Virus record (IMG/VR): IMGVR_UViG_3300014205_000228
Coordinates: 1,734-65,733 of that record
Reading direction: 5' to 3' (one strand)
Length of the DNA stretch: 64,000 nucleotides
From: a virus
Lineage: Duplodnaviria > Caudoviricetes
In this document: piece by piece, positions 1 to 64,000 of the stretch
Position numbering within the stretch: the first letter of the stretch is position 1
Layout of the letters: the number at the start of each line of letters is the position of its first letter
The notes under the pieces: model-generated
What the model was told of the DNA's origin: nothing
The model's database searches: none
The model's input: the letters and a program-made list of their open reading frames with translations, nothing else
Position numbers and translations under genes: made by a program

Positions 1-427
1 GGTAGTAGTAATAAAGAAAATACAAAACAATCAATTACTTCAACAGGAAGATTTAAAAAGAGGTTTATGTTATGTATTGCCGAAGTAGTAGAAAAACTGA
101 CAGCGAAAAACAATATGAATTTGAACAAGACAAACTCCCCGGTGGCCCTGCCTATGAAGAAGATACCAGTGAAAAGGAAGAGTGCCCAAACCTCACTACC
201 TGCGAAAGGAAGAGCTGTTATAATTGCAGACTTTGAAACTTGAGTTAAGGATTGACCAATAATTGGACGGAACTTAAACATGGTAACGAAGAGAATTAAA
301 GAATTAGTTAAAAGAGCAGCAACTCTAACTTATCGTAAGTGTACCAACGACGAGGCAAATTATCGGTGGCATGAGGTACACAACGCTAAGCAAATACTTA
401 AAAGGAGAACTGAGAAAGGATTGAAAG

Positions 428-661
428 ATGAAGAGACCACAACCTAAGTTGCTCCTGATAGGTACCTCCCTTGACTTTTTTGGAGTATGGGAGATCACTG
501 TTGAACTTAACGGAAAAGAGTATGTCTATCCTTTGTCGTCAGAATATGCTTTTGAGAAGTTTAAAGGATACTACGACAAAGGTCAGATGGGAAGGGCAGT
601 GTCTTGCCTAAATCATTTCAGAATTAAACCTTATTTGGATAAGGAGGGAATTGAAAGATGA
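428..661 (+). CDS. hypothetical early protein
   Basis: ORF with AAGGA RBS; ATGA overlap with next ORF. Confidence 0.7.
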   Translation: MKRPQPKLLLIGTSLDFFGVWEITVELNGKEYVYPLSSEYAFEKFKGYYDKGQMGRAVSCLNHFRIKPYLDKEGIER

Positions 662-906
662 CAAAAGAAGATGAAGATGCCGCAGAGAAAGTACTGGATG
701 AAGCAAAGAATCTGTTAAATGCTGCGGGATATTCGGAGGTTATAATAGTTACATGCAAGGACATCAAAAATGAAAAAGGAAACAGTGGAACTACCTTTTC
801 TTTAGTCGTAGATGCTTACCAAGAAACACTACATGAAAGTATTGGAATGTTAATTGAAGTATTTGAATCTCCAAATTTTGATAAACCTACCTACATGCTT
901 CAATAG
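658..906 (+). CDS. hypothetical protein
   Basis: ORF with GGAGG RBS, translationally coupled to upstream ORF. Confidence 0.7.
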   Translation: MTKEDEDAAEKVLDEAKNLLNAAGYSEVIIVTCKDIKNEKGNSGTTFSLVVDAYQETLHESIGMLIEVFESPNFDKPTYMLQ

Positions 907-1040
907 TTTAACGAACTCACTAGGAGATATACTAAAATGAACAAAGAAATCAGGAAGCTAATCTTTGACACTGTGTATATTTTGATAGTATTTTTGACAT
1001 TATTTGCCCTTGCTCACATAATCTAAGGAGGTAGCAGCCA

Positions 1041-1424
1041 TTGAAAGATCTTGATATGTCCCTTTTGTCTGATGAGGAACAAGCGTTATTAGAGGCCTTA
1101 ATAGGTAAACTGGACCCACCTAAACGTCGAGACAGATTGGCTCCAAAACAGGAACTCAGGCCGTCAAATAAACTTAAACCTTATAACTTAAAAGTGATTT
1201 ATTCATGCAAGACCTGCGAAGTCACTACAGAAGTAGTGTTTAAAATGCTTCCATCCCTTGACGGCACAGGTCTGGTATCTGTTAGAACAACTGAAGTTGG
1301 GATTGTAATTGACTCTACTAGCAGAAGGTCTTGCGCGGCTTGTGGATGCTGCAAAGAATTTCTACTCACAAAGAGTAAAGAGGATTTAGTCCATTTGTAT
1401 TTAACTGTTGTTTCAGCAATGTGA
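1041..1424 (+). CDS. Cys-rich (zinc-binding) hypothetical protein
   Basis: CKTC and CAACGCC motifs; GGAGG RBS, TTG start. Confidence 0.65.
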   Translation: MKDLDMSLLSDEEQALLEALIGKLDPPKRRDRLAPKQELRPSNKLKPYNLKVIYSCKTCEVTTEVVFKMLPSLDGTGLVSVRTTEVGIVIDSTSRRSCAACGCCKEFLLTKSKEDLVHLYLTVVSAM

Positions 1425-1434
1425 GGAGAAACTT

Positions 1435-1746
1435 ATGCCGGAAAAACCTATACTAATTTGTGAGTCTTGCAATACCAACATAGCCATAGGTGTATGCTGT
1501 GTCCCAGGAGTTCCAATATCATGTGTATACTGCAAAGAGTGCTTAGAAGCTAACTCACATCCTATGTGGGCACTAATAGCAAATACTGCTTGTTGCGGTA
1601 GTCTAGATACATGTGCGGACTGGTGGAAAGAAATGGTGTATGCAAGCTTAAAACACCAAAATAAATCACTAGAAGAGTTTAATCAAGCAGTAATAACTAG
1701 TGTGCAAGAAATGAATTCTATGTGTGGTGAGGAAACTAATGAGTAG
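1435..1746 (+). CDS. Cys-rich hypothetical protein
   Basis: CESC, CVYCKEC motifs; start moved to ATG 1435 after GAGGAG. Confidence 0.65.
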   Translation: MPEKPILICESCNTNIAIGVCCVPGVPISCVYCKECLEANSHPMWALIANTACCGSLDTCADWWKEMVYASLKHQNKSLEEFNQAVITSVQEMNSMCGEETNE

Positions 1747-2143
1747 TATGTCAGAATCATGGTTCGCAGAGGCAGTTAAATTAGAGATTGGACAATCTTT
1801 AATGATCCAAGTTCTGAGTAAGAAAGAGCAAACTGCGTTCGCCAATGAATTGGAAGAAGAGAAAGTTGGTTACGCGATGGCTGAAGCAATTCACGCATCT
1901 CAACTTAATATCTTCAAGACGCGAAAGGACTCTCGTTTTTGGGTAGTAGTGCAGAGGAAAGATCGGGCTACTTTAAAGGGATTAATCAAGGACGTTGATG
2001 GAACATATCAAGAGGTTGTGATTGATCCTCAAAGAAGAAGGATGATTACTTTGATGCTTAAGGACGGATATAAGAAGGAACAGATTGAAGATAATTTGGA
2101 AGGATTGACTGAGGCAGAAGAGAAGGAATTCTTTACTGTGTAA
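1724..2143 (+). CDS. hypothetical protein, paralogous to 59132-59491
   Basis: C-terminal RRRMITLMLKDGYKKEQIEDNL resembles KSRMRMLMEKDGISAEEIEKTL; true start may be ATG 1739. Confidence 0.7.
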   Translation: MVRKLMSSMSESWFAEAVKLEIGQSLMIQVLSKKEQTAFANELEEEKVGYAMAEAIHASQLNIFKTRKDSRFWVVVQRKDRATLKGLIKDVDGTYQEVVIDPQRRRMITLMLKDGYKKEQIEDNLEGLTEAEEKEFFTV

Positions 2144-2161
2144 TTAACAAAGGAGACTAAA

Positions 2162-2944
2162 ATGGACACAAAGCACCTCGATACAAACCCGAACATGACT
2201 AAGAAAGAACAGAAAGAAAAGGAGAAAGAGCCAAGGTACTATTCTCAAGAAGGCTTTGTTACTGTAGAACTACTGAGAGGATTTGATGCTATTAGTAGAT
2301 TGTTTCATGGACTGGAGAGTGCAGGAACAGAGTGCTTTATCTGTGGGGGCTATGCCAGATGGTGTGCTTCTCCTCGGGTAGACAAGAAGAATCTTCCTGG
2401 AGACGTTGATGTGTACTGCCCAACTGATGCTGACTTTACAAAAGCCAGACAAATGTTTGAAAAAGAAGAACTTGAAATCAGACACGAGAACGAACTTGCT
2501 ATCACATACAAGATTACGAAGAAAGGTAAGTTCAGGCATGTACCAGGTATCCAGTTAATTAAACCTGTGAAAGAAGGAAGAGTAGTTACAATGGGCTCAA
2601 TGGAAGAGATTCTATCTAGTTTCGACTTTACTGTAGTTCGTGCAGCTATAACTGGACCTAACACAGTGCTGGTTGATGCTGACTTTATGCATGATGAGGA
2701 AGCTAAGGTGCTGCGAATAAAGAACATCCACTGCCCCGTGTCCTCAACACTCCGATGCGTTAAGTATGCAGGAAAAGGATACTGGCTTCCCCTTACTCAG
2801 GTTCTCGGACTGTTCTTAGATTGGGAAGGACGATCTGATGATTACAGAATGAGGCTTATTCAGTTTATCAAGAGGATGGAAGCCAGAGAGGAACTGACAA
2901 AGGAAGAAATTAATGAACTTGAAGCGATGATGAGAAGGGATTAA
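2162..2944 (+). CDS. nucleotidyltransferase, poly(A) polymerase/CCA-enzyme head-domain-like
   Basis: GGYAR...GDVDVY (hG[G/S]...DxD) and SFDFT motifs of the Pol-beta-like NTase fold; no HD domain. Confidence 0.7.
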   Translation: MDTKHLDTNPNMTKKEQKEKEKEPRYYSQEGFVTVELLRGFDAISRLFHGLESAGTECFICGGYARWCASPRVDKKNLPGDVDVYCPTDADFTKARQMFEKEELEIRHENELAITYKITKKGKFRHVPGIQLIKPVKEGRVVTMGSMEEILSSFDFTVVRAAITGPNTVLVDADFMHDEEAKVLRIKNIHCPVSSTLRCVKYAGKGYWLPLTQVLGLFLDWEGRSDDYRMRLIQFIKRMEAREELTKEEINELEAMMRRD

Positions 2945-2980
2945 AGACAAAAAATAATTGTGTTTCTCGAAAACTTTTTC

Positions 2981-3028
2981 TTGACTTCTAAAAACATTTG
3001 ATGTATCATGTTTATAACAATTGATACA
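2981..3028 (+). promoter_or_regulatory. sigma70-type promoter with overlapping inverted-repeat operator
   Basis: TTGACT-N17-TATCAT (2981-3009); TGTATCA...TGATACA inverted repeat (3002-3028) overlaps the -10. Confidence 0.65.
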
Positions 3029-3058
3029 GGTTGGACAAAAATGCAAAAGGAGCTTCTG

Positions 3059-3277
3059 ATGGAAAAAACAAGATTTAATGCTTCACTTGATCCTAATGAG
3101 TATAAGCTGCTCAAGATGGATGCTGTGAGGAAAGGAGTAAACATTAGGAGTCTGATTGCAGACGTACTAAGTGAATACATAAAAATACAGAGAAGGGAGG
3201 GACTTAGTTTAGGCGAAATGGGGGCTGAAGACATTCAGCCAGAACTTGATTTAAATGACAAAGGACCGTCCATTTAA
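3059..3277 (+). CDS. ribbon-helix-helix (CopG/Arc-like) DNA-binding protein
   Basis: TRFNASL beta strand followed by two helices (YKLLKMDAVRKG, IRSLIADVLSEY); start moved to ATG 3059 after AAGGAG. Confidence 0.6.
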   Translation: MEKTRFNASLDPNEYKLLKMDAVRKGVNIRSLIADVLSEYIKIQRREGLSLGEMGAEDIQPELDLNDKGPSI

Positions 3278-3312
3278 TGAACAAATCTTAACTACAAATA
3301 AAGGAGAACAAA

Positions 3313-3708
3313 ATGAGTGAAGAAGGAGCTGTTGTAGCACCCGTTGTAAAAGCGACTAGGGTTAAAAAGATTTCCAAAACCTTCGAAGGTGATGTACTTG
3401 TCATCACGGCTGGTGATAAGGTTATGAAGTTTGACATCAATACCTATTCTGATGCTATCAAACATCAAGCTATGCTCCATGGCTTCAGCCAGAAATTGGG
3501 CGATTCCGCTGCAGGTTGCGAATCAGCTGCTGAGGCTGCTGAGTACATCCAGAAGACTGCCGAAGCTCTTGCCAAGGGTGATTGGACCACAAAGTCCCCG
3601 GCTGGTGAGAAGATTACCAAAAAGTCCCTGCTTGATAAGTTCGCTGGTCTGTCTGAAAAGGAACGAGCTCTTGCTGAGCCTCTGATGAAAAAGCTGGGCC
3701 TGATCTAA
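3313..3708 (+). CDS. phage hypothetical protein
   Basis: Strong RBS; codon usage suggests high expression; LHGFSQKLGDSAAG motif; weak similarity to 57442-57966. Confidence 0.75.
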   Translation: MSEEGAVVAPVVKATRVKKISKTFEGDVLVITAGDKVMKFDINTYSDAIKHQAMLHGFSQKLGDSAAGCESAAEAAEYIQKTAEALAKGDWTTKSPAGEKITKKSLLDKFAGLSEKERALAEPLMKKLGLI

Positions 3709-3718
3709 TTATGGCCTG

Positions 3719-3785
3719 GAGAGGGAATCTTGGAGGTTTCGGCCTACCTCCTTATCCTCCTTGATTCCCTTTCCCTTTCCTTTAG
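3719..3785 (+). terminator. probable intrinsic terminator / structured leader
   Basis: GAGGGAATC/GATTCCCT and GGAGGT/ACCTCC nested stems followed by a pyrimidine tract. Confidence 0.45.
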
Positions 3786-3920
3786 TTATACTATTAAAGG
3801 GGTGGCGTGGCGTAAGAATAAAGACGCGCATCTCCAGTAGAGTGGATACAGCTTAGCGCTAGAGAAATGTATCATATAGGTATCGAATCCTATCACACCC
3901 CCTGCTTTAATAGTATAACT
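3784..3920 (+). ncRNA. tRNA-like RNA, copy A (8-nt T-loop, 16-bp outer stem)
   Basis: D-arm GCGT-AAGAATAAAG-ACGC; T-arm ATAGG-TATCGAAT-CCTAT; long variable arm GATACA/TGTATC; perfect 16-bp inverted repeat AGTTATACTATTAAAG/CTTTAATAGTATAACT. Confidence 0.7.
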
Positions 3921-3928
3921 GGTATAAT
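3920..3928 (+). promoter_or_regulatory. extended -10 promoter candidate
   Basis: TGGTATAAT (TGnTATAAT) upstream of the 3965 operon. Confidence 0.4.
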
Positions 3929-3964
3929 ATCCGCACAAGTCTAAAAAGAAAGGTGAAATAAATC

Positions 3965-4177
3965 ATGACCTTCGATGAAGCTTTCCAGAAATTACAAGAA
4001 GAATTTACAGATCAATACATCGTATTAAGGTACGAAAAAAATCCTTATAAGTATGATTTATGTGGTTATGTAGAAGGCAAAGGCTGGTCTGGTGATTGTA
4101 AGTCAATTGGTGAAGTAATTATGCAACTCAACAGAGAAGAAATAACGCCAGAGGCTATTGGACCGGAGGTGTCTTAA
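3965..4177 (+). CDS. hypothetical protein
   Basis: ORF with AAGGTG RBS, coupled to next ORF. Confidence 0.65.
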   Translation: MTFDEAFQKLQEEFTDQYIVLRYEKNPYKYDLCGYVEGKGWSGDCKSIGEVIMQLNREEITPEAIGPEVS

Positions 4178-4863
4178 TGGTACAAATTAATGAGAGTGAC
4201 GGAGTTCATAAGCAATGGTACGAGGATGCTAAGAAAGTCACCTTGGAAGAATTGCCAGGGTTCTTGAATCGCCTCTTGAATGATTACGGTCACGACTACG
4301 GAACAATTTGTCACGCCTTGGCCGCAGGTTCGATAGCAGCAGCAGGGGGGATGAACAAATCAAAGCAGGGAGGAATAACCGGATTTCAGGCCGGGGCGGT
4401 AATGTGGGAATTTATACGCAACTGGAATTATTCTCACAATAAGTGCGGGTTGAGAATCGTTGACTTCGATAATTTCCTCTACCCGCAATATTCAGACCAG
4501 TACCAAAAGACAATTTCACCGAATATATGGGACGCTATTACAAAAGAGGCTCATCGTAATATTGAAGATGCTGACCAGAAATACGCAGAATACCTGATTG
4601 CCAAGGAACAGTACGACAAAGATATAACTGCCTTCATTGAAAAACATCCCGACTATCACGAGAGGAAAGAATATTATGACCACCTTGACTGCGGGACGGG
4701 CGACGAATGGAATACGTACTACGAAAAACGAGACAGTGGCTTTGATTTCGCACCAACCGAACCTTATGCGCCGATAACCAAAGGATCAAGAGTTTATTCC
4801 CATTGGGAAGACATCATAGCGGGGATGGTTCCCTTTGGTTACACGATAAAGGAGGTAAACTAA
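4177..4863 (+). CDS. phage hypothetical protein
   Basis: 228-aa ORF, TAATG overlaps on both sides. Confidence 0.8.
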   Translation: MVQINESDGVHKQWYEDAKKVTLEELPGFLNRLLNDYGHDYGTICHALAAGSIAAAGGMNKSKQGGITGFQAGAVMWEFIRNWNYSHNKCGLRIVDFDNFLYPQYSDQYQKTISPNIWDAITKEAHRNIEDADQKYAEYLIAKEQYDKDITAFIEKHPDYHERKEYYDHLDCGTGDEWNTYYEKRDSGFDFAPTEPYAPITKGSRVYSHWEDIIAGMVPFGYTIKEVN

Positions 4864-5801
4864 TGCCCGAACTTGACAATACAAAAGCATCTTGTTTTAG
4901 AACATGTAAGCGCAAATATTACTGGCAGCATATCAGAGGACTTCAGTCAAACTTTGGATCAAGTGCAATACGCTACGGAGTAACGTGGCACGGAATACTT
5001 GAGGGCTATTATAAATATATCAAAGAGAATGGTTGGGCTGATAAAGAGCTCGCAATCTCAGCTGCTCTTGAGCTTGGTAAGAAGAAGTGGGATGAGGAAA
5101 CAACAAAGAAAACTTTTCTTCCTGATTATCGTACCTTTGATGCTGCTTGTACAGCCCTTCTTCATTATCTTTCCTTTTATCAGAAAGATGAAGAATACAT
5201 TAAGATAATCAATACTGAAGCTAAGTTCAAATTAGAAATCAAACCTGATAATGATGACGAAGAGCAGATACTGTACTACATTATGGATAGGGGAGATCAT
5301 TCTGCACTGTACTTTACTGGTCGCCTTGATCTTCAAGTAGAAATGAACTTTGCTAATTGGATTCTTGACTTTAAGACCACAAGTCAGAATCTTTCAATGC
5401 AAGCATCGAGACTTAACAGGTCAGGGCAGTTAATTGGGTATTCCTATGCTGGAAAGCATGCTTTGGAGTTTCCTGCAGAAGGGTGTTTGGTTGGACTTGC
5501 TTATGTTAGTGCTTACAAAAATAAGAAGACCGGAGAGTATGGAGATGTAACTACGGACTTTGGAAGAATTCCTCAGATATATAATGACAAGGATTTAGTT
5601 GAGTGGAAAAAGTCTTTTCTTGATACTGCACTTGACATCACAACAAGCATTGACGCAAACAAATGGCCAGTTAATTTTGACTCGTGCTATCAATACGGAC
5701 CTTGTACGTACACTAAACTCTGTGATCAGGGTGGAAAACTTGATGACGTTATCACAGAAGGATTTCATGTAAGTCATTGGGATGTTTTAAAGGAAGAATA
5801 A
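4863..5801 (+). CDS. PD-(D/E)XK (RecB/Cas4-like) exonuclease
   Basis: CKRKYYW, GRLDLQ, ILDFKT, QLIGY, C-terminal CYQYGPCTYTKLC; start moved to ATG 4863 after GGAGG. Confidence 0.85.
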   Translation: MPELDNTKASCFRTCKRKYYWQHIRGLQSNFGSSAIRYGVTWHGILEGYYKYIKENGWADKELAISAALELGKKKWDEETTKKTFLPDYRTFDAACTALLHYLSFYQKDEEYIKIINTEAKFKLEIKPDNDDEEQILYYIMDRGDHSALYFTGRLDLQVEMNFANWILDFKTTSQNLSMQASRLNRSGQLIGYSYAGKHALEFPAEGCLVGLAYVSAYKNKKTGEYGDVTTDFGRIPQIYNDKDLVEWKKSFLDTALDITTSIDANKWPVNFDSCYQYGPCTYTKLCDQGGKLDDVITEGFHVSHWDVLKEE

Positions 5802-6031
5802 TGGCTAAACTTACCTTAACCAAAGCCCAAAGATGGGCAAGAGAACGTAACACTGCTAAAGGTCAGATCAGTGCAATGACCTCCCTTAGTAGGATGGTAG
5901 CAGATAAGGCTTCCATACTTTCTCACGAAAAGGAAGCTCTTCAGGCAATTATTGTGGTGCTTGGAAAGATCTTGGGAGATTGGAAGGATAACGAAAGTCT
6001 GTCAAAAACGAAGTATTTTAACTTGAAATAA
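5801..6031 (+). CDS. hypothetical basic protein
   Basis: TAATG coupling to nuclease; start moved to ATG 5801. Confidence 0.6.
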   Translation: MAKLTLTKAQRWARERNTAKGQISAMTSLSRMVADKASILSHEKEALQAIIVVLGKILGDWKDNESLSKTKYFNLK

Positions 6032-6033
6032 AT

Positions 6034-6158
6034 GAAAGTGGTGGTGTAGTGGTTAGCACGCGAAAATTTCCTTATTCGACTTTTCCCCGAAAGGTGGCGC
6101 AGAATAGGGTTACTTCAATTAGGATGACGAGACGCAGGTTCGATTCCTGTCCACTTTC
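6034..6158 (+). ncRNA. Y-RNA/tRNA chimera 1 (tRNA scaffold, Ro helix in place of anticodon arm)
   Basis: Acceptor (G)AAAGTGG/CCACTTT(C); D-arm GTGTAGTGGTTAGCAC; T-arm GCAGG-TTCGATT-CCTGT; insert CCCTTATTC-GACTTTTCC-CCGAAAGG-TGGCGCA-GAATAGGG-TTACTTC. Confidence 0.8.
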
Positions 6159-6168
6159 TTCAGTATTT

Positions 6169-6299
6169 AGATCGGTAGCTCAGTTGGTAGAGCAAAAGAC
6201 CAAAAAGACCTTAACCGCTTATTCTCCGAAAGGTAGCGAAGGTTATGGATACTTCAAACAAACTTTGGACCGTGGGTTCGAGTCCCACCCGATCTACCA
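6169..6299 (+). ncRNA. Y-RNA/tRNA chimera 2 with encoded CCA
   Basis: Acceptor AGATCGG/CCGATCT-A-CCA; D-arm GCTCAGTTGGTAGAGC; T-arm GTGGG-TTCGAGT-CCCAC; insert CCTTAACC-GCTTATTCT-CCGAAAGG-TAGCGAA-GGTTATGG-ATACTTC. Confidence 0.85.
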
Positions 6300-6304
6300 A
6301 AACT

Positions 6305-6369
6305 TGCTGATGGCGAAGATTACAGTTACTTCTTTGGCGAAAAATACTGTAATCGTTTATTCCTCAGCA
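6305..6369 (+). ncRNA. minimal Y-RNA-like RNA 3
   Basis: TGCTGA-TGGCGAA-GATTACAG-TTACTTC...CTGTAATC-GTTTATTCC-TCAGCA. Confidence 0.75.
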
Positions 6370-6385
6370 TTATTTAAGATTTAAA

Positions 6386-6476
6386 GCAGGTGGCGTAAAC
6401 TATGGATACTTCGGTTAAGACCAGCAATGGTTGCCAAGATCAAACTTGGCTACTCCTTAGTTGCCTGTTCCCCTGC
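6386..6476 (+). ncRNA. Y-RNA-like RNA 4
   Basis: GCAGG-TGGCGTA-AACTATGG-ATACTTC...CCTTAGTT-GCCTGTTCC-CCTGC. Confidence 0.75.
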
Positions 6477-6489
6477 CCTTCAGCATAAT

Positions 6490-6560
6490 AACGTAACTCT
6501 GCAGAGAGGCACTGTGTACGCTCAGACCGAGCAGAAAGTGCAAACCTCCGGAGTTACGTT
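6490..6560 (+). ncRNA. long hairpin RNA without the Ro motif
   Basis: AACGTAACTC/GAGTTACGTT 10-bp stem with nested GAG/CTC, GCAC/GTGC, GCTC/GAGC stems. Confidence 0.55.
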
Positions 6561-6566
6561 TTAAAG

Positions 6567-6643
6567 AAATGAGTGGCGAAAATTTCAGGTACTTCCTGTT
6601 AAGAAGGCCGAAAGGCTTCCTGAAATTGATTGTTCCCTCATTT
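6567..6643 (+). ncRNA. Y-RNA-like RNA 5
   Basis: AAATGAG-TGGCGAA-AATTTCAGG-TACTTC...CCTGAAATT-GATTGTTCC-CTCATTT. Confidence 0.75.
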
Positions 6644-6675
6644 AACTTCTTAAACTTTAGAAAGGAAATTTAGAC

Positions 6676-7992
6676 ATGGCGAAGATCAACACCGCAGCAA
6701 AAGCAATTCCTGTTTACACTCACGAAGGAGCAAAAGCATCACTTCACGTAAATGCTTATCAAATGCTTCGAAGATCAGTGTGTTCCTGTATGCTTTGGGA
6801 AAGAGAGTTTTATGAGGATGGAGAAACCATTGCTTCAAGAATTGCTTCTTTGATTAAAGAAGTCGATCCTAACAAAGTTGCTGAACTGGCAGTAGAAGCA
6901 AGAGAGAAATTCAAACTTCGGCATGTTCCTCTTCTTCTTGCCAGAGAATTGGCTAGACAAGGATATAAAGAAACTGCTATGGTTCTTAATAGAGTAATAC
7001 AAAGACCTGATGAATTAACAGAGTTTTTGGCTATCTATTGGAAAGATGGTAGATGTCCTTTGTCTGCACAGATAAAGAAAGGATTAGCAAAAGCCTTTAC
7101 CAAATTTACTGCGTATAGTTTAGCTAAGTATAATCGAGACGATAAAATAAAACTTAAAGATGTATTGTTTCTTTCCCACGCAAAACCAGAATCAATTGGA
7201 CAAGCAGCGGTCTGGAAAGAATTAATTGCTGGTACTCTTGAATCTCCTGACACATGGGAAGTTCAGTTGTCTTCTGGTGCTGACAAGAAAGAGACATGGG
7301 AACGCCTTCTTTCGCAGGGTAAACTTGGTGGACTTGCGCTGCTTAGAAATCTTCGTAATATGAAGATGGCTGGTGTTACTACAAGTTTAATTATTGAGGC
7401 AATTAAAGATATTAACACAGAACGAATCCTTCCTTATCGCTTTATCGCAGCCGCACGATATGCTCTTGACCTCGAACCTTATCTTGAGACTGCAATGCTT
7501 AAGTGCATCAAAGACACAAAAAGACTTAGTGGACACACTGTTGTTCTGGTAGATGTGTCTGGTAGTATGGAGGATAAACTATCTTCAAAGTCAAATCTTA
7601 CCAGAATGGATGCTGCTTGCGGAGTAGCAATGGTTCTTAGAGAGTTATGCGAAAGAGCTACTATATTAACATTCTCACAATCTGTTGTGCAAGTTCCTTC
7701 AAGAAGAGGATTTGCTTTAAGAGATATTATTGTTGGTAGTCAAACACATGGATCTACTTATCTTGGTAAAGCAGTAAATGCTGTTTATTCTGAGATTAAA
7801 GATGTAGATAGGTTAATAGTATTTACTGACGAGCAGAGTCATGATCATGTTCCTGATCCTTCTGGAAATGCTTACATAATTAATGTCGCATCTGCTAGAA
7901 ATGGAGTTGGGTATGGCAAGTGGATTCATGTTGACGGATTCTCAGAATCAATAATCGACTGGATTAAAGAGTATGAAACTATTGAAAGGTAA
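6676..7992 (+). CDS. rsr: Ro60/Rsr RNA-binding protein (TROVE + vWA)
   Basis: TROVE motifs (THEG, LRHVPLLL, YSLAKY, TWEVQLS, ALLRNLRN, LPYRFIAA) and vWA MIDAS DVSGS plus IVFTDEQ. Confidence 0.95.
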   Translation: MAKINTAAKAIPVYTHEGAKASLHVNAYQMLRRSVCSCMLWEREFYEDGETIASRIASLIKEVDPNKVAELAVEAREKFKLRHVPLLLARELARQGYKETAMVLNRVIQRPDELTEFLAIYWKDGRCPLSAQIKKGLAKAFTKFTAYSLAKYNRDDKIKLKDVLFLSHAKPESIGQAAVWKELIAGTLESPDTWEVQLSSGADKKETWERLLSQGKLGGLALLRNLRNMKMAGVTTSLIIEAIKDINTERILPYRFIAAARYALDLEPYLETAMLKCIKDTKRLSGHTVVLVDVSGSMEDKLSSKSNLTRMDAACGVAMVLRELCERATILTFSQSVVQVPSRRGFALRDIIVGSQTHGSTYLGKAVNAVYSEIKDVDRLIVFTDEQSHDHVPDPSGNAYIINVASARNGVGYGKWIHVDGFSESIIDWIKEYETIER

Positions 7993-7995
7993 ACA

Positions 7996-8346
7996 ATGGC
8001 GAAAAAGAATCGTCCAATTAACGGACAAATCTCCATCGACTTAAAGTCACTGGATGAAAAATCCAGATTATGCATCGAGTGTAAATACTGCTGTGAATAT
8101 GTTAATTTACCTCTACTACAGGGTCCAGGCTATGCTGAATTTTATCAGAATGTTAGAGGTATGGAGTTACATTTCAGAAGTTTTATGCCCTGGATAGTTG
8201 TTTACAGTCCTTGTCAGCATCTAACTGTTAATGGATGTGGTATCTACAAGAAGAGACCATCTGCTTGTAGAGACTACGATGGAAGGTTAGATCTTTTTCA
8301 CCCTGAGAAATGTCTTTGGAATAAAATAAAGAAAGAAGGTGTTTAA
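7996..8346 (+). CDS. YkgJ-family (CxxCxxCC) cysteine-cluster protein
   Basis: CIECKYCC...PCQHL...CGIYKKRPSACRDY. Confidence 0.8.
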   Translation: MAKKNRPINGQISIDLKSLDEKSRLCIECKYCCEYVNLPLLQGPGYAEFYQNVRGMELHFRSFMPWIVVYSPCQHLTVNGCGIYKKRPSACRDYDGRLDLFHPEKCLWNKIKKEGV

Positions 8347-9100
8347 ATTGCCAAGCGCTATGGATGTAACAGTGGATACTGAGTTCTTAAAAGTAATGTG
8401 CGTAGGTGATCCAGGAACTGGCAAGTCGATATTTGCAAGTACTTTTCCTACACCAGGATACATATTCGACTTTTCAGGTGGAATAGTAGGTTACAGAGGA
8501 CTTAAATTTGATTACGATCAGTTCTCCATGTCCCCAATAGGTTGGGTTGAGTTCGAGAAGGCTTTAATGCGAGTTAAAGCAGATGTTAAAGAAGGCAAAT
8601 ACAAAACTGTTGTGGTAGATGACCTTTCTGCAATGACAGATTTAGCTATGGAACGAAGTCTTCAGCTTGACCCGAAGAGAAATCCCGCCGGTGGACCTCT
8701 GTGGCAAGTTCACTATGGAATGGTTAAGAATCTGATGGAAGGCAGACTTCGGCAGATCCTTGATATGAATGCTAATATAGTCTTTATCGCACATCTTAAC
8801 GTAATCAAGGATGAAGACACAGGAAACATTGTAGGAGTTGAGCCAATGCTTACTGGACAACTTTCAACTAAAATTCCTGGCTATTTCGATGAAGTATATT
8901 ATTGCTCCACAATTAAAAAGGACGGAGATGTTAGATGGGTAGTGCAGACTGTTCCTGTAGGTTGGAATAAAGCAAGATCAAGAATAAGCGGAAAGCAGCG
9001 GTTACTTCCAGATATCATGAATAATGACTATAATGAAGTAATGGCTTACATTAAAGGAGAAAAAGTAAAGGAGGTTAAAGCGACGATAATAAAGAAATAA
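8339..9100 (+). CDS. AAA ATPase, Sak4-like recombinase (AAA_24-type)
   Basis: Walker A GDPGTGKS, VVVDDLS, FIAH, IPGYFDEV; lies between exonuclease and SSB-like gene. Confidence 0.8.
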   Translation: MFKLPSAMDVTVDTEFLKVMCVGDPGTGKSIFASTFPTPGYIFDFSGGIVGYRGLKFDYDQFSMSPIGWVEFEKALMRVKADVKEGKYKTVVVDDLSAMTDLAMERSLQLDPKRNPAGGPLWQVHYGMVKNLMEGRLRQILDMNANIVFIAHLNVIKDEDTGNIVGVEPMLTGQLSTKIPGYFDEVYYCSTIKKDGDVRWVVQTVPVGWNKARSRISGKQRLLPDIMNNDYNEVMAYIKGEKVKEVKATIIKK

Positions 9101-9192
9101 AGGCCAAAGACTAAAGACAAAGAACACGCGGCAGTTTGGTACAACAATTGGACGATTCTTAAACATAACACAACATACTAAGGAGATTTAAA

Positions 9193-9696
9193 ATGACAGA
9201 TCCTTTTGCAGATTTAAGCGAAGAAAATCAGGGATTAAAGATTGATACAGATTTTAACATAGATGATGAGTACAAGCCCGATCCTCTCATCCCCGCTGGC
9301 ACATACCACGCTGCGTCAACCAGTGTTAAGTTTGATCCCGCACAACAGGCTATTTCCTGGACTTTCGTACTTCATGACAACGGTGGCCTGATGTCTGATG
9401 GCGAGACTGGTGTAGACGGGTCTACAGTGTTTTATCGTAACTGGCTGCCTCGCCCCGGTGATGAGAGTGAGATGAACACGTCTGGAAAGGCAACAAAGAG
9501 ACAGAGCAAGATCAACATGCTGAAACAGTTCTCTGCTGCTATTGGTGTTGATATGTCCACGCCTGAGATCATCATTGCTGCGTTGACTGAGCAGACTTGG
9601 CTTGGTCTCGAAGTTGATCTTACTATTGCTACCAGAGAGTGGGAAGGAAAGATCTTCAATGATGTAAAGAAGGTTACTAAATCTTCGATGTACTAA
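9193..9696 (+). CDS. single-stranded DNA-binding protein-like (DUF669-type)
   Basis: Acidic N-terminus, LIPAGTYHA, REWEGKIFNDVK; canonical position after the AAA recombinase. Confidence 0.65.
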   Translation: MTDPFADLSEENQGLKIDTDFNIDDEYKPDPLIPAGTYHAASTSVKFDPAQQAISWTFVLHDNGGLMSDGETGVDGSTVFYRNWLPRPGDESEMNTSGKATKRQSKINMLKQFSAAIGVDMSTPEIIIAALTEQTWLGLEVDLTIATREWEGKIFNDVKKVTKSSMY

Positions 9697-9705
9697 AATT
9701 AGCGT

Positions 9706-9915
9706 AATGTTGTTAGTGTGTTCCGTTAGATCACTACAGTAGTAGAAACTGGCAGGAGTGACGGTCAAACGCTAACTGCGGGCAAACGCAGTAATCCTGC
9801 ACGACATTGTATTAAATCAAAGAGGGCAATAGACGGTGCGAGGTAAGTATGTCCAAAGGACGAATTCAGTGCCTAGGCAACGCTGAGCCTTTAAAGTCCA
9901 CGGTGAGCCCTCTTT
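9706..9915 (+). ncRNA. candidate two-domain structured RNA
   Basis: GCAGGA/TCCTGC and ACTGCG/CGCAGT stems; AAAGAGGGC/GCCCTCTTT closing stem enclosing GTCC/GGAC and TCAGTG/CGCTGA hairpins; no ORF in the gap. Confidence 0.45.
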
Positions 9916-9937
9916 CAATTTAAAGGAGTAAGTCACA

Positions 9938-10207
9938 ATGTATAAAAACTTAACAGAAGTATTGGATAAGGCCTTTCTTCAGGCCTCAAAGGGTAAGGGA
10001 AAGGAACGTCATGCTAATGATAAACCTTTCGACGATCAGCCTATCATGTGGATCGAAGAACATTTTAAATCCTTTCAACTTGGGCAGGCAGTAAAGAAAA
10101 TACACGAAAGCCAGAATCTTCCAGTTGCAAGAGCAATTTCTGAGCTTTATGGAGCTATTGTATTTTTGGCTGCTCATGTTATATATCTGGAAAAAGAGGA
10201 GAATTAA
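9938..10207 (+). CDS. conserved phage protein (GKGKERHA motif)
   Basis: Motif QASKGKGKERHA..PF..QPI...LGQAVKK..ES recalled from other phages; function unassigned. Confidence 0.65.
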   Translation: MYKNLTEVLDKAFLQASKGKGKERHANDKPFDDQPIMWIEEHFKSFQLGQAVKKIHESQNLPVARAISELYGAIVFLAAHVIYLEKEEN

Positions 10208-10411
10208 ATGCAAACCTTGCGCCCTTGCCACAAACCTTTCTGTGCTTTCTATGAGGAAATGACAGTAGAAAAAGATAAGTCATTAACCAACACAGCAATG
10301 CCTCACATCTTTGGGCAAGGCGCAAGAGTTTGCGTTGCTTGTGTACATTTTCAAAAGTTTGATTTTTACGAAGCAAGCGATTCTTATCAACCAGGAAAGG
10401 TACAACGATGA
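10208..10411 (+). CDS. small Cys-rich protein
   Basis: CHKPFC and CVAC motifs; GAGGAG RBS. Confidence 0.55.
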   Translation: MQTLRPCHKPFCAFYEEMTVEKDKSLTNTAMPHIFGQGARVCVACVHFQKFDFYEASDSYQPGKVQR

Positions 10412-10719
10412 AACTCGAAGAACTCTACCCTAACTATAACGAGATGTCGCAAGAGGAAAGACTTGCCTTTGTTGCTGGTTATAGATTTAAAAGAGCATCT
10501 GATCTTTCTCACACCGAAGAACCCTCTGCTAAGAAACAAGGATTGTTAGTACTTACAGAAGAAGAGAAAGTGCTAATGAAACTTCTTGGTATTAAGCAGA
10601 AAGATATTAAAGCTTTAAGAGCTCTAAAGGATGAACCATCGGAGGTCGCAGAAGAAACACCTGAAGATGATGCAGTGTTGTTTGATGACGATAATCTTAC
10701 ATTGGAGGCGGAGGAGTAA
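10408..10719 (+). CDS. hypothetical acidic-tailed protein
   Basis: ATGA-coupled ORF. Confidence 0.7.
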   Translation: MKLEELYPNYNEMSQEERLAFVAGYRFKRASDLSHTEEPSAKKQGLLVLTEEEKVLMKLLGIKQKDIKALRALKDEPSEVAEETPEDDAVLFDDDNLTLEAEE

Positions 10720-10724
10720 TAACT

Positions 10725-11549
10725 ATGATTTGTATACATCATAACGATCTGGATGGCAAATGTGCAGCAGCGATCGTAAAAAAGTATTTTGGTAGCACAG
10801 AAATAATATTTCACGAAACCGACTATAAGGACACAGCACCTTTAACAAAACTTGCAGGTGAAGATGTCATAATTGTTGATTTCAGTTATCCACCAGAAGT
10901 TATGTTAAATATTGTTGAGCTTTCTAATTCTGTTGTTTGGATAGATCACCATGCAACAGCTAAAGATTATCCGTATCAGTATCTAACGGGATTACGAAAC
11001 TTTGAAGATAAGAAGTTTTCAGGCTGCGAATTAGCATGGATGTTCTACTTTCCTATGGAAACCATGCCACTGAGTGTTCAGTTAATAGGAGATTATGATA
11101 AGTGGGCATTAAAATTAAAACCAGAATGTTTCCAATTTTATGAAGGAATGAAAGTTAAGAATGATACTAGCCCGCAAAGTTTACTATGGGAGTTGTTATT
11201 ACAAGATAATTTTTATGTGTCATCTATTATAGATTCAGGCTGCACTGCTGTGGCATACCGTGATAATTATTGTAATGATCTTTGTAAATCTTTTGGTTAC
11301 GAAACTGAAATAAGCGGTCATGGTGCTTACGCTTGCAATCAATTTATGTTCGGGTCAGGAGGTTTTGGGCATAGATTCCATCAATATCCACTTTGTATTG
11401 CCTACATTCATGACGGTGAGCAATTTACAGTATCAATGTATTCTGAAACTGTTGATGTTGGTCAAATTGCTAAGACATTCGGAGGTGGTGGACATAAAGG
11501 AGCAGCAGGATTTGTGTGTAAAAACCTTCCATTTACAATAAAACTTTAA
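10725..11549 (+). CDS. DHH/DHHA1 phosphoesterase
   Basis: HHNDLDG, VDFS, WIDHH, GGGGHKGAAG. Confidence 0.9.
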   Translation: MICIHHNDLDGKCAAAIVKKYFGSTEIIFHETDYKDTAPLTKLAGEDVIIVDFSYPPEVMLNIVELSNSVVWIDHHATAKDYPYQYLTGLRNFEDKKFSGCELAWMFYFPMETMPLSVQLIGDYDKWALKLKPECFQFYEGMKVKNDTSPQSLLWELLLQDNFYVSSIIDSGCTAVAYRDNYCNDLCKSFGYETEISGHGAYACNQFMFGSGGFGHRFHQYPLCIAYIHDGEQFTVSMYSETVDVGQIAKTFGGGGHKGAAGFVCKNLPFTIKL

Positions 11550-11568
11550 CTAGCAGGAGTAATAAATA

Positions 11569-12903
11569 ATGTTAACTGGAATTGATGAATCTAAAATATT
11601 TACACTTGATCCAACTGCTATTACAGTAAAGGATGAACTTCCTCGCATTAGAAAAGAACTCGGTGAGATAGAAAAACTTGCAGAATCAATCAAAAAGTTT
11701 GGTCAGCTGCAACCAGTGGTGATTAACCAAAACAACGAATTAATTGCTGGTGGACGTAGGCTTGCTGCTTGTATGATTGCTGATATTCCTGTTAAAGTAT
11801 GCTACGTAGATGCAATTGATCATATGCTGATGCGGGAGATGGAGTTAGAGGAAAATGTACAAAGGAAGGCATTAACCGTAGCTGAAGAGGTCCTTGCTGC
11901 TGCTGAACTACATAGCTTTAAGCAGGAACTTTACGGAGAAGCGATTCCAGGTGTCACTAAAGAGGGGCAGAAACAGGGATGGGGAGTTAAAGACACTGCT
12001 GAACTTCTTGGTAAAAGCAAAGCATCCACAGCAGAAGATTTGATACTTGCCGCCGCTCTTAAAGTAATGCCCGAACTTGGTAAGTGCGATACGAAGTCTG
12101 AGATGAAGAGTGTTCTAAAGAACATGGAAAAGGTTAGTCAGCAACTCGACGGGCTGATAAAATATGAATCTACTATTAAAGAAGCAAAAGAATTTGTTAT
12201 TGTTAACAGACCTATGGAATCGTATCTTGCTGGATTGCCAGATGGTATCATTGATACAGTTCTAACAGACCCTCCTTATGGAATTGACATCTTTGATATT
12301 GCTATGGGAATTGCTGGAGAAACAGGCGGAGACAACATAACATCCGGAGTTAAGTACGAAGACGGAGAAGAGTATGCTAAGGCACTTCTTGCAGAACTGG
12401 CTGTACAGTCTTATCGAGTAACAAAGTCAACAGGACACATATACATATTCTGCGCCCCATCTCACTTTTGGTGGCTCAAAGATGTTATGACTGCAGCAAG
12501 ATGGATAGTGCGAGAACGTCCTATTATCTGGATAAAAAGAGAAAGTGGTCAATGTAACCAGCCTTCAATGTGGCCATCATCAGCATATGAGTTTATCCTG
12601 TTTGCAAGAAAACCAGAATCTAAACTGGTGACAGAAGGAAGAATTGATTGGATTCAATGTGACCCAGTTCTACCATCCGAAAAGACACACCAAGCAGAGA
12701 AACCTACTTTACTTATTAAAGAACTTTTAACAAGAACTAATCATCCTGGTCAGTATATTTTGGATCCCTTTATGGGTTCGGGAGCAGTGATTGAGGCAGC
12801 GTGTGATCTTAAGATGCTTGCAATGGGGTCTGAGAAAGCTATTGAATCCTACGCTTCTGTAGTGACAAGGATGCAGAAATGGCTGGAGAAGAGGAATGTT
12901 TGA
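11569..12903 (+). CDS. ParB-like N-terminal domain fused to DNA amino-methyltransferase (N4-C/N6-A)
   Basis: GQLQPVV...IAGGRRL...ELEEN.QR (ParB) followed by TDPPY and LDPFMGSG. Confidence 0.9.
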   Translation: MLTGIDESKIFTLDPTAITVKDELPRIRKELGEIEKLAESIKKFGQLQPVVINQNNELIAGGRRLAACMIADIPVKVCYVDAIDHMLMREMELEENVQRKALTVAEEVLAAAELHSFKQELYGEAIPGVTKEGQKQGWGVKDTAELLGKSKASTAEDLILAAALKVMPELGKCDTKSEMKSVLKNMEKVSQQLDGLIKYESTIKEAKEFVIVNRPMESYLAGLPDGIIDTVLTDPPYGIDIFDIAMGIAGETGGDNITSGVKYEDGEEYAKALLAELAVQSYRVTKSTGHIYIFCAPSHFWWLKDVMTAARWIVRERPIIWIKRESGQCNQPSMWPSSAYEFILFARKPESKLVTEGRIDWIQCDPVLPSEKTHQAEKPTLLIKELLTRTNHPGQYILDPFMGSGAVIEAACDLKMLAMGSEKAIESYASVVTRMQKWLEKRNV

Positions 12904-13081
12904 GTTAACAACAGAAAATATATTATCGTTTTTACTTTTGTATGCAATTCAATCCACTATGGCTGCATTACTTAACTCAGCTTGTGCTGTTCGCATACCT
13001 AAGAGTATATGGGATTTTATTAAATTGACCTTTCTACCTTATTCTATTTATAATATTATTAAGGAACTTAGAAATGTTTAG
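12896..13081 (+). CDS. small membrane protein
   Basis: Hydrophobic segments; overlaps upstream stop. Confidence 0.55.
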   Translation: MFELTTENILSFLLLYAIQSTMAALLNSACAVRIPKSIWDFIKLTFLPYSIYNIIKELRNV

Positions 13082-13111
13082 TGCTTTACAGTTGTATTAA
13101 CAATCCTAGCT

Positions 13112-13297
13112 TTGATTGGTGTTGTTCTTAATATTAAGAAGAAAATAGCTTGTTTTTACATCTGGTTCTTTACAAATGCGTATTGGGCAGTGGTTGACTT
13201 CTATAAAGATATTCCTGCTCAAGGAATTTTATTTACGATTTATACTGGACTTGCCGTGTATGGCTTAATTGAATGGAGGAAAGACAAAAATGGCTGA
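13112..13297 (+). CDS. PnuC-like small membrane protein (start uncertain)
   Basis: LIGVVLNIKKK..CFYIW...QGILFTIY..LAVYGLIEW pattern; no good in-frame ATG. Confidence 0.5.
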   Translation: MIGVVLNIKKKIACFYIWFFTNAYWAVVDFYKDIPAQGILFTIYTGLAVYGLIEWRKDKNG

Positions 13298-13544
13298 TCA
13301 AATGAATCTCAATATCAACATTAGTAACTTAAAAGTAATGGAGTGTACAGCATGTGGAAATACCTGCTTCTTACCTCAGATGAAAGTTAGATTTATTCCC
13401 CGATTACTTAGTCCAGCAGGTCAACCGCAGTACCTTTTGACACAAGAAGGAATTGCTTGCGCTACTTGTGGGGAACCTTTTGATGTGAGTAATCCGGGAA
13501 AGGAAGAGAAAGAAGCAGAATCTAAGATTATATTGGTTAAATAA
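13290..13544 (+). CDS. zinc-ribbon protein
   Basis: CTACGN and CATCGE; start moved to ATG 13290 after GGAGG. Confidence 0.65.
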   Translation: MADQMNLNINISNLKVMECTACGNTCFLPQMKVRFIPRLLSPAGQPQYLLTQEGIACATCGEPFDVSNPGKEEKEAESKIILVK

Positions 13545-13584
13545 GAATCGTCCGATTATTTGACGGAACTGGAAGGAGACAAAG

Positions 13585-13878
13585 ATGTCCTTAAAAGAAT
13601 ACGCAGTTGAGTGCCATGCTATTGCAAACTCAAAAGGTTGGTGGGATGAAGATAGATCTATCCCGGAACTTCTTTGCTTAATACATTCAGAAGTATCAGA
13701 GGCTTTAGAAGGATACCGAAATAACAACCTACGCAATTTTGAAGAAGAGATAGCAGATGTTTTAATCAGGGTGTTTGATATGGCTGAGCATTTACATATT
13801 GACCTTGATAAGGTTGTTACCATGAAGATGGAAATAAACAGAAACAGAGAGTACAGACACGGAGGCAAAAGAATCTAA
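13585..13878 (+). CDS. MazG-like nucleotide pyrophosphohydrolase
   Basis: LIHSEVSEALE...EEEIADVLIR..D, MEINRNR. Confidence 0.85.
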   Translation: MSLKEYAVECHAIANSKGWWDEDRSIPELLCLIHSEVSEALEGYRNNNLRNFEEEIADVLIRVFDMAEHLHIDLDKVVTMKMEINRNREYRHGGKRI

Positions 13879-16244
13879 TGATTTGCCGTACTGTAGGTCC
13901 GCCTAATGCAAAAATAATGTTAGTTGGGGAGGCCCCAGGAGCTGAAGAGGAACTTCAGGGTGTTCCTTTTATAGGAGCAGCTGGAAAGACGCTAGACATG
14001 GTACTGAGTCAAGCAGGTATTACTCGGTATGAATGCCTGGTCACCAATGTAGCCAGAGAGCGGCCTCCCGCAAATAAGATTTCATTCTTCTTTGAAGATA
14101 AGAAATGTACTATACCCAAACCTAAATTGAAGGAATGGATACAACAACTTAAAACAGAAATAGAGTTTAACAAACCTAACGTAGTAGTTGCGCTTGGAAA
14201 CACTGCACTTTGGGCCTTGACCGGAGAGAAGAAGATCTCTGAATTTAGAGGATATATTCTTCCGTGCTCGCTTGCAGAAGGATTTAAAGTCATTGCGACT
14301 TATCATCCTATGGCGCTGAATCATGAATGGAAACTTCTCTTTCCAACGGTAATGGACCTTAGGAAAGCCAAAAGGCACTCGGAGTTTTCAACAATTCCTG
14401 ATGACAATAGGATACTGATTGCTGACATCAGTCCTGCTAAGTTTATTGATTACTGTTATGAAGTAGCTGATGACAACAATATAGACTACATCTCTGCTGA
14501 TATCGAAACCTTACAACCCGGCACTCACATAGATATTCTTGGTGTTGCACACAGTTCTGACTTTGGAGTTAGTGTTAGAATAATCAATGGTAGAACTCCG
14601 ACAATGCCTGAGAGGGATGAAGAAAAACTATGGAGTGCCTTTAATTATTTAGTCCAGAAAAAACCAGTCGTTATGCAGAATGGTGCTTATGACAAGGGTG
14701 TTCTGTGGTATAACAATCATATCTTCATTAAGAATCATTTCTTTGATACACTGATTGCAGCTCATGCTTGCTGGCCGGAGTGTCCAAGGGATCTTGGATT
14801 TCTTGCTTCGCTTTGCCTAGATGTTGCTCCGTGGAAAGGTGAAGCTAAGGATAACAGATCTTTATACAATGCTGGCGATGTGTGCAACACTCACGCTCTT
14901 GTTCCTGTCTTACAGAAAGAGATGGAAAAACTCGGAGTAAGAAATACTTTCGATTTTGAGATGTCTTTGATTGAACTTTCTGTTATGATGCAACTTCAAG
15001 GAATGAGGATTGATAAGAATAAACAGCAAGAGTTAAAGGCAACGGCAACAACAAATGCAGCAGAAGCGAAATTAAAGTTAAACACACTGGTTGGTAAGGA
15101 GATCAACTATAACAGCCCAAAGCAGTTACAACAACTTCTTTACATAGACTTGGGTCTTCCAATTCAGTACAAGAAAAGGAAATCAGTTAACGATCCAAGA
15201 GTAGTATCTGCTGATGCTGTAGCTTTAAAGAAGATTTCTATTATCGAACCTGATAATCCTATCTTCAATATGATCTTAGAGTATAAGAAATGGAGTAAAC
15301 TTAAATCTTCATTCTTGAGTATTGAGCTGTCTCCAGAAGATACTGTACATACCAGTTACAATATTACAGGAAGTTCAACAGATGAAGAAGGAAGAAAGTC
15401 TTTCGGCAGATGGAGTTCTTCAAAGTCTATTATACTACCCTATGGAAGTGGAAATCTTCAGAATATTCCTGCGATAGCAAGGAAAATGTACGGAATTGAA
15501 GATGATGAGACAATGATTCAGGGTGACTATGTTCAAGCTGAAGCTGTTGCTGTATCATACCTTACTGGAAATAATAGACTTAAGAGAATGTTTAAAGAAT
15601 CCTATGGGTTAGTAGGAGAAGCAAGAAAACCTTATGATATTCACAGGATAACAGCTAGTGAGATGTTTGGTATTCCCTTTGCTAATATTACTGATAAACA
15701 AAGGAAAGTTGGAAAAACCATCAGACATGCCTCGAATTATGCTGCTGGACCAGCAGTTCTAGCAGTTCGTCTTGGTATTAAGATGAAGGAAGCCAAGCAG
15801 TTAATGGAGCTCTACCATAGAGCCGATCCTCTTCTTAGAGTTTGGTATCAGAGGATTCAAGCAGAGCTAAGAGAGAGTAGAACATTAACCAACCTCCTTG
15901 GAAGGAAGCATAGATTTCTTGGACGGTGGGGAGATGATCTGTTTAGAAGTGCTTATTCATTCAAACCACAATCAACAGTAGGTGATCTTCTCAATACAGC
16001 AATGCTTGATTTCTATAATAAGTATGGAAGTCAGTATAGATTGCTTATGCAACTTCATGACGCTATGTACGTTGCATGTAAGAAGGGACAGGAAGAAGAG
16101 TGTTCACAAAGAATGATTGAGTGTATGCGAATTCCTTTGAAGATAAATGACGAAACCTTCATTATTGATACTGATTTTAAGATAGGTCAAACATGGGGAG
16201 AGATGGAAGATTGGATTCCGTCATGGCGAATTAAAAATTTATAA
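13878..16244 (+). CDS. polA: family A DNA polymerase with N-terminal uracil-DNA-glycosylase-like domain and 3'-5' exonuclease
   Basis: UDG GEAPG..E...G.PFIG.AG, RPPAN, YHP; exo DIET/NGAYD/YNAGD; pol GRWSS, NLQNIP, DYVQAE, RKVGKTIRHASNY, QLHD. Confidence 0.93.
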   Translation: MICRTVGPPNAKIMLVGEAPGAEEELQGVPFIGAAGKTLDMVLSQAGITRYECLVTNVARERPPANKISFFFEDKKCTIPKPKLKEWIQQLKTEIEFNKPNVVVALGNTALWALTGEKKISEFRGYILPCSLAEGFKVIATYHPMALNHEWKLLFPTVMDLRKAKRHSEFSTIPDDNRILIADISPAKFIDYCYEVADDNNIDYISADIETLQPGTHIDILGVAHSSDFGVSVRIINGRTPTMPERDEEKLWSAFNYLVQKKPVVMQNGAYDKGVLWYNNHIFIKNHFFDTLIAAHACWPECPRDLGFLASLCLDVAPWKGEAKDNRSLYNAGDVCNTHALVPVLQKEMEKLGVRNTFDFEMSLIELSVMMQLQGMRIDKNKQQELKATATTNAAEAKLKLNTLVGKEINYNSPKQLQQLLYIDLGLPIQYKKRKSVNDPRVVSADAVALKKISIIEPDNPIFNMILEYKKWSKLKSSFLSIELSPEDTVHTSYNITGSSTDEEGRKSFGRWSSSKSIILPYGSGNLQNIPAIARKMYGIEDDETMIQGDYVQAEAVAVSYLTGNNRLKRMFKESYGLVGEARKPYDIHRITASEMFGIPFANITDKQRKVGKTIRHASNYAAGPAVLAVRLGIKMKEAKQLMELYHRADPLLRVWYQRIQAELRESRTLTNLLGRKHRFLGRWGDDLFRSAYSFKPQSTVGDLLNTAMLDFYNKYGSQYRLLMQLHDAMYVACKKGQEEECSQRMIECMRIPLKINDETFIIDTDFKIGQTWGEMEDWIPSWRIKNL

Positions 16245-16261
16245 TAACTAACAGTTTCAAG

Positions 16262-16738
16262 GTGAGTAATATGAAAGAAATAGCAACAAACATAAAAAAC
16301 CGTGTAGTTCTTGTTGATGACGAGGATTTTGAGTATTTGAATCAGTTTAATTGGTATGTTAACAAAACTGATTATACGTGGTACGCTTATAGATGGAATA
16401 AAACAAAACATCTGGCTATGCACAGAGAAATAATGCGAACTCCTGATGAAATGGAAGTAGACCATAAAAACGGTAAAGGTTATGATAACCAAAAAAGTAA
16501 TATGCGTAACTGTACAAGAAGTCAGAATAGTATGAATAAGGTATCACCCACAAATCACAGTAAAGGCGTATGCTACGACAAACACAGAGGATCACCGAAA
16601 AAATACAAAGCGCAAATCAAAAAAGATGGTATTCATTACAACTTAGGATACTTTCTAACTGAAATAGAAGCTGCTATTACTTACAATAACGCAGCAACCG
16701 AACTGTTTGGTGAGTTTGCACTTCTCAATAATGTATAA
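16262..16738 (+). CDS. HNH homing endonuclease with AP2 DNA-binding domain
   Basis: MHREIM...VDHKNG...DNQKSNMR; KGV...Y.AQI..G...LGYF..EIEAA..YN.AA..LFGEFA. Confidence 0.9.
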   Translation: MSNMKEIATNIKNRVVLVDDEDFEYLNQFNWYVNKTDYTWYAYRWNKTKHLAMHREIMRTPDEMEVDHKNGKGYDNQKSNMRNCTRSQNSMNKVSPTNHSKGVCYDKHRGSPKKYKAQIKKDGIHYNLGYFLTEIEAAITYNNAATELFGEFALLNNV

Positions 16739-16751
16739 CGAGGAGAGAATT

Positions 16752-17225
16752 ATGACTTACATCTATATAACAACAAGTTATCAGAAGAGCCGAGTCTTAA
16801 TGCAACAAATTCGAGAAAAGATTGCAATAGAAGTTCCTTATAATTCTATCTATGCAGTAGTGAGTAACGCAAATAGGATAGATATAAGACAAGATATAAA
16901 TGGTAAGGGTTTTGTTACAATAAGATCTTACATCGTGCTTATCATTCCTGTTATAGTAAACTTCGAAGCATTAACAGGTTTTAGTGGAGACGTTTATTTT
17001 AACTGCGATGACTTAATAAGTGAACTTAACTGCGCTATAAAGAAATTACGTAGCATAGAGGGCCAGCATATCGGGAGAGAAAGTAATGCGACATTTGGAC
17101 AACTGGCTAGAAGCCTATATGATATATCAGACGAACACGGAACCGGCTCGGATATTCGACAAGTGGGCAGCGTACTCAGTACTGGCCTCAGCCCTGAGGA
17201 AGAAAGCGCATCTGTCCCTTGGTAG
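16752..17225 (+). CDS. hypothetical protein
   Basis: GAGGAG RBS before ATG 16752; 3' end overlaps next gene by about 140 nt. Confidence 0.45.
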   Translation: MTYIYITTSYQKSRVLMQQIREKIAIEVPYNSIYAVVSNANRIDIRQDINGKGFVTIRSYIVLIIPVIVNFEALTGFSGDVYFNCDDLISELNCAIKKLRSIEGQHIGRESNATFGQLARSLYDISDEHGTGSDIRQVGSVLSTGLSPEEESASVPW

Positions 17226-18330
17226 GATTAAGATCTTTCCCAATATCTACGTTGTGTTTGTAGCCGAACCAGGAATAGCAAGAAAGAGCCAAGCAATCAG
17301 TTATGCAATGCAAATGTTAGCGCAGATACCTGAGATAGTAACAAGTGCAGATGCTTCGACAAAAGAAGCCATGCTTCAAGACTTAGAATCAGGAGCTACT
17401 GATGAATTAATGCCTGATGGTTCTACGTTTAAGCATAGCTCCTTATGTATCTTCTCAAAAGAATTTGAGTCTTTTCTTGGGCAGAAGAAGGAAAACACAA
17501 AGATGTTAGTTCTTCTAACAGATCTTTTTGATTGCCAGGAGCTTCCATGGAAATATCGCACGAAAAATTCAGGCTCCAATATTGTTCCATCTGTATTTAT
17601 CAATTTATTAGCGGCAACAACACCGGACTCCCTTGCCAGCTCTCTACCCCCGACAGCTGTTGGAGGTGGCTTAACTTCAAGAATAATGTTTATTTGGGCA
17701 GACAGGAAAAAGAAAAAAGTACCAAGACCGATTGAGACAGAGGAAGAAAAAATACTTAAGGACAAGTTAATAAAGGATCTGTTTGTTATCAGTAGAATAT
17801 CAGGACAGTATACAATGTCTCCTGATTGCATCAAAAAGTGGGATGACTGGTATAATGAATATGAAGAAACAAACCCAGATAGAGTATGTAAAGATCCTTC
17901 TTTTAATGGGTGGTACTCAAGAAAACCTATGTATGTATTAAAGTTGTCTATGCTAATAGCCGCATCTACATCTGATAGTTTAGCAGTAGAGTGGAAACAT
18001 TTACAAAGTGCTATTGATGACATTGAAGAAGCTGAAATACAAATGGGAAACGCTTTTAAAGCAATAGGAAAATCAGTTGTTACTAGTGAGACTGATTCAG
18101 TTTTGCAAATAATAAGAGCAAGAAAGACTATTGATGAGAAAAGTCTATTATCGTTAGTATGGAGAGACATTGACAACAATAAGTTTAATAACGTAATAGA
18201 AACTGCAGTTCGTGCTGGTAAGGTAAGACGAGCATTTAAAGGACCTCGTGGTGAGTCTGGTATCTGGTATCACTGGGATGCAACATTAAGATCCGGTCAA
18301 TATTTGGACGATACTGGGGGTCACGGATGA
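17086..18330 (+). CDS. DUF3987-like P-loop ATPase, probable replication helicase
   Basis: PNIYVVFVAEPGIARKS, KEF, LTDLFD, GGGLTSR; position after polA. Confidence 0.7.
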   Translation: MRHLDNWLEAYMIYQTNTEPARIFDKWAAYSVLASALRKKAHLSLGRIKIFPNIYVVFVAEPGIARKSQAISYAMQMLAQIPEIVTSADASTKEAMLQDLESGATDELMPDGSTFKHSSLCIFSKEFESFLGQKKENTKMLVLLTDLFDCQELPWKYRTKNSGSNIVPSVFINLLAATTPDSLASSLPPTAVGGGLTSRIMFIWADRKKKKVPRPIETEEEKILKDKLIKDLFVISRISGQYTMSPDCIKKWDDWYNEYEETNPDRVCKDPSFNGWYSRKPMYVLKLSMLIAASTSDSLAVEWKHLQSAIDDIEEAEIQMGNAFKAIGKSVVTSETDSVLQIIRARKTIDEKSLLSLVWRDIDNNKFNNVIETAVRAGKVRRAFKGPRGESGIWYHWDATLRSGQYLDDTGGHG

Positions 18331-18602
18331 TAAATCCTGTTATTATTTTAAGAGACCAAAAACCAAAGATACGCATGGCGATAGAAGGTAGACTTGCCAC
18401 TGTGATGTGGGCAAGAAAGATATATGATGACATCTATGAGGTATCTTTTGAGTTTGATGAAAAAGGGTATCAGTTATGGTTTGCTCAGATGTCAGCAACA
18501 GAAGGCATTATACCTATTTGTTGTTCGATGTATCAGTCATTAGCAACAATGGCTATAAGACACAAAGAAGAAGAATTAAACTCCTCTGCTCTTAATGTGT
18601 AG
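18327..18602 (+). CDS. hypothetical protein
   Basis: Coupled ORF. Confidence 0.55.
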   Translation: MINPVIILRDQKPKIRMAIEGRLATVMWARKIYDDIYEVSFEFDEKGYQLWFAQMSATEGIIPICCSMYQSLATMAIRHKEEELNSSALNV

Positions 18603-18705
18603 TATGATAGTGGTAATTAGTAGCTTCGAGAATTCAAGATAGCCACTCGTATCAGTCTACTGCGGTGAGTGCATACGAGCAGAGGATTTAATAAGGAGGA
18701 AGGAA

Positions 18706-19416
18706 ATGAACACAGCGTGTAAGCTCGAAACAGTAGCGGCATGGATAGACAGTAAATATCCCAACGATCTAGACCCGGAGGTGCAAAACGACCTCAGAAG
18801 TACTGCAGATGAGTTGAGAAGGAAGGATGTAGAGATCGACGCCCTCAAACAGACAATAGCAGATATGGAGGAGGAACTCCATAAATGCAACGTGCTTGAG
18901 GCTGCGATTACAAAGGAATGCAACGCCTTCAAGGAGAAAATTCGGAAACTGGAAGCAGAGGATATAAGCAATGGAGGAGAGGTATGTAAATATAAAACTT
19001 TGTATGATGCGACGCTTACCAGAGTTATTAAACTGGAAGCCGAAGTTTCCTACATGGACGCCCTGACCAACGCCAAGATAGAAGCAGAAACTAAGTGGAT
19101 CGAGTATGAAACCGAGAACAAACATCTTAAAGAGCGAGTGCTGGAGTTAGAAGAACGCCGCTCAGAAACGGTTGCTATGTGCGAGCAGTTGTTAGCCGAG
19201 AACCAGCGTCTTCGGGAAAATGTAGAAACATGGAAAGCAACGGCAAGGCACGAAGCTGATGGTCTTGAAAGCTGGAAAGATGAGGCTATACGCCTTCGGG
19301 GAGCGTTGGAGAAGATAGCAACGCACGGAATCTACTGTTCTGATACCAATGAGTTAGATTCTTGCGATGTTATGCAGGAAATCGCCCGTGAAGCACTTGG
19401 GCAGAAGAAGGAATAA
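18706..19416 (+). CDS. coiled-coil hypothetical protein
   Basis: Heptad-rich; GGAGG RBS. Confidence 0.7.
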   Translation: MNTACKLETVAAWIDSKYPNDLDPEVQNDLRSTADELRRKDVEIDALKQTIADMEEELHKCNVLEAAITKECNAFKEKIRKLEAEDISNGGEVCKYKTLYDATLTRVIKLEAEVSYMDALTNAKIEAETKWIEYETENKHLKERVLELEERRSETVAMCEQLLAENQRLRENVETWKATARHEADGLESWKDEAIRLRGALEKIATHGIYCSDTNELDSCDVMQEIAREALGQKKE

Positions 19417-19417
19417 G

Positions 19418-19555
19418 ATGAATAAAAAAGAGGATTGGTGTTTCTGCTCTGCCTGGAAAGAAGGATATCATTTATGTAATGGTGATTCTCCGCTGTTGAA
19501 TTTCTGTCCTTATTGTGGAAGTAAATTACAGAAGGAGGGTATCAATGAATCCTGA
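19418..19555 (+). CDS. small zinc-ribbon protein
   Basis: NFCPYCG motif; start moved to ATG 19418. Confidence 0.5.
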   Translation: MNKKEDWCFCSAWKEGYHLCNGDSPLLNFCPYCGSKLQKEGINES

Positions 19556-19907
19556 TAACTACGGCACCCTTGAACCCTGCCAAGCACTTGTGAAAGCGGG
19601 GATCGTGATGGAGACGGAGAAAACGTGGTATTTCTTTAGTGGTGACATGAAATACGCTTTACGTGAAACAGGGGATTGTAGATGGACAGGTATTCCCGCC
19701 CCTTCAATGGCTGAGGTGTTAGATCATTTGAAAAGCAACGATCTTTTCGATGATGCGATGATGAAGCACTTTACGTCCTTGCAGTTAATGAAGTTGGGAC
19801 AACCTGTTCATGTGGAATATATTCTAAAAGACTTGGCAGATTTAACCACCGATGCCCTGATTTATCTTCGCATCTGGTTGGAGGAGAGGAAAGGAGAGAA
19901 GGGATGA
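19545..19907 (+). CDS. phage hypothetical protein
   Basis: GGAGG RBS before ATG 19545; IPAPSMAEV motif. Confidence 0.6.
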   Translation: MNPDNYGTLEPCQALVKAGIVMETEKTWYFFSGDMKYALRETGDCRWTGIPAPSMAEVLDHLKSNDLFDDAMMKHFTSLQLMKLGQPVHVEYILKDLADLTTDALIYLRIWLEERKGEKG

Positions 19908-20031
19908 AAACAAAAGACTTTGAAATCATCTGCCAATGCGGGAGTGAAAACGTTGTGCTGAGTGAATGGTACAAAGGTGGCGATGGTGGCATAAGGCTTA
20001 CTTGTAAGACCTGCGGCAATAAGGAGGACAT

Positions 20032-20403
20032 ATGAACCCTGAATTACTGAAATACTACATAGCTCTGCAACCTTTCTTTCGGGAGAGGATGGGGGAGTGG
20101 AGAGCTGGAGACCGTTATACATTTCTACACAGCAAAGAAATATTGCTCGTAGGGACACGCCACTTTCACTCCCATGCGTGTGGCGAGGCTATCTGGCTTC
20201 CCCGCACCATAGACGACTCCAACCCGGAGGCTCAGAAGAGGAGTCTGGTCGGTATGTTAGAAGATGATTACGTTTTAAGTGAATCACGTTTTGAAGATGG
20301 AAATATATGTACATGCACAATAGATTGTAAGATATTTGAAGGTGCAACCCCCACCGAGGCGATCCTTCGGGCCTTGTGTGCACAGTGGGAGGTGGAGATA
20401 TGA
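20032..20403 (+). CDS. phage hypothetical protein
   Basis: GGAGG RBS; TPTEAILRAL C-terminal motif. Confidence 0.65.
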   Translation: MNPELLKYYIALQPFFRERMGEWRAGDRYTFLHSKEILLVGTRHFHSHACGEAIWLPRTIDDSNPEAQKRSLVGMLEDDYVLSESRFEDGNICTCTIDCKIFEGATPTEAILRALCAQWEVEI

Positions 20404-20607
20404 GATGGTATAAGTTTTGGAGCACAAATAGCGGAGCAATTGGGGCTGTTATTCTCGGAGCTTTAATTGGCTCCATCATTTCGATATTTATAGTATTGAA
20501 AGTCAAGGGGTATTTATGAACGAACTGACTGCCGGAACCATTATAGTTGTTATGAACATAGTTGCTGTAGTTGTTATAATTTACATAGTGTTAAAGGAGA
20601 CTAGATT

Positions 20608-20913
20608 ATGAAACCACCAACCGACGATCAGAGAAAGCGGTTGACTGAATACTGCCCTCAAGTAGAACTCATACTGGCCGAAGAATACAGACTTTACCCT
20701 GAAGAGCAAAATATTCTTATCTTTGCGGCTCTGAAAGATAAGTTGGTCGAGAATGGGGAGTGGGAGGATTTCTTCGAGTATGCGTATAGGGTGTTTGAGC
20801 CTTCTATGATGGTACTCGCTCCCGAATATGATGCAACATATTCCAGCTGGCTCTTCCGCCTCGAATCCTGTGGTCTGGTGGCGGAGTATCTGGAACAGAA
20901 GGAGGGGAAGTGA
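20608..20913 (+). CDS. hypothetical protein
   Basis: AGGAG RBS. Confidence 0.6.
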   Translation: MKPPTDDQRKRLTEYCPQVELILAEEYRLYPEEQNILIFAALKDKLVENGEWEDFFEYAYRVFEPSMMVLAPEYDATYSSWLFRLESCGLVAEYLEQKEGK

Positions 20914-20914
20914 T

Positions 20915-21142
20915 ATGATTAAAAATAGTGATTCTGTGGATTTCAGGAATGGGCTTACGTCTGGAATACTGTTATCTGCGGTTATCTTAGTAGAAGGATA
21001 CAATACGGGAGCGGCAGAGCAGTTAATAGAGGAAACCGGATTGTCATGGCCCGATTTGGACACTGTAAATATGGAAGCTAATGACAAAAAAGTACTATCT
21101 GGAATAAAAGAATTTTTCAAAAAGGAGGTTGCGGAAACATGA
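20915..21142 (+). CDS. hypothetical protein
   Basis: GGAGG RBS before ATG 20915. Confidence 0.55.
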   Translation: MIKNSDSVDFRNGLTSGILLSAVILVEGYNTGAAEQLIEETGLSWPDLDTVNMEANDKKVLSGIKEFFKKEVAET

Positions 21143-21744
21143 CCACTAACCCAACAGTAGAGCAGCCCCTTAAAGACGGAGAACCTTGCGCGCATAAAGG
21201 GTGTCTGAACCATATATCTCACCCTTGCGAGGGATGTGGAAGGATAAGAGGTACGCGTATGCCAACAGTAGAGCAGACGAACAGCAAAATAAGAATATCA
21301 GACCTGTCAGATGACGAAATGAAAAGGCTACGAATTGTTACCACCGAACAGATGAACAGGGAGGTAGCGGAGTGGCTTGGGATTTGCTGGCATGAGTGGC
21401 ATGTTGATAGATACTGGAAAGACCGAGGAGCAAAAGTATTTTACTGCAAATGCGGCGCTTCTTACGAAAATGAAGTACCTAAGCCAATTAATCCTGACTT
21501 TTCTCAAGGTGCAGGAATAATCAGACTGCTGGAGAAGATACTACGTACCGAAGATGGTATGCAACTTGTCATGACACTAATTGGGCAATTTGTTGCGCCT
21601 GGATATATTTCAGAACTTGCCTGCCAAGGATACTGTGTAATATTCTTAGAAAACTACATCACCACTCCCAGCAAACTCTTACAGGCCGTATGGGAGTGGT
21701 CAAAGTGGCATCCGAAATGTTTCCAATTAAATGAAATTACTTAA
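21139..21744 (+). CDS. hypothetical protein with Cys/His N-terminal module
   Basis: DGEPCAHKGCLNHISHPCEGCGR; last + strand gene, overlaps holin stop. Confidence 0.65.
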   Translation: MTTNPTVEQPLKDGEPCAHKGCLNHISHPCEGCGRIRGTRMPTVEQTNSKIRISDLSDDEMKRLRIVTTEQMNREVAEWLGICWHEWHVDRYWKDRGAKVFYCKCGASYENEVPKPINPDFSQGAGIIRLLEKILRTEDGMQLVMTLIGQFVAPGYISELACQGYCVIFLENYITTPSKLLQAVWEWSKWHPKCFQLNEIT

Positions 21745-22291
21745 TCGGCTCTGCCTTTGCAAGTAAATCTGTCTTAGTCTGACTTCCCTTACTGCTTCCA
21801 AAATAATAGGCTAATACCTGTTCGCATTTCGCACTAAGATAACCAACAAGGGTTCCAGCAAGAACACTATCCACCTTAGCATAACCAAGTAGAGTAGCCC
21901 CTACCATTGCAAGGAACCCTCCCACTATTGAGTAAGCAAGAATCTGATTTACGTTGTCCTTAACAGATTTTTCTCGTTCCCTTGCGCTTTGAATATCCTG
22001 CAGCTGAACGGTAAGTTCTTCTATGTCCTGTTCACGCATTTTCACCTTGAAATCGTTTTCAGCTATCATAGCTTTTAGTCTGATTTCCGGGTCTGCGGAT
22101 ATAACAGCCAAGACCTCTTCCGGTTTTGCATTAGAACCAAGGCCGAAGGCTTTACCTAAAGCGCCAACAGCCCCTACTGCCGCTGCTATAGGTGCTCCTA
22201 TACCTGTGGCTGCCAACACTGTAGCTATACCAGGGGCAAAGTCAACAACTGCATCGCCTATCTTTTGAAATACATTTCGTTCCTCAGCCAT
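21737..22291 (-). CDS. holin (3TM-type)
   Basis: DIQSARERE, hydrophobic segments, YYFGSSKGS; next to lysozyme. Confidence 0.8.
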   Translation of the reverse strand: MAEERNVFQKIGDAVVDFAPGIATVLAATGIGAPIAAAVGAVGALGKAFGLGSNAKPEEVLAVISADPEIRLKAMIAENDFKVKMREQDIEELTVQLQDIQSAREREKSVKDNVNQILAYSIVGGFLAMVGATLLGYAKVDSVLAGTLVGYLSAKCEQVLAYYFGSSKGSQTKTDLLAKAEPIK

Positions 22292-22735
22292 TTAACCCTC
22301 CTTAATCATCAGTACGATTTCCGCACCTCGCTTGCCTACTTGTTTGTACCATCGACTATTCGTCATTCCTTTTGCAGCATCGACCCACCTACCTTCGTTG
22401 ATAGCCCGATTGGTAACTTGAAACTTTTGGGCTGTCCCTTCTCCAATATTAAAGATCCAGTCAATAAGTGCGTTCTGTCTTTGTTCAGAAAATCCATCAA
22501 AGCTAGGATACAATCGTTTGCAAGATCCCAAGGCCACAGCAATGTCGGAATCCAAAAGTCTGTCAACCATCTCTGGCGTGATCTTTCCGTGTTCCTCAAG
22601 GTATTCTCGTATATCTTTAGGTAGTGGGTTTGCATCATAATTGTGTCCTACTCCTATTGTATTGAACCCAGATGGGCACTTATAAGGTTTCAGTTTCAGC
22701 CCCTCATGAATAGTAAGCATTTCCTTGAGAGACAT
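22292..22735 (-). CDS. endolysin, T4-like lysozyme (GH24)
   Basis: HEGLKLKPYKCPSGFNTIGVGH, SRWYKQVGKRG. Confidence 0.9.
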   Translation of the reverse strand: MSLKEMLTIHEGLKLKPYKCPSGFNTIGVGHNYDANPLPKDIREYLEEHGKITPEMVDRLLDSDIAVALGSCKRLYPSFDGFSEQRQNALIDWIFNIGEGTAQKFQVTNRAINEGRWVDAAKGMTNSRWYKQVGKRGAEIVLMIKEG

Positions 22736-23163
22736 TAGTGTGATCCTCCATTTCGAATAGCACGAAACTCTTCCCTTATCTCTTTATGAACATCATTACA
22801 GTGGTTCCATGTGACCCGATCAGTCTGTGCTTCGGCTATCTCTTCTACCCTCTCCTTAATCCTGCACAGTGTCTCGGAGAAGGATTGATATCTCTCCTTA
22901 ATGGCGACTTGCCGCTCCAGATCTCTCTGATCGAGGAGGGTTTTAATCTCGTCATCCTTCTTGTCCCGTGCTGAGAATAGCCTCTTGATGGCAAAAAACA
23001 GGATGAATAGACCGATTGGTACTATAATAGCCGTGAGAAATAAATTCCAGGTAATCAATGGTTCCTGCACGACAACGGGGGTAGACACCGTTGCTCCGAC
23101 CATTATAGCCAGGAAACCAAATGTAAGAACACCAACTACTACTGATCCTTCTTTTCTAACCAT
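22735..23163 (-). CDS. membrane protein (lysis-associated?)
   Basis: Two hydrophobic segments plus coiled tail, coupled to lysozyme. Confidence 0.6.
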   Translation of the reverse strand: MVRKEGSVVVGVLTFGFLAIMVGATVSTPVVVQEPLITWNLFLTAIIVPIGLFILFFAIKRLFSARDKKDDEIKTLLDQRDLERQVAIKERYQSFSETLCRIKERVEEIAEAQTDRVTWNHCNDVHKEIREEFRAIRNGGSH

Positions 23164-23197
23164 GTGCCGACTCCTCAGATTTATTGGTGGAATTGTA

Positions 23198-23632
23198 TTA
23201 CTTTCTTATTCTATTTAAGTATATTAGTGTATCTGGATCTAGGTTATCTTTCTGTTCAACTAGAAATTGATCGACAGTCACATGTCTATATGGTTTAGCT
23301 TCTGGAAAATGCATAGTCCAAGGTCTTACAACTCCGTCATATTCATGAGATGTGAGTGGGGTGTACTTACCTTTTACTGTAGCAATAGCCTGTGCATGAT
23401 CTACATCCTTTACAGCATCTATCTTCGATATAGCTATTTGCACATCATCCCCATATTTCTTTTTCCACATCATAGCATCATATAAGGACTTAGTTACACA
23501 TCCTACTGTTCCTACCATATTAGGAACAGCAACCTGAGTTTTTATATCTTTGCCAAATATATCGTCAAGTAGTCCCATAGTCACCACACATAGAAAAACA
23601 AGAAGCCATTTAAGTATATCGCTACGTATCAT
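23198..23632 (-). CDS. exported/membrane-anchored hypothetical protein
   Basis: N-terminal hydrophobic segment; GCVTKS and DHAQA motifs. Confidence 0.6.
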   Translation of the reverse strand: MIRSDILKWLLVFLCVVTMGLLDDIFGKDIKTQVAVPNMVGTVGCVTKSLYDAMMWKKKYGDDVQIAISKIDAVKDVDHAQAIATVKGKYTPLTSHEYDGVVRPWTMHFPEAKPYRHVTVDQFLVEQKDNLDPDTLIYLNRIRK

Positions 23633-24269
23633 TAACGCTTACTGCCCATGCTGAGTATGCTTTATCAACGGCCCATATAGCGGCCCAGTCCCAGATGATT
23701 ATCTCATTAGACACATCGGGATCGGTAGCGTCAATTCTCCTGATCCGTGCCTGTAACATATTTCCGGCCTCTAATGGATTACTCACATCATTTGCATCGA
23801 AGTTAAAGAAAATAAAGTACGTATCATATGCATCGTTTCTTCCTGTAATTACTATCTGCTCAGATACTGACGTAGAAACTGTTTCAGATATTACATTTCC
23901 TTTTGCGGAAACTTGCCATCCAAGTTGAAACTTGAAGTAATCACCTACGGTTTCACCTGCTGATAGAGATACGCACATTCCGAACTGAGGATCTGTAGTA
24001 CCATCCCATCGAAAAGGAATCCTACATCGGAAAAACAGTTCTTCATCATCGCTATTATAAATAGGCATCGAGTAGCCAACATTGACTCCACGATACACTT
24101 CCGTAGGTTTTCCAAGAAACTTACTGGCTTTCTGGATGAGATTGGGACGTAATTGAAGTTTACGCAGACCAGACCCAGAGAAAGATATGGGAGTAGGACC
24201 AGTCAGGGTAATATCCGACAAAGACTGCCCGCTATTCTGGAAACCATGTATAAGAGTTCCGGTTGCCAT
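23622..24269 (-). CDS. virion/tail-associated protein
   Basis: Position in tail-fibre block. Confidence 0.6.
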   Translation of the reverse strand: MATGTLIHGFQNSGQSLSDITLTGPTPISFSGSGLRKLQLRPNLIQKASKFLGKPTEVYRGVNVGYSMPIYNSDDEELFFRCRIPFRWDGTTDPQFGMCVSLSAGETVGDYFKFQLGWQVSAKGNVISETVSTSVSEQIVITGRNDAYDTYFIFFNFDANDVSNPLEAGNMLQARIRRIDATDPDVSNEIIIWDWAAIWAVDKAYSAWAVSVNDT

Positions 24270-24273
24270 ATTA

Positions 24274-25656
24274 TTAGTACATCACTCCCATGTAGTACAT
24301 CGTGCCTGTGGTTAAGGTTCCCGCTCCTGTAGCCTCAATCTTGTATTCATAAATCCCGTTTGCATCTACAGTTACCCACATGGGAGCCGAGTAAGCATAA
24401 AGTGAATTAGCAAGACCACCGCAGCTTATAGTAGCATCTACGTTGTTTCCGCTGTCTCCGTTCTTCCTAAAGGACATATAGGAAGCGCCAGCAGCAGATC
24501 CAGAGTCCATGCACGAACCCCTAAAATATACTCTCTTGACACCTTTGGGAATGACAAGATACGAATCGACTTCAACCGAGATATCCGTGAAGTCCAAATC
24601 ACTATAAACCCCTGCACCAGCATGAGTCTTGGCGTTCTGGTGAGCCGAGAAATAGATGGTTTCACCGGGGATGGGTTGGAAGTTTCCTATACCGATAGTC
24701 TTTCCAAATACTCCCATAGGCTGAGTCATATACCAATCGCCTGATGTCTGAATGACCTTAATCCCGAAAGGCTTAACGTAGGTAATATCAGATGCAAAAG
24801 TGTATGGCATCTCCGCCCACCAGAAGGTTCCGTCTCCCGGATGAATCCAAGCAGAATCTCGGTCGCTTCCATCATTGATAGTAAGGGCAAGATGATTTGC
24901 TGTAGAGGTTTTAAGATAGCATCCTATTGTAATTGTCTTTCCTGCAAACCGGGCAACAAAATTAGGATCTGCCTGCAAGCCTCCACCATTCCAGTAAATC
25001 CTCCCTGCTGCTGTAGGAGAGCCTTTGATAGAATAGAACGTGCCTCCGAGAGTATTCGCGCCTACCGATTCTCTGTACAAGTTGGCTCCTGAATATTTAG
25101 TCCAATCTTCCATAGCCTGAACATCTGCTGCAATATAAGCTGGAGTTTTCTCGAAACAGATACAAGTGTCAAACAACATTGTTCCTGCGGTGGCGTTGTT
25201 CTTAACAATCCAGACATCAACGGATGTGGTGAGAGGTTTAAAGTAGCACTCGCAATCCGCAAAACTATCCGTAGTGTTCCCGTAAGATACACCGATCTGA
25301 GTAGCCCCTTCATAGACCATCAGCCCTCCGAAACCGGCCCCACTGGTTCCAGATTTGCGTTTTACCGCGACTCGATAGGTATGCCCCGCAACAACGGTAA
25401 GTGCCTGCTTGGCGTATTGAAGAGAACCGCCTGTCATGGTTATCTCAAGACACTTACCAGCATCACCGCCATCAATAGCAGCGATAGTACAATCTACGGC
25501 GGTCCAGTTTGCCGTGTCAGTTGAGAATGTTCCGTTGGCTATAAGGTCTGCGCCTACGTTTTCATTGGTAGAACCGGAAAATACACCAAGACGAGAATTG
25601 GTAATGAAATTACCGCCTATAAAATCACTACTACCGCCCATTACTTTAGTTCCCAT
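24274..25656 (-). CDS. tail fibre / receptor-binding protein with carbohydrate-binding-like modules
   Basis: LIANGTFS...W...CT...DGG..CL module; G/T/A-rich beta-strand composition. Confidence 0.7.
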   Translation of the reverse strand: MGTKVMGGSSDFIGGNFITNSRLGVFSGSTNENVGADLIANGTFSTDTANWTAVDCTIAAIDGGDAGKCLEITMTGGSLQYAKQALTVVAGHTYRVAVKRKSGTSGAGFGGLMVYEGATQIGVSYGNTTDSFADCECYFKPLTTSVDVWIVKNNATAGTMLFDTCICFEKTPAYIAADVQAMEDWTKYSGANLYRESVGANTLGGTFYSIKGSPTAAGRIYWNGGGLQADPNFVARFAGKTITIGCYLKTSTANHLALTINDGSDRDSAWIHPGDGTFWWAEMPYTFASDITYVKPFGIKVIQTSGDWYMTQPMGVFGKTIGIGNFQPIPGETIYFSAHQNAKTHAGAGVYSDLDFTDISVEVDSYLVIPKGVKRVYFRGSCMDSGSAAGASYMSFRKNGDSGNNVDATISCGGLANSLYAYSAPMWVTVDANGIYEYKIEATGAGTLTTGTMYYMGVMY

Positions 25657-25666
25657 TTAGTCCTCC

Positions 25667-26140
25667 TTATGCAAATGTGAGCGATCCATCGCCACACACC
25701 AGCTGGATAACAGTTGCAGAATTAACTCTCCAAGTCATACTCCCATATGCACTACCAGCCAGGGATACTGTCCCACCATCGGAGGTAGTCTGTCCAGACG
25801 CAACTGCATATACCCCTAAAGGGAGATCCATGATCACTTTGCCTGCGCCTGTACCATTTTTGCTAATGGTGAAATGTTTCCCTACATCAGCGGCTACAGG
25901 AGCTGCAAATGTCACTGTCTGATCTGAACTATGGTTAGCGCACCATGTATGAGGGATGGTAGTCATATCCGCAAACAGGATCGTGGAAGGTGTAGCTGTG
26001 CCCAAATCGGTATAGGCATAGACCATACTTGCTAAATTTATCTTTTTACTCGCAGCTCCTGCATCCGAAACGCTGAAATAGTCGGCGGTATTGTTAAGTT
26101 GTCCTGCTGTGAGTTCTGTGTATGTAGAGACTTTAGCCAT
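25667..26140 (-). CDS. tail fibre-associated protein
   Basis: MAKVSTYTELTA N-terminus typical of fibre proteins. Confidence 0.6.
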   Translation of the reverse strand: MAKVSTYTELTAGQLNNTADYFSVSDAGAASKKINLASMVYAYTDLGTATPSTILFADMTTIPHTWCANHSSDQTVTFAAPVAADVGKHFTISKNGTGAGKVIMDLPLGVYAVASGQTTSDGGTVSLAGSAYGSMTWRVNSATVIQLVCGDGSLTFA

Positions 26141-26153
26141 TGTTATGTCCTCC

Positions 26154-27998
26154 TTAGTCCTCTGTTAAAATTGCACCTGCGTCATCAAGCAGGAATAACC
26201 CTGCGTCATCAAGTAAAGCACCTGCTGTGGTATCTGTTTGTCCAGTGCGATAGACACGAACTTTAACAATTTGATTGCTGTCAAATCCCGCATCTACTGA
26301 CTTCATGTTTCGGGTAGTCCCGCCCATAGCGGAGACGAGATGGAGGCCGGTGGTTGGGATGTCGAGGTATTTCTTTAACGATACTGTATCGAACAAACTG
26401 AACAATCCAGCAGTATTTTGGTCGTTACTTCCGACTAATCCCACACTTGCTGTTGTAGTTTTTGCAGTAAAATTTTTGGTGTATGTGGCCCACGCCGCGT
26501 TATTGTGCGCATTGTTATGATAATCAAAACCGCCAGAGGTGCTTCCTATGCTGATATAACAAATAGGAGCCGTACCTTTCTTATACGCAGTTGATTCTTT
26601 ATACAAAGCTCCGACACTTACAGTGCTGTTGCAATATGTAGTTGGATATACTTGCACAGGGTTGTTGGTTTCGAGTTTGAGGCATACATCATATGGTGCC
26701 CCATCTCCACTATCCGTTATTGTATGCACACCAACTTTCCCAGATGCTGTGTTCCATCCGGTGGGGGGAGTTGTACCAGTTGCGCCAGTCCATGCAGTTC
26801 CGTTAGCAACGAGTTCACTATCCAAACTCTCCCCGCCACCCTGCGCCGCTGCATAGGCCATAGCGCACTTCCCCGCAGCGTCCTCGAATACCAGTTCATA
26901 GGGGGTAACACCTGCATCGTCGCCAGCGTAGGTGGAGAAGTCCACTGAGTCGTGGAAGAACATTGCCCCACCATCTACTGTGGCGAGATGGAGGGTGCCG
27001 CTTACCGTCTCTTGATTGAGTATCAGCGTCCCATACGCCTGACGGGAGATTATGTGGTAGGTGTAGCCTGAGGCATCGTTATAGTTGAAATTGGCATCCT
27101 TGACTCCCCAATTATAGGTTGCGCCTCCGGGGGCGTTGGTGATGGTTACGCCGGTGGAGGAGGGGGTGAGGACTTGTTTGAAGGAAAACTCATCAACCAA
27201 TACATCCTTTCCATTTTCAGACGAGCCATAATAAGCCGCATAAATATTGCCATTACCCTGTATTATGGTTCTGTATGCTGTTCTTAAACTCCACGCTGCC
27301 CCCGTTGCATAGAGAATTATATTCCCATGCGTAGGGGCTAACCAGAAAGAAAGTGTTTTACTTGCAGCAGAACCATTTTTTATGTAAACCGATTCTATAT
27401 ATAACCCTTTATTATTTACTGAGACCGGCCGTAGAACCCCTCCACTTCCTCCGGTAGAGGTAGCCAATAATGACAAACAAGTACCAACTTGACCGTCCGC
27501 TACAATAGTTGGTGTACAGGCATCTACTGTCCACCCTGTGGGGCGTTGGATTGTTATCACCCCCGTGGCTCCCGAAGGAACACCAGTGATTGTCTCTCCT
27601 GCTGCAAAAGTTCCTGATACACCAGACAAGACAAGGATGCCTCCACCAACTGAAACAAATGTGCCTGTGGCTAAACTCGTCCCCCCCGACACCATATCCC
27701 CTGCTGCGAACGATCCCGAAGGTGTCCCAAAAATAATACTGACACTGGAAAAATCACCATTTGTAATAAGTTCAGATCCAAATGTCTCCCCCGTTCCCGC
27801 TGCCTTGATAAACCCGCCTATCTTCCTCTTTGCCGAGTCGAATATCTCAACGAAGTCATTATTGCGGATATTATCAGCAGAGAACGCCGAAGCAGAGAAG
27901 TCCACAAAGGCTGTACCGTCAACAGCGGATATCTTCATGTTGGCCTGAGTGACGGCGGTCGGACCTTTGATTATGGGATTCCCTTCTTCCCTACTCAT
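26154..27998 (-). CDS. tail fibre/spike protein with internal duplication
   Basis: Two similar halves, each with SELITNG/SELVANG module. Confidence 0.7.
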   Translation of the reverse strand: MSREEGNPIIKGPTAVTQANMKISAVDGTAFVDFSASAFSADNIRNNDFVEIFDSAKRKIGGFIKAAGTGETFGSELITNGDFSSVSIIFGTPSGSFAAGDMVSGGTSLATGTFVSVGGGILVLSGVSGTFAAGETITGVPSGATGVITIQRPTGWTVDACTPTIVADGQVGTCLSLLATSTGGSGGVLRPVSVNNKGLYIESVYIKNGSAASKTLSFWLAPTHGNIILYATGAAWSLRTAYRTIIQGNGNIYAAYYGSSENGKDVLVDEFSFKQVLTPSSTGVTITNAPGGATYNWGVKDANFNYNDASGYTYHIISRQAYGTLILNQETVSGTLHLATVDGGAMFFHDSVDFSTYAGDDAGVTPYELVFEDAAGKCAMAYAAAQGGGESLDSELVANGTAWTGATGTTPPTGWNTASGKVGVHTITDSGDGAPYDVCLKLETNNPVQVYPTTYCNSTVSVGALYKESTAYKKGTAPICYISIGSTSGGFDYHNNAHNNAAWATYTKNFTAKTTTASVGLVGSNDQNTAGLFSLFDTVSLKKYLDIPTTGLHLVSAMGGTTRNMKSVDAGFDSNQIVKVRVYRTGQTDTTAGALLDDAGLFLLDDAGAILTED

Positions 27999-28933
27999 TA
28001 CGCACCCCCATCAACCGCTACATGATTTACAGATGTGATAACATAGGTTCCGGCAGCGTAGCACTTGACAACCATTCTGGCTCTTTTAGAACCATCTGAG
28101 GTTGCCTTGTTTCCTGCTGCGAGAGAAGTCCCATTAAGTTCAATAACGTCTGTCCCCGTAACAGGATCAAGTGAATACACCGCTGCGGTAGTCGCCTCTA
28201 CGATGCAGTTATATCCTGCTACTGCGGTAGGTAAGGTGGGTGTATATGCTCCGGTAACGAGAAGGGTCTGTCCTCTCATCTCGGCAGCAAGGATGGCTCT
28301 TGAAGAATCGACGTTGACAGAGGTTATGGGACTAAAAACAGTAGCCGCTAAGGTTGTAACGCTTGGATTTGCTGACCATACTGGATCTGCCCCTGTCTGG
28401 CCGATAAGCACTTCACCCGTCGCGCCAACCGCTGTAGGGGTAACTGCACCCGTCCCTGATCCAAGCATAATACCGTGGTCGGTGATGGTAGCAAGTCCGG
28501 TTCCGCCCTGAGTTACGAGAACGGGAAGAGATGTGATTCCGAGATCAATTTCCACCCACGCCGTACCGTCCCATACCCAAGTCTGAGCTTTGCCAGCAAC
28601 AAGGGTGATACCGTTGACGATAATAGAAGAAGAAGATGTGTCGTTGTTTATAACTGTGAATCTCTTCCCCGCTGTAGTTACTGTGGGACTTCCTATCGTC
28701 TGTGCATTGTTGACATTTGTAGTTATCAGGACACCGTTGTTAGCATCGACAATGGCAGTGGTTGTGGCTGCGCTCACACCTGGATTTGTAGAAGTTGCAA
28801 AAGGTGCGTCAGTTATTAAAACGCCGCTTATTGCACCTCCAGTGACATTAATATTCGTGAACGTCTGCTGACCAATCCAGGTATGTGCATTCTTTAATAA
28901 TCTTGCAAGACTGTTCCAAGCAAAAGGTTTCAT
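27998..28933 (-). CDS. tail fibre protein
   Basis: VTQGGTG...DHGIMLGSGT, GEVLIGQTGADPVWS fibre-shaft motifs. Confidence 0.7.
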   Translation of the reverse strand: MKPFAWNSLARLLKNAHTWIGQQTFTNINVTGGAISGVLITDAPFATSTNPGVSAATTTAIVDANNGVLITTNVNNAQTIGSPTVTTAGKRFTVINNDTSSSSIIVNGITLVAGKAQTWVWDGTAWVEIDLGITSLPVLVTQGGTGLATITDHGIMLGSGTGAVTPTAVGATGEVLIGQTGADPVWSANPSVTTLAATVFSPITSVNVDSSRAILAAEMRGQTLLVTGAYTPTLPTAVAGYNCIVEATTAAVYSLDPVTGTDVIELNGTSLAAGNKATSDGSKRARMVVKCYAAGTYVITSVNHVAVDGGA

Positions 28934-28945
28934 ACATACGCCTCC

Positions 28946-29299
28946 TTAAAAAGATTTAAGTCTTGCGACTACCGTAATAGAATTAGATGTACCAGTTTCG
29001 GTAAACTTAATCTTAAACTGATTACAAGGAGTAACTTCAAAGTCAACCATATTTACTCCACTTGTGCCAGTAGATTTAGTTTGTGCAGAAGTAATATCTG
29101 AATCAATTTCTAAAAAGGTTGATCCATCGTTAGATACTAAAACCTCTGCCTTCATAGTACCATCACCTGTAACTGTCCATTGCAACGAAAAGAATCCTTG
29201 TAATTCTTGACAGTCATAAGCTTCAGTAGTGTATGATCCGCTCGCTGAGATTGTGCCTGTAGAGATAGAAACCGTGCTAGTATGTTTGAGCTTTATCAT
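28946..29299 (-). CDS. virion structural protein
   Basis: Beta-rich; start moved to ATG 29299 after GGAGG. Confidence 0.65.
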   Translation of the reverse strand: MIKLKHTSTVSISTGTISASGSYTTEAYDCQELQGFFSLQWTVTGDGTMKAEVLVSNDGSTFLEIDSDITSAQTKSTGTSGVNMVDFEVTPCNQFKIKFTETGTSNSITVVARLKSF

Positions 29300-29389
29300 T
29301 TTACTGTCCTCCATTTATGTAAGATCCGACCAAACATTGGACGGTACTTGATTATTTATTTAAAGATTCACCCAATAATTGGACGATTC

Positions 29390-32300
29390 TTAATCCACAT
29401 CTTTAACAGATGGTATGCCAAAGAAATATTGAAACTTACTATCTTTATATATTTCTGGAATATCATTCTTAGATAATCTCACCGCCTTATAAACAGAAGC
29501 AGGAAGAATACCGGAACCTAACCATTTACTAAAGAATTCTACAACAGCATTGGTCGAGTCATCCTTACTCATTAATGTACTGTAAGCAGCTCCCATTGCA
29601 GGATTCATAGCAAGACCTACGTTAGTATCTGTTGCTCTAGTAAAAGGAACATGAAACACTTGTGCACCTAAATTAACATCAGCAAGTTGTTTACCAGCAC
29701 CTACTACAGCTGCTGCAGTAAGAATAGTTCGCATTAACTGCCCTGCATACGACTTTCCGTTAAGATCTTTAGGAGCTAACAAAGCATCTTTAATTAAACC
29801 AACCTGAAAATTTCTTGCACCAGTTTCTATGTCACCTTTTAACTGTCTCATCAACTCTTTAGTAGCATCTGCAATAGCCCCTCCACCCTTTACAGCAGTA
29901 ATCATTCTTTGCTCAAATATCTTATACGGAGTACCCTGAAACAGGAATAAAAGTCTTGTTTTAGGATCTCTTAACCAACTAGGATTATGTACACCACTAA
30001 GAAAGTTGGCTTTAAGAATAGTATCATACACAAGATAACTTGCTTGCGCAGGAGTCATTCCTTGCTTAGCAGCCATTGAAACAGCAGACGCAAATGAAAA
30101 TGCCCTATCTGCTTTTTCAACATTATTTACTATAAAGTTAGCTTTACTGTTCCACCACATTAATCCCTCTTCAACAATATTTCTAGCTTGCGTTTGTGGT
30201 AACATATCACTAATAGTAAGATATAGATTCTGCGCTCCGATATGTGCTTTAGCCAAATCTGCTCTCATGTTAGCAGGAGCCTTCTTAAGAAGTTCTGCCA
30301 TTTTGAGATCTTTCCATATCGGAACAGCTTTAGGAAGATTTTCAAAAGCATTACCAAACCCACTAAGTGCAATATTTGCCATAACCTTCATCCCGTGCTT
30401 AAAGCCGACAGAAGGACTCAGTGAAATAAGTCTAGCTGCTTCAAACATCTGTGCAGTCATTGCAAGCTTGTTTAAACTTCCAAACTGATCAACAGGACTA
30501 AAACCTTTGGCAACACTCTCAAGGTAATCTACAGCACCTAAATTACCAGCTGCTCTTGCCTGTGCTAAAAATGGTCTCCACTCTTTCCAGAAAGATGCCA
30601 TTTCAATTCTCATATTAGCATCTGGAATATACCTATCCATAGCATAGTGAATATCTGGCATCATAGGGCGAGTATTAAATCCTCTCCTATGAAACGCTGA
30701 CATATCAATACCATGCCCGACAGTTGAGTCTAGATCGTTAGTAATACTACGTAACAACTTAAAATCAGTATCAGGATGTGCAACATAATGCATGAAGTCT
30801 TTACTAGAAATAACATCCATTCCAGACGCTACTGCTCTTTCACTGTATTGCCCGAGCATATTCTTAATCTTTGCTGCAGCAAGCATTTCATTGTGATTAA
30901 GGAATTGCTTAACCCAAGGATCTGCAGCATCCATACCTGAATTATTAGCAGCAAAGAATATTCTTGCAGATGGAAATTGTCTAGCAACTTCTCTGTCTAG
31001 TCCATCTAGAATCGTATTATATTCTTTAAGTGTATCATCATAACTGCTAAGTCTTTTTTGAACATTGTCTCTTTTTGCTGAAAAATCTGCAATCATTGCC
31101 AAATCTTCTTCATCAAGTTTTGATCCTCTTCTTATTTCGCGACTAAGTCTATCAATTGTACCTCCCTCTGAATTCTTATACTTACCAGAAAGAATCTTAT
31201 CATACAAAGATAATTGATTATTAAGATCACTAACTTCACGAAGAGGAACCTGAAATCGCTCGACAACTGGTTTATATATTTCCCTAATTTCTTTACTCGA
31301 AGATGTTATACCTTTAAGCATATTAGAAACTGCAATTTTGGATGCTTCCGTAATACCTAAAGCAGTTGTAGTCTTTGCTGCAATAATAGGACTTGCACTA
31401 GAAAAAGGTTTAAAGAGAAATTGTGCAACAGCTTGAGGTGTCATTATCGTAGACAGAAAACGACTAAATCCCTTCTTCACTTGAAGATCCTCAAAAGGAC
31501 TAGGCATCCTTCCATGAAGATCTGAGAAATTTATTGATTTTTGATAAGCAGTAATTCCATCCTTTGCTTCGTTTAATATAGTAGAATGATAACCCTTTTC
31601 CATCATACTCTTCATTAAGACTTCTTCTGTCACCTTAGGATTAAGTGCCTTCATAGCCTGCTTAGCAATCATATCAGGAATCACGCCAGCTTCTGATGTC
31701 TCAACTCCCGGTCCACCCAGTAACACACTACCAGCAATAATAGGAACAGTTGACCATAACCCAAGTTTACCGTACTTAGACATTATAGCGGCAGAGTCTG
31801 CACCTTTCTTAATATCGTTTGCGATGGCTTTCTTTAAGCCAGCAGTATCACCTTGTGTCAACTTAAGTACTTCTTTAGTTGTACTGTCAAGTTCAGTCTG
31901 CACCATCTTGCGATAACTATCAGTATTAGTCATCGCCTCAAGTTTAGACACAACCTCACCTGATAGTTTGCCATTACCATTAAGCATATAATGACCCAAC
32001 GCAGCACGATATCTCTCACTATCTCCTGCATTAATTGCGCCTGTTAACTCATCAGTAAGTTTAGTAATAAATTCAGGTGTTTCTACTTTGTTACCTTTGA
32101 ATTCAAATAAAGATCTGTCTTTAGGGGGAAGAATACCTTTGTTACGTATTGCAGTCTCTAAAGGGGTCATATATAAAGAGTGTGTAGCATCGTCTAAAAT
32201 ACCCTGTGTCTTCGCTGTGTTAAGTTCTTGCACTCTTCCAAGCAACTCTTTCTTAGACATGGTTTCATAGGCAAGTGGATTTTCATAGTCATACACATGC

Positions 32301-33739
32301 TTTTCTGCCAACGCATCAAACTTCTTTGCATTTGCAGACATCTCCTGCACAATGCCTATAGGATTAAAATTTCTATCTTTAGGAATTAAAGTACTGTATC
32401 CAGATACGTTCTCTCTTGACAACTGTTCAGGAGAGAAAGCACCTTTTGTAAGTCGAAGTTCGTCTAAAATACTCTGGCCTGTTTTTGCTACTTCTTCTGC
32501 AGACATCCCAGGAGTTACACGTTCTCCAAGTAAACGATTATAGTCGACACTATGACTAATAGCGTCATCTTCAATCTTTGTCATTTTAGTCACAGCATCT
32601 TTTGCGTATCTTGTTTCTAACACATCAGCAGTGGCGTCTGCATGTGACATGCCTTTTGCTGTATTATCAAGATACTGTTTTGTCATTACCTCATCAAACT
32701 TAGGAACAGCTGCTTTCATCTCAGTTGAAGCAAATTCTCTATCCCAAAGACTTGTTAAATCTCTAGCAATATCTGCACGTTTACCTTCAAAACTAAGAAG
32801 ATTCTTTATAGATGGATCTTTTATTACATCACCACCAGCAGTATTTAAAGCATCCCAACTACCTTTAAAGTTAGTAAGCAATTTTGAACCTGCTTTCAAC
32901 AATCCTGCATCAACACCTGCACCTGCAGCACCTGCAACTAGCATACTGGTAATAGGTCTTTCCTTTGCCCAGTCAGTTTCTTTAAGAATATTATGTGCTG
33001 TGTCGAAAACAGCAAAAGAGGGAATCGCAGTTAATGCTGCTTTACCTGCCGTTCCAAGTAAAGTAGAACCTGCTTTTGTTGCGAGTGTCTTTGCTAACCA
33101 TCCTGCAATACCTGCCCCTATAGTACGCCCAGCAGTTCCTCCCGCAACAGTTCCAGCAGGACCTGCAACACTGCCTGCCAGCGCACCAACTCCTGCACCA
33201 AGCAAAGACATACCAGCGCCGAATCCAGCGGAGACAAGAGGATTAGTCCATTCCCATTTGTTCTCTGTCTGCTTAGGATCTGCTGCCCACTTCTCGTAGC
33301 CAGGTGCAATTGCCACATCAGAAGAACCGAGTAAATTAGATTTCTTTTCTCTAATATAATGATATAACTTATCATCAGCATTTAAAGCTGATGTTCTATT
33401 CCAGTATTCTCTTGACAATGCCTCTGCTGGATGCATACCAGGATTTGCTGCAATGATATTAGCAGAATCGTAATATATCTTAGAAGCCAAACCTTTCCTT
33501 GGATCATCATCAGGCATTGCTTTTTCAATCTTATCTAATGATGCACCAACAGGAATCTTTGCACCTGCTTTTTCAGGAAGAGTTCCATGCGCCCAGTGAG
33601 ATAGGATGCGCTCAACATTTCCAGGATCAGAAAGATAAGCACCTCGCTCTTTTGCAATCCTATCTTGCTCTGCTATTCTTTGTCCGAGAACATGCGAGAC
33701 AATAGGACTAGGTTTCATCAATTCTTCAAGCATTGACAT
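29390..33739 (-). CDS. large internal virion (ejection) protein
   Basis: 1449 aa, Ala/Gly-rich hydrophobic N-terminal segments, position typical of podovirus ejection proteins. Confidence 0.7.
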   Translation of the reverse strand: MSMLEELMKPSPIVSHVLGQRIAEQDRIAKERGAYLSDPGNVERILSHWAHGTLPEKAGAKIPVGASLDKIEKAMPDDDPRKGLASKIYYDSANIIAANPGMHPAEALSREYWNRTSALNADDKLYHYIREKKSNLLGSSDVAIAPGYEKWAADPKQTENKWEWTNPLVSAGFGAGMSLLGAGVGALAGSVAGPAGTVAGGTAGRTIGAGIAGWLAKTLATKAGSTLLGTAGKAALTAIPSFAVFDTAHNILKETDWAKERPITSMLVAGAAGAGVDAGLLKAGSKLLTNFKGSWDALNTAGGDVIKDPSIKNLLSFEGKRADIARDLTSLWDREFASTEMKAAVPKFDEVMTKQYLDNTAKGMSHADATADVLETRYAKDAVTKMTKIEDDAISHSVDYNRLLGERVTPGMSAEEVAKTGQSILDELRLTKGAFSPEQLSRENVSGYSTLIPKDRNFNPIGIVQEMSANAKKFDALAEKHVYDYENPLAYETMSKKELLGRVQELNTAKTQGILDDATHSLYMTPLETAIRNKGILPPKDRSLFEFKGNKVETPEFITKLTDELTGAINAGDSERYRAALGHYMLNGNGKLSGEVVSKLEAMTNTDSYRKMVQTELDSTTKEVLKLTQGDTAGLKKAIANDIKKGADSAAIMSKYGKLGLWSTVPIIAGSVLLGGPGVETSEAGVIPDMIAKQAMKALNPKVTEEVLMKSMMEKGYHSTILNEAKDGITAYQKSINFSDLHGRMPSPFEDLQVKKGFSRFLSTIMTPQAVAQFLFKPFSSASPIIAAKTTTALGITEASKIAVSNMLKGITSSSKEIREIYKPVVERFQVPLREVSDLNNQLSLYDKILSGKYKNSEGGTIDRLSREIRRGSKLDEEDLAMIADFSAKRDNVQKRLSSYDDTLKEYNTILDGLDREVARQFPSARIFFAANNSGMDAADPWVKQFLNHNEMLAAAKIKNMLGQYSERAVASGMDVISSKDFMHYVAHPDTDFKLLRSITNDLDSTVGHGIDMSAFHRRGFNTRPMMPDIHYAMDRYIPDANMRIEMASFWKEWRPFLAQARAAGNLGAVDYLESVAKGFSPVDQFGSLNKLAMTAQMFEAARLISLSPSVGFKHGMKVMANIALSGFGNAFENLPKAVPIWKDLKMAELLKKAPANMRADLAKAHIGAQNLYLTISDMLPQTQARNIVEEGLMWWNSKANFIVNNVEKADRAFSFASAVSMAAKQGMTPAQASYLVYDTILKANFLSGVHNPSWLRDPKTRLLFLFQGTPYKIFEQRMITAVKGGGAIADATKELMRQLKGDIETGARNFQVGLIKDALLAPKDLNGKSYAGQLMRTILTAAAVVGAGKQLADVNLGAQVFHVPFTRATDTNVGLAMNPAMGAAYSTLMSKDDSTNAVVEFFSKWLGSGILPASVYKAVRLSKNDIPEIYKDSKFQYFFGIPSVKDVD

Positions 33740-33751
33740 GATATTCTCCTA

Positions 33752-34453
33752 CTACCGACTCCATCCTGACCAGTTTGCTACTGGAGCAGCAACTTCATTA
33801 AGAAATCTTCTAGGTGCCTCACCTATATTTCTGACACGTCTAGACATCCAGTTCATAGCAGGACTTTCCTCACCAAAAGGTTTCCATTTAGCGTTTTCTT
33901 TATCCAACTCATTATATAAGTCAGTAACTGGTTTTCCTGTGTACCAATCTGGACGACTTGGCTTAGCAATAGAAACAGTCGGTGAAGCAATACTAGAACC
34001 AGGAAGATTAGGATTTGCACTTCTAAGTACATTAAACTCAATGCCCTTCTGCCTACCAAGTAAAGAGTTACCTTCAGTATCTTTAAGTCCAGCAATCCAT
34101 GATGTAAGATCTGTATTATAGTTAGTACCTCTTGCTTGTGCGTTTTTCAAGTTAGCTTCAGCACTCCACAATGGTTGCTGCATTTGAGCTACCTTTTCTC
34201 CTGACGCAAAATGTCTGTCATACATACCACCAGGACCATATGTCATAGATGCTATCCTATCTGCAGAACCTCCAGTACCATATTGCATAGTAGCAACCCT
34301 GTCCATAGCGCCACCAGGACCATAATGCATAGAGTTAACATCTGTGTATAACTTATCCTTAGATAGTCTTCGCTGCGCATTAACATCCCTTATAGATTTA
34401 ACTAGATTATCAAACGATGCAATACTATTTTCAACATATTCAGCTGTGCGCAT
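33752..34453 (-). CDS. internal virion protein
   Basis: Three M(H/Q/T)YG(P/T)GG repeats; position. Confidence 0.6.
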   Translation of the reverse strand: MRTAEYVENSIASFDNLVKSIRDVNAQRRLSKDKLYTDVNSMHYGPGGAMDRVATMQYGTGGSADRIASMTYGPGGMYDRHFASGEKVAQMQQPLWSAEANLKNAQARGTNYNTDLTSWIAGLKDTEGNSLLGRQKGIEFNVLRSANPNLPGSSIASPTVSIAKPSRPDWYTGKPVTDLYNELDKENAKWKPFGEESPAMNWMSRRVRNIGEAPRRFLNEVAAPVANWSGWSR

Positions 34454-34464
34454 AATATACTCCC

Positions 34465-35655
34465 TTATTCTGCTTCAGAAAGTCTGACCTCTATAGATCT
34501 TGTAGTAAGTTCCTTTGTTCTATCAAAGGTTTCACTTTGATTTCCGCTAAACCCAACTTGCGCACCTGCACTAAAACCAACACTTGCACTTGTATTGAAA
34601 CTAGAAAGAGCACTTGCAGCAATCTGTGCAGCTACTTGACTACCAGCCTTTAGTGACTCCACCTGCAACCCGTACTGAATTTTAGCAGTTTCAAGTGAAA
34701 GTTCAGCTTCCTTTAAAGCAAGTTCCATCTTAATCTGCGATTGCTTAATATTTGCTTCGAGTGTTTTAACTTGTGCATCCAGATCAAGACTTGCCGCAGT
34801 TATATCAGCTTTATAAGCTTCAATTTTAGTTACATAGACTTTAACAACATTCTCTATTCTGGCAACTTGACCATAGATAGCATTTTTATACTCCTCTACC
34901 TTTGCGATAAAAACATCTGTTGTGTTCTTATTAGTTCTAAGAATATTTTCTGCATACATATTTTCAGTATTAAGTACATTAGCAAATGCTTCTTTTAACA
35001 TAAATTGCTCATTTGCCTGGGCAAGTTTAGCCTGTTCTGTTAGAATATCTGTATTAAGATAACTATCATTCCTTACTATTTCTATCGCTATTTCATTCAA
35101 TCTGCCGGACATTGCTCCATTAGGAAGATTAAATCCACGAGAAGAAAAGTATGTCTCTGTTTCAGTATAAAGTTTTTGGTTTACTAATTCTTGTCGTGAT
35201 CTTGCTCTATCCCAAATAGCTTGTTCAACAGTAGTATCAAGACCTGTCGATCCATTAAGAAGTCTTTCATTAACTCTCTGTATAAATAAATCTTTAGCGA
35301 CTGCAATAGATGTTCCTGGTAAGTAAAAAGTAGGCATTTCCAACATACTACCTAAAACAGGTCTTGCGGGTTCGTTAAATTGTAGATCACTATCAGACGG
35401 AGGGGATGGTCTATCCACTAAATCATAGTTAAGATTAACATCTACATTTTCATACTCAATATCAACAGTAGGAAAAGATGGCGATGTAACAAGAACTCTA
35501 AGTGCATCAAGTAAAGCGTATACTCTTATCCACGCATCGTTCGCATAGATAACCATCTGATCATATTTTTCGTTTACTAATGTTATTGCAGTGTTTCCTC
35601 CGCCTGCAACATTACTACTAGCAACAGACAAAATAGTGTTTAATTCGCCCGACAT
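34465..35655 (-). CDS. internal virion / DNA-transfer coiled-coil protein
   Basis: Long coiled coil, Ala/Ser-rich C-terminus. Confidence 0.6.
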   Translation of the reverse strand: MSGELNTILSVASSNVAGGGNTAITLVNEKYDQMVIYANDAWIRVYALLDALRVLVTSPSFPTVDIEYENVDVNLNYDLVDRPSPPSDSDLQFNEPARPVLGSMLEMPTFYLPGTSIAVAKDLFIQRVNERLLNGSTGLDTTVEQAIWDRARSRQELVNQKLYTETETYFSSRGFNLPNGAMSGRLNEIAIEIVRNDSYLNTDILTEQAKLAQANEQFMLKEAFANVLNTENMYAENILRTNKNTTDVFIAKVEEYKNAIYGQVARIENVVKVYVTKIEAYKADITAASLDLDAQVKTLEANIKQSQIKMELALKEAELSLETAKIQYGLQVESLKAGSQVAAQIAASALSSFNTSASVGFSAGAQVGFSGNQSETFDRTKELTTRSIEVRLSEAE

Positions 35656-35666
35656 ATTAATGCCTC

Positions 35667-36203
35667 CTAAACAGATGTCGCACTTATTGTAAGTGCAGAT
35701 AGCGTTAATTTGGCTCTACCAAGAGTAGCTGTTGTTATCTTTGTTACCTTATATACTTTAACCAAACAATCAATAGAATCAATGGTAAAGTCACTTCCAT
35801 TTACATTTCTTACTTCTACACCAACAGACCTACCATAGTTTTCATGATTAGTATAAATTCTAGTGGTTTTTTGATCAAGTACACCTAAAGAATCGAGTCT
35901 TTTTGCAGTTACTTTATCATTATCATAAACTGCCGCTATGTCAATATCACCCTCAGTATCACCATCAATATCTATATACCTAATAACCTTATTATGATTA
36001 CTTTCTAAATCTACTGAAGGAGTCTGGAAAAAAGCAAGAATATCTGTACTCGTATTATCACTGTTTCCAGATTGCTTCAGTATTCCACTTGTTGTTCCCG
36101 CAAGCAATACACCATTAAAACAGCAGAGACTATTTATAGTAAGATCTGCATATTGCGAAATACCTATATTTTTTGTGTTTAATCTGATTCCTAAAGATGA
36201 CAT
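35667..36203 (-). CDS. virion structural protein
   Basis: Position; GGAGG RBS. Confidence 0.6.
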   Translation of the reverse strand: MSSLGIRLNTKNIGISQYADLTINSLCCFNGVLLAGTTSGILKQSGNSDNTSTDILAFFQTPSVDLESNHNKVIRYIDIDGDTEGDIDIAAVYDNDKVTAKRLDSLGVLDQKTTRIYTNHENYGRSVGVEVRNVNGSDFTIDSIDCLVKVYKVTKITTATLGRAKLTLSALTISATSV

Positions 36204-36211
36204 TTTGATTC

Positions 36212-37849
36212 CTATAAATTCACTATTGTAGTATCGTTATTGATATTAGGTATATAAAATATACTACGAATTTCTTTTGCTGTACTGGGAACATTAAATA
36301 AGGAATATAATTCTTCTTTATGAAAAAAATCTCCATTATACCAACAATAGTAATCAGTATCATTACTTAATAGAAGTATAGATTGATCTATTATGCCCTT
36401 CCATTCTGAATTAATAACAGGAAGTACATATAAATCTTCAATAATACTTCCATCAAACGTATAAACATAATAATTCTCATTACCCATAATCATATGATTA
36501 CGATAATAGCAACAAGTACCAAGAGGAGAATATCGCACACTTAACGATTCAGATGTTCGTAATTCTTGATTTGAACTACCATCACTAAAACTTCCAAAAG
36601 GAAAAGTTATAGTAAACCAATAAGGAAAATTGCCAGTATACCACTCTTGGTAATTACCAGTAGTAGGTGTTATCCATTCTTCTAAGATATTACTTGGTGG
36701 TGCCGCAATAGAACGTCCTGCCTTCTTCTCCCCAAGTATCCCATTATATTTATTTATTTCTTGGATAGTTTTATATACTCCTCCCGGTGCTACAGAAGCA
36801 GGACGAGGACCGTAGTAATAAACTTTTGTTTGTGTGGTAGGACTTCCATAATTATAATAAGAGACAGTAAAAAAAGCACCTGTACTATCATCACCAAAAC
36901 CATAATCACTAAACGAAATATAACCACATGTCTTTCCAGGAGCTGGTGAATCACAAGGTACAATAGTGGAATAGCTAGCACCGATACCAGGCATGTGACT
37001 ACTCTCTGCATTACCTCCACTATAATCTCCGTAATACGTTATTGTACCAGGATCTGGGTAGATACCTGCTATCATAATAAAATACGTTCTAAGATCTAGT
37101 GCATTACGCGCAGATGCTTCGCCTGCCTGCCATTCAGCAAGTTTAATTAAATACGCTTCATACTCAGGACTTTCATAAACAGCAGTTGTATTAAGAAAGA
37201 ATATATTCTCCTCCATTCCACCAGTTCCTAATACAGTTACACTAGTTTCTTCAAAGATATAAGTTCCTTCTTCCAAAACAGGCTTAATACTTTTTATACC
37301 TTCCCCTGAACTATAACAATAAAGAATATCATTTTCGACAAGCGCATAATCAATGCCTTCTCCTAATTCTTTATCTAAAAACACCCCTGTTAAAGGATTG
37401 TATAACTTTCCAGGGTGCATATAAATTAAATCTCCTATTTGTAATTCAAAGCCACTACAAAATACTAATGGATGTTTACCCAACATATCTTCTGAAATAG
37501 TAGATACAATATTCTTATTAAAATCCAAAAAAGAATACTGCCATATATCTGTTTCGTCTTTATAGCAAACAACATAATAAACATCATATATTTCTTCTGT
37601 TTTTACTAATACTTTTTCTTTCACAGGAGTAACAAAAACAGGAGAAAAAAGATCAACAACAGAAGTACCAAAAATAGACCTACAAACTACCACACTTCCA
37701 TCTTCAAGACACCTTTCAATCCTTCCTTGTTTCAGGTTGTTAAATTTCATAGAGTTCTGCAGAGTAGACAGTAACTTAGTACCAAAGTATCTAAGTCCTT
37801 TAGCTTTCTCAGTATCTCCGTGCAATCTAAAGTTAACAGTATCTGTCAT
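36212..37849 (-). CDS. virion structural protein
   Basis: 545-aa ORF in late operon, Tyr-rich. Confidence 0.6.
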   Translation of the reverse strand: MTDTVNFRLHGDTEKAKGLRYFGTKLLSTLQNSMKFNNLKQGRIERCLEDGSVVVCRSIFGTSVVDLFSPVFVTPVKEKVLVKTEEIYDVYYVVCYKDETDIWQYSFLDFNKNIVSTISEDMLGKHPLVFCSGFELQIGDLIYMHPGKLYNPLTGVFLDKELGEGIDYALVENDILYCYSSGEGIKSIKPVLEEGTYIFEETSVTVLGTGGMEENIFFLNTTAVYESPEYEAYLIKLAEWQAGEASARNALDLRTYFIMIAGIYPDPGTITYYGDYSGGNAESSHMPGIGASYSTIVPCDSPAPGKTCGYISFSDYGFGDDSTGAFFTVSYYNYGSPTTQTKVYYYGPRPASVAPGGVYKTIQEINKYNGILGEKKAGRSIAAPPSNILEEWITPTTGNYQEWYTGNFPYWFTITFPFGSFSDGSSNQELRTSESLSVRYSPLGTCCYYRNHMIMGNENYYVYTFDGSIIEDLYVLPVINSEWKGIIDQSILLLSNDTDYYCWYNGDFFHKEELYSLFNVPSTAKEIRSIFYIPNINNDTTIVNL

Positions 37850-39094
37850 TTAAGTAGACCTTGTGTACTGAAGAGTGTAGTTTGTAAATCTTCCTGCGTT
37901 ATGCGCACTGATAGATGCTATCATTACTGCCATGCTTACACTTAAACTATTAGTACCACTGTCATGTGTAGTACCGGATGATGTTATTATTCCTGTTCTT
38001 GCGCTTAAATCACCTATTAAACCAGCCAATCCAGTTGCGCTAATAGTAAAGTGAGGAAGTATTCTACTTAACTCTGTAGTAATATTTCTGTGCGCTGTAG
38101 TACTAAGTTCAAAAAATGGTAGACTTACATCTAGTGCAGCACCAGTACTTGCAATAACAGTAAGTGCTTTTAAACTCTTACTAAAATTTCCCTTTTCACT
38201 TCCTTTACTTTCTAAGGTTAAAGCAGGAAGTGCTAAGTAAGCGATCCTTGTATTGATATATGATACAACTGCAGATATACTATCCCCAACATTTAAAGTA
38301 TCATGAATCAAAACAGATAGATTACCAATATCTGCATCTGTTGCAATTATCGTCTCTGTAATGGCCGCTTCATGTGCTTTTGGTGCTGCAAGAACTTCTG
38401 TAACTGTTAAAGTATCAGTTAAAGTAGTTGTATATGTTGTTTGTGTTCCAAGATCACTTGTAGTTAAAGTTACTGTTTCTGTGATAACAGGAAGATTATC
38501 AACAGGAGTTTCAGTAACTGTTAACGTCTCTGTTATATCTGCATAAATAACAGGAGGTGTCCATTCAACATAAAGAGCAGGATATTTAGCAGCAATTCCA
38601 TCACCGATACCATAACCATCTCTTATAATGTACTGAGTACTGGTATCATCTTTTAATAATATAGCTATTGCATTTCCAGATGCCCAACTACCTCCATCTA
38701 TTATCTCCTGAATGATTGTTGTTATATCACCAGAATCATATGCCGTATCTAATGTCCAATTACCTGGGTCCCAGTCAATAGATGCAGTAGTAAGCGCTAA
38801 TGCCATATATTCTGCATAACTAACAGGAGCAACAGCTGTACTTACATCATTCCCTCTGATCTTTAAATAAGTACCTACTCCATCTGCAAAGTTATCACGC
38901 GCATATAACGTAATCTTCGCAGATGTAATAGTTGACCCACTTGGAATAGTAACAGACGGAAATCTAAGATAACCCTCATTAGGATACTGATTATTCCCAA
39001 CTCTTACAAAAGAACCAGAAGTATAGGTATCAAATCCCTGAGCAGTATATGCATTATCACTTGCTGCTACTACTTTAAATGTACCTGTTGCCAT
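37850..39094 (-). CDS. virion structural protein with Thr-rich linker repeats
   Basis: ITETLTVT-type repeats after an N-terminal beta domain. Confidence 0.6.
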   Translation of the reverse strand: MATGTFKVVAASDNAYTAQGFDTYTSGSFVRVGNNQYPNEGYLRFPSVTIPSGSTITSAKITLYARDNFADGVGTYLKIRGNDVSTAVAPVSYAEYMALALTTASIDWDPGNWTLDTAYDSGDITTIIQEIIDGGSWASGNAIAILLKDDTSTQYIIRDGYGIGDGIAAKYPALYVEWTPPVIYADITETLTVTETPVDNLPVITETVTLTTSDLGTQTTYTTTLTDTLTVTEVLAAPKAHEAAITETIIATDADIGNLSVLIHDTLNVGDSISAVVSYINTRIAYLALPALTLESKGSEKGNFSKSLKALTVIASTGAALDVSLPFFELSTTAHRNITTELSRILPHFTISATGLAGLIGDLSARTGIITSSGTTHDSGTNSLSVSMAVMIASISAHNAGRFTNYTLQYTRST

Positions 39095-39104
39095 CTACCT
39101 ATCC

Positions 39105-39665
39105 TTAGGTCGTAGAAGATACCGTTATAGTAATAGTTAAATTAATAATATCACCACTAACAACAGACTTTGAAGCTGCTAATTTACTTGAACAAAACAA
39201 TACTGCACCACCTGCAGCGGTATCACCTTTAACATTACTTGAAACAAGTGACCCACCGTAAACAGTCTTAGTATTATTCATTGTAAAAACTGCTTTTGAT
39301 GCAGTATTTGATGTTGATCTAGCAGTAGACGCTGCTTCAACATACTCAGGTCTAGTAGCTTCACCATACGCAGTACACTCTGCATAACCAGGAGTTGCAT
39401 AAATATTAGCAGCAAGTGGTGTATAATCATCTTCAAAGATAGCACAATACCACGTTGCTTTTGCTGCTGTTCCGTTAAACATAACATTAAGCATGAAATC
39501 AAGCCCTTCATTAACTACTTTGTTGAAGGAAACTTCATGATCAATTAGCTTTCCATTTCTAAAAATTTCCCACTCCCATTTACTACCAATGGAAATAGAT
39601 TCCTGTCCAACAGGATTGGTTATTAAACCAGCATAAATTGTATCACCAAAAATAAGTTTATTCAT
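39105..39665 (-). CDS. virion structural protein
   Basis: NKVVNEGLDFMLNV motif; late operon. Confidence 0.65.
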   Translation of the reverse strand: MNKLIFGDTIYAGLITNPVGQESISIGSKWEWEIFRNGKLIDHEVSFNKVVNEGLDFMLNVMFNGTAAKATWYCAIFEDDYTPLAANIYATPGYAECTAYGEATRPEYVEAASTARSTSNTASKAVFTMNNTKTVYGGSLVSSNVKGDTAAGGAVLFCSSKLAASKSVVSGDIINLTITITVSSTT

Positions 39666-39676
39666 TTTAATCCTCC

Positions 39677-40423
39677 TTATGCTGCCGGAAGTGTTATCTG
39701 GAATGTATCAATAGTTGTGGTTGCTCCAGATGTAATAGAAGTAGATGACATATTAAGATCAGACCCACTTGAAGCAATCGCTCCGTCAATTCTTGAATAC
39801 AGAAAAGGAGTAGTATCCGCTCCACCTGCATCAGTTGCGTTAGCATAAAATCTAAAGTATCCTGCTGTTCCTGTTGCTGCAGCAACACCAGACCATACGT
39901 CACTGTTCTTAGCAATCGCACCAGAAGATGCTGTGCCAAACTCTAGTCCGTTTGTAACAACACCTGAGGTAAACGCACCACTTGCTACTGTAACAGTAAG
40001 TAGTAACGTACCTGTATAAGCTGCATCAGCATCTGAAGGTTGTGATCCACTATAAATTTTAAGAACACCATCTTTAAAAATATCTTTTAACGAGCCACCT
40101 GTCAGACAGACCAAGGTTGCTTTTATACCAGTAGCCGCATCGACTGATAATGGAGTACCCGATACTGTGATCTGACCTGCAAGAACTTCTGTTGCAGTAA
40201 AAGGACCATGTACTTGCGCCATATCACCAGTAAATCCATACGCAAGTATGGAATCACCTGCAGTAAACCCTTTCGTAATAAATCCACTGATAACGTCAGT
40301 AAAAGTACTCGTCGATGCCACTTTTATATCAGCATTTGTAACAGCTGTGTAAGTAGCGACATGTCTTTCAGGAACACCACCCAACAATTTGTTTCTAAGA
40401 TGTGTACTTAATCTAAGTGCCAT
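39677..40423 (-). CDS. virion structural protein
   Basis: MALRLST.LRN, LKIYSGSQPSDAD, GTAGYFRF, RIDG motifs. Confidence 0.7.
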   Translation of the reverse strand: MALRLSTHLRNKLLGGVPERHVATYTAVTNADIKVASTSTFTDVISGFITKGFTAGDSILAYGFTGDMAQVHGPFTATEVLAGQITVSGTPLSVDAATGIKATLVCLTGGSLKDIFKDGVLKIYSGSQPSDADAAYTGTLLLTVTVASGAFTSGVVTNGLEFGTASSGAIAKNSDVWSGVAAATGTAGYFRFYANATDAGGADTTPFLYSRIDGAIASSGSDLNMSSTSITSGATTTIDTFQITLPAA

Positions 40424-40426
40424 TTC

Positions 40427-41338
40427 TTATTCCTCCAAAAAGCAAATATAGTTGTTATTAATAACTGCACCACATCCATAATTACTTGATGGGTACACAA
40501 GTCTATCACCTGTTAAATCCATTACAGTTCCATCCTCTAAACCAAGACATATTGAGGTAGAAGATGCCCATATCACACCTATTCCTTTTCTGTTTATTTC
40601 TTTAAACTTGGAAACATCAACATAACAATCAGTTCCTTTTATAATAGGCTTTGTATCTACCAACTTTAACCTAAAATTAGAAGGATCTCCACCTTGAAAG
40701 AAATAAGTAGAAAACTCATCTGAAACATATATTCCTTCAGTTACTCCTTTAATGACACGGATATTACCTTCCATCATTATAAAATTTCTAGCCATATCAA
40801 ACCAAGCGTAGGCTAAATACTCTGAGAACCAAATATTCTTATCTACACCTACATAAACTCGACCATTATGAAAACCTAATACTGTACCAACAGGAGGATC
40901 ACTAAACCTTCTTGTAGTTATAGGACCTGTATACGCAGATCCTGCCCAGTTATACCAAATACCATCTTTAACGTATCCCTTTTCTACACCGTTACAATAA
41001 TAAACACAATTATTTGCCTGTGTGTACCATACTCTAAGTCCACTTGTAAGTCCTGTCTTTACAGATGTTTTACTATAATCAAAATTTAATCTATATAGGG
41101 TAGTTCCACTTACAAATAAACAATCACTTTTTTCATAAAATAAAGAATGTACAGAGTCAGTTACTGCTGTAACACCAAAACCTTTTCGTCTAGAAACAGA
41201 TCCAGTATCCTCAATATCTACATTATAAGCAGTAACAAGTTCACATATACCACTCTCAGGATTATAAATAAGTTTAGTAGCAGATTGCTTATTATTAAGT
41301 CCTATTGTGTTTTTAAGTAAAGAAACCGCTTTCTGCAT
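40427..41338 (-). CDS. tail/head-closure (beta-propeller-like) protein
   Basis: NVDIEDTGSVSRRKG; start moved to ATG 41338 (TAATG overlap). Confidence 0.6.
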   Translation of the reverse strand: MQKAVSLLKNTIGLNNKQSATKLIYNPESGICELVTAYNVDIEDTGSVSRRKGFGVTAVTDSVHSLFYEKSDCLFVSGTTLYRLNFDYSKTSVKTGLTSGLRVWYTQANNCVYYCNGVEKGYVKDGIWYNWAGSAYTGPITTRRFSDPPVGTVLGFHNGRVYVGVDKNIWFSEYLAYAWFDMARNFIMMEGNIRVIKGVTEGIYVSDEFSTYFFQGGDPSNFRLKLVDTKPIIKGTDCYVDVSKFKEINRKGIGVIWASSTSICLGLEDGTVMDLTGDRLVYPSSNYGCGAVINNNYICFLEE

Positions 41339-41970
41339 TACTGACTCCAAATCGAAGTTCCAACATTGGATCGTCTTCGATGCGCCCACGCACTAAGTTT
41401 ATCCATACCTGTCTTTGCTAAACCGGCAAACATTAAAGTATTTACCTTTTCCTGTTCTATTCCGTCTTCAATATAACTGTAAATAATAGAAGCAGCTTTA
41501 AAACAAATTGTTTCTCTGTGTACCATTTCAGGTATATCAGAGGGAGTATCCGTGTCATTTACTAAAGTAGCAGGATAGTTATAACCTATGCAAGTTAAAG
41601 ACTTGGCAGTAGAAGGAATTGGAAGATAGTACAAAACATTTCCTTCTTGTGCCAAATGCTCTATATCTCCAACTACAGTTACGTCAGGATGCTTAATTAT
41701 GAGTTGTTCAAGACCTCCGTCAAGCAATGGTATAACACCTTCAGTATCTCCTATGTAACTAAGCCGCCCAGAAAAACCAGATGGAAAGTTGACATAATAG
41801 GTACTTGTGTTTGTGGTAACTGTAAAGAGGGTTTTCAACGATGGCAGAACCACCTCTTCTGCCACCTGTTGAACGGCCTCGTTGATTGCATCAGGTATAG
41901 TGATAAGAATATTAGCACTCTGATCCATCACTATTGCTTTAACTTCCCTTTGAAGTTCAGAAAAGTTCAT
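41338..41970 (-). CDS. head-tail adaptor-like protein
   Basis: Helical N-terminus, YYLPIP...DTPSDIPE.H pattern; position after capsid accessory genes. Confidence 0.6.
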   Translation of the reverse strand: MNFSELQREVKAIVMDQSANILITIPDAINEAVQQVAEEVVLPSLKTLFTVTTNTSTYYVNFPSGFSGRLSYIGDTEGVIPLLDGGLEQLIIKHPDVTVVGDIEHLAQEGNVLYYLPIPSTAKSLTCIGYNYPATLVNDTDTPSDIPEMVHRETICFKAASIIYSYIEDGIEQEKVNTLMFAGLAKTGMDKLSAWAHRRRSNVGTSIWSQ

Positions 41971-42025
41971 GACTCGGATACTCCCGTTTATTCAGTTTCG
42001 TCCAATTAATGATCGAATCTTACGA

Positions 42026-42694
42026 TTAAACATCAATCTCTTCCCAAGTAATTGAGTAACCACCGAGCATTGAGGTACCAGCCGCTGCCCACTGCGGAAC
42101 CCAGAAACTATTGGGAGGAAGAACAATATCTCCGTCAAGATTGTCAAACAACAGTATACCACCCAAAGCTGCGTACGTACCAGCAGTCTGCGAAATACCG
42201 GTTGATCTAACAACTCTTGCAATCGAAGCACCCGTTGCCGCTCCGCCAGTAACGTGTGTATAGTAACCAGCGACACCATCATAAGTAGCCGTTCCTGCGT
42301 AATGACTATTAATGTAAGAACCAGCAGCCAACGTACCTGTCGCAATCGTAGGAGCAGTTGATCCAACTGCATGCCACATACCAGAAATAGGACTCGTTCC
42401 TGATGTGATATTAACACTGAATTTAAGCAGTGAAATATTTACGCCAGAGTCGATCGGATTCCACAGAATAAACTGCACATTAGCTGCCGCAGTTCCTGCT
42501 AACAAATGCCCCGCAGCAATATTAGTTGTCCAAGCAGTCTGCACAAGAGAATAAATCTTACCATTTGCTGCCGCTTCGTACCTTGCTCCATGAGAAGCAC
42601 TTGCAACACGAAGGGCTCCTTCAGTGTCTGTAGTGAGCGGATTAACCGTTCCCTCAGAAGATGCAATAATTCCAACTCTTCCTTCAACCTTCAT
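42026..42694 (-). CDS. virion structural protein
   Basis: GGAGG RBS; late operon. Confidence 0.65.
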   Translation of the reverse strand: MKVEGRVGIIASSEGTVNPLTTDTEGALRVASASHGARYEAAANGKIYSLVQTAWTTNIAAGHLLAGTAAANVQFILWNPIDSGVNISLLKFSVNITSGTSPISGMWHAVGSTAPTIATGTLAAGSYINSHYAGTATYDGVAGYYTHVTGGAATGASIARVVRSTGISQTAGTYAALGGILLFDNLDGDIVLPPNSFWVPQWAAAGTSMLGGYSITWEEIDV

Positions 42695-42709
42695 TTTAAC
42701 CTCCTGTTA

Positions 42710-43222
42710 TTAAGGAATAATGCTGATGAGCATCATTACCTGAACTTGACCAACAATTATAGTTGCTACTTTAGGGAAGATAGCAATCGCAGGAACATCA
42801 GTACTTGCTCCTACAATAAGATTACCACCTTCAATAAAGGTACCTGATACATGCGAATCAACAAAGTCACCAGCAGTCGGATAATACCTTCCGATTGTGG
42901 TTGCAGTAATGTCTCCCGCCTCAACAAAAGCATCATCATTCGTAACTGTTGCAACTCCTCCTGTAGTAACAGCGTCAGTTGCAAGAGTACACAACCCTAA
43001 TTCAAGGGTAGTGGTAGTGGTAAACGCAGTCAGCACGTTTACCATAATACCACTAATAATAATCTGCTGGTTAGCCGTAGGAAAAGAGAACAGTACGCAG
43101 GCTTTGTTCTTCAATCCAGACACATCTGCTCCGTCAATCAAACCTGACATGATCCAAAAAGGATCACCTCCAAGATTAGTTCGAAGATCAGTTCGTCTGT
43201 AATCCTGCACAGTTGTACTCAT
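42710..43222 (-). CDS. capsid decoration-like protein, paralog C
   Basis: DYRRTDLRTN...PFW...KACVLFSFP shared with the two neighbours. Confidence 0.7.
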   Translation of the reverse strand: MSTTVQDYRRTDLRTNLGGDPFWIMSGLIDGADVSGLKNKACVLFSFPTANQQIIISGIMVNVLTAFTTTTTLELGLCTLATDAVTTGGVATVTNDDAFVEAGDITATTIGRYYPTAGDFVDSHVSGTFIEGGNLIVGASTDVPAIAIFPKVATIIVGQVQVMMLISIIP

Positions 43223-43231
43223 CTTTACCTC

Positions 43232-43759
43232 CTACGTCCCCGGAATAATACTCACAAGTAGGTGCAACTGAGCTTTACCCACAATAATAGTTGCAACCTT
43301 AGGAGTCATCGCAATACAAGGAACTGCTGCAGCAACACCAGTAATCATATTGTTATTAGCAACATGCGTACCAGCAGCTCTTGCCGTAAGCCAATCGCTT
43401 GCCGTAGCTCCATACCAACCAATCGTAGTAGCATCCACAGTTGTTGCCGTAGGAATCAACTGATTAATAGTTCCTACAAGAGTAGCGTCACCTGCTGTAG
43501 TCACAGCATCAGTCAGTAACGTATAAATACCTACGTCGATAGTAGTACCTGACGTAAAACCCAGGATGATATGAAGCCACACATCCCAGATAATAATCTT
43601 CTCTCCTGCTTTAGGAAAGGAAAACAGTACACAAGCCTTGTCAGCAAGACCAGATACTGCTGCTCCGTCCACAACCGCAGAAGTAAGCCAGAACGGATTC
43701 TCCAGCGCGTTAGTACGCTGATCAGTTCTTCTATAATCCTGAATCGTTGCAGTTGACAT
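43232..43759 (-). CDS. capsid decoration-like protein, paralog B
   Basis: DYRRTDQRTNALENPFW. Confidence 0.7.
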   Translation of the reverse strand: MSTATIQDYRRTDQRTNALENPFWLTSAVVDGAAVSGLADKACVLFSFPKAGEKIIIWDVWLHIILGFTSGTTIDVGIYTLLTDAVTTAGDATLVGTINQLIPTATTVDATTIGWYGATASDWLTARAAGTHVANNNMITGVAAAVPCIAMTPKVATIIVGKAQLHLLVSIIPGT

Positions 43760-43770
43760 CTATAAACCTC

Positions 43771-44304
43771 CTATGTTCCAGGAATAACGGCAATCTGCAT
43801 ATGAACCTGGATCTTCCCAACAATTACTGTTGCAGTGCCAAAAGTTAATGTCACACAAGGAACAGTAGTAGCCGCCCCTGTAAGAAGATTTGCTGCCTCC
43901 GTATGCGTTCCTGCAGCCCTCGCAGTCAACCATGTATTTGCTGCAGCAGGAGTATACCAAGCTGCAGTAATGGCAGTAAAGTTAGCATTGGTCATGAAGT
44001 TATCAGTAGTTGCTCCTGCATACGTCATAGTTCCTGCAGTGGTAACTGCGTCTGTTGCAATAGTTCCATAACCAACTTTAATAGTCGTTGTTGCCGTAAA
44101 CTCTGTAATAATCTGGCAAGTAATATCCCAGATAATATTTTTTTGGTCTGCTTTGGGAAATGAAAACAGAAGACATGCTTTGTCTTTCAGACCTGAAACT
44201 GCCGCCGCATCAACGATTGCTGAGGAAATCCAGAACGGAGTTTCCAAAGCATTCGTACGGAGGTCAGATCGTCTGTAATCTGCAATCGTTGCTGTAGTAG
44301 CCAT
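43771..44304 (-). CDS. capsid decoration-like protein, paralog A
   Basis: DYRRSDLRTNALETPFW. Confidence 0.7.
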   Translation of the reverse strand: MATTATIADYRRSDLRTNALETPFWISSAIVDAAAVSGLKDKACLLFSFPKADQKNIIWDITCQIITEFTATTTIKVGYGTIATDAVTTAGTMTYAGATTDNFMTNANFTAITAAWYTPAAANTWLTARAAGTHTEAANLLTGAATTVPCVTLTFGTATVIVGKIQVHMQIAVIPGT

Positions 44305-44316
44305 TTTCTAACCTCC

Positions 44317-44727
44317 TTAATGAATTACAGTGTAGTCACAGAAAACTCTGTAAGTACCCAGGGTTGTTGCGGAACCAGCCGCAAATGTGAAAGTAATAAT
44401 ACCAGAAGCACCACTGAAATACTTTCCTTCGAAAGTAGTAACAGTATCCTTCTGAGCCCTTTTAAGTCCAGTCTTAGTAGGATCAGCAACATCGGTTGTG
44501 ATAAAGCCATTCGTCACGGCAGTCTCACCGTTGCCTAACCAGCCAACCGTACAAGTAGTAGGTTCCACATTAGTTGCAGTAGTAATCTGCAGCCATACGT
44601 CTCTAACAAAGGCGTATTTAGGAATCCTAATAATATTGTAGGTCCCGTCATCTGGACTGATCACAAGCTTGCTTTTGGCAAGTCTCAGATTGTCCGCAAA
44701 AGCATTGGTGTAAAAATCAGTAGCCAT
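44317..44727 (-). CDS. capsid decoration/cement-like protein
   Basis: Directly follows capsid gene; IPKYAFVRDVWLQITTA. Confidence 0.65.
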   Translation of the reverse strand: MATDFYTNAFADNLRLAKSKLVISPDDGTYNIIRIPKYAFVRDVWLQITTATNVEPTTCTVGWLGNGETAVTNGFITTDVADPTKTGLKRAQKDTVTTFEGKYFSGASGIITFTFAAGSATTLGTYRVFCDYTVIH

Positions 44728-44739
44728 GCTAAAACCTCC

Positions 44740-45786
44740 TTAACCGATCGCTGCGCCGTATGAAGATCCGACAATCACGCCGTAGTCTTCGGAGTTAAAG
44801 ATAGACTTAGCCATACCAAAAATACCACCACCTCGAACCATCATGAAACGGTTGGCATCTTTCTGATAAGGAACAAAGGCCATCGTAGTAGACTTGGAAT
44901 CACCAGCACCACCCCAACCGAACACAGCGGCCTGACAACCAAGTAGCAGATTGCGATAGACACCAGACGAGGGAGATCTAACGCGCTCAGATTTGGAGAT
45001 CAGCATCCCGTTATATTCAATTTCGACGCCAGGAACTGCCAATTTGTTAGCCGAACGAAGCAGATCGCCCCACTGTCCCACGTTAGTATTCTCACGAAGA
45101 GCGTCAAAAACGTAGGTGTGAAGAATAACTCTAAAGTATTTCTTTCCACCAATCATCAGAGGACGCACTTTATAACAACCAGTAGAGGGCATTTCCGCAC
45201 GCTGTTTCATTCTGTTAAGGAAGGTCAGGTCGAGCATATCAGCACTGGTCATCGACGCCTCAGCAACATCATTCATCAGAAGAGCATGACCTGACGTCGG
45301 AGCCGTAATTGCCGTAGCAAACGTACCTTTTCCAGCAACCACATTATAACTGGTATCTCCACAAAGAACAGCAAAGGCATAGTCAGACAGTTTTGCAGCC
45401 CACCAATCCTGCAGACCATTCTTCCCCTCAACCATAAGATCGTAAGGAATCCTCTGCTCTTCCATCTTGCCGCCAGTATCAACAGCATGATTAAGTTCTT
45501 CAATCGTCACGGCAAAGTTCTTGAAGATCAGTTTCTCTTCATTTCCTTCAACCGGATCGTTTCCCTGCACACCAGTGCCAGTCAGAGGAAGCCGCAGACC
45601 AAAGGTAATCGTATCACCCTCACCTTTAGCAAGCTCCGTCTTCATCTGAATAATGGCGTTACTATCTTTACCAGTTAGATCATTAAATTCAGTTGCCGGA
45701 AGCAGTACTGAAAAAAGATCTCGTGCCCATTTTTTTCTGGTAAGGGCATCACTTGTCAAAAACTGTGTCTTAGGATTTCCGGCCAT
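44740..45786 (-). CDS. major capsid protein (N4-gp56/DUF4043-like)
   Basis: KGEGDTITFGL, GNEEKL, GKNGLQDWW, LLLGCQAAVFGWG. Confidence 0.85.
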   Translation of the reverse strand: MAGNPKTQFLTSDALTRKKWARDLFSVLLPATEFNDLTGKDSNAIIQMKTELAKGEGDTITFGLRLPLTGTGVQGNDPVEGNEEKLIFKNFAVTIEELNHAVDTGGKMEEQRIPYDLMVEGKNGLQDWWAAKLSDYAFAVLCGDTSYNVVAGKGTFATAITAPTSGHALLMNDVAEASMTSADMLDLTFLNRMKQRAEMPSTGCYKVRPLMIGGKKYFRVILHTYVFDALRENTNVGQWGDLLRSANKLAVPGVEIEYNGMLISKSERVRSPSSGVYRNLLLGCQAAVFGWGGAGDSKSTTMAFVPYQKDANRFMMVRGGGIFGMAKSIFNSEDYGVIVGSSYGAAIG

Positions 45787-45798
45787 TGCTTATCTCCT

Positions 45799-46779
45799 TT
45801 ATGGTAAGTCGTTCTTAAGATACTTTTCGTAAATATCTTTAGGAACTTTTGAAAGTTCATCTTCATCCATCGCATCAATCTTAGCAGAAGTCCATCCGCC
45901 TCCATCTTTGCCGCCACCGCCAGGAAGATCCTGAAGACTCATTGCCTGCTCTTTAGGCTTTTTATCCTCTTTAACATCTTCCTTTTTCTCATCAGACTTC
46001 TTCTCGTCAACAGACTCTTTCTTGTCTACCTTCTCGTCTTTCTGCTTAGCAACTGGCTCTTCAACCTGTACGTAGTCGGGGTGATACTTCTTAACCATCT
46101 CGTACATATACTTATACGGATTAGCAAGTGACCAGATCTCCCTTTCGACCTCGGACATCACCTGTGTAACATCACCACCCTTTTGACTAACGTGGTACTT
46201 GGCCAGCGCTACTATCATATCATCAAAGTGTCGCTGGGATACAACGGTCTCGACATCCTCAAATTTAGGATTAACCTTCATAATCTCAAGCATATCTCCC
46301 AGATATGTTAGTCTTTTCTCGTAGTTAGCACGAGCAGCAGCTTCTTCGTCACTACGAAGTTTTTTGTCATCTTCGTCGACAAGTCCCTTTGACTCCAAAA
46401 GTTTATTTAATCTTTCATACTCCTTTGTTATCTTATCAAGTTCAGCCTTTTGTGCTCTTGTTACAGCACGCAACTCTCGAACTTCCTCATCATCCTGAAG
46501 TTCTTCTTTCTTATCATCCTTCTTATCATCCTTCTTATCATCAACCTTTACTTCTTCTTTTTTGACTTCTTCTTTTTTGGTGCCAACGTCTCCTTTAGTG
46601 TCAGAGGTGTCTTTGCCTTCTTCACCTTTTGCTTTGCCATCTTCGCCCTCCTTCTTATCGTCAACTTTAGTATCTTCTTTAACAGAAGCGTCGATTTTAG
46701 GATCTACCTCAAGCGAGTCTGCCAATTCTTTCTCTGCCTCATCTTGCATAGTCATTAATTCTTCCGCTGTAAATGCCAT
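45799..46779 (-). CDS. scaffolding protein
   Basis: Highly charged (K/D/E), lies between portal and capsid. Confidence 0.75.
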   Translation of the reverse strand: MAFTAEELMTMQDEAEKELADSLEVDPKIDASVKEDTKVDDKKEGEDGKAKGEEGKDTSDTKGDVGTKKEEVKKEEVKVDDKKDDKKDDKKEELQDDEEVRELRAVTRAQKAELDKITKEYERLNKLLESKGLVDEDDKKLRSDEEAAARANYEKRLTYLGDMLEIMKVNPKFEDVETVVSQRHFDDMIVALAKYHVSQKGGDVTQVMSEVEREIWSLANPYKYMYEMVKKYHPDYVQVEEPVAKQKDEKVDKKESVDEKKSDEKKEDVKEDKKPKEQAMSLQDLPGGGGKDGGGWTSAKIDAMDEDELSKVPKDIYEKYLKNDLP

Positions 46780-46856
46780 CTTAAATTCCCTCCCTCTCAG
46801 TTCAAATAAATGTTTGCTGGTATTGTGTCGATAAAAGGAAACAACACAAAACCAAA

Positions 46857-48950
46857 TTACCCTTCACTCTTAACCTTATCCTTTTTCTCCATCCTTGCAG
46901 TCTCGACATTGTCAAGGTGCTCTTTATGCCCAACGCCAAGTTGAGCTTGTATCACACCACTTTCGTGCTCCAACGTATCAAGATGCTCTTTGTGCTGCAC
47001 AATAAGTTGGTCCTCGTTAACTTCCTTATTTGTTTCGCTCTGCAGACTTGCAATAAGCAACTTAATATTAGCATCCATTGATGCGATCTGCAATTTAACA
47101 TCCAAGGCCATCTTTTCCAGTTCTAACTTTGCCTGCTGATCTTGTTGCCCAGCCTGCACAGATGCCATCTTTATCCGCTCTTCCCGTTCCATCATCATTT
47201 TGCTATACTCTTTTACCTTAGTAATAGCAGTCAACGGAAGATCAGAATACTCCATGATCAGATCTGGAGGAATGGTTCCGGGATTATTCTGGCTGTAATC
47301 AGTAAGCATCTGCGCCGTAGCCATACGCATTGTCTGGTTTTCCACAGCTTCATCAATGACCAAGTCGTACTTACCAACAGATATATCGTTAAATCCAGGA
47401 GCGTTGGGGTCTTTCTGTGAGTTGATCTGAATAAGCTTTGCACCTTCTTCACCTTCAATTCGTATAAGTTGTTCATCTGTTACATACTGTTGCATAAGTG
47501 AAAGAAGTTGCTTTCCCGCTTGCATCCGCGATTCTCTATAGTTATCAAAGATGATAAAAAGAACGGCAAGCCCTGTTTCCTGTCTCATCCTAACTGTCAC
47601 TCCAGGCTCCCTGGAGGAGGTTTGCTGACCCATTAAGGAGTCTTGAATACCAGACGCATCCTTCATTGTCTGAGTATCTAAACCTATCAACTGTGCATAG
47701 ACAGGACTGATCTGAGGTTGCTCGCTAAACTTAACTTGCCCTTTTGTAAGTGCTCCCTGCGCAAGTTCCATATGAAAATTTGGTTCAGATGACCTATTTT
47801 CATAACCTTCAATATCAATAACTGTACCAACTTCGTGCATGAAGATACCTTTAGGAGCAGTTTGAAGAAGATGCTGAAGTTGTCTCCTCATAACATTGAT
47901 CCCTCTTTGAGGATCTTTCATAGCTTCAATAGCGCCAAACCAGGCGTTAGTATCATCATCCTTATACGCACCAAATTGAATATAAGGAAATTCTCCGTGA
48001 CGATAAGGAGAAGGACCTTTTTTAATTACTTTAGTATTAGAAAATATTGCATAATATACAGTTTTCTTAAGTTTATCAATAGCAGGAAATTGCTCCTTTT
48101 GCAGAACTTGCCCACTAGGAAGTGTAATACCTTCTTTGATCTTCTTTTTAAAATCACTATATTCTTTTACCGTAAGTGGTTCATTACGTTTAGTTAACGG
48201 ATTCTGCACCCAATATACTTTTTCAATCTTTCGATACCAGCATTCTGTAACACGATACATATTTCTTTCTTGTGAGTAGAAAGACGGATTTTCTGGATTA
48301 CTCTGCGAAAGTTGGGCCATCTCATCCGCTTTGAGATCTGGGAAATAGTATTCCAAATCTTCTTTACTAAAATATTTATCAACAAAGATGAAGCGAGCAT
48401 CTGAAAGATCATATTCAACAGATAACGGATCAAGCCAATAGTCCCTCCCATGTATCCTTTTACTCTTAATTTCAGGTGCATATGGATCATCCCCTGAAAT
48501 ATAGAAATGCAGTAAAGCTCTACCAGCTTTTGCCATATGTTCGAAGCATTCTATCTCGTTTCTAGCAACTCGTGCTGTACGTCGAAAATGTTTAAATGCT
48601 CCATTGGCTATTTCGGATAGTGCGGCATCGTTAGTCTCAACTGGAAATACCATCGGAGCTTTTCTGTTTTGTGAAGCCAACCCAATCAGCATATCAACCT
48701 TAGGTTTAGTTTCGTTGTATACAGTAGCAGTGCGATTCTGCTCTTCGAGAAGATCAAGAACCTCTTGCGTATCCTGTTTGCCACTGTAAAAATCATAAGA
48801 TTCTTTGGCCAACTCACGCCAATCAGACTCAGACGTAGCAGTCTCTGCTGAGTGAAGCCACTCCATCATCTTATTCAACAGTTTTACATCATCATCTGTT
48901 CCGTCAGAATTAGCCTGTTTAATTATTGCACTATCATCAATAATGTTCAT
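46857..48950 (-). CDS. portal protein (P22-like)
   Basis: 697 aa; YDFYSGKQ, DLSDARF, FGAIEAMKDPQRGIN, coiled C-terminal barrel. Confidence 0.85.
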   Translation of the reverse strand: MNIIDDSAIIKQANSDGTDDDVKLLNKMMEWLHSAETATSESDWRELAKESYDFYSGKQDTQEVLDLLEEQNRTATVYNETKPKVDMLIGLASQNRKAPMVFPVETNDAALSEIANGAFKHFRRTARVARNEIECFEHMAKAGRALLHFYISGDDPYAPEIKSKRIHGRDYWLDPLSVEYDLSDARFIFVDKYFSKEDLEYYFPDLKADEMAQLSQSNPENPSFYSQERNMYRVTECWYRKIEKVYWVQNPLTKRNEPLTVKEYSDFKKKIKEGITLPSGQVLQKEQFPAIDKLKKTVYYAIFSNTKVIKKGPSPYRHGEFPYIQFGAYKDDDTNAWFGAIEAMKDPQRGINVMRRQLQHLLQTAPKGIFMHEVGTVIDIEGYENRSSEPNFHMELAQGALTKGQVKFSEQPQISPVYAQLIGLDTQTMKDASGIQDSLMGQQTSSREPGVTVRMRQETGLAVLFIIFDNYRESRMQAGKQLLSLMQQYVTDEQLIRIEGEEGAKLIQINSQKDPNAPGFNDISVGKYDLVIDEAVENQTMRMATAQMLTDYSQNNPGTIPPDLIMEYSDLPLTAITKVKEYSKMMMEREERIKMASVQAGQQDQQAKLELEKMALDVKLQIASMDANIKLLIASLQSETNKEVNEDQLIVQHKEHLDTLEHESGVIQAQLGVGHKEHLDNVETARMEKKDKVKSEG

Positions 48951-49144
48951 TAGCTTTTAGGCCTCGCAACACTAGACTTTCCCTTACCCTTCCTAAGTAT
49001 CGCAGCAAACTCAGGATTGTGCTCCACAGCGTTCAACAATTTAATCTGACTCTTTGCGTTCTTCTCAGTCATGTGTTTACCATGAACACTATTGGGTGAA
49101 CTCACTGTGTAACCACCTCTTCTTTTAACCATCTTAAATGGCAT
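48950..49144 (-). CDS. small basic conserved phage protein
   Basis: MPFK...KNAKSQIKLLNAVEH. Confidence 0.6.
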   Translation of the reverse strand: MPFKMVKRRGGYTVSSPNSVHGKHMTEKNAKSQIKLLNAVEHNPEFAAILRKGKGKSSVARPKS

Positions 49145-49156
49145 TTCATACCTCTG

Positions 49157-49546
49157 TTAAAGGCAACGTGCGCCAGAATAAGTAATGTAATCAATCTGTT
49201 CCTCTGTGAAGTCGTAATCAATACAAAGAAAATCCAGAACATCTGAGATAGAGATAGTACGTCTTTTTCTGAGAAACCATCTCCAAACTTTCTTTCTGTT
49301 AATATTACACTGTTCAAGATCGTTCTCTTTATTAATACCAGTAACAATAGATGTTACTGTATTTAACACAGTTATCTTAGCATGGCAATGCGAACACAAA
49401 GGTGCAGTCTTTTCTGGTATATAGGTAATATGATGATTAGCAATCTTCTTAGTGCTTTTGCACTTTCTGCAAAACTGCACCGCAAACAGTGGTTTACTAC
49501 TGTTACCTAAAGATTGTTTCAGTTTTTGTATATCTTGTTCTGTCAT
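49157..49546 (-). CDS. HNH-like endonuclease
   Basis: CRKC...HHITY...LCSHCH. Confidence 0.6.
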   Translation of the reverse strand: MTEQDIQKLKQSLGNSSKPLFAVQFCRKCKSTKKIANHHITYIPEKTAPLCSHCHAKITVLNTVTSIVTGINKENDLEQCNINRKKVWRWFLRKRRTISISDVLDFLCIDYDFTEEQIDYITYSGARCL

Positions 49547-49596
49547 ATTACCTTACCAAATCAGGTAGCGCCGTTTCAAAAAGAGACAACACAAGG

Positions 49597-49953
49597 TCAA
49601 TTATTGCGGCTGCCCATCCCACCAGACTGAACATCATACCCGCTACCCTGTCCACCTTGCTGCTCCTGTTGCATCCTCATCATAAAGGCCTGTGCTATTT
49701 GAGGCACTAATTGCACAAGAATCTGATACTTCTGGTCAGGACTTCCTTCCATAGTAGCCAGTTTCTTAGCAATATCATCCACCATAGGATCTACTCCACC
49801 CTGCCCTCCGCCTTGGGGTGGGGGCATGGTAGCAGCAGGACCCGGAGCAGAACCTGCAACGGCCTCAGGGGAGGGAAGTTCCTGTGACTGATGAGGTTGT
49901 TGCTCCGAGGCCATTAGTTTCTGAATAATGAAATCTGATATTTTGCCAGCCAT
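49597..49953 (-). CDS. Gln/Gly/Pro-rich hypothetical protein
   Basis: GGAG RBS; low-complexity. Confidence 0.6.
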   Translation of the reverse strand: MAGKISDFIIQKLMASEQQPHQSQELPSPEAVAGSAPGPAATMPPPQGGGQGGVDPMVDDIAKKLATMEGSPDQKYQILVQLVPQIAQAFMMRMQQEQQGGQGSGYDVQSGGMGSRNN

Positions 49954-50006
49954 TGCCTCTCTCCTGTTATGTTTTCAAGTATCGTACATTTATTGGACGG
50001 GTCTTA

Positions 50007-50432
50007 TTATACTTTCGGTTTAGCTACTGGTATAGGTTTAAGTACTTTAAGTGAATCTAAGGCATTTTCATGTTCCTTTGTACTATTCATTGCTTTAAGT
50101 ATTCGCATGGGAGCACTGTCATTGATATTAAAATATAATTTTGTTTTATCTTCTTTTGTTAAAGTACTATTATCAACCTTTTCTCCTGAAGAAAGTTTCC
50201 AACCCGAACCACTTCTTTCAGTAAACTTAAACCATTGTGGAATATTTCCCTTTCCATGACCTCTTGCTGCTTTTACATTTATAATGTGATCACCTTTATA
50301 ATGCACAATCCTATAAGGATTATTTTCAGGTCCACGACAATGAGTTAAGCCCTCTGGATCATGCTCATAGTTGTGAAAATACTGCAATACTGAATTATAA
50401 GTACGATCACTGTTCAGCATTTTATTCTCCAA
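50007..50432 (-). CDS. hypothetical basic protein
   Basis: 141-aa ORF in packaging region. Confidence 0.55.
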   Translation of the reverse strand: MENKMLNSDRTYNSVLQYFHNYEHDPEGLTHCRGPENNPYRIVHYKGDHIINVKAARGHGKGNIPQWFKFTERSGSGWKLSSGEKVDNSTLTKEDKTKLYFNINDSAPMRILKAMNSTKEHENALDSLKVLKPIPVAKPKV

Positions 50433-51073
50433 ATATCACAGAAACCATATTTGTTTCTATTTATTATATCCTCAGGTATTTTGCCCTGCGCTATAGTATT
50501 CATTATTCTTTTCCTACTGCCAGTAGCTATTTTATCATGAAGTGGAATACGTGACATAAGACCAACTAAATTTTCATCGAGATAAGGTAGGTATACATCT
50601 ACACTACCTGATTCATTGTCTAATATAGATAAATGATCAGGTATTAACCTACTTAAATAGTGGTAATATACCGCATGTGACAAGTATTTAGTATGATCAT
50701 AGTAGCCTCCCATATACTCATCTACACCATCTCCTGCTATAATAGAAGTAACTTCATATCTTATAAGTTCGTCATAAAATGTCTTATACACAGGTTTATC
50801 ATCTTTACTATAAAACACAACATGCTTTACACCAAAAAATTTTGCTGCTAAACGAGAGTAAAAAACATCAGGATGATCCTCACACATTGCTGTAGTATAA
50901 CAAGTTACATCTTTTCCCACTTCCTTAAGCGCACACAGTAAAAGTACTGAATCAATACCACCAGAAAGTGAAAGATTATAGCAAGGAATATCATCAAGTA
51001 CCTCAAGTAAAATACTATAAATATATTCTTGTGTAGGAATCTGTTGTTTCCACTTATAAGGAAATACTATCAT
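50414..51073 (-). CDS. asparagine-synthase-like ATP pyrophosphatase domain (no glutaminase domain)
   Basis: LSLSGGIDS, GDGVDEYMGGY, LPYLD, KYGF; ATGA-coupled to terL stop (start moved to 51073). Confidence 0.8.
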   Translation of the reverse strand: MIVFPYKWKQQIPTQEYIYSILLEVLDDIPCYNLSLSGGIDSVLLLCALKEVGKDVTCYTTAMCEDHPDVFYSRLAAKFFGVKHVVFYSKDDKPVYKTFYDELIRYEVTSIIAGDGVDEYMGGYYDHTKYLSHAVYYHYLSRLIPDHLSILDNESGSVDVYLPYLDENLVGLMSRIPLHDKIATGSRKRIMNTIAQGKIPEDIINRNKYGFCDIWRIKC

Positions 51074-53562
51074 ACCGCCATCCATCTTTGCGAACGAACT
51101 CGTCCAGATCCCTTACTTCTATTAAACTGCCAAGGTCTAATCACCTTACTTTTTTCGGGTCTCGCCTTCTTAAACACTTTGGTAGAGATGTTAGAAAAGT
51201 ATTCAGACAGACACAAAGCATCCGCAATATTAGGTGACGCTATGCCCCGTGCCTTAAGTTCTTTCTTCGACTCTACCTTAATCCCGCCGTGGGAGTTAAA
51301 GTCATATCTAACAGAACCAAGTTCATTAGCCAGTTGTTGGCCCAAAGACTCTGTGTCGTCGGGATTCTTTACGTCAGGAAAACTGTATATTCCCAAAGCA
51401 CACTTATCCCGCACAGCACACCAAAGTTGATCCCTTAAACGATCAAACTTTTCCAGTCCAATGGATGCCTCGGTAACATTCACCTGATATAGGTTTCGCA
51501 GATTGTGTTTAAACAACCAGTCTGAAACACCAGCTCCAACACCAATTACGTCTATTGCGCAACCAGCTGCTTCCATTTCCTGGTAGGACTGAAGGATAAA
51601 TCCTCCCAAAGAGATAGTGTTCAATCCGTTGAACCTTTCCCAAGGACTAATAAGATTACCTCTTCTTGGCAGTATAACCGAATCATCTGATCCGAACCGA
51701 GCAACATCCACACCTAAATACAAGGGTTCATCATCTGCCACATCGAACTCGTTTCCAATACACTGTTCCGCAGTGTAAAGGGGAATAAGGGTTGTATCAT
51801 CTGCCAGAGGAGGTAATCCTTCAACACGTATTCTGTAAATGTTAGAGTTAATCCCATACTTTCTTGCCATGTAGTCAGGATAAGATGGATCGACATTAGT
51901 ACTCTTTCGGGAATCCCAACGTAGTTTTAACCAATCCTGTCGAATAGAATTATGATAATGAGTATCATAAAAGTAACCTTGACCTCTTGTGACATTTCCT
52001 ATAAGAATAACCTTATTATCTGCCTGCGTAAGTGCGCCCTCTAAAGGTATAAATACAGGATCAGGAATACCAGATGCCTCATCAGCAATTATCAGCAAAT
52101 GATCAGCATGGAGACCAGCTAAGGTTTCGGCTTGTTCATCTTTACTTGCACGTGCAGATACAGATATTGTTCTTAACCACCAGTCTTTAGGATTATCCTT
52201 CTGAAAAATCTTGTCCTTGAGCATGACAAATTCATCTGCTAGTACAGATCGACGTAACCATTTAGCAGTTTCTGCCATAAAGATATCACTTAATTGGTGA
52301 GCTGTTGGTGCAGTAACTGGAACTTTAGAAAATGGTCTTGTTACCAAAAACCAAAGTGCTATCCATGATACACAGGCATCTTTGCCGCAGTTATGCACAA
52401 CACTAAAATCACCAAGAACAAATTTATGATTACCATCTGTCTTAAATCCAAAGTAACTGCCCGTACCTAAACTAATTACAGTTACTGCATTACCTAGTCC
52501 TGTAATTCTCTTTTTTATCTTTCGTGAAAGTATCTTATGTTCTACCTTAACTGGAATTCTACTCACATTCCTAGATAGTGCAATCTGATAAGACATTTTA
52601 CCTTCTACTTTTATACCATTTTTGTTAGGAAACTCAGTAGATCTTATATTAATAGTAGTATGTATTCCACACGATCTAGCAAGTGTTACTATATTATAAG
52701 CTAACTCTTTATTAGATTGCGATATCATGTAAAAATGGTTTTCTTTATCAGGTAAACATCCGTCAGTATCTATTAATCCTGCCAATACCTGTAGTCGTAT
52801 TTCCAGTGAATTATACAAATACTCCTTAGGTATATGTTTATTCTTCCACAATTTATACCCTTTAAGGTAGGTAAGAAATAGATTTTCTTCGCCATTAACA
52901 CTATCAATACGATACGAAATATCATTCTTAGTTGTCTTTTGAGATACCATTCCATTTGTTTGCGCAAACATATCCCAAATCCTAAGTATTTCAGGTTCTA
53001 TATTAGTTAATGTAGTATCATTTGCTGACCCGTCGCCAAGCCACAAACCTAGAATATATGGTGGGATAGCAACAGGGAAATAGTCATATTTAATACCAAC
53101 TCTATATCCTTTATAATGACTTTTGAATGAATCATTCAACACCATAAATTCTTTGGGTTGTATAAGTATCTCTCTGTTTATATCATCACGTCGTAATACA
53201 AGTGAATGTGCCTCATTAACATCATAATAAGTACCGTCACTGTATTGTATTCGATACATAGGAGCTACTCCTTGGTACAACTCGAGAACTTCCCTGGGAG
53301 TACTATCGTCTCCCATAACCAAGTCTCCTATTTCGATGTCTTCAACATTTTTGTATCCGTAAGGATACATATGCACAACTGTACCTCTAGCAAAACAACC
53401 GTGTCCTGAATGAACAGAAATACGCTTGTTATCTTTGACAGCCATAAGGAGTTCGATCTGTTGCTCTGAAGGTGTAACCTGGATACAGTCTGCCACAAAC
53501 TGAAGTGGACTGTTCTTCCACTCCTGCAATTTCTTCAAAACTCCTTTATTCAGTTCTACCAT
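51070..53562 (-). CDS. terL: terminase large subunit (intein-containing)
   Basis: Walker A SGHG/CGK split by intein, IADEASG, LIGNVT, LGVDVARFGSD, IDVIGVGAG, SPNIADAL. Confidence 0.92.
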   Translation of the reverse strand: MVELNKGVLKKLQEWKNSPLQFVADCIQVTPSEQQIELLMAVKDNKRISVHSGHGCFARGTVVHMYPYGYKNVEDIEIGDLVMGDDSTPREVLELYQGVAPMYRIQYSDGTYYDVNEAHSLVLRRDDINREILIQPKEFMVLNDSFKSHYKGYRVGIKYDYFPVAIPPYILGLWLGDGSANDTTLTNIEPEILRIWDMFAQTNGMVSQKTTKNDISYRIDSVNGEENLFLTYLKGYKLWKNKHIPKEYLYNSLEIRLQVLAGLIDTDGCLPDKENHFYMISQSNKELAYNIVTLARSCGIHTTINIRSTEFPNKNGIKVEGKMSYQIALSRNVSRIPVKVEHKILSRKIKKRITGLGNAVTVISLGTGSYFGFKTDGNHKFVLGDFSVVHNCGKDACVSWIALWFLVTRPFSKVPVTAPTAHQLSDIFMAETAKWLRRSVLADEFVMLKDKIFQKDNPKDWWLRTISVSARASKDEQAETLAGLHADHLLIIADEASGIPDPVFIPLEGALTQADNKVILIGNVTRGQGYFYDTHYHNSIRQDWLKLRWDSRKSTNVDPSYPDYMARKYGINSNIYRIRVEGLPPLADDTTLIPLYTAEQCIGNEFDVADDEPLYLGVDVARFGSDDSVILPRRGNLISPWERFNGLNTISLGGFILQSYQEMEAAGCAIDVIGVGAGVSDWLFKHNLRNLYQVNVTEASIGLEKFDRLRDQLWCAVRDKCALGIYSFPDVKNPDDTESLGQQLANELGSVRYDFNSHGGIKVESKKELKARGIASPNIADALCLSEYFSNISTKVFKKARPEKSKVIRPWQFNRSKGSGRVRSQRWMAV
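52390..53397 (-). mobile_element. intein with LAGLIDADG homing endonuclease (336 aa)
   Basis: Starts CFARGT, contains LGLWLGDG and LAGLIDTDG, ends VVHN followed by Cys+1. Confidence 0.92.
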
Positions 53563-53664
53563 TTAATTAATCCAGTTGTATATGATAAAAGCAGAAGCAA
53601 CACAAAATGAAAACAATGTAAGCAACACAAAGATTAATTCGTTTTTATTGGGAAATCCTAACAT
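53563..53664 (-). CDS. 33-aa membrane peptide (not in ORF track)
   Basis: MLGFPNKNELIFVLLTLFSFCVASAFIIYNWIN; AAGGTG RBS; stop abuts terL ATG. Confidence 0.45.
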   Translation of the reverse strand: MLGFPNKNELIFVLLTLFSFCVASAFIIYNWIN

Positions 53665-53679
53665 AATATACACCTTTAA

Positions 53680-54067
53680 ATAGGCAGGGAGATGCCTTAA
53701 CTATTTCTTCTCGTGTTTGATAACTAAGTCAACAGACGCACTGCTAACCTTCTTTGCCCTCTTCAACATCTCCCGCTCTTCATAGTTAGGAGGTCCGATT
53801 GTAAACATGATCTGAGTTTGTTTCTCATCATGCCAGACCTTCTTCCCATACCTTTTTCTAGTGGCCTTAATAGTCAACTTTGGACTAACAAACTTTGTTA
53901 CCTTATAAGCGCCACCACAAAGTATTTCATTTGCTAATTCTGAAAATACTCGAAGTATTGTTGCAGTATCTTCAGTCATGTTAAACTCTTTTCTCTTTTC
54001 CATTCTTTAATCTCCTTTTAGCTTCCAAAGGAAGCGCTCCAAAGATAAGGTCAGTCTCCCTGCCTAT
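53680..54067. repeat. 13-bp perfect (about 20-bp imperfect) inverted repeats flanking one ORF
   Basis: ATAGGCAGGGAGA 53680-53692 and TCTCCCTGCCTAT 54055-54067. Confidence 0.8.
53701..54003 (-). CDS. hypothetical basic protein inside inverted repeats
   Basis: AGGAG RBS. Confidence 0.65.
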   Translation of the reverse strand: MEKRKEFNMTEDTATILRVFSELANEILCGGAYKVTKFVSPKLTIKATRKRYGKKVWHDEKQTQIMFTIGPPNYEEREMLKRAKKVSSASVDLVIKHEKK

Positions 54068-54522
54068 ATTAATTCTGGTATCTTATCACCTTCATTAAGA
54101 TCTTCAAACTCACCTTCCTCGAAACATGCAGGAAGTAAAGGAGTTTTTGCAGATGCCATCTCCTGTTGCTCTAAATGGATCAAATGAGCTACTAATCCTT
54201 TTATTTCCGTAGGTTTCCCCTCGACCACCAACTCTTTGTCCTTCAATATTTTGTAGCAAAGTACGAGATCCTTAAGGCCTGCTTCCTCAATCTTGTCGGG
54301 GGTTATTGCCTCCAACACCCGAGCCTGCAATTCAGTCAACTGCAAGGACTGCAAGGTACGATACTGGAGGATCAAATCATGTTTGGACTGGATGTCCGCA
54401 ATCCGCTTAGTGAGGGTCGGGATTGAGATTCCAAGTTCCTTCGCTTGATCCTTCTGGATCATACCCTGCGAAGCAAAGTCAAAGAGGATATCCAAATCCA
54501 GTTCCTTCTTGGGTCGTCCCAT
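54064..54522 (-). CDS. terS: terminase small subunit candidate
   Basis: MGRPKK, HTH (AKELGISIPTL), upstream of terL; start moved to ATG 54522. Confidence 0.6.
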   Translation of the reverse strand: MGRPKKELDLDILFDFASQGMIQKDQAKELGISIPTLTKRIADIQSKHDLILQYRTLQSLQLTELQARVLEAITPDKIEEAGLKDLVLCYKILKDKELVVEGKPTEIKGLVAHLIHLEQQEMASAKTPLLPACFEEGEFEDLNEGDKIPELI

Positions 54523-54523
54523 C

Positions 54524-56371
54524 TTAGAACCCCCTCGGTTGTGCAGTTTGGTTATCCTTAAAGTACTGAGGACCAAACTGATTAGCGCCGATGCCAAGGG
54601 CAGTCAGAGGGGCAAGTCCGTAGATGGGGTAGCGGGATGGAGTCTGACGGGTAATGGGGATGAAAGGGACCTTCATATTTTCTAACTTCTTTTTAAAGTG
54701 CTGGGAAAAAACCTCACCTTCTCCAGGAGCAACAGAATGAGATAAATCAAGTTCTCCAACCTCAGCCTTTCCATACTTCTTAAACAGACTCGGAATCCTT
54801 ACGTCATACAGACTCTTCAGACCCTCCCCACCTATCTCGAGGTCGAGACCTTCATATTTTATAAATGATCCAATTTCTTGCTTGTCTGTATCAACAATAA
54901 TTTTAGCAGCTAAGGTTTTTCCCACTGTATCAGCCAATTTTTCCTTGGGTACATCCTGCTGAATCACACGTTCTCCGCCTTTAAGTCCATTAATTTGATA
55001 GTGGTAATTATCTTTATAACCGAACTTACTTACCTGCACAGTGTCAAGTTGCTTCGCCAAAGAATACCTATCCGCCTGCATTTTCCCCGGCGTCCAAGCA
55101 ACTCCATCATACCCATTCTCTTTAGCATAAGCCAGAATCCGTTTCACTCCGATGTCGTAGATACGTTCTTGAAGGGCAGGAGGCATCTTGCCTTGCTCAC
55201 CTTCAATGACTTTCTCAACAGCAGTCGGAGGCACACCAAATTTCTTTGCTGCTAAAAGTGCCTCTTCTTTTGTATCAAACTTATGTACAGTCGAACCCCA
55301 CTTTGATCCGTCTGTATTTGGTCCTAAGAAGGAATACTTCTGATCTCCCTGCGGTCCCTGAATCTCCTCAACAAAGAGAATCTTCTTCTTTCCAAGATCT
55401 AAAGACTTGCTACCCTGTAATTTGTTGTACTCACTCACTAGTTGCGTCCACTCAGGAGTATCGTATGTCGCAAGTGACTCCGTATTACCTTTACCTTCCA
55501 ACATGCCATCCATCTGCTTCTTAACTTCTTCGAGTCGATTCTCAGCTACAGAGTTACCTCCTATTATTCTATCATTAAAGCGAATTCGGACAATGGGGTT
55601 CTGGATGTTGTTGTAAGGAGTGTGACCGTCTTTCCATTGCCCTTTGATATCATTAGACATATAGTCAGTTGCCAGTTCATCCGTAATACCAAGATGTTCC
55701 TGTAAACGTTGCTGACTTGCAATACGTTCTCGCGCAGGTAACATCATATTATCTATGTCTTGTAATCCTTTTGTGAACTGAAGATACTTATCATCTTTAC
55801 CAACAGAAGGAGCCGTAACAAACATCTCCCGATAGGAACCTTCCTTGGCTCCGGGGGCTACCCAGGTTGAGTAGTGGGTTGGTTTTGTAAGTTCAGTCGG
55901 ATGGTTAATATCCTTCCAACGCATGATGTTATGCCTGGCCTGTTCTTGAGCAAACTGTTGTGCTTCTAAGTCACTGTAAGTGCCTACAGACTTAAGATTG
56001 TCATACGCATCCTTAAAAAACTCCTCAAACTTACTATCAAGTGTCTCTGCGGAGACAGGATTTAATGTTCTTTCAGGAGCACCAAGCACAACATCCTCAG
56101 TCTTAATTCCTCTTTCCCCAATCCTATCCACAACCTGTTGCCTAGACACAGTCCCACTCAACCCGCCCAAGGTATCTCCAACCTCGTCAACAGTCACACC
56201 TTTGTTCAACAAGGTCTTATTCAACTGCCTCGAGTCCATCTTACCAAAGTTAGTTCCTCTCACCACATCTGCCAGTTTGGAGAACAGTCCAGGCTGTTCT
56301 TCGACAAACTTGCCAAAGGTCGGGGCAGTCTCAGATGCGAGGTTCTTAACTATGGTGGAGGCGATTCCCAT
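54524..56371 (-). CDS. protein resembling a module of phage large polyvalent/ejection proteins
   Basis: RIRFNDR...ILFVEEIQ...KRILAYAKENGYDGVAWTPG.MQADRY...GLKSLYD..IP. Confidence 0.7.
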   Translation of the reverse strand: MGIASTIVKNLASETAPTFGKFVEEQPGLFSKLADVVRGTNFGKMDSRQLNKTLLNKGVTVDEVGDTLGGLSGTVSRQQVVDRIGERGIKTEDVVLGAPERTLNPVSAETLDSKFEEFFKDAYDNLKSVGTYSDLEAQQFAQEQARHNIMRWKDINHPTELTKPTHYSTWVAPGAKEGSYREMFVTAPSVGKDDKYLQFTKGLQDIDNMMLPARERIASQQRLQEHLGITDELATDYMSNDIKGQWKDGHTPYNNIQNPIVRIRFNDRIIGGNSVAENRLEEVKKQMDGMLEGKGNTESLATYDTPEWTQLVSEYNKLQGSKSLDLGKKKILFVEEIQGPQGDQKYSFLGPNTDGSKWGSTVHKFDTKEEALLAAKKFGVPPTAVEKVIEGEQGKMPPALQERIYDIGVKRILAYAKENGYDGVAWTPGKMQADRYSLAKQLDTVQVSKFGYKDNYHYQINGLKGGERVIQQDVPKEKLADTVGKTLAAKIIVDTDKQEIGSFIKYEGLDLEIGGEGLKSLYDVRIPSLFKKYGKAEVGELDLSHSVAPGEGEVFSQHFKKKLENMKVPFIPITRQTPSRYPIYGLAPLTALGIGANQFGPQYFKDNQTAQPRGF

Positions 56372-56866
56372 CAAAAACTCCCCTTACATTCTAACAACAA
56401 AGTACACTACACTCATGATCTAAACTACCGTATCACAAATAATTTCAGAAGTCAATCTTTTTCTGTCAAGAAACACAGAATATATTTCTACTAAAATCAT
56501 AAAAACCCAACGAAATCAACACGTTAGGACTCGTTCAAAACACCCCGTACAACGCCCAGAATTGACCGTGGTGACACGATCTCTTTCCAAGTGACCCGTA
56601 ATACACCAACGAAGAAAGATTGGTGCTGAGGCTCGTTTTCATTCTAATATTATTTGATAAGGTGAGTCAGTCCAAGTTAAAATTTTTAACTTTCTGTGTA
56701 GAGCGGCAGGTCCATTCTGAATTCCAATAGTGATTGAGGGTCGCTGGAATGGGATACCAAATCAGTTTCGTCCAATCTTTGGACCAATCTTAATGGTTGA
56801 TTGGTCTAAGGTCCAAGTTAAAAAATACCTTTTGTATAAAAAGGAGCTCGTCTTTCAACAGTCATA

Positions 56867-56910
56867 GGGGTGGTATGGGGGCTCATGGGGGGGGGGTCTG
56901 TCCATTGGGG
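56867..56910 (+). other. G-run cluster (G-quadruplex-capable)
   Basis: G4-TGGTAT-G5-CTCAT-G10-TCTGTCCATT-G4. Confidence 0.6.
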
Positions 56911-56944
56911 AAGATGTTGTTATGCCATACCTAACATATGTCAG

Positions 56945-57180
56945 TATATTGACGCCCTGCAGTTTGGGACAGGTTTATTGACGCCAGCATTGACATGAAC
57001 CACCGTTATACAGCCTCGACATTATTGTCGAAGGTTCGACATTTATTGCCACCTCGTAACGTGTTGATATTGTTATGTTTATTGTTGAAGTTGACATAAC
57101 ATTCGACATTCATTGCCTGACCATATTGACATGAACCTGTGTCATTATTGATATAACGTCTAACCTGTTGATATTGTTTA
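56945..57180. repeat. array of TTGAC/TCGAC/TTGAT variants
   Basis: About 11 copies, including ATTGACATGAACC x2 and GTTGATATTGTT x2. Confidence 0.55.
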
Positions 57181-57209
57181 TGTTTATTTATTTCGTCACA
57201 TTGGAGCTT

Positions 57210-57237
57210 TTGGCACGGACCTCGCAATGTATATAAT
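57210..57237 (+). promoter_or_regulatory. early promoter candidate
   Basis: TTGGCA-N16-TATAAT. Confidence 0.4.
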
Positions 57238-57441
57238 TAACCGGGAAACATTACCGGCCAGGTTTTTGGTGGACGAGGTTTATTCCTCCAGGTGAATATG
57301 GTTATTAGCCTGATTCGATATCACAAAAACCTGTTCATTGACAAACCGTATAACGTGCCAGCGGATACGGCATATAATGAAAATGGATTATGCTTTCCGT
57401 AATGCCTCCCATATCATCTATATTGATAAAGGAGACACAAA

Positions 57442-57966
57442 ATGGAAACAAACGGAATCACATCCGAAGTAGCGGCGCAGGTTATTGCAGAGCGCAAAAA
57501 GGCCAGTCATGTTTATGACACAAAGACCATGACTGTTGTTGCCTTCGGTGGACACAAGTTTACCTACAATAGGTATGAGAAGGAAATTGCCGAGCTTGCT
57601 GAAATTCAGCCAATTCCCGATGAAATCCTGTTGTTCTGCCTGAAGGGATTTATTGACGACCTGCAGGACTGTACGACCAGCATCAAAAAGGGCGATTACA
57701 ACAAGACTCCCGAGGGTGAGGATATGTACAGGATTGACTGCCTCGCCAAACGTAGAGAACTGGAAGGCCATATCAATGCAGGAACACGACCTGCCAGGGT
57801 AAACGCAACAGCAGACCCGGACACGGCTATCATGAAGGCCAAGGTCAAAGAACTGAAGACCTCGTTCGATTACAAACAACTGGCAGCAATGAAGCTTTTG
57901 GGGCTGCCGATGACAGTGGAGCAGAAAGCGAAGCTCGCAGAGTTCGAGCAGGAAATCAACGGTTAA
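57442..57966 (+). CDS. first early gene, hypothetical
   Basis: AAGGAG RBS; GC-richer codon usage; C-terminal MKLLGL. Confidence 0.75.
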   Translation: METNGITSEVAAQVIAERKKASHVYDTKTMTVVAFGGHKFTYNRYEKEIAELAEIQPIPDEILLFCLKGFIDDLQDCTTSIKKGDYNKTPEGEDMYRIDCLAKRRELEGHINAGTRPARVNATADPDTAIMKAKVKELKTSFDYKQLAAMKLLGLPMTVEQKAKLAEFEQEING

Positions 57967-58013
57967 TTAACCTGGGAGGCATCGTGGACAGCATAATTCA
58001 AAACACCCAGTAT

Positions 58014-58030
58014 CGTCCAATTAATGGACG
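58014..58030. promoter_or_regulatory. 17-bp palindromic operator-like site (best-conserved copy; 11 sites plus one half-site in window)
   Basis: CGTCCAA-TTA-ATGGACG; see findings for other coordinates. Confidence 0.65.
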
Positions 58031-58060
58031 TATCTGACAAACAAGAAAGGAGACAAAGAA

Positions 58061-58222
58061 ATGCCAGAGTATAAAGTAGGAGATATTGTTACCTTTAAGA
58101 CTCCGGTCATGGGAACAATAGAAAAGGTTGAGGTGTTCAACGGAAGAACCATATACACAATATTAGCGACTCCAATAGCTTGGCAGTGCTATGAAGAACA
58201 TATTATATATAAGCACGAATAA
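58061..58222 (+). CDS. small hypothetical protein (not in ORF track)
   Basis: MPEYKVGDIVTF...; AAGGAG RBS. Confidence 0.55.
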   Translation: MPEYKVGDIVTFKTPVMGTIEKVEVFNGRTIYTILATPIAWQCYEEHIIYKHE

Positions 58223-58429
58223 AGAAGTGTAAGTTTCGTCCAATTCCGCACTCTGGGGGTTTCGATAGATACGTGGTCAAGCCAACGCTGGTTAGTTACC
58301 AAGCATAGTAGCGTAATACAAGAAAGGAGACAACAAGATGCTCAAGCGAGTAGTAGGAGACTACTGCCTATTGGCAGTAATCTTCGCAGCATTTTACATT
58401 CTTATCAGCTTAATGTAAGGAGAAAACTA

Positions 58430-58594
58430 ATGCCAGAACTCAACCAGCAAATCATAGAGACCAGCGAGCGAATCATAACCTCCCTCATCCAAGACTTCTT
58501 GGTGAAGGGGACTGAATCAGACGAAGAGACTGACCTCGTCTTCGAGACCATCTCAACACTGGACGGACTGATCGAAGCAGTGCAGGAGTGCTAA
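58430..58594 (+). CDS. small acidic protein (not in ORF track)
   Basis: MPELNQQIIE...; AAGGAG RBS; followed by terminator. Confidence 0.55.
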   Translation: MPELNQQIIETSERIITSLIQDFLVKGTESDEETDLVFETISTLDGLIEAVQEC

Positions 58595-58600
58595 CCTTAA

Positions 58601-58635
58601 AAGACCTCAGTTGCTATTAAAGAACTGAGGTTTTT
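58601..58635 (+). terminator. intrinsic terminator
   Basis: CCTCAGTT/AACTGAGG stem plus T tract. Confidence 0.7.
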
Positions 58636-58654
58636 CTGTGTTAGTTCCTCCAGT

Positions 58655-59020
58655 ATTAAATTGTAATTTGTACGTTGTAATTTGTAACCAGTATCACTAG
58701 GACATGCCGTAGTAATTTCCAGTCTTTGGTTTTTAAGGTAATTGAATTAGGTAAGTCTTTATGTTTTAATTAGTTCACTGTCTGTTCTTTAGAAAAAAAA
58801 ATTATAAAAAAAAAATAGACTAAGAAGAGATAGACTAATAATACCCAACAACGAGAACCATCCAACAATTGGACGATACTTAATGTAAGTAAGCTAAACG
58901 AGAACACTGTAAATTACTACGACACCCCCTAGCCATACAGGTTACATGTTACAACATACAATTTTACTACATACAGCAAAACAACATACAATTTACAGAT
59001 ATTAAAATAATTACAATTTC
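58655..59020. repeat. long imperfect inverted repeat around an A-tract (origin-like)
   Basis: CGTAGTAATTT 58708-58718 / AAATTACTACG 58911-58921, continuing outward through GTAACCAGTATCACTAGG / CCTAGCCATACAGGTTAC. Confidence 0.65.
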
Positions 59021-59033
59021 TAACATATTTAGC

Positions 59034-59062
59034 TTGTGTTCTAACAAAAAACGTGGTATGCT
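59034..59062 (+). promoter_or_regulatory. sigma70-type promoter with extended -10
   Basis: TTGTGT-N17-TATGCT, TG at -15/-14. Confidence 0.5.
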
Positions 59063-59131
59063 GTTTTTAACAAGGTTGGAGAACCTCAACCCCCGACCAC
59101 GATAACTTAACAATTGAGAGGTGAAAAGATA

Positions 59132-59491
59132 ATGCAGCATATAGAGAAATTCCTTGAGTCAATCAAGACCGGAAATACTAATAGGAGTCTATTGATTTCG
59201 TGCTCCTCAAAGGAGAACCAGGAATCCAAAAGGACTTCGCTGTTTTATAAGAGAGGAAAGCTACCTGAGTTTATGGCTGCTCTGGTAGGGATAAGAAAAA
59301 AGGAAGTTGATGGGGAGTATTTTGTTGAGCTATTCCCCCGAGGCCAGGAAACCTGTTATTTTTTAGAAGATGGCATTCTCACTCCAATAGTTAAAGAATC
59401 TGATGAAAAGAGCAGGATGCGAATGCTTATGGAGAAGGATGGTATTTCCGCAGAGGAAATAGAAAAAACTTTAAATGAAATGGAAGATTAA
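59132..59491 (+). CDS. hypothetical protein, paralogous to 1724-2143
   Basis: GAGGTG RBS; shared C-terminal motif. Confidence 0.7.
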   Translation: MQHIEKFLESIKTGNTNRSLLISCSSKENQESKRTSLFYKRGKLPEFMAALVGIRKKEVDGEYFVELFPRGQETCYFLEDGILTPIVKESDEKSRMRMLMEKDGISAEEIEKTLNEMED

Positions 59492-59494
59492 GTC

Positions 59495-59770
59495 ATGCCA
59501 AATGAACCTGGAGATTTATTTAACTCTATAAATCTTAAAAGAGCAGAAGAACGAAGGCTTGCTATTATTGAAGAACTAACTTCATATCACGAAGCAATTA
59601 ATGAAATCGTAGCAAAGCTTAGTAATCAGTATATTGATACTGATGCATACATGCTTTATGTTAAGAGTAATATGGAAACATTGCTGCTTCGTATGCACAG
59701 TACAGAGGCCAAGATAAATAGAAATATTAAGTATGTGTCTGCTAAACAATTGCTTGCAACAATTAAATAA
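59495..59770 (+). CDS. hypothetical protein
   Basis: ORF in early operon. Confidence 0.6.
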   Translation: MPNEPGDLFNSINLKRAEERRLAIIEELTSYHEAINEIVAKLSNQYIDTDAYMLYVKSNMETLLLRMHSTEAKINRNIKYVSAKQLLATIK

Positions 59771-59779
59771 AGGAATAAA

Positions 59780-60055
59780 ATGACAAAACTCAAAGAATTT
59801 ACAACCTACAAATATGTCCGCCTATCCACTGACGAGTTACGATTCACTAAAGCCCTGCCCAATGGTAAGCAGCATAAGGAGCTGGTCGGAGAAGAAGAGG
59901 TAGCTGTCTCTGCAGGACTGATTCTAGTGTTAATGACCACCTTTAATGTAATAGATACTGGTAGTGTCAGTCTTAAGATAAACGGTTCACTTGATGATGA
60001 TGTGATACTGATTGAGAAAGAGACAAAGATGATGTTTAATAAGAGGTGTACCTAA
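59780..60055 (+). CDS. hypothetical protein
   Basis: AAGGA RBS. Confidence 0.6.
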   Translation: MTKLKEFTTYKYVRLSTDELRFTKALPNGKQHKELVGEEEVAVSAGLILVLMTTFNVIDTGSVSLKINGSLDDDVILIEKETKMMFNKRCT

Positions 60056-60348
60056 TGGTAAAAGACTATTTTGATGATGTACCAAGTGTATTACGCACAC
60101 TAGCTAGTAGAAAATACTACATAGCATACTTTGACGGCTACAATGGATTATCTCACTGTGACGTAGGAGGATGCTTTGGTAAACTTACTGAAGAAGTATT
60201 AAGTGAGATGGTAGCCAAAGGATTTCTTTTCAGGAAACCTAATGGTACTTTGGTTAAAGGACCTCCTTGGGATTATATCTTAACATGGGAGGGTGAGCGC
60301 GAAGCTGCTGCTGTTTATTATACTCTAAAAAGAGTTGAGCAATCATAA
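60055..60348 (+). CDS. hypothetical protein
   Basis: TAATG coupling; GAGGTG RBS. Confidence 0.6.
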   Translation: MVKDYFDDVPSVLRTLASRKYYIAYFDGYNGLSHCDVGGCFGKLTEEVLSEMVAKGFLFRKPNGTLVKGPPWDYILTWEGEREAAAVYYTLKRVEQS

Positions 60349-60398
60349 GATATTAAAACATAAGCCAACATATACCATTGTTGACTGATGTATTTTAA

Positions 60399-60427
60399 TT
60401 GACATCTACCTTTGGATATGGTATAAT
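60399..60427 (+). promoter_or_regulatory. consensus sigma70 promoter
   Basis: TTGACA-N17-TATAAT with extended TG. Confidence 0.85.
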
Positions 60428-60455
60428 TACTCATACAATGGTAAAGGATACAGTG

Positions 60456-60650
60456 ATGATTAAGAAGATAATAAATGTTTTAGTCATCGTCGGCGGTTTA
60501 TCAATTATAATAACATTAATTAGCTTATTTGATTATAGCCATAAGTATGACACGATCCTTAAAGTAGAATGTGAGCAAAAGGGTGGAACCTTTGTACAGG
60601 CAAGAGATCCGTTATATGTATGTGTCAAGACTATTAAGTTATCAAAGTAA
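60456..60650 (+). CDS. small membrane protein
   Basis: One TM segment; start moved downstream of promoter and AAGGA RBS. Confidence 0.6.
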   Translation: MIKKIINVLVIVGGLSIIITLISLFDYSHKYDTILKVECEQKGGTFVQARDPLYVCVKTIKLSK

Positions 60651-60660
60651 TGTTAATAAT

Positions 60661-60737
60661 CCGAGTATAGCGCAGTCTGGCAGCGTATCTGGCCTGGGAC
60701 CAGAGGGTCGGAGGTTCAAATCCTCCTACTCGGACCA
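60661..60737 (+). tRNA. trnP: tRNA-Pro (UGG)
   Basis: Full cloverleaf CCGAGTA/TACTCGG, anticodon loop CC-TGG-GA, T-arm GGAGG-TTCAAAT-CCTCC, A73, encoded CCA. Confidence 0.92.
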
Positions 60738-60759
60738 AATTTAAAGATTTGTACAATTA

Positions 60760-60900
60760 TTGGACGGTTCTTGAATGAGGGTGGCGGAATAGAAGACGCT
60801 AAGGCAAGCTCGCAGCCCGTGGCCTTGCAAAACCGAGAGCAGTTAACGGGGTAAGCTCATACAGGTATCGAATCCTGTTCCGAGTTTAAGAATCGTTCAA
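60760..60900 (+). ncRNA. tRNA-like RNA, copy B (8-nt T-loop, 16-bp outer stem)
   Basis: TGGCGGAATAGAAGACGC D-arm; T-arm ACAGG-TATCGAAT-CCTGT; AAGGC/GCCTT and GAGC/GCTC arms; outer stem TTGGACGGTTCTTGAA/TTTAAGAATCGTTCAA. Confidence 0.7.
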
Positions 60901-60903
60901 TAA

Positions 60904-61110
60904 ATGAACAAATCTTTGTTTGAAAGAAGAAGCATAGTGTGTAAATACTGTAATACAAAAGAAGATAAAAAGATGTGCCTTAAACGAATAGTAGATCCAC
61001 AACATCCTAATGGTATTAAGCTCATATGTACACGCGTTATAGGTCACGACGGACCTTGTATAGCATGTGGTGTTATTACGCACAACCTGACAGGCGTAAA
61101 GGAAGATTAA
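60904..61110 (+). CDS. small Cys/His-rich protein
   Basis: CKYC, CTR..GHDGPCIAC. Confidence 0.55.
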   Translation: MNKSLFERRSIVCKYCNTKEDKKMCLKRIVDPQHPNGIKLICTRVIGHDGPCIACGVITHNLTGVKED

Positions 61111-61151
61111 CCACGATTCAGTTTACCCTTAACAAGAAAGGAGTATGAATT

Positions 61152-61310
61152 ATGCGGAAGATAAATGAAGGTAAGGTTAGACACTTTCTTAAGGACGCAG
61201 ATCCGAAGTTCCTTGCGGCCTGCAAAAGTGTAAACCTCCCGCCCACCCGACGACAAGCTTCCAAATGGCTTTCAGGACTTGGTAAAGCCTGGAAAGAAGG
61301 GAGGTCTTAA
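61152..61310 (+). CDS. small conserved phage protein (not in ORF track)
   Basis: FLAACKSVNLPPTRRQASKW; AAGGAG RBS. Confidence 0.6.
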   Translation: MRKINEGKVRHFLKDADPKFLAACKSVNLPPTRRQASKWLSGLGKAWKEGRS

Positions 61311-61311
61311 G

Positions 61312-61605
61312 ATGAAGAAAACAAAGATCTATGAAGGCGTAGTGGTTCCTCTATCCAAGGTCAATCTGTTTCGTGATGCGGATGGTAAGTTGCACGTACT
61401 GCACTGTAACTGCTTTGGTAAAGATCATTGGATAAAGACTGACAGCAGTAAAAATAACTATACTTTTCCTTTAGAATTCGATGCTTGTCCTGGGTGTGGT
61501 ATGCATCCCTGGTATTTTGTAGAAAAAATGTGCTCTGATGACTTTTTTCGTAAACACTCACCTATATGGGCAGGTACATCTAAGCATAAGGAGGCATTAA
61601 GATGA
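61312..61605 (+). CDS. hypothetical protein
   Basis: GGAGG RBS before ATG 61312; CPGCG. Confidence 0.6.
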   Translation: MKKTKIYEGVVVPLSKVNLFRDADGKLHVLHCNCFGKDHWIKTDSSKNNYTFPLEFDACPGCGMHPWYFVEKMCSDDFFRKHSPIWAGTSKHKEALR

Positions 61606-61943
61606 AGCTATCTACTCCAACAAGAGAAAACCACGAAGCACTGTGGAATTGGTTGGCTAAGAATCCCACCAAAGAAAAGTGGGATTGGCCAGGATTTGCT
61701 ACTATGCAAAAGTTAGACCTACCACATCCACACTTAAGCTGCTTCCTTTGTGAAGACCCTATAATGGGGTGCAGCAAAGGCGGTAGTAATTGTCCTCTTC
61801 TTTCATGTATGGATAGTCCAGGAGCATATAAGCGTTGGAATGACGCTATTGATCCTATTATTCGCAGTAGATTAGCAATTATCATTGCAAACTGCTTTAA
61901 TATCCCTGTGACAAGAGCGGCGGTGGACAATGTCAATACTTAA
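61602..61943 (+). CDS. Cys-rich hypothetical protein
   Basis: HEALWNWLA, CFLC, CPL. Confidence 0.65.
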   Translation: MKLSTPTRENHEALWNWLAKNPTKEKWDWPGFATMQKLDLPHPHLSCFLCEDPIMGCSKGGSNCPLLSCMDSPGAYKRWNDAIDPIIRSRLAIIIANCFNIPVTRAAVDNVNT

Positions 61944-62118
61944 ACGAATAAATGTCTTTGACCTGCGTGAGGTATATCTGGCTGACCAAAGGAAATATTG
62001 CAAAAGCTTATACAAACCTCCGATGTCCCCTAACACAGTAAGACCGAGATCAGAACGAAGAGGAGAAGTTTTAATCAGATTTTCTTCTCTAAAAGAAGAT
62101 TGCGTTAGGATTAACTAA
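61930..62118 (+). CDS. small protein whose 3' end is duplicated downstream
   Basis: RSERRGEVLIRFS recurs as RAERRGDVIIRFS at 62851. Confidence 0.55.
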   Translation: MSILKRINVFDLREVYLADQRKYCKSLYKPPMSPNTVRPRSERRGEVLIRFSSLKEDCVRIN

Positions 62119-62148
62119 CAAAAATAAGGTTAAACTAATATTATTTCC

Positions 62149-62187
62149 TTGCTTTACTTGGAATTATATGATATGATAATTTTATCA
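62149..62187 (+). promoter_or_regulatory. promoter with palindromic operator over the -10
   Basis: TTGCTT-N17-TATGAT; TGATAA-TT-TTATCA 62174-62187. Confidence 0.65.
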
Positions 62188-62206
62188 AAATAAAGGAGGA
62201 AATAAT

Positions 62207-62359
62207 ATGAAATTTATTCAGGCATGGTTAACAGTAGAAGAGAAAATTAGAGCAAAGAAAGTAGCCTTAGATCTTCGCTTAGAAGATAGAGAATTTGCAA
62301 GACAAGCAATTCTTGAAAAATGCGATAGGGAGGAGGCTAAGAAAAATGAAGGAAATTAA
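62207..62359 (+). CDS. 50-aa ribbon-helix-helix-like regulator (not in ORF track)
   Basis: MKFIQAWLTVEEKIRAKKVALDLRLEDREFARQAILEK; AAGGAGG RBS; overlaps HNH start. Confidence 0.55.
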   Translation: MKFIQAWLTVEEKIRAKKVALDLRLEDREFARQAILEKCDREEAKKNEGN

Positions 62360-62858
62360 ACTAACACAGGGCCTGCGTACTATAGTCGATGACTGGTGGT
62401 ATAACTATCTTAATCAGTTTAAATGGTATGCAAATGTAGTAAGACATAACAGAAATCAATATTACGCTGATAGAACTGTAATATACGAAGGAAAACAAGT
62501 TCATATTCCTATGCATAGACTTATTATGAGTACACCAGATAATTTATTTGTGGATCATATTAATGGTCTTAAATGGGATAATAGAGAAGACAATTTAAGA
62601 AATTGCACGTCATCACAGAATCTTCAAAATATGAGATCACTAGATAATTGTAAAGGAGTTTCTTATAATAAGAGTCGTAATATGTTTAATGTTAGCTGCA
62701 GGTTAAAGGGGAAAGCTTATTTCTGTGGATCTTACGAGACACTTATAGAAGCAGCGATAGCTTATAACAGTAGCGCACTTAAATTGTTTGGTAAGTTTGC
62801 TAAATTAAACAATATAGAAACTTTAGTAGAATCTATAAAACATCGAACCACGAGCTGA
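62346..62858 (+). CDS. HNH homing endonuclease with AP2 domain
   Basis: PMHRLIM...VDHINGLKWDNREDNLR; EAAIAYN..ALKLFGKFA; start moved to ATG 62346 after GGAGGAGG. Confidence 0.9.
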   Translation: MKEIKLTQGLRTIVDDWWYNYLNQFKWYANVVRHNRNQYYADRTVIYEGKQVHIPMHRLIMSTPDNLFVDHINGLKWDNREDNLRNCTSSQNLQNMRSLDNCKGVSYNKSRNMFNVSCRLKGKAYFCGSYETLIEAAIAYNSSALKLFGKFAKLNNIETLVESIKHRTTS

Positions 62859-62914
62859 GCGGAGAGGGGATGTTATCATCAGATTTTCAACAATGAGAGG
62901 CAAGGAGGACAATT

Positions 62915-63136
62915 ATGCTAGACCCTAATAAGTTAAGCTACAGGGTAATAGCGAATCTTTGTAATAGACTTAACCATCTTCCTACGGATAAGCGGCTTGA
63001 ACGAATTAAAGGTATGTCCACAGGAGAAGCCTTTGATGAGTTTCTGAATTGGGAAGGTATCATTGGTTACACTAACATACTGATCAAAGCATACGAAAGC
63101 ATTAAAGCAGCAGAAGTCCAGAAGGGAGGAAGTTAA
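62915..63136 (+). CDS. hypothetical protein
   Basis: GGAGG RBS. Confidence 0.65.
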   Translation: MLDPNKLSYRVIANLCNRLNHLPTDKRLERIKGMSTGEAFDEFLNWEGIIGYTNILIKAYESIKAAEVQKGGS

Positions 63137-63137
63137 G

Positions 63138-63338
63138 ATGATTAAACTCAACATAAGCACAAAACCTTATGTCAGTGCAGAAGTAACTGATGAGCAGTAC
63201 GATTCAATGGTTAAGCTAATCAAACGCTACAAAAAGGAACCTGATGAGAGATGGATAGAGTGGGGATTAGGGGCCTTGATGTGTGAGTTCAATGGGCTGG
63301 TGATAGGGATCGAAAAAGACGGATTAGCATACTCTTAA
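63138..63338 (+). CDS. hypothetical protein
   Basis: GGAGG-like RBS. Confidence 0.6.
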   Translation: MIKLNISTKPYVSAEVTDEQYDSMVKLIKRYKKEPDERWIEWGLGALMCEFNGLVIGIEKDGLAYS

Positions 63339-63350
63339 AGGAGGTTTGGG

Positions 63351-63539
63351 ATGGCTGAAAATGGGCCTAATGAAGACTATCTTGGCGATGGACTGTATGT
63401 CGACTACGATGGGTGGCAGGTATGTCTTGCCGCAAACGATAAGGTCTCAGGGCATCCTACGGATAAGGTATATCTTGAGCCTTTAGTTATTAGTGCTTTC
63501 ATCAGGTATTTAAAAAGACTTGGATTTCAAATTAAGTAA
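63351..63539 (+). CDS. hypothetical protein
   Basis: YLGDGLYVDYDG...VYLEP motif; GGAGG RBS. Confidence 0.65.
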   Translation: MAENGPNEDYLGDGLYVDYDGWQVCLAANDKVSGHPTDKVYLEPLVISAFIRYLKRLGFQIK

Positions 63540-63554
63540 TAAAGGAGGAAGGAA

Positions 63555-63725
63555 ATGGCTATACGAAGAAATGGTACTATTATTATCCAAGGTCAGGCTG
63601 GCGGAGAAGAGCATGTGGCTGAGGAAATCAAGAAGTGCTCTGAGATTGAACAGTACCTCAACGACAAAGTTGCTCTTGATGTGTTCAAGAAGTTTGGAGT
63701 GCTGATCAGAGTGCATTTAAAATAA
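63555..63725 (+). CDS. small hypothetical protein (not in ORF track)
   Basis: MAIRRNGTIII...; GGAGG RBS. Confidence 0.5.
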   Translation: MAIRRNGTIIIQGQAGGEEHVAEEIKKCSEIEQYLNDKVALDVFKKFGVLIRVHLK

Positions 63726-63812
63726 AGTAATGTGTTCAAGGAAGGTTCTATTAAATAGAATCTTCTTGGGATTCATTATGAATCTACTTTAAATAAACAA
63801 AGGAGAAAGATT

Positions 63813-64000
63813 ATGTCAGAAACAGAGAAAGTTGAAGGAGCGTTCTTATCGTCACTGAAGAGAAACAACAAGAAGATCAGAGAAGATCGTGCTGAGGCGA
63901 TTGGCGAGGATGCACAACTGCTTTATAAAAGGCAGGTTGAAGACCTCAGAGTAGCAATCAGTCGTATGAAGCGTGAGCTGGAGAATATGCTTGATCTTTC
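63813..64000 (+). CDS. hypothetical protein, truncated by window end
   Basis: MSETEKVEGAFLSSLKRNNKKIREDRA...; AGGAG RBS. Confidence 0.6.
   Translation, partial: MSETEKVEGAFLSSLKRNNKKIREDRAEAIGEDAQLLYKRQVEDLRVAISRMKRELENMLDL

What the first reader, a model, noticed from the sequence alone, without database searches (positions are those of the whole stretch)
6034..7992. Phage Ro60 gene preceded by an array of five Y-RNA-like RNAs in two different topologies
Seen: in the 640 nt before the TROVE/vWA gene, one bipartite motif recurs five times. One strand is T(G/A)GCG(A/C/T)A + 8-9-nt helix strand + TACTTC. The other is the helix complement + G-N-Y-T-N-T-T-C-(C/T). The helix sequences differ between copies but stay complementary (GATTACAG/CTGTAATC, AACTATGG/CCTTAGTT, AATTTCAGG/CCTGAAATT, GGTTATGG/CCTTAACC, GAATAGGG/CCCTTATTC), i.e. 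compensatory change within one genome. Established: bacterial Ro60 (Rsr) binds Y RNAs encoded next to it through a stem with a reported GNCGAA-type 5' motif, tethers PNPase and acts with RNA repair; some phages are reported to carry Ro with YrlA. Inference: one phage Ro is loaded with a panel of different RNA adaptors or decoys, each presenting a different module (tRNA elbow, anticodon-like loop, bare hairpin). No RtcB is present in the window.
Basis: partly seen in the sequence, partly recalled or inferred. Interest (0 to 1): 0.92.

Follow-up and report, generated by a model that had tools for sequence, protein, structure and literature searches.

The report
Phage Ro60 gene with five Y-RNAs
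A 65-kb phage carries, just upstream of its Ro60-like gene, five small structured RNAs sharing one Ro60-type "handle"; such sets are common beside this gene in related phages, but two of the five are written in true tRNA order with an open acceptor end, a form I did not find in the papers I could search.

Summary
The 5' motif TRGCGNA-N9-TACTTC occurs five times in 64 kb, all between 6095 and 6595 on the + strand (0.4 expected). Each copy has a complementary helix strand followed by GNYTNTTCY. The gene at 6676-7992 is a Ro60 homologue (TROVE, Ro60-type vWA, MIDAS). Its closest solved relative is Thermus phage phiLo Ro60, which binds two upstream CGAA-motif RNAs in vitro.

The array itself is not unusual. 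A covariance model of the handle found 197 matches in 100 Ro loci, all on the Ro strand, with heavy covariation. Tandem Y RNAs beside Ro60 are already in print.

The newer part is the pair of RNAs at 6034-6158 and 6169-6299. They run acceptor, D arm, Ro handle closed by GAAA, T arm, acceptor. This reverses the circular permutation that defines YrlA. I found 17 such RNAs on 12 phage contigs. All 7 acceptor pairs and 7 of 8 handle pairs show compensatory changes. CCA is encoded in 8 of 17.

This scan has reported phage Ro60-like proteins with partner RNAs before, on other DNA and with a different handle.

Verdict: new variant of a known kind.

The parts
6034..6158 (+). tRNA-order Y RNA 1. Acceptor 6035-6041 / 6151-6157, with G6034 (-1) able to pair with C6158 (73). 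D arm 6044-6059. Handle 3' strand: helix 6070-6077 and tail 6078-6086. CC-GAAA-GG cap 6087-6094. Handle 5' strand: TGGCGCA 6095-6101 and helix 6102-6109. TTACTTC 6110-6116. T arm 6134-6150. No encoded CCA.
   Evidence: Sequence; model R1 124.5 bits; all 26 model pairs form; free fold gives an 8-bp acceptor and the handle helix; Rfam tRNA only 20.7 bits, below the gathering score.
6169..6299 (+). tRNA-order Y RNA 2. Acceptor AGATCGG 6169-6175 / CCGATCT 6289-6295, A73 at 6296, encoded CCA 6297-6299. Canonical D and T arms. A 5-bp anticodon-stem remnant (AAAAG/CTTTG) encloses the handle. Handle: helix' 6209-6216, tail 6217-6225, CC-GAAA-GG 6226-6233, TAGCGAA 6234-6240, helix 6241-6248, ATACTTC 6249-6255.
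   Evidence: Rfam tRNA 51.6 bits (gathering 29) with a 64-nt insert in place of the anticodon loop; R1 138.5 bits; one U-U mismatch in the handle helix; ARAGORN does not call it.
6305..6369 (+). Hairpin-type Y RNA 3, normal topology. Terminal stem TGCTGA/TCAGCA. TGGCGAA 6311-6317. Helix 6318-6325 / 6347-6354. TTACTTC, then a short apical loop containing GAAAA. Tail GTTTATTCC 6355-6363.
   Evidence: R2 76.4 bits; fold z-score -4.3; orthologous middle copies in L004, L005, L029 and L034.
6385..6477 (+). Y RNA 4, normal topology. Terminal stem GCAGG/CCTGC. TGGCGTA 6391-6397. Helix 6398-6405 / 6455-6462 with one U-U mismatch. ATACTTC. A 47-nt module with two small hairpins. Tail GCCTGTTCC 6463-6471.
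   Evidence: R2 36.6 bits, E 1.5e-06, the weakest of the five; folds.
6490..6560 (+). Extra 12-bp-stemmed hairpin between Y RNA 4 and 5. It has no handle motif, and whether it belongs to the set is unknown.
   Evidence: Fold z-score -4.6; no significant Rfam match, no R1 or R2 match; the closest relatives have no corresponding space in their arrays.
6567..6643 (+). Y RNA 5, normal topology. Terminal stem AATGAG/CTCATT. TGGCGAA 6574-6580. 9-bp helix 6581-6589 / 6619-6627. TACTTC, whose CTTC can close a CTGTTAA 7-nt loop with GAAG. Then a GCC-GAAA-GGC hairpin. Tail GATTGTTCC 6628-6636. The RNA ends about 30 nt before the Ro start codon.
   Evidence: R2 48.4 bits; fold z-score -3.2; the same module is found in L034.
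6676..7992 (+). Ro60-like protein, 438 aa: TROVE region, Ro60-type vWA domain and a MIDAS DxSxS (VDVSGSM).
   Evidence: Pfam TROVE 2.2e-18 and vWA_Ro60 2.6e-08; PDB 9KOP/9L5Y (phiLo Ro60) E 2e-25 over residues 14-392; D293, S295 and S297 invariant in 15 relatives.

Best explanation
The 640 nt before the phage Ro60 gene encode five small RNAs of the bacterial/phage Y RNA kind.

The shared handle. Each RNA carries the same Ro60 handle. It is an asymmetric internal loop formed by 5'-UGGYG(A/U)A and 3'-GNYURUUCC, followed by an 8-9 bp helix of free sequence and then the near-invariant UACUUC. The handle is the inferred docking site for the adjacent Ro60. The parts beyond the handle differ between copies and are the inferred effector-binding ends.

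The two topologies. Three RNAs (6305-6369, 6385-6477, 6567-6643) have the usual Y RNA layout, with both ends in the handle stem. Two RNAs (6034-6158, 6169-6299) are the same thing circularly permuted back into tRNA order. The acceptor stem is open, and CCA is encoded in one of them. The D and T arms keep the elbow nucleotides. The handle sits where the anticodon arm would be, sealed by a GAAA tetraloop.

Inferred maturation. The array is transcribed with the surrounding early genes. The two tRNA-order RNAs are cut out by the host tRNA enzymes (RNase P, 3' trimming, CCA addition). This gives them protected, tRNA-like ends.

Inferred function. Ro60 binds all five RNAs and is thereby coupled to different host partners. 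PNPase is the precedent. For the tRNA-shaped copies, tRNA-binding proteins are the likely partners.

Origin. The permutation is explained by tandem duplication followed by deletion within such arrays. Two adjacent units of either order contain a unit of the other order across their junction.

What is shown and what is inferred. Shown: the motifs, the folds, the covariation, the linkage to Ro60 and the homology of the protein. Inferred: expression, processing, binding and function.
For: - Motif enrichment and clustering: 5 matches against 0.4 expected.
- The free-energy fold of the whole array separates it into exactly these units.
- Handle model R2 finds 197 matches at E<=1e-3 in 100 Ro loci, all on the Ro strand. 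In the window it hits only the three normal copies.
- On the 150 best R2 matches, 93% of cells pair against 62% in shuffles, and 15 of 16 pairs show double changes.
- tRNA-order model R1 finds 17 members on 12 phage contigs. 95.9% of cells pair against 68% in shuffles. Double changes occur in 7/7 acceptor, 7/8 handle, 2/2 cap and 3/5 T-stem pairs. Slid controls pair at 40-47%.
- CCA follows position 73 in 8 of 17. Position -1 can pair with 73 in 13 of 17 (G:C 8, U:A 4, A:U 1).
- The closest Ro relatives share the order tRNA-order, hairpin, hairpin, Ro. 6 of 7 members of the window's Ro clade carry the tRNA-order form.
- The Ro protein is homologous to phiLo Ro60. That protein binds two upstream CGAA stem-bulge-stem RNAs with a KD of about 17 nM, and each CGAA base matters (PMC12135203). 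The equivalents of its K141, K142 and R178 are K, K and K here.
- Processing precedent: M. smegmatis YrlA is cut by RNase P and receives CCA (PMC4201824).
Against: - There is no transcript, processing or binding datum for this phage.
- Only 3 of 5 copies have the CGAA that was mutated in the phiLo work. R137 of phiLo aligns to Ser here.
- Rfam YrlA does not reach its threshold on any copy.
- Copy 4 is a weak member (36.6 bits, one U-U mismatch).
- L004, the closest relative, has a tRNA-order copy with a poorly paired acceptor (5/7) and handle (6/8), so such copies can decay.
- The covariation alignments were fitted to my models and the sequences are related, which inflates the shuffle contrasts. 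The slid controls share the first bias.
Confidence: 0.8

Rival explanations
1. The repeats act in cis. They are Ro60-binding sites in the leader of the Ro60 mRNA that let the protein regulate its own translation or message stability, and are not stable trans-acting RNAs.
For: The last unit ends about 30 nt before the start codon, and no promoter or terminator stands out between the array and the gene. The array abuts the upstream ORF, which ends at 6031, so co-transcription is likely.
Against: - In several related loci the same RNAs lie downstream of Ro (L071, L074, L078, L089, L104).
- The tRNA-order units carry processing signals: a 7-8 bp acceptor and an encoded CCA in 8 of 17.
- Known bacterial Y RNAs are also operon-embedded yet accumulate as free RNAs (PMC4201824).
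- The two roles do not exclude each other.
Confidence: 0.1
2. Copies 1 and 2 are mainly tRNA-derived elements, either processing punctuation or degenerate or unusual tRNAs. Their handle-like insert is incidental, so only copies 3-5 are Ro ligands.
For: Copy 2 scores above the Rfam tRNA threshold. The tertiary-contact nucleotides (U8, A14, G18G19, TTCRA) are intact in both. In L012 a full anticodon-like arm (CTGTTAA loop) persists beside the handle arm.
Against: - The insert carries the full two-strand handle with the same invariant positions as the normal copies.
- Its helix covaries in 7 of 8 pairs across 17 RNAs.
- Copy 2 has no 7-nt anticodon loop.
- The insert is 64 nt, and I saw nothing intron-like in it.
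- These RNAs occur beside Ro genes.
Confidence: 0.06
3. The real RNA is a canonical YrlA spanning the junction: 5' strand of copy 1, T arm of copy 1, spacer as acceptor hairpin, D arm of copy 2, 3' strand of copy 2.
For: Rfam YrlA aligns to 6131-6193 at 25.1 bits, E 0.009. Chen et al. warn that dimeric tRNAs mimic YrlA in such searches (PMC4201824).
Against: - The score is far below the gathering score of 69.
- The cross-junction handle helix, GAATAGGG with CCTTAACC, has two adjacent mismatches, against 8/8 and 7/8 within the units.
- CCACTTT and AGATCGG pair poorly.
- The free fold chooses the within-unit pairing.
- Acceptor covariation is 7/7 across 17 RNAs.
Confidence: 0.02
4. Chance similarity, or DNA-level repeats such as iterons or protein operators, with no RNA role.
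For: None beyond the repetition itself.
Against: Compensatory changes and strand-specific G-U pairs. All 197 family matches lie on the Ro strand. The motif count is far above shuffles.
Confidence: 0.01

Closest known systems
YrlA (Rfam RF02553; Chen et al. 2014, PMC4201824; Wang et al. 2018, 10.1101/312249)
   Same: Encoded on the same strand next to Ro60. GNCGAA-type 5' motif in the Ro stem. A conserved UA after the stem. A tRNA-like D/T elbow in some members. Related phages in this Ro clade (MET23-P3, CcrColossus) carry YrlA-order members with the same handle.
   Different: YrlA has both ends in the Ro stem, the T arm before the D arm, and a closed acceptor with no free CCA. Copies 1-2 have the reverse of all three. 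Copies 3-5 lack the tRNA domain. No copy reaches the Rfam threshold. In Salmonella and M. smegmatis YrlA only the 5' strand is recognisable, whereas here both strands of the handle are conserved.
YrlB of Salmonella/M. smegmatis, and Yrl1/Yrl2 of Thermus phage phiLo (PMC12135203)
   Same: Short stem-bulge-stem RNAs with a CGAA motif and no tRNA domain, encoded beside Ro60. In phiLo there are two of them upstream of a Ro60 that is the closest solved homologue of this protein. Copies 3-5 work like these.
   Different: Here there are five RNAs, not two, with a longer conserved handle (UACUUC and a 3' GNYURUUCC). I could not compare sequences with Yrl1/2 because they are not given in the text I could read.
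RNase P-cleaved, CCA-tailed form of M. smegmatis YrlA (PMC4201824)
   Same: A Y RNA with an open, tRNA-like acceptor end bearing CCA.
   Different: In M. smegmatis that form is made by cutting a closed acceptor loop, which leaves a two-piece RNA with an open Ro stem. Here the gene itself is in tRNA order and the Ro stem is sealed by a tetraloop, so the product would be a single piece.
Dimeric-tRNA origin model of YrlA (Sim and Wolin 2018, as described in 10.1101/312249) and the duplication-deletion route to circular permutation
   Same: Two tandem tRNA-order units contain a YrlA-order unit across their junction, and the reverse holds too. The Rfam YrlA model picks up exactly that junction, and R1 picks up junctions of adjacent YrlA-order units at low score.
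   Different: The published model starts from ordinary tRNAs. Here each unit already carries a complete Ro handle in its anticodon arm. The direction of change is not resolved: at least 5 gains or losses are needed on the Ro tree.
b7a-tRNA (Burroughs and Aravind 2016, known to me only through 10.1101/312249)
   Same: A predicted non-coding RNA in authentic tRNA order that is said to lie occasionally next to Rsr.
   Different: It is mainly associated with Band-7 proteins and RtcB. I do not know whether it carries a Ro handle. The paper is not held, so this comparison is open.
D. radiodurans Yrn1
   Same: A Y RNA in which the D-like element precedes the T arm.
   Different: Its ends are in the Ro stem, which takes the place of the acceptor. 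It has no open acceptor or CCA, and the D arm is doubtful (PMC4201824).

Membership tests
Ro60 / TROVE proteins | TROVE (HEAT-repeat) region | tested here: met
   PF05731 2.2e-18, 67 bits against a cut-off of 23. Only profile positions 266-368 align. phmmer to phiLo Ro60 covers residues 14-392.
Ro60 / TROVE proteins | C-terminal Ro60-type vWA domain with a MIDAS DxSxS | tested here: met
   PF25045 34.4 bits against a cut-off of 27.7. VDVSGSM is present, with D293, S295 and S297 invariant in 15 relatives.
Ro60 / TROVE proteins | Closed ring fold | not tested
   No structure was predicted. It is inferred from homology to 9KOP.
Ro60 / TROVE proteins | Basic RNA-contact residues of phiLo Ro60 (R137, K141, K142, R178) | tested here: inconclusive
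   Using the alignment and an assumed 9-residue tag offset, these align to S, K, K and K here.
Y RNA (operational definition: a small RNA bound by Ro60) | Physical binding to Ro60 | not testable with these tools
   It needs EMSA or co-purification. The only support is by analogy with phiLo (PMC12135203).
YrlA (RF02553) | Score at or above the Rfam gathering threshold (69 bits) | tested here: not met
   The best hit in the window is 25.1 bits, and it spans the junction of copies 1 and 2.
YrlA (RF02553) | 5' and 3' ends paired in the Ro stem; T arm 5' of D arm; closed acceptor hairpin | tested here: not met
   Copies 1-2 have the D arm before the T arm, an open acceptor and a capped Ro stem. Copies 3-5 have no D or T arms.
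YrlA (RF02553) | GNCGAAN0-1G near the Ro-stem 5' strand | tested here: inconclusive
   Copy 3 fits strictly (GGCGAAG). Copy 5 has GGCGAA with no G after it. Copy 2 has AGCGAAG. Copies 1 and 4 have CGCA and CGTA. The family consensus is UGGYG(A/U)AG.
YrlA (RF02553) | Within 4 kb of Ro60 and on the same strand | tested here: met
   All five lie 30-640 nt upstream on the + strand.
YrlB / phiLo Yrl-type short Y RNAs | Stem-bulge-stem with a CGAA-type motif, no tRNA domain, beside Ro60 | tested here: met
   Copies 3 and 5 have CGAA; copy 4 has CGUA. See the folds and R2 hits.
tRNA | 7-bp acceptor, D and T arms with conserved tertiary nucleotides | tested here: met
   This holds for copies 1 and 2. 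Copy 2 scores 51.6 bits on RF00005. Copy 1 scores 20.7, below the threshold.
tRNA | Anticodon arm with a 7-nt loop in the normal place | tested here: not met
   Copy 2 has a 64-nt handle insert instead. Copy 1 has only a degenerate stem-loop after the handle. ARAGORN calls neither.
b7a-tRNA | Features as defined by Burroughs and Aravind 2016 | not testable with these tools
   The paper is not held. Only a second-hand description is available.

The most novel reading that the evidence does not exclude
The tRNA-order Y RNAs are matured like tRNAs, by RNase P and CCA addition. The subgroup with a G-1:C73 pair (8 of 17, including window copy 1) is recognised by histidyl-tRNA synthetase or other tRNA-handling proteins while Ro60 holds the other arm. 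The phage would then make a Ro60-tethered, possibly charged, tRNA look-alike. Such an RNA could serve as a decoy or sensor for host tRNA-targeting defences, or could deliver Ro60 to the translation machinery.
Probability: 0.12. Interest if true: 0.85.

Novelty: new variant of a known kind. Interest (0 to 1): 0.6.

Why it matters
Bacterial Y RNAs are described as circularly permuted tRNAs with a closed acceptor and no free CCA. Their effector partners and their origin are still open questions.

This phage clade offers natural Y RNAs in the opposite, true tRNA order. They have an open acceptor, often an encoded CCA, and frequently a -1:73 pair. They sit side by side with ordinary Y RNAs that carry the same handle.

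That has three consequences:
- It gives a direct test of whether a Y RNA can enter tRNA maturation or charging pathways.
- It supplies living intermediates for the idea that YrlA arose from tandem tRNA-like units.
- It defines a two-strand handle consensus (UGGYG(A/U)A ... UACUUC ... GNYURUUCC) that can be used to annotate hundreds of unannotated RNAs. It can also correct mis-called tRNAs, such as the 'tRNA-Gln' of CcrColossus.

The array itself, and the pairing of phage Ro60 with upstream Y-like RNAs, are not new.

Tried and rejected
No reads could be laid, and I did not try another route.
- Promoter and terminator scan of 3500-8500: counts are at shuffle level, with no clear unit boundaries.
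- Exact pattern for the GAAA-capped permuted form across IMG/VR: only one other contig matched (L005/L027), so the pattern was too strict. The covariance model was needed instead.
- My first regex scanner mis-paired copy 2 with copy 3's strand. It also called several 'permuted' hits that were only junctions of adjacent normal units. These were rejected by inspection.
- R1 hits below about 60 bits are mostly such junctions or plain tRNAs (H = 0 pairs). They were not counted.
- R1 on 80 bacterial loci gave 5 weak hits (53-67 bits) that I could not confirm as true tRNA-order members.
- Literature: the Annual Review (PMC10870794) and Burroughs and Aravind 2016 are not held. The supplement of Chen 2014 listing the 22 phages is not held. 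I therefore cannot exclude that a tRNA-order Y RNA is mentioned there.
- The putative nucleotidyltransferase at 2162-2944 has no Pfam or NCBIfam hit, so there is no support for a phage CCA enzyme.
- Anticodon-like loops after UACUUC vary (CTGCTAA, CTTGAAA, CTGTTAA and others), so no single tRNA identity can be read from them.
Full report
**Observation**

Window 6034-6675 lies between an 84-aa ORF that ends at 6031 and a 438-aa ORF at 6676-7992.

- The pattern TRGCGNA-N9-TACTTC occurs five times in the 64-kb window, at 6095, 6234, 6311, 6391 and 6574, all on the + strand. Shuffles give 0.40 on average and never 5.
- Each copy has a strand complementary to the 8-9 nt after the motif, followed by GNYTNTTCY (6078, 6217, 6355, 6463, 6628). 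That short tail is common by itself, so only its placement counts.
- Copies 3 and 5 pair perfectly. Copy 1 has one G-U. Copies 2 and 4 each have one U-U at the same helix position.
- An unconstrained fold of 6030-6660 breaks into exactly these five domains plus a handle-less hairpin at about 6490-6560.

**The gene**

- The ORF hits TROVE (2.2e-18) and the Ro60-type vWA domain (2.6e-08). It keeps a MIDAS DxSxS that is invariant in 15 relatives.
- Its best solved relative is the Ro60 of Thermus phage phiLo (9KOP/9L5Y, E 2e-25, residues 14-392).
- That protein was shown to bind two CGAA-motif stem-bulge-stem RNAs encoded upstream of its gene, and to form ternary complexes with host PNPase (PMC12135203).
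- Three of the four RNA-contact residues named there align to lysines here.
- The window is a 65.7-kb tailed-phage record. Ro sits in the replication module (PD-(D/E)XK nuclease, AAA_24, DHH phosphoesterase, polymerase, primase). No RtcB is present.

**The two topologies**

Copies 3-5 have the ordinary Y RNA layout: terminal stem, 5' motif, helix, UACUUC, a variable apical part, helix complement, 3' motif, terminal stem.

Copies 1-2 read differently: acceptor 5' strand, D arm, linker, helix complement, 3' motif, CC-GAAA-GG, 5' motif, helix, UACUUC, linker, T arm, acceptor 3' strand.

- Rfam's tRNA model scores copy 2 at 51.6 bits, with a 64-nt insert where the anticodon loop should be. CCA follows A73.
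- Copy 1 has no CCA, but G6034 can pair with C6158.
- YrlA is described as a circularly permuted tRNA with a closed acceptor and no free CCA (10.1101/312249). Copies 1-2 undo that permutation.
- The only Rfam YrlA signal (25 bits; gathering score 69) spans the junction of copies 1 and 2. Pairing and the free fold contradict it.

**Relatives**

tblastn finds this Ro in 85 phage records, including Xanthomonas, Caulobacter/Brevundimonas, Rhizobium and crAss-like phages. Pattern scans find 480 IMG/VR stretches and 469 or more bacterial stretches. Xanthomonas phage MET23-P3 has five handle RNAs upstream of Ro and CcrColossus has eight, several of them in YrlA order.

Normal-topology handle (model R2):
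- I built R2 from 11 short normal-topology RNAs.
- It finds 197 matches at E<=1e-3 in 100 sources, every one on the Ro strand. Most lie within a few hundred nt upstream, and a few loci have them downstream.
- In the window it hits only 6305-6369, 6385-6477 and 6568-6642.
- On the 150 best matches, 93% of cells pair against 62% in shuffles, and 15 of 16 pairs show double changes.
- The consensus is UGGYG(A/U)AG ... NUACUUC ... GNYURUUCC.
- 85 of 100 sources hold at least one member. Sets of 2-6 are usual by this conservative count.
- Bacterial loci of this Ro clade (Acidobacteriota, Bradyrhizobium and others) carry the same handle RNAs.

tRNA-order form (model R1):
- I built R1 from six sequences.
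- It finds 17 good members on 12 phage contigs.
- 95.9% of cells pair against 68% in shuffles and 40-47% in slid controls. Compensatory changes occur in 7/7 acceptor, 7/8 handle, 2/2 cap, 2/4 D and 3/5 T pairs.
- CCA is encoded in 8 of 17. Position -1 can pair with 73 in 13 of 17.
- Two subtypes exist, and both are present in the window. In one (copy 1) the handle arm precedes an anticodon-like arm, which is a straight permutation of the phage YrlA-order units, including the GCUAAAAUYU linker. In the other (copy 2) the handle is stacked on an anticodon-stem remnant.
- The closest Ro relatives share the gene order tRNA-order, hairpin, hairpin, Ro.
- On a Ro tree, 6 of 7 members of the window's clade (support 98) carry the form. 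The other six carriers are scattered. At least 5 changes are forced, against 11.4 for shuffled labels.
- In bacterial loci the form is rare or absent.

**Interpretation**

The five RNAs are members of a large, conserved family of Ro60-linked RNAs related to YrlA, YrlB and the phiLo Yrl RNAs. They most likely bind the adjacent Ro60 through the shared handle and present different outer modules. This last step is inference.

The tRNA-order members would be released and end-protected by the host's tRNA enzymes. M. smegmatis YrlA shows that Y RNAs can be RNase P and CCA-enzyme substrates (PMC4201824).

The permutation follows naturally from tandem arrays: two adjacent units of one order contain a unit of the other order across their junction. 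This fits the published dimeric-tRNA origin model and explains why each of my models picks up weak junction hits.

**Novelty**

- Phage Ro60 with upstream Y-like RNAs is already known: 22 phages in Chen 2014, and phiLo in 2025. This scan has also reported phage Ro60-like proteins with sets of partner RNAs on other DNA, with a different handle.
- A gene in tRNA order with an open acceptor or CCA and a capped Ro handle did not turn up in the papers I could search.
- Chen et al. discarded hits overlapping tandem tRNA genes, which would have hidden this form.
- Two key sources were not readable, and 'b7a-tRNA' remains an unchecked candidate for overlap.

**Limits**

- There are no expression, end-mapping or binding data.
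- The model-fitted alignments and the relatedness of the sequences inflate the covariation contrasts.
- The host is unknown.
- Copy 4 and the extra hairpin are weakly supported as family members.

Noticed in passing
window 6490-6560: A strong hairpin (12-bp outer stem, fold z-score -4.6) sits inside the array between Y RNA 4 and 5. It lacks the handle motifs. The closest relatives have no room for a counterpart in their arrays.
   Followed up: partly
L002 1628-1695 (Caulobacter phage CcrColossus, NC_019406.1 109217-109284): The annotated 'tRNA-Gln' overlaps the 5' half of a handle-bearing YrlA-order RNA (GGTGGCGTAG ... TTACTTC ... T arm). It is probably a mis-called Y RNA. The 5' handle strand itself resembles a tRNA acceptor/D-arm junction.
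   Followed up: partly
17 tRNA-order RNAs (alignment A5), position -1 and 73: The base before the acceptor pairs with the discriminator in 13 of 17 (G:C 8, U:A 4, A:U 1). It is often preceded by a conserved ATG. An 8-bp acceptor with G-1:C73 is the hallmark of bacterial tRNA-His.
   Followed up: partly
L012 2415-2542 and 2695-2770: One tRNA-order Y RNA keeps a full anticodon-like arm (TTCAA-CTGTTAA-TTGAG, Asn-type GUU) in addition to the handle arm, giving five arms in all. An apparently ordinary tRNA gene is embedded in the same Y RNA array.
   Followed up: no
hairpin-type members, e.g. window 6333-6346, L005, L009, L029: The short apical loops of the hairpin-type Y RNAs share a (U)GAAAA element a few nt after UACUUC. 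The UUC and GAA can pair, which suggests a conserved mini-stem or a second recognition element.
   Followed up: no
L003 1-168 (crAss-like phage cr106_1): A tmRNA is annotated about 2.3 kb upstream of the TROVE gene of this crAss-like phage (Rfam tmRNA partial match, 29 bits). My regex scan found no convincing GNCGAA-type handle RNA in this locus; I did not run the covariance models on it.
   Followed up: no
It is hit by neither R1 nor R2, and by no Rfam family at gathering score.
   Followed up: no
window 10725-11549: A DHH/DHHA1 phosphoesterase (RecJ or NrnA-like) lies 2.7 kb downstream of Ro. If it is a nanoRNase it could belong to an RNA-turnover theme, but it may equally be a DNA exonuclease of the replication module.
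   Followed up: no

What the first reader, a model, noticed from the sequence alone, without database searches (positions are those of the whole stretch)
6034..6158. Second tRNA-Y chimera carries a tRNA-His-like G-1:C73 pair and lacks encoded CCA
Seen: G6034 can pair with C6158, extending the acceptor AAAGTGG/CCACTTT to 8 bp; no CCA follows; the same CCGAAAGG-capped Ro helix replaces the anticodon arm. Established: G-1:C73 is the main bacterial HisRS identity element and is largely anticodon-independent. Inference: after CCA addition it could be histidylated or sequester HisRS, and the two chimeras may target different synthetases.
Basis: partly seen in the sequence, partly recalled or inferred. 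Interest (0 to 1): 0.72.

Follow-up and report, generated by a model that had tools for sequence, protein, structure and literature searches.

The report
Phage Y RNA with tRNA-His-type end
Just upstream of a phage's Ro60 gene lies a tRNA-shaped small RNA whose anticodon arm is replaced by the Ro60-docking hairpin and whose acceptor end has the extra G-1:C73 pair otherwise typical of histidine tRNA. That pair recurs in about a third of related RNAs, so it looks selected, and it may let the RNA be processed, and perhaps charged, like tRNA-His.

Summary
G6034 pairs with C6158 on top of a perfect 7-bp acceptor (6035-6041/6151-6157). TTC follows, not CCA. A CCGAAAGG-capped hairpin with the Y-RNA motifs replaces the anticodon arm, 518 nt upstream of a TROVE/vWA (Ro60/Rsr) gene.

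The RNA is a YrlA-type Y RNA in unpermuted tRNA connectivity. This scan has met that layout on other DNA (e1-5798562 and others); I found it in no paper searched.

New here: among 35 distinct open chimeras from phages, metagenomes and MAGs, 13 have G-1:C73. Only 2 of 350 non-His tRNAs from the same loci do (p=3e-13). C73 goes with G-1 in 13 of 14 cases, while acceptor stems differ throughout. G:C outnumbers C:G 13 to 2. The usual A-U leader before the RNase P site is shifted one base upstream (U-2 in 12 of 14, including T6033), as in real tRNA-His genes.

So G-1 is probably kept by RNase P, and the end mimics tRNA-His. D and T arms are generic, not His-like. Missing CCA is common in the class (24 of 35). 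The phage encodes no HisRS or CCA enzyme. Histidylation or HisRS binding is plausible but untested; a purely structural or processing role remains a serious rival.

The parts
6032..6033 (+). Leader A(-3) U(-2), directly after the stop codon (6029-6031) of the upstream 84-aa ORF. Predicted RNase P cut lies between U6033 and G6034.
   Evidence: U-2 occurs in 12/14 G-1 chimeras and A-3 in 10/14, as in real tRNA-His genes of the loci. U-2 is a published determinant of -1 cleavage (PMC3245924). No promoter-like site lies upstream.
6034..6034 (+). G-1, pairs with C6158.
   Evidence: G-1 with C73 in 13/35 open chimeras.
6035..6041 (+). Acceptor stem 5' strand, AAAGTGG.
   Evidence: 7/7 pairs with 6151-6157. 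Every acceptor pair shows compensatory changes among relatives, though my scanner selected for pairing.
6042..6059 (+). U8, G9 and D arm (GTGT-AGTGGTTA-GCAC) with G18 G19.
   Evidence: Nearest phage D arms are tRNA-Asp-like, not His-like.
6060..6133 (+). Y-RNA module in place of the anticodon arm. It holds helix 6070-6077/6102-6109, cap CCCC-GAAA-GGUGG (6085-6097), Ro60-type motif GTGGCGCAG (6094-6102), GTTACTTCAA (6109-6118) and the variable-loop-like ATGACGAGAC (6124-6133).
   Evidence: The helix covaries in 35 chimeras (85% paired, 7 of 8 pairs with double changes) and was not selected by the scanner. The motif resembles GNCGAA(N)G of YrlA (PMC4201824). A compensatory 6087/6094 change is seen in a variant strain.
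6134..6150 (+). T arm GCAGG-TTCGATT-CCTGT.
   Evidence: 6150T>C in variants turns the G.U pair into G-C.
6151..6157 (+). Acceptor stem 3' strand, CCACTTT.
6158..6158 (+). C73 (discriminator position), pairs with G6034.
   Evidence: C73 occurs in 14/35 chimeras and in about 1% of non-His tRNAs.
6159..6168 (+). 10-nt spacer TTCAGTATTT with no encoded CCA. It ends in U-1 of the next chimera.
6169..6299 (+). Neighbouring chimera B: U-1 (6168), acceptor AGATCGG/CCGATCT, A73 (6296), encoded CCA (6297-6299), tRNA-Lys(UUU)-like body.
   Evidence: Rfam tRNA 51.6 bits with a 64-nt insert. Real tRNA-Lys contigs match both halves (tables 5/5c). Nearest labelled tRNA is Lys(ttt).
6676..7992 (+). rsr (Ro60 orthologue), the presumed protein partner.
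   Evidence: Pfam TROVE 2.2e-18 and vWA_Ro60 2.6e-8. 30 of 35 open chimeras have an rsr homologue on the same strand in the stretch held; it starts 22-913 nt downstream for 25 and upstream for 5.

Best explanation
6034-6158 is a phage-encoded Y RNA, a partner RNA of the Ro60/Rsr protein encoded 518 nt downstream. It is built in true tRNA connectivity: open acceptor stem, D arm and T arm, with a tetraloop-capped Ro60-docking hairpin where the anticodon arm would be.

Proposed pathway:
1. It is transcribed with the upstream gene and the following Y RNAs, then cut out by host tRNA-processing enzymes.
2. Because G6034 pairs with C6158 and U6033 precedes it, bacterial RNase P most likely cuts between 6033 and 6034. 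That leaves an 8-bp acceptor with a 5'-phosphorylated G-1, exactly as in pre-tRNA-His.
3. RNase P cutting of the next chimera at 6168/6169 frees a 10-nt trailer. Host enzymes trim it and add CCA.
4. The mature RNA then shows HisRS the anticodon-independent tRNA-His identity set. It is probably bound, and possibly histidylated, by host HisRS. That would cap and protect its 3' end or tether a translation factor to the Ro60 particle.

Shown: the anatomy, rsr linkage, recurrence and orientation-specificity of G-1:C73, and the shifted leader.
Inferred: RNase P register (my odds about 0.6), CCA addition (about 0.5), HisRS recognition or charging (about 0.3).
For: - Anatomy and 8-bp helix.
- TROVE + vWA gene next door.
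- 35 distinct open chimeras in viral, genome and metagenome contigs. 30 have rsr on the same strand in the stretch held, including 12 of the 13 G:C ones; L144 has too little room.
- The Ro hairpin covaries.
- -1:73 is G:C in 13/35 chimeras against 2/350 non-His tRNAs from the same loci (p=2.6e-13). C73 and G-1 are associated, 13/14 (p=1.3e-7).
- G:C versus C:G is 13:2, against 2:16 in tRNAs (p=1.7e-5). This argues against mere stability.
- The 13 G:C chimeras carry 13 different acceptor stems.
- U-2 occurs in 12/14 G-1 chimeras (p=1e-6). This reproduces the A-U|G leader of genuine tRNA-His genes in the loci, while other chimeras and tRNAs have A(-2)U(-1)|.
- Three RNase-P-type long-loop closed YrlAs with C73 all have G-1.
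- Literature: G-1:C73 plus U-2 direct RNase P to -1, and HisRS reads chiefly G-1 and charges microhelices (PMC3245924; PMC4357726).
- M. smegmatis YrlA is cut by RNase P and receives CCA in vivo (PMC4201824).
- Strain variants keep 6034/6158.
Against: - There is no direct evidence for the 5' end, CCA addition, HisRS binding or charging.
- The closest Rsr relative (L002, 72%) has G-1 but A73 and two acceptor mismatches.
- Orthologue-like pairs switch the pair on the same acceptor: L010 U:A against L043b G:C, and L068 U:A against L077 C:G. Overall pairing is enriched (30/35 against 58% in tRNAs, p=1e-3). Both fit selection for an 8th base pair as such.
- D and T arms are generic, with no other His feature.
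- There is no anticodon, and it contributes to HisRS recognition in some bacteria.
- The host is unknown. The chimeras are related sequences, so the counts are not fully independent, and the tree is unresolved.
- The Y module might clash with the HisRS anticodon-binding domain.
Confidence: 0.5

Rival explanations
1. Structure or processing only. The 8th pair is selected to close and stabilise the helix end of a non-decoding RNA, to set or damp RNase P and 3'-exonuclease action, or to hide the discriminator so that no synthetase charges it. HisRS plays no part.
For: - Pairing at -1:73 is enriched overall (30/35 against 202/350).
- Relatives swap U:A for G:C or C:G on the same acceptor.
- Closed YrlA acceptor hairpins in the same loci are most often 8 bp (45 of 139), with C:G or A:U as the 8th pair.
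- Most chimeras lack an encoded CCA (24/35).
- Published YrlAs have no free CCA end (10.1101/312249).
Against: - G-1:C73 outnumbers C-1:G73 13 to 2, although C-1 and G73 are far commoner in tRNAs.
- A73 chimeras show no more pairing than ordinary tRNAs: U-1 in 12/16, C-1 in 4/16.
- The leader shift (U-2) is the specific tRNA-His signature, and it is not needed for stability alone.
Confidence: 0.32
2. Relic. The chimera lineage arose from a phage tRNA-His gene, and G-1:C73 persists by descent without present function.
For: - G:C chimeras cluster loosely with each other in an unresolved tree.
- Phages in this set do carry tRNA-His genes. L034 has both a tRNA-His gene and a chimera.
Against: - Thirteen different acceptor stems have turned over by compensatory change, while a position outside the mature RNA (-1) stays G in 13/14 C73 copies.
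- D and T arms are the generic YrlA type, not His-like.
- U-2 is conserved as well.
Confidence: 0.08
3. An intron-bearing or decayed tRNA gene, or a chance pair in a pseudo-tRNA. The insert would be spliced out or meaningless.
For: - The Rfam tRNA model aligns the neighbour B with a 64-nt insert.
- A alone scores below threshold (20.7 against 29 bits).
Against: - Removing the insert leaves no anticodon stem-loop.
- The insert carries the conserved Ro60-type motifs and a covarying hairpin.
- It sits next to rsr in 30/35 loci.
- A single-locus chance of 1/16 cannot explain 13/35.
Confidence: 0.03

Closest known systems
YrlA (Y RNA-like A; Rfam RF02553; Chen et al. 2014 PMC4201824; structure in Wang et al. 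2018, 10.1101/312249)
   Same: It is encoded next to rsr/Ro60. It has the Ro60-type 5'-strand motif (G-N-C-G-A-A-like) followed by GTTACTTC. Its D and T arms are nearly invariant and tRNA-like. It shares the ATGACG variable-loop-like motif before the T arm. Presumably it has the same 3D object, an L-shape plus a Ro-binding stem.
   Different: The connectivity is the circular permutation of YrlA. Chain ends lie in an open acceptor stem, and the Ro stem is closed by a GAAA tetraloop. Published YrlAs have their ends in the Ro stem, a closed acceptor hairpin and 'no free CCA end'. The Rfam YrlA model gives only 25.1 bits (gathering 69), and that hit spans the T arm of this RNA and the D arm of the next.
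M. smegmatis YrlA after processing (PMC4201824)
   Same: It has a 7-bp acceptor, is cleaved by RNase P and receives CCA in vivo. This is the precedent for tRNA-type maturation of a Y RNA, and the authors raised possible aminoacylation.
   Different: There the RNA becomes two pieces, because both the acceptor and the Ro stem are open. Here it is one piece. No tRNA-His-type -1:73 pair was described there.
Bacterial tRNA-His (G-1:C73, RNase P cleavage at -1; PMC3245924, PMC4357726)
   Same: It has an encoded G-1 paired with C73, U at -2, an 8-bp acceptor and a canonical T arm. The same A-U-G leader occurs in real tRNA-His genes of the related loci.
   Different: It has no anticodon arm or GUG. 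There is no encoded CCA at this locus. [quoted passage not shown] It fails the tRNA covariance model (20.7 bits).
Histidine-accepting tRNA-like structures of plant RNA viruses and tmRNA (my own knowledge plus the introduction of 10.1101/312249)
   Same: These are non-decoding RNAs whose acceptor end alone recruits CCA-adding enzyme, a synthetase and EF-Tu/EF1A.
   Different: Those are genome 3' ends or ribosome-rescue RNAs. None is tied to Ro60, and their charging is demonstrated, whereas here it is not.

Membership tests
YrlA-type Y RNA (RF02553) | Encoded within a few kb of rsr/Ro60 on the same strand. | tested here: met
   The TROVE/vWA gene starts 518 nt downstream.
YrlA-type Y RNA (RF02553) | Ro60-binding motif GNCGAA(N)G near a helix strand. 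| tested here: inconclusive
   GGCGCAG at 6096-6102 matches 5 of 6 fixed positions. The GTGGCG..GTTACTTC motif is shared with 139 closed YrlA-like RNAs in the loci. Binding was not tested.
YrlA-type Y RNA (RF02553) | tRNA-like D and T arms. | tested here: met
YrlA-type Y RNA (RF02553) | Ends in the Ro stem, acceptor closed by a loop (permuted tRNA). | tested here: not met
   There is an open 7+1-bp acceptor and a GAAA-capped Ro hairpin. No upstream Ro strand or T arm allows the closed reading.
YrlA-type Y RNA (RF02553) | Reaches the Rfam gathering score. | tested here: not met
   25.1 bits against 69, and the hit bridges two RNAs.
Bacterial tRNA-His | Encoded G-1 paired with C73. | tested here: met
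   G6034:C6158.
Bacterial tRNA-His | U at -2 before the RNase P site. | tested here: met
   T6033. Seen in 12/14 of the class.
Bacterial tRNA-His | GUG anticodon in a 7-nt loop. | tested here: not met
   There is no anticodon arm.
Bacterial tRNA-His | Mature 5'-pG-1 and 3'-CCA; charged by HisRS. | not testable with these tools
   CCA is not encoded (TTC at 6159-61). RNA contigs cannot show ends.
Open-topology tRNA/Y chimeras (uncatalogued; seen earlier in this scan) | 7-bp open acceptor + D arm + capped Ro hairpin + T arm, beside rsr. | tested here: met
   It is one of 35 distinct members found here.

The most novel reading that the evidence does not exclude
A subclass of phage and bacterial Y RNAs are genuine HisRS substrates. 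RNase P leaves G-1, host enzymes add CCA, and the Ro60-bound RNA is histidylated. It would be the first aminoacylated Y RNA. The charge could protect the RNA, recruit EF-Tu or HisRS to the Ro60 particle, or report histidine/tRNA-His status to an RNA-surveillance machine during infection.
Probability: 0.27. Interest if true: 0.88.

Novelty: new variant of a known kind. Interest (0 to 1): 0.68.

Why it matters
Why bacterial Y RNAs copy tRNA has been an open question since 2014. Published YrlAs have a closed acceptor and no CCA, so a link to aminoacylation seemed unlikely.

This family has free tRNA ends. About a third of its members carry the one identity set that a synthetase (HisRS) reads without an anticodon, together with the matching RNase P signal. 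That gives a concrete, cheap hypothesis: the effector recruited by the tRNA-like module is the tRNA-His maturation and charging machinery.

It also shows that phages punctuate Y-RNA arrays with tRNA-processing sites. In addition, it flags tRNA-like genes that annotation pipelines miss or mislabel.

Tried and rejected
- ARAGORN and Rfam at gathering threshold do not call 6034-6158.
- The RNAfold z-score of the single sequence is unremarkable (-0.21), so thermodynamics alone says nothing.
- DNA search of cultured phages with the 900-nt array found only a tRNA-Asn D arm.
- The 5' half resembles tRNA-Asp D arms weakly, not His. D/T-arm nearest neighbours among 420 labelled tRNAs are mixed isotypes. 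There is therefore no evidence of descent from tRNA-His.
- The maximum-likelihood tree of 22 chimeras is unresolved, so independent gains could not be counted.
- Natural test with hosts whose HisRS ignores G-1 (Caulobacter, Brevundimonas, Rhizobium phages): their rsr loci hold only closed forms, so the test is uninformative. crAss001 and cr106_1 have open chimeras of the A73 type only.
- ORF 2162-2944 as a CCA-adding enzyme: no Pfam or PDB match, only a weak PHROG nucleotidyltransferase hit. The phage has no PolyA_pol or HisRS domain.
- Public runs: DNA holders in landfill and groundwater, plus one metatranscriptome contig 5933-6181 of a 96% relative. Contigs cannot show RNA ends or prove transcription.
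- Closed (classical YrlA) reading across A and B: CCACTTT against AGATCGG pairs at only 5/7, so it is rejected.
- A mini-ORF from ATG 6032-6034 (5 codons): no consistent length in relatives, so it is rejected as a by-product of the A-U-G leader.

Full report
**What is there**

The window is a complete 65.7-kb virus record from IMG/VR. ORF 6676-7992 encodes a TROVE + Ro60-vWA protein, that is an Rsr/Ro60 orthologue. The 640 nt before it hold no long ORF. They contain five copies of a GTGGCG..GTTACTTC motif.

The stretch 6034-6158 reads as follows:
- G6034
- acceptor AAAGTGG (6035-41)
- U8 G9
- D arm GTGT-AGTGGTTA-GCAC (6044-59)
- a 74-nt insert (6060-6133)
- T arm GCAGG-TTCGATT-CCTGT (6134-50)
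- CCACTTT (6151-57)
- C6158
- then TTCAGTATTT

G6034 pairs with C6158. T6033 and T6159 cannot pair, so the helix is exactly 8 bp, and no CCA follows. The insert folds as a hairpin. CCTTATTC (6070-77) pairs with GAATAGGG (6102-09). The cap is CCCC-GAAA-GGUGG, and CCGAAAGG lies at 6087-94. The same cap occurs in the neighbour at 6227-34. RNAfold pairs all eight acceptor pairs.

ARAGORN and Rfam do not call this RNA. The Rfam tRNA model gives 20.7 bits with a wrong alignment. The YrlA model gives 25.1 bits for a hit that runs from this RNA's T arm into the next RNA's D arm.

**Identity: a Y RNA in tRNA connectivity**

Published YrlA RNAs are permuted tRNAs. Their ends lie in the Ro60-binding stem, the acceptor is closed by a loop, and there is 'no free CCA end' (PMC4201824; 10.1101/312249). 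Here the breaks are the other way round.

Rsr homologues and a motif scan of viral, genome and metagenome contigs gave about 200 loci. A scanner required a 7/7 acceptor, a D arm, a T arm and the Ro motif in the insert. It found 35 distinct open chimeras. A companion scanner found 139 closed, classical forms.

The Ro hairpin was not used for selection. It is 85% paired, with double changes at 7 of 8 pairs. An rsr homologue lies on the same strand in 30 of 35 loci, and it starts 22-913 nt downstream in 25 of them.

For this RNA no upstream T arm or Ro strand exists that would allow the closed reading. Only L034 is ambiguous in that way. Removing the insert leaves no anticodon arm, so this is not an intron-bearing tRNA.

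This scan has reported the open layout several times on other DNA, including a G-1:C73 copy in a 69.5-kb phage (e1-5798562). I found no description in the papers searched.

**Is the G-1:C73 pair more than chance?**

At one locus the chance of G:C is 1/16. Across the 35 chimeras, -1:73 is G:C 13, U:A 12, C.A 4, C:G 2, U.G 2, G.U 1 and U.C 1.

The control set is 350 non-His tRNAs predicted in the same loci:
- G:C occurs twice (p=2.6e-13).
- C73 occurs in about 1% and G-1 in 4%.

Within the chimeras, C73 goes with G-1 in 13 of 14 (p=1.3e-7). The 13 copies have 13 different acceptor stems, so the stem has turned over while the pair stayed.

Chimeras with A73 have U-1 (12) or C-1 (4), which is the ordinary tRNA distribution. 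The special state is therefore specifically G-1:C73. G:C outnumbers C:G 13 to 2, whereas tRNAs show 2 to 16 (p=1.7e-5). Helix-end stability alone would not predict that.

Three M. smegmatis-type long-loop closed YrlAs with C73 all have G-1 as well.

Strain variants in two DNA metagenomes and one metatranscriptome contig differ at many nearby positions. None differ at 6034, at 6158 or in the acceptor. They show a compensatory 6087C>T/6094G>A change and a 6150T>C repair.

**Processing register**

Ordinary tRNAs and non-G chimeras have A(-2) U(-1) before position +1. G-1 chimeras have A(-3) in 10/14 and U(-2) in 12/14 (p=1e-6), followed by G-1. The clear tRNA-His genes in the loci have the same pattern: A, T, G. 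The window reads A6032 U6033 G6034.

Heinemann et al. state that bacterial RNase P cleaves pre-tRNA-His at -1 because of the G-1:C73 pair and a uridine at -2 (PMC3245924). The stop codon of the upstream ORF ends at 6031, and no promoter-like site precedes the RNA. The 5' end must therefore be made by processing.

I infer cleavage at 6033/6034. The 3' side would be freed by RNase P cleavage of chimera B at 6168/6169, then trimmed and given CCA. M. smegmatis YrlA is the precedent.

Lack of an encoded CCA is normal for the class. It is encoded in 11 of 35 chimeras against 209 of 350 tRNAs (p=0.002). The phage's own tRNA-Pro encodes it. The phage has no HisRS or PolyA_pol-type CCA enzyme. ORF 2162-2944 is not recognisably one. 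Host enzymes would be needed.

**What the end may do**

HisRS recognises chiefly G-1 with its 5' phosphate and the -1:73 pair. The anticodon is a weak determinant, and micro- and minihelices are charged (PMC3245924, PMC4357726). A matured 6034-6158+CCA therefore carries a sufficient identity set, so binding or histidylation by a canonical host HisRS is mechanistically plausible. It is not shown.

**Limits**
- The closest Rsr relative (L002) has G-1 but A73 and a mismatched acceptor.
- L010/L043b and L068/L077 share acceptor sequences but differ by a double change at -1:73.
- Pairing is somewhat enriched overall: 30/35 against 58% (p=1e-3), or p=0.08 without the G:C copies.

A structural or processing-only role for an 8th pair therefore remains a serious rival. 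So does an anti-determinant role that keeps other synthetases off.

The chimeras are related sequences and the tree is unresolved, so the p-values overstate independence. The host is unknown. Cultured relatives gave only A73-type open chimeras (crAss001, cr106_1) or closed forms (Xanthomonas, Caulobacter and Brevundimonas phages), so a host-HisRS correlation could not be tested.

**The neighbour**

Chimera B (6169-6296) has U-1, A73 and encoded CCA. Its body is like tRNA-Lys(UUU): real tRNA-Lys contigs in the same metagenomes match both of its halves, with a normal UUU anticodon loop in between, and its nearest labelled tRNA is Lys. The two chimeras thus differ in type. B has no known anticodon-independent identity, so 'a different synthetase' is not supported.

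**Verdict**

The RNA is a new-topology member of the YrlA kind, and this scan has already seen that topology. Its tRNA-His-type end is a recurrent, apparently selected feature with the matching RNase P signal. Histidylation is a testable hypothesis, not a result.

Noticed in passing
window 6169-6299: Chimera B's two tRNA halves match real tRNA-Lys(UUU) genes of co-occurring organisms at 80% or more; contigs join 6194 to 6270 with a normal CUUUUAA anticodon loop between. B therefore looks built on, or converged to, a tRNA-Lys body with A73 and CCA.
   Followed up: partly
loci L024-L199: Among 139 classical closed YrlA-like RNAs, the acceptor hairpin is most often 8 bp (45) and is closed by a tetraloop. 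Twenty-four have long loops that begin right after position 73, several with CCA. These look like M. smegmatis-type RNase P substrates.
   Followed up: partly
L034:2389-2620 (-): In a tandem array, acceptor strand CCTGGTG can pair either with the preceding unit's CACCGGG (closed reading) or with its own CATCGGG (open reading). This may be an intermediate between the two topologies. The same phage carries a normal tRNA-His with G-1:C73.
   Followed up: no
L205:1480-2440 (Caulobacter phage CcrColossus, JX100810.1): The roughly 900-nt 'empty' gap before the TROVE gene is an array of closed YrlA-like units. The annotated tRNA-Gln (locus 1628-1695) overlaps the T arm and 3' part of one of them and is probably a mis-call.
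   Followed up: partly
L207:4624-4767 (Bacteroides phage crAss001, MH675552.1): An unannotated open tRNA/Y chimera (C-1, A73, no CCA) lies about 270 nt downstream of the TROVE gene of a cultured phage. cr106_1 has the orthologue with U-1:A73. This is a ready experimental system for the topology, though not for the His-type end.
   Followed up: partly
L002:2692-2827: The closest Rsr relative (72%) keeps this RNA's unusual D arm (GTGTAGTGGTCAGCAC), G-1 and an encoded CCA. However, it has A73 and two mismatches in the acceptor. Its 5' strand GGAATGG equals that of L144, which pairs perfectly. This suggests a recombined or decaying 3' strand.
   Followed up: no
window 5933-6181: A 249-nt contig of a freshwater-sediment metatranscriptome covers a 96% relative, from the end of the upstream ORF through chimera A into B. 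It fits co-transcription but does not prove it, since DNA carry-over is possible.
   Followed up: partly
It has only a weak PHROG nucleotidyltransferase hit (E=3e-4).
   Followed up: partly
window 6305-6643: Three further GTGGCG..TACTTC modules without D or T arms lie between chimera B and rsr. The locus therefore encodes about five Y-like RNAs of two layouts in one probable transcript.
   Followed up: no

What the first reader, a model, noticed from the sequence alone, without database searches (positions are those of the whole stretch)
6169..6299. True-topology tRNA whose anticodon arm is replaced by a GAAA-capped Ro-binding helix, ending in encoded CCA
Seen: perfect 7-bp acceptor AGATCGG/CCGATCT, A73, CCA, canonical D-arm and T-arm. 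In place of the anticodon arm, the 3'-type Ro strand comes first, then CC-GAAA-GG, then the 5'-type strand. Established: YrlA RNAs have their ends in the Ro stem, with a tRNA-like domain whose acceptor is loop-closed. Inference: this RNA is the circular permutation of YrlA. It keeps free acceptor ends, so RNase P could mature it and a synthetase, EF-Tu or uncharged-tRNA sensors could engage it while Ro holds the other end. It could be a Ro-tethered tRNA decoy with no anticodon for host anticodon nucleases to cut, or an evolutionary intermediate between tRNA and YrlA.
Basis: partly seen in the sequence, partly recalled or inferred. Interest (0 to 1): 0.9.

Follow-up and report, generated by a model that had tools for sequence, protein, structure and literature searches.

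The report
tRNA-shaped Y RNA beside phage Ro60
A 66-kb phage encodes, just upstream of its Ro60 gene, a small RNA built like a complete tRNA whose anticodon loop is replaced by the hairpin that Y RNAs use to dock Ro60. It is the known bacterial YrlA RNA with its chain ends moved to the acceptor stem, and I found no description of this layout in the papers I could search.

Summary
Window 6169-6299 has a perfect 7-bp acceptor, canonical D and T arms, A73 and CCA. Rfam's tRNA model scores it at 51.6 bits with a 64-nt insert. A 4-bp anticodon-stem remnant carries a bulged helix capped by GAAA, and this helix bears the Y-RNA motifs shared by the three ordinary Y-like RNAs downstream.

A twin element lies at 6035-6158. 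The Ro60 (TROVE) gene starts at 6676.

I found 13 such elements in 11 loci, including the cultured phage crAss001. Every acceptor pair covaries, and 97.8% of cells pair against 38-48% in slid controls. Standard YrlAs from related loci align best to these elements only after rotation at their acceptor loop.

The "circular permutation of YrlA" reading is therefore supported. The decoy and aminoacylation ideas remain untested.

- The encoded CCA is not conserved: the closest relative has ACA.
- Only 1 of 80 bacterial and archaeal MAG loci carried the design.
- This scan has noted the same layout before on other phage DNA.
- I found no description of it in the papers I could search.

Verdict: a real RNA and a new topological variant of a known family.

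The parts
6169..6299 (+). el2, the finding: a tRNA-topology Y RNA of 131 nt including the encoded CCA
   Evidence: Rfam tRNA 51.6 bits. Model R1 scores it at 119.1 bits. Fold. Covariation.
6169..6175 (+). Acceptor 5' strand, AGATCGG. It pairs with 6289-6295, and U6168 may add an eighth pair with A6296.
   Evidence: Sequence. All 7 acceptor pairs covary across 13 homologues with 100% pairing. The -1:73 pairing is.
6178..6193 (+). D arm, GCTC-AGTTGGTA-GAGC
   Evidence: Rfam tRNA alignment. D-stem pairs are 100% paired.
6195..6198 (+). Anticodon-stem remnant, 5' strand AAAG. It pairs with CUUU at 6263-6266.
   Evidence: Rfam tRNA alignment shows 4 pairs. The same stem is 5 bp in L072 and L090.
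6209..6216 (+). Lower Ro helix, 3'-type strand CCTTAACC. It pairs with GGTTATGG at 6241-6248, with one U-U mismatch.
   Evidence: Six of the 8 pairs show changes on both sides.
6217..6227 (+). 3'-type strand of the Ro site, G-CTTAT-TCTCC. C6224 and U6225 pair with G6236 and A6235. C6226 and C6227 pair with G6233 and G6232.
   Evidence: Conserved CG-NTT-NTTCC motif in all copies. The 59:77 pair covaries between C-G and U-A.
6228..6231 (+). GAAA tetraloop that caps the Ro helix where ordinary Y RNAs have their 5' and 3' ends
   Evidence: Sequence. Homologues use GAAA, GCAA, GCGA, UUCG, GUAA, AGCA or GAAG.
6232..6248 (+). 5'-type strand, GG-U(bulge)-AGCGAAG-GTTATGG. It carries a one-off variant of the GNCGAAN0-1G Ro-contact motif.
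   Evidence: The motif is defined in Chen et al. 2014 (PMC4201824). Sequence.
6249..6255 (+). Conserved ATACTTC junction motif, found in all five Y-type modules of the window
   Evidence: The TACTTC core is invariant and the base before it is A or T in alignment A1.
6272..6288 (+). T arm, GTGGG-TTCGAGT-CCCAC
6289..6299 (+). Acceptor 3' strand CCGATCT, then A73, then the encoded CCA
   Evidence: CCA is replaced by ACA in L072 and in a co-occurring strain.
6035..6158 (+). el1, a twin tRNA-topology Y RNA. Acceptor AAAGTGG/CCACTTT, G-1:C73, no encoded CCA, GAAA cap. It lies 10 nt upstream of el2.
   Evidence: R1 scores it at 120.1 bits. Sequence. In the fold of the pair, cis acceptor pairing gives -64.9 kcal/mol against -55.8 when trans pairing is forced.
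6305..6369 (+). Y-like module 3, with ordinary topology and no tRNA domain
   Evidence: Motifs in the sequence. Fold.
6386..6476 (+). Y-like module 4, with ordinary topology
6567..6643 (+). Y-like module 5, with ordinary topology
6676..7992 (+). rsr gene for the phage Ro60 protein (438 aa; TROVE plus Ro60 vWA domains), the presumed protein partner
   Evidence: Pfam TROVE at 2.2e-18 and vWA_Ro60 at 2.6e-08. PHROG 850, RNA-binding protein, at 2.3e-49.

Best explanation
Window 6169-6299 encodes a Y RNA of the YrlA kind written in tRNA order. It is one of two tandem copies that open a five-RNA array in front of the phage Ro60 (rsr) gene.

Shown here:
- It has an open, covarying 7-8-bp acceptor helix.
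- It has canonical D and T arms with all the elbow contacts.
- It keeps a short anticodon stem. This stem continues into the bulged Ro-type helix, which is closed by a tetraloop instead of by the RNA's ends.
- It is homologous by rotation to the standard YrlAs of related phages.
- It is the only tRNA-like Y RNA in its own Ro60 clade.

Inferred:
- The array is transcribed with rsr.
- Host RNase P cuts at or one base before 6169, and 3' trimming leaves or restores CCA, so the RNA matures as a tRNA does.
- Phage Ro60 binds the capped bulged helix at the anticodon end. This displays an L-shaped tRNA body with a free 5'-phosphate and CCA terminus to a tRNA-recognising partner that is not yet known.

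The geometry is that of YrlA, with Ro60 at the anticodon end and the tRNA elbow at the other. What differs is which helix carries the chain ends.
For: Fold and statistics:
- Rfam tRNA scores 51.6 bits.
- On 13 elements from 11 loci, 97.8% of cells pair against 38-48% in slid controls, 21 of 28 pairs change on both sides, and 0 of 500 shuffles reach any of the five measures. The hand-checked 10-sequence alignment gives the same picture.
- Covariance model R1 separates the class cleanly. True elements among the close relatives score at least 96 bits. Spans between tandem standard YrlAs score at most 82 bits.

Homology to YrlA:
- The rotation test favours rotation at the acceptor loop in 20 of 20 comparisons.
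- The same junction and Ro motifs occur in both layouts.

Selection:
- el2 is 94.7% identical in nucleotides to its L072 orthologue, while rsr is 81.5% identical. All 7 differences lie at unpaired positions.
- The Ro60 clade of window, L072, L001, L002 and L107 (support 98) carries only tRNA-order elements as its tRNA-like Y RNAs.

Breadth:
- The layout also occurs next to the TROVE gene of crAss001, cr106_1 and PhiCrAssBcn1. Their Ro60 proteins are about 37-39% identical to the window's.

Precedent:
- M. smegmatis YrlA has a 7-bp acceptor. In vivo it is cut by RNase P and receives CCA (Chen et al. 2014, PMC4201824).

The fold of the el1-el2 pair prefers cis acceptors, at -64.9 against -55.8 kcal/mol.
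Against: - There is no direct evidence of the transcript, its ends, Ro60 binding or RNase P cleavage. Only assembled contigs could be laid on the window.
- The single RNA-library contig (5933-6181, 9 differences) comes from a relative. It may be DNA carry-over, and it covers el1 rather than el2.
- The single-sequence folding z-score is only -1.47.
- CCA is not conserved even in the nearest relative.
- L001 carries an el1/el2 fusion whose acceptor pairs at only 5 of 7 positions. Either the acceptor helix is dispensable there or that contig is a collapsed assembly.
- The Ro motif in el2 (AGCGAAG) departs by one base from the published GNCGAAN0-1G.
- No sigma-70-type promoter was found at the window's array.
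Confidence: 0.75

Rival explanations
1. The tRNA shape is mainly a cis-acting processing signal. RNase P and 3' tRNA-processing enzymes use it as punctuation to cut the Y-RNA and rsr precursor into units and to give the first RNAs stable ends. It has no separate role for the free acceptor or CCA end.
For: - The elements stand first in the arrays. In L002 and L107 they follow directly after a TTGACA-17-TATCAT-type promoter.
- The next Y module begins 5-15 nt after position 73.
- CCA is not conserved.
Against: - Standard YrlA arrays are processed without open acceptors.
- The full set of tRNA elbow and tertiary residues is kept, and RNase P does not need all of them.
- This reading overlaps with the best explanation and does not exclude it.
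Confidence: 0.1
2. It is a by-product of recombination within tandem Y-RNA arrays and has no function of its own. Any stretch from one acceptor loop to the next in a tandem YrlA array is automatically tRNA-ordered.
For: - Spans between tandem standard YrlAs score up to 82 bits with the tRNA-order model.
- L001 looks like a deletion fusion.
- The layout needs at least 3-4 changes on the Ro60 tree.
Against: - All 11 distinct elements and all three distinct crAss-like elements have perfect 7 of 7 long-range acceptors with different sequences. They also have tetraloop caps rather than spacers.
- Solitary copies exist with no tandem partner, as in L002, L107 and L036.
- el2 is conserved more strongly than the neighbouring coding DNA, and substitutions occur only at unpaired sites.
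Confidence: 0.07
3. The real RNA is an ordinary YrlA that spans both elements. It would run from the 5'-type strand of el1, through the el1 T arm, the spacer and the el2 D arm, to the 3'-type strand of el2.
For: - Rfam YrlA gives a weak hit at 6131-6193, which is the el1 T arm plus the el2 D arm (25.1 bits).
- The two Ro half-sites can partly cross-pair, judged by eye.
Against: - The hit is far below the gathering score of 69. It is the "dimeric tRNA" artefact that Chen et al. 2014 filtered out.
- The trans acceptor pairs at only 5 of 7 positions, against 7 of 7 in cis.
- Forcing trans pairing costs about 9 kcal/mol.
- Solitary homologues cannot form such a structure.
Confidence: 0.04
4. It is a genuine decoding tRNA gene, Lys-like, interrupted by an intron or insertion that is removed to give a normal tRNA.
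For: - The D-arm and T-arm halves are canonical enough that ordinary tRNAs from the same metagenomes map to both sides. Several of these have a CTTTTAA anticodon loop, that is UUU (table 5c).
- Rfam calls it a tRNA.
Against: - The 64-nt insert carries conserved, covarying Ro-type motifs.
- Removing the hairpin leaves about 24 unpaired nucleotides rather than a 7-nt anticodon loop.
- The insert is far too short to be a group I intron, and I saw no bulge-helix-bulge motif.
- The same insert occurs in 13 elements, all beside rsr.
Confidence: 0.02

Closest known systems
YrlA (Y RNA-like A; Rfam RF02553; Chen et al. 2014, PMC4201824; structure in Wang et al. 2018, 10.1101/312249)
   Same: - It is encoded beside rsr on the same strand.
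- It has a Ro-type bulged helix with a GNCGAA-like motif.
- It has a tRNA-like domain with conserved D and T arms and elbow contacts.
- Ro60 sits at the end that corresponds to the anticodon.
- Sequence homology appears after rotation.
   Different: - The chain ends lie in the acceptor stem rather than in the Ro stem.
- The order is D arm then T arm, as in a tRNA.
- The acceptor is open, with 7-8 bp, and ends in CCA here.
- The Ro helix is capped by a tetraloop.
- It is not detected by the Rfam YrlA model.
[quoted passage not shown] 2014)
   Same: It ends up with an open 7-bp acceptor bearing CCA on a Ro-bound, tRNA-like Y RNA.
   Different: In M. smegmatis the open acceptor is made by cutting a closed loop, which gives a two-piece RNA with four ends. 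Here the gene order fixes it, and the RNA is one piece with two ends.
D. radiodurans Yrn1
   Same: It is a Y RNA whose D-like and T-like elements run in tRNA order (PMC4201824).
   Different: In Yrn1 the Ro stem occupies the acceptor position and an anticodon-like arm is kept. Here the Ro helix occupies the anticodon position and the acceptor is free.
tmRNA tRNA-like domain
   Same: It has an open acceptor with CCA and a T arm, and a large insert takes the place of the anticodon arm.
   Different: There is no tag reading frame and no G3:U70 pair. The D arm is complete. ARAGORN finds no tmRNA here. The insert is a Ro-binding helix.
Dimeric-tRNA origin model for YrlA (Sim and Wolin 2018, as cited in 10.1101/312249)
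   Same: el1 and el2 are two tRNA-shaped units in tandem. The el1 T arm, the 10-nt spacer and the el2 D arm stand in the arrangement the model proposes as the ancestor of YrlA.
   Different: Each unit already carries a complete Ro site. The Ro60 tree does not show that this state is ancestral.

Membership tests
YrlA (Rfam RF02553) | Encoded within 4 kb of rsr on the same strand | tested here: met
   The element ends 377 nt upstream of the rsr start at 6676, on the same strand.
YrlA (Rfam RF02553) | Reaches the family's Rfam gathering score of 69 bits | tested here: not met
   There is only a 25.1-bit partial hit at 6131-6193, spanning the el1 T arm and the el2 D arm.
YrlA (Rfam RF02553) | GNCGAAN0-1G motif in the Ro-binding helix | tested here: inconclusive
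   el2 reads AGCGAAG and el1 reads GGCGCAG, one departure each. The A in el2 covaries with its pairing partner, U-A in place of C-G. The motif is taken from PMC4201824.
YrlA (Rfam RF02553) | tRNA-like domain with conserved D and T arms and tertiary contacts | tested here: met
   Rfam tRNA scores 51.6 bits. U8, A14, G18G19, TTC, A58 and G15:C48 are present.
YrlA (Rfam RF02553) | T arm lies 5' of the D arm, the acceptor is closed by a loop, and the RNA ends lie in the Ro stem | tested here: not met
   The order is D arm then T arm, the acceptor is open, and the Ro stem is capped by GAAA.
YrlA (Rfam RF02553) | Sequence homology to accepted YrlA-type RNAs | tested here: met
   Closed-acceptor YrlAs next to related rsr genes align best to these elements after rotation at the acceptor loop, in 20 of 20 comparisons.
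YrlA (Rfam RF02553) | Bound by Rsr/Ro60 | not testable with these tools
   This needs an immunoprecipitation or a gel-shift assay.
tRNA (Rfam RF00005) | Cloverleaf with a 7-bp acceptor, D arm and T arm, scoring above the gathering score | tested here: met
   51.6 bits against a gathering score of 29.
tRNA (Rfam RF00005) | 5-bp anticodon stem with a 7-nt loop that presents an anticodon | tested here: not met
   There is a 4-bp stem and a 64-nt insert. ARAGORN makes no call.
tRNA (Rfam RF00005) | Aminoacylation and use in decoding | not testable with these tools
   There is no anticodon. el2 also lacks G3:U70, G-1:C73 and a long variable arm, as read from the sequence.
tmRNA | Tag reading frame, G3:U70 pair and detection by ARAGORN | tested here: not met
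   ARAGORN reports only tRNA-Pro in the window. Position 3:70 is A-U.
Intron-containing or permuted tRNA gene | Removing the insert restores a normal anticodon loop | tested here: not met
   About 24 unpaired nucleotides would remain. I saw no bulge-helix-bulge motif by eye, and the insert is conserved as a Ro helix.

The most novel reading that the evidence does not exclude
The free, tRNA-like acceptor/CCA end is functional. The Ro60-bound RNA would be engaged by host tRNA-specific factors and act as a tethered decoy or sensor against tRNA-targeting defences. Such defences include anticodon nucleases of the PrrC, RloC, PARIS or retron type. The RNA offers them a tRNA body with no anticodon loop to cut. 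The G-1:C73 sister elements, such as el1, might even be histidylated.
Probability: 0.12. Interest if true: 0.85.

Novelty: new variant of a known kind. Interest (0 to 1): 0.62.

Why it matters
What the tRNA-like half of bacterial and phage Y RNAs does is still an open question. A natural version that keeps a true acceptor end, sometimes with an encoded CCA, bears on it in three ways.

1. The tRNA body, and not merely a tRNA-like elbow, is what selection preserves.
2. It gives a one-piece, gene-encoded counterpart of the RNase-P-cut M. smegmatis YrlA.
3. The tandem pair in this window is a living example of the arrangement proposed for the origin of YrlA from dimeric tRNAs.

The same layout sits unannotated beside the early TROVE gene of crAss001, a cultivable phage for which infection RNA-seq has been published. 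End mapping, a search for non-templated CCA, Ro60 pull-downs and deletions are therefore feasible now.

There is also a practical point. These genes can be called as tRNAs by Rfam-based annotation. A YrlA screen that discards tandem tRNA genes could also miss them.

Tried and rejected
- **ARAGORN** made no call on either element.
- **Rfam YrlA** gave only a sub-threshold hit across the two elements.
- **Exact-pattern scan** of viral contigs for TTCYCCGAAAGGTRGCG returned 7 stretches. Six were chance matches inside coding DNA and one was the L002 contig I already held.
- **Read laying** used only Logan contigs, so no RNA ends, strand or expression level could be read. The RNA-library contig at 5933-6181 shows presence at best. 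The apparent "joints" at 6194/6270 are ordinary tRNAs of other organisms mapping to the D and T halves, not splicing.
- **Sigma-70 promoter and terminator scan** found nothing above the shuffled expectation at the array.
- **Two reviews** (PMC10870794 and PMC6047535) are not held, so I could not check whether they mention this layout.
- **The NTase-like ORF at 2162-2944** has no Pfam hit and only weak PHROG hits. I did not use it.
- **Second-tier hits of model R1** (22-82 bits) proved to be spans between tandem standard YrlAs or ordinary tRNAs. L051 was a false positive of my heuristic.
- **Six further cultured-phage Ro60 loci** were searched with R1. Apart from crAss001, the top hits I inspected in CcrPW, Xanthomonas MET23-P3 and Rhizobium TM39 were not tRNA-order elements. 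Brevundimonas Gurke reached at most 27.6 bits and RsoM2USA had no hit.
- **A preprint on Ro60-like proteins countering a defence system**, mentioned in an earlier scan note, did not turn up in my search.

Full report
**Setting.** The window is almost all of a 65,733-bp IMG/VR virus record that CheckV rates as complete. Its DNA occurs in landfill and groundwater metagenomes. Genes around the finding all lie on the + strand:
- a PD-(D/E)XK nuclease (4803-5801);
- an 84-aa ORF (5777-6031);
- a 644-nt non-coding stretch;
- a 438-aa TROVE plus Ro60-vWA protein (6676-7992);
- then a CxxCxxCC protein, AAA_24, DHH, ParB-methylase and UDG-PolA genes.

**Observation.** There is a perfect 7-bp acceptor, U8-A9, the D arm GCTC/AGTTGGTA/GAGC, the T arm GTGGG/TTCGAGT/CCCAC, A73 and CCA.
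- Rfam's tRNA model scores it at 51.6 bits (E = 3.6e-08) with a 64-nt insert in the anticodon loop. ARAGORN makes no call.
- A 4-bp anticodon stem survives (AAAG with CUUU). From it emerges an 8-bp helix, then an asymmetric internal loop, then a short stem with a bulged U, closed by GAAA.
- The strand after the cap, U(G/A)GCG(A/C/U)AG ... (A/U)UACUUC, is the strand that begins the three ordinary Y-like RNAs at 6305-6369, 6386-6476 and 6567-6643. The strand before the cap, CG-NUU-NUUCC, is the strand that ends them.
- A twin element lies at 6035-6158, with a different acceptor (AAAGTGG/CCACTTT), G-1:C73 and no CCA.

**Homologues.** I fetched rsr loci from three collections: 22 from IMG/VR, 75 from metagenomes and 80 from prokaryotic genomes.
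- A heuristic found 233 YrlA-type T arms. It required a Ro 5' motif, a T arm, an acceptor either closed or long-range, and a D arm.
- About 150 of these have the published closed-acceptor layout. Twelve, of which 11 are distinct, have an open 7 of 7 acceptor about 100 nt upstream followed by a D arm.
- The 11 are window el1 and el2, L072 el1 and el2, L002, L009, L015, L036, L090, L097 and L107.
- Their caps are GAAA, GCAA, GCGA or UUCG.
- Model R1, built from ten of them, scores true elements at 96 bits or more. Spans between tandem standard YrlAs score at most 82 bits.
- R1 then found the same layout downstream of the TROVE gene in crAss-like phages: cr106_1, PhiCrAssBcn1 and crAss001 itself. 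Each of the last two has two copies, and none is annotated.

**Covariation.** On the 13-sequence alignment, 97.8% of cells form standard pairs, against 38-48% when partners are slid.
- All seven acceptor pairs change on both sides and are 100% paired.
- The lower Ro helix and the cap stem also covary. For example, the A in UAGCG always faces a U in UUCUCC, where UGGCG faces UUCCCC.
- The alignment was fitted to the model. The hand-checked MAFFT alignment of ten sequences gives the same result.
- Between the window and L072, el2 is 94.7% identical while rsr is 81.5% identical at the nucleotide level. All seven differences fall at unpaired positions.

**Relation to YrlA.** Related loci such as L003, L004, L005, L008 and L009 carry textbook YrlAs. 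These run 5' Ro strand, variable region, T arm, a 6-8-bp acceptor closed by GNRA or UUCG, D arm, 3' Ro strand. They share the same junction motifs.
- Rotating five of them at the acceptor loop gives the best alignment to four tRNA-order elements in all 20 comparisons.
- Wang et al. 2018 already describe YrlA as a circularly permuted tRNA that lacks a free CCA. They also cite a model in which YrlA arose from a dimeric tRNA transcript.
- Chen et al. [quoted passage not shown] A filter of that kind could remove elements like these.
- The weak Rfam YrlA hit at 6131-6193 is that artefact.

**Which fold?** In the window, the el1 T arm and the el2 D arm could in principle form a standard YrlA across the 10-nt spacer.
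- That acceptor pairs at only 5 of 7 positions.
- Forcing it costs about 9 kcal/mol.
- Solitary homologues such as L002 and L107, each directly behind a promoter-like TTGACA-17-TATCAT, cannot form it.

**Distribution.**
- On a FastTree of 128 Ro60 proteins, window, L072, L001, L002 and L107 form a clade with support 98. In that clade the tRNA-order elements are the only Y RNAs with a tRNA domain.
- L036, L009 and L015 lie elsewhere on the tree, so the layout needs at least 3-4 changes. L090 and L097 were left out because their Ro60 genes are incomplete.
- Only 1 of the 80 prokaryotic-genome loci has the layout. That locus is L107, a 21.8-kb contig of a Clostridia MAG that groups with the phage proteins.
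- An earlier scan note (e1-5753165) says the design is common beside Ro60 genes in many bacteria. My sample is Acidobacteriota-heavy, and it does not bear this out.
- Two earlier notes (e1-5762250 and e1-5753165) describe the same design on other phage DNA, so this scan has seen it before.

**Ends.**
- Position -1 pairs with position 73 in all 11 elements of the first set: G:C six times and U:A five times. It also pairs in two of the three distinct crAss-like copies. The acceptor may therefore be 8 bp, as in tRNA-His, which could shift the RNase P cut by one base.
- Five of the 11 elements encode CCA. The window's genuine tRNA-Pro encodes CCA.
- The crAss elements do not encode CCA, and neither does a neighbouring genuine crAss tRNA.
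- The nearest relative of el2, and a strain that co-occurs with the window phage, read ACA. The encoded CCA is therefore not under strict constraint.

**Mechanism.** Three things are shown: the fold, its homology to YrlA, and its conservation. The rest is inferred: maturation by RNase P and 3' trimming with CCA addition, and binding of phage Ro60 to the capped bulged helix.
- The M. smegmatis precedent supports the maturation steps.
- The result would be an RNP that displays a tRNA body with a free acceptor end.
- The partner of that body is unknown, as it is for every YrlA.
- Hughes et al. 2020 suggested that the YrlA tRNA-like domain might competitively inhibit an anticodon nuclease.
- In crAss001 the TROVE gene is expressed within the first 10 minutes of infection.
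- For Thermus phage phiLo, a complex of Ro60, Y RNA and host PNPase has been reconstituted.

**Limits.** I have no transcript ends, no binding data and no raw reads. The Ro60 tree is unrooted and was built with FastTree only. Two key reviews could not be read. My statement that I found no description of this layout therefore applies only to the library I could search.

Noticed in passing
window 6034-6158; also L072, L002, L090, L097, L107: Six tRNA-order elements, including el1, have G at -1 opposite C73. To my knowledge this is the bacterial tRNA-His identity pair. The other five elements of the first set have U-1:A73.
   Followed up: partly
L189 4124-4270 and 4379-4520 (crAss001 MH675552.1, minus strand, 96450-96596 and 96200-96341): There are two unannotated tRNA-order Y RNAs downstream of the early TROVE gene gp96 of the cultured phage crAss001. 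The same occurs in PhiCrAssBcn1 (L188), and cr106_1 has one copy (L187).
   Followed up: partly
L001 2697-2824: This relative (72% Ro60 identity) has a single element that joins the 5' half of an el1-type unit to the 3' half of an el2-type unit. Its acceptor pairs at only 5 of 7 positions, yet ACCA is kept. It may be a deletion between the two units or a collapsed assembly.
   Followed up: no
L072 1882-2014: The el1 orthologue carries a 6-nt tandem duplication of the Ro motif (GGCGAA GGCGAA). This shifts the partner strand of the lower helix.
   Followed up: no
window 6484-6566: A long, nearly perfect hairpin lies between Y-like modules 4 and 5. It appeared as spurious mir-515 hits on both strands. 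Its outer stem (AACGTAACTC ... GGAGTTACGTT) is conserved in L072 and L030 while the centre differs. Its role is unknown.
   Followed up: no
L009 4476-4584: A 109-nt tRNA-like gene lies downstream of rsr (Rfam tRNA 38.7 bits). It has a 6-nt anticodon-like loop containing CAA and an insert of about 40 nt in the variable region. The insert has no Ro motif.
   Followed up: no
L009 2694-2768: A genuine tRNA-Lys(UUU) gene sits inside the Y-RNA array of this relative. Ordinary tRNAs, several with a UUU anticodon loop, from the window's own metagenomes map to both halves of el2.
   Followed up: no
L187 1-146 (cr106_1 record 29657-29960): The record annotates a tmRNA about 2.3 kb upstream of the TROVE gene, and model R1 gives a weak hit inside it (21.4 bits). 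I did not check whether it is a true tmRNA.
   Followed up: no
window 6297: A second strain in the same landfill and groundwater samples reads A instead of C here, changing ACCA to AACA. It also has an extra A after 6298, which matches L072.
   Followed up: partly
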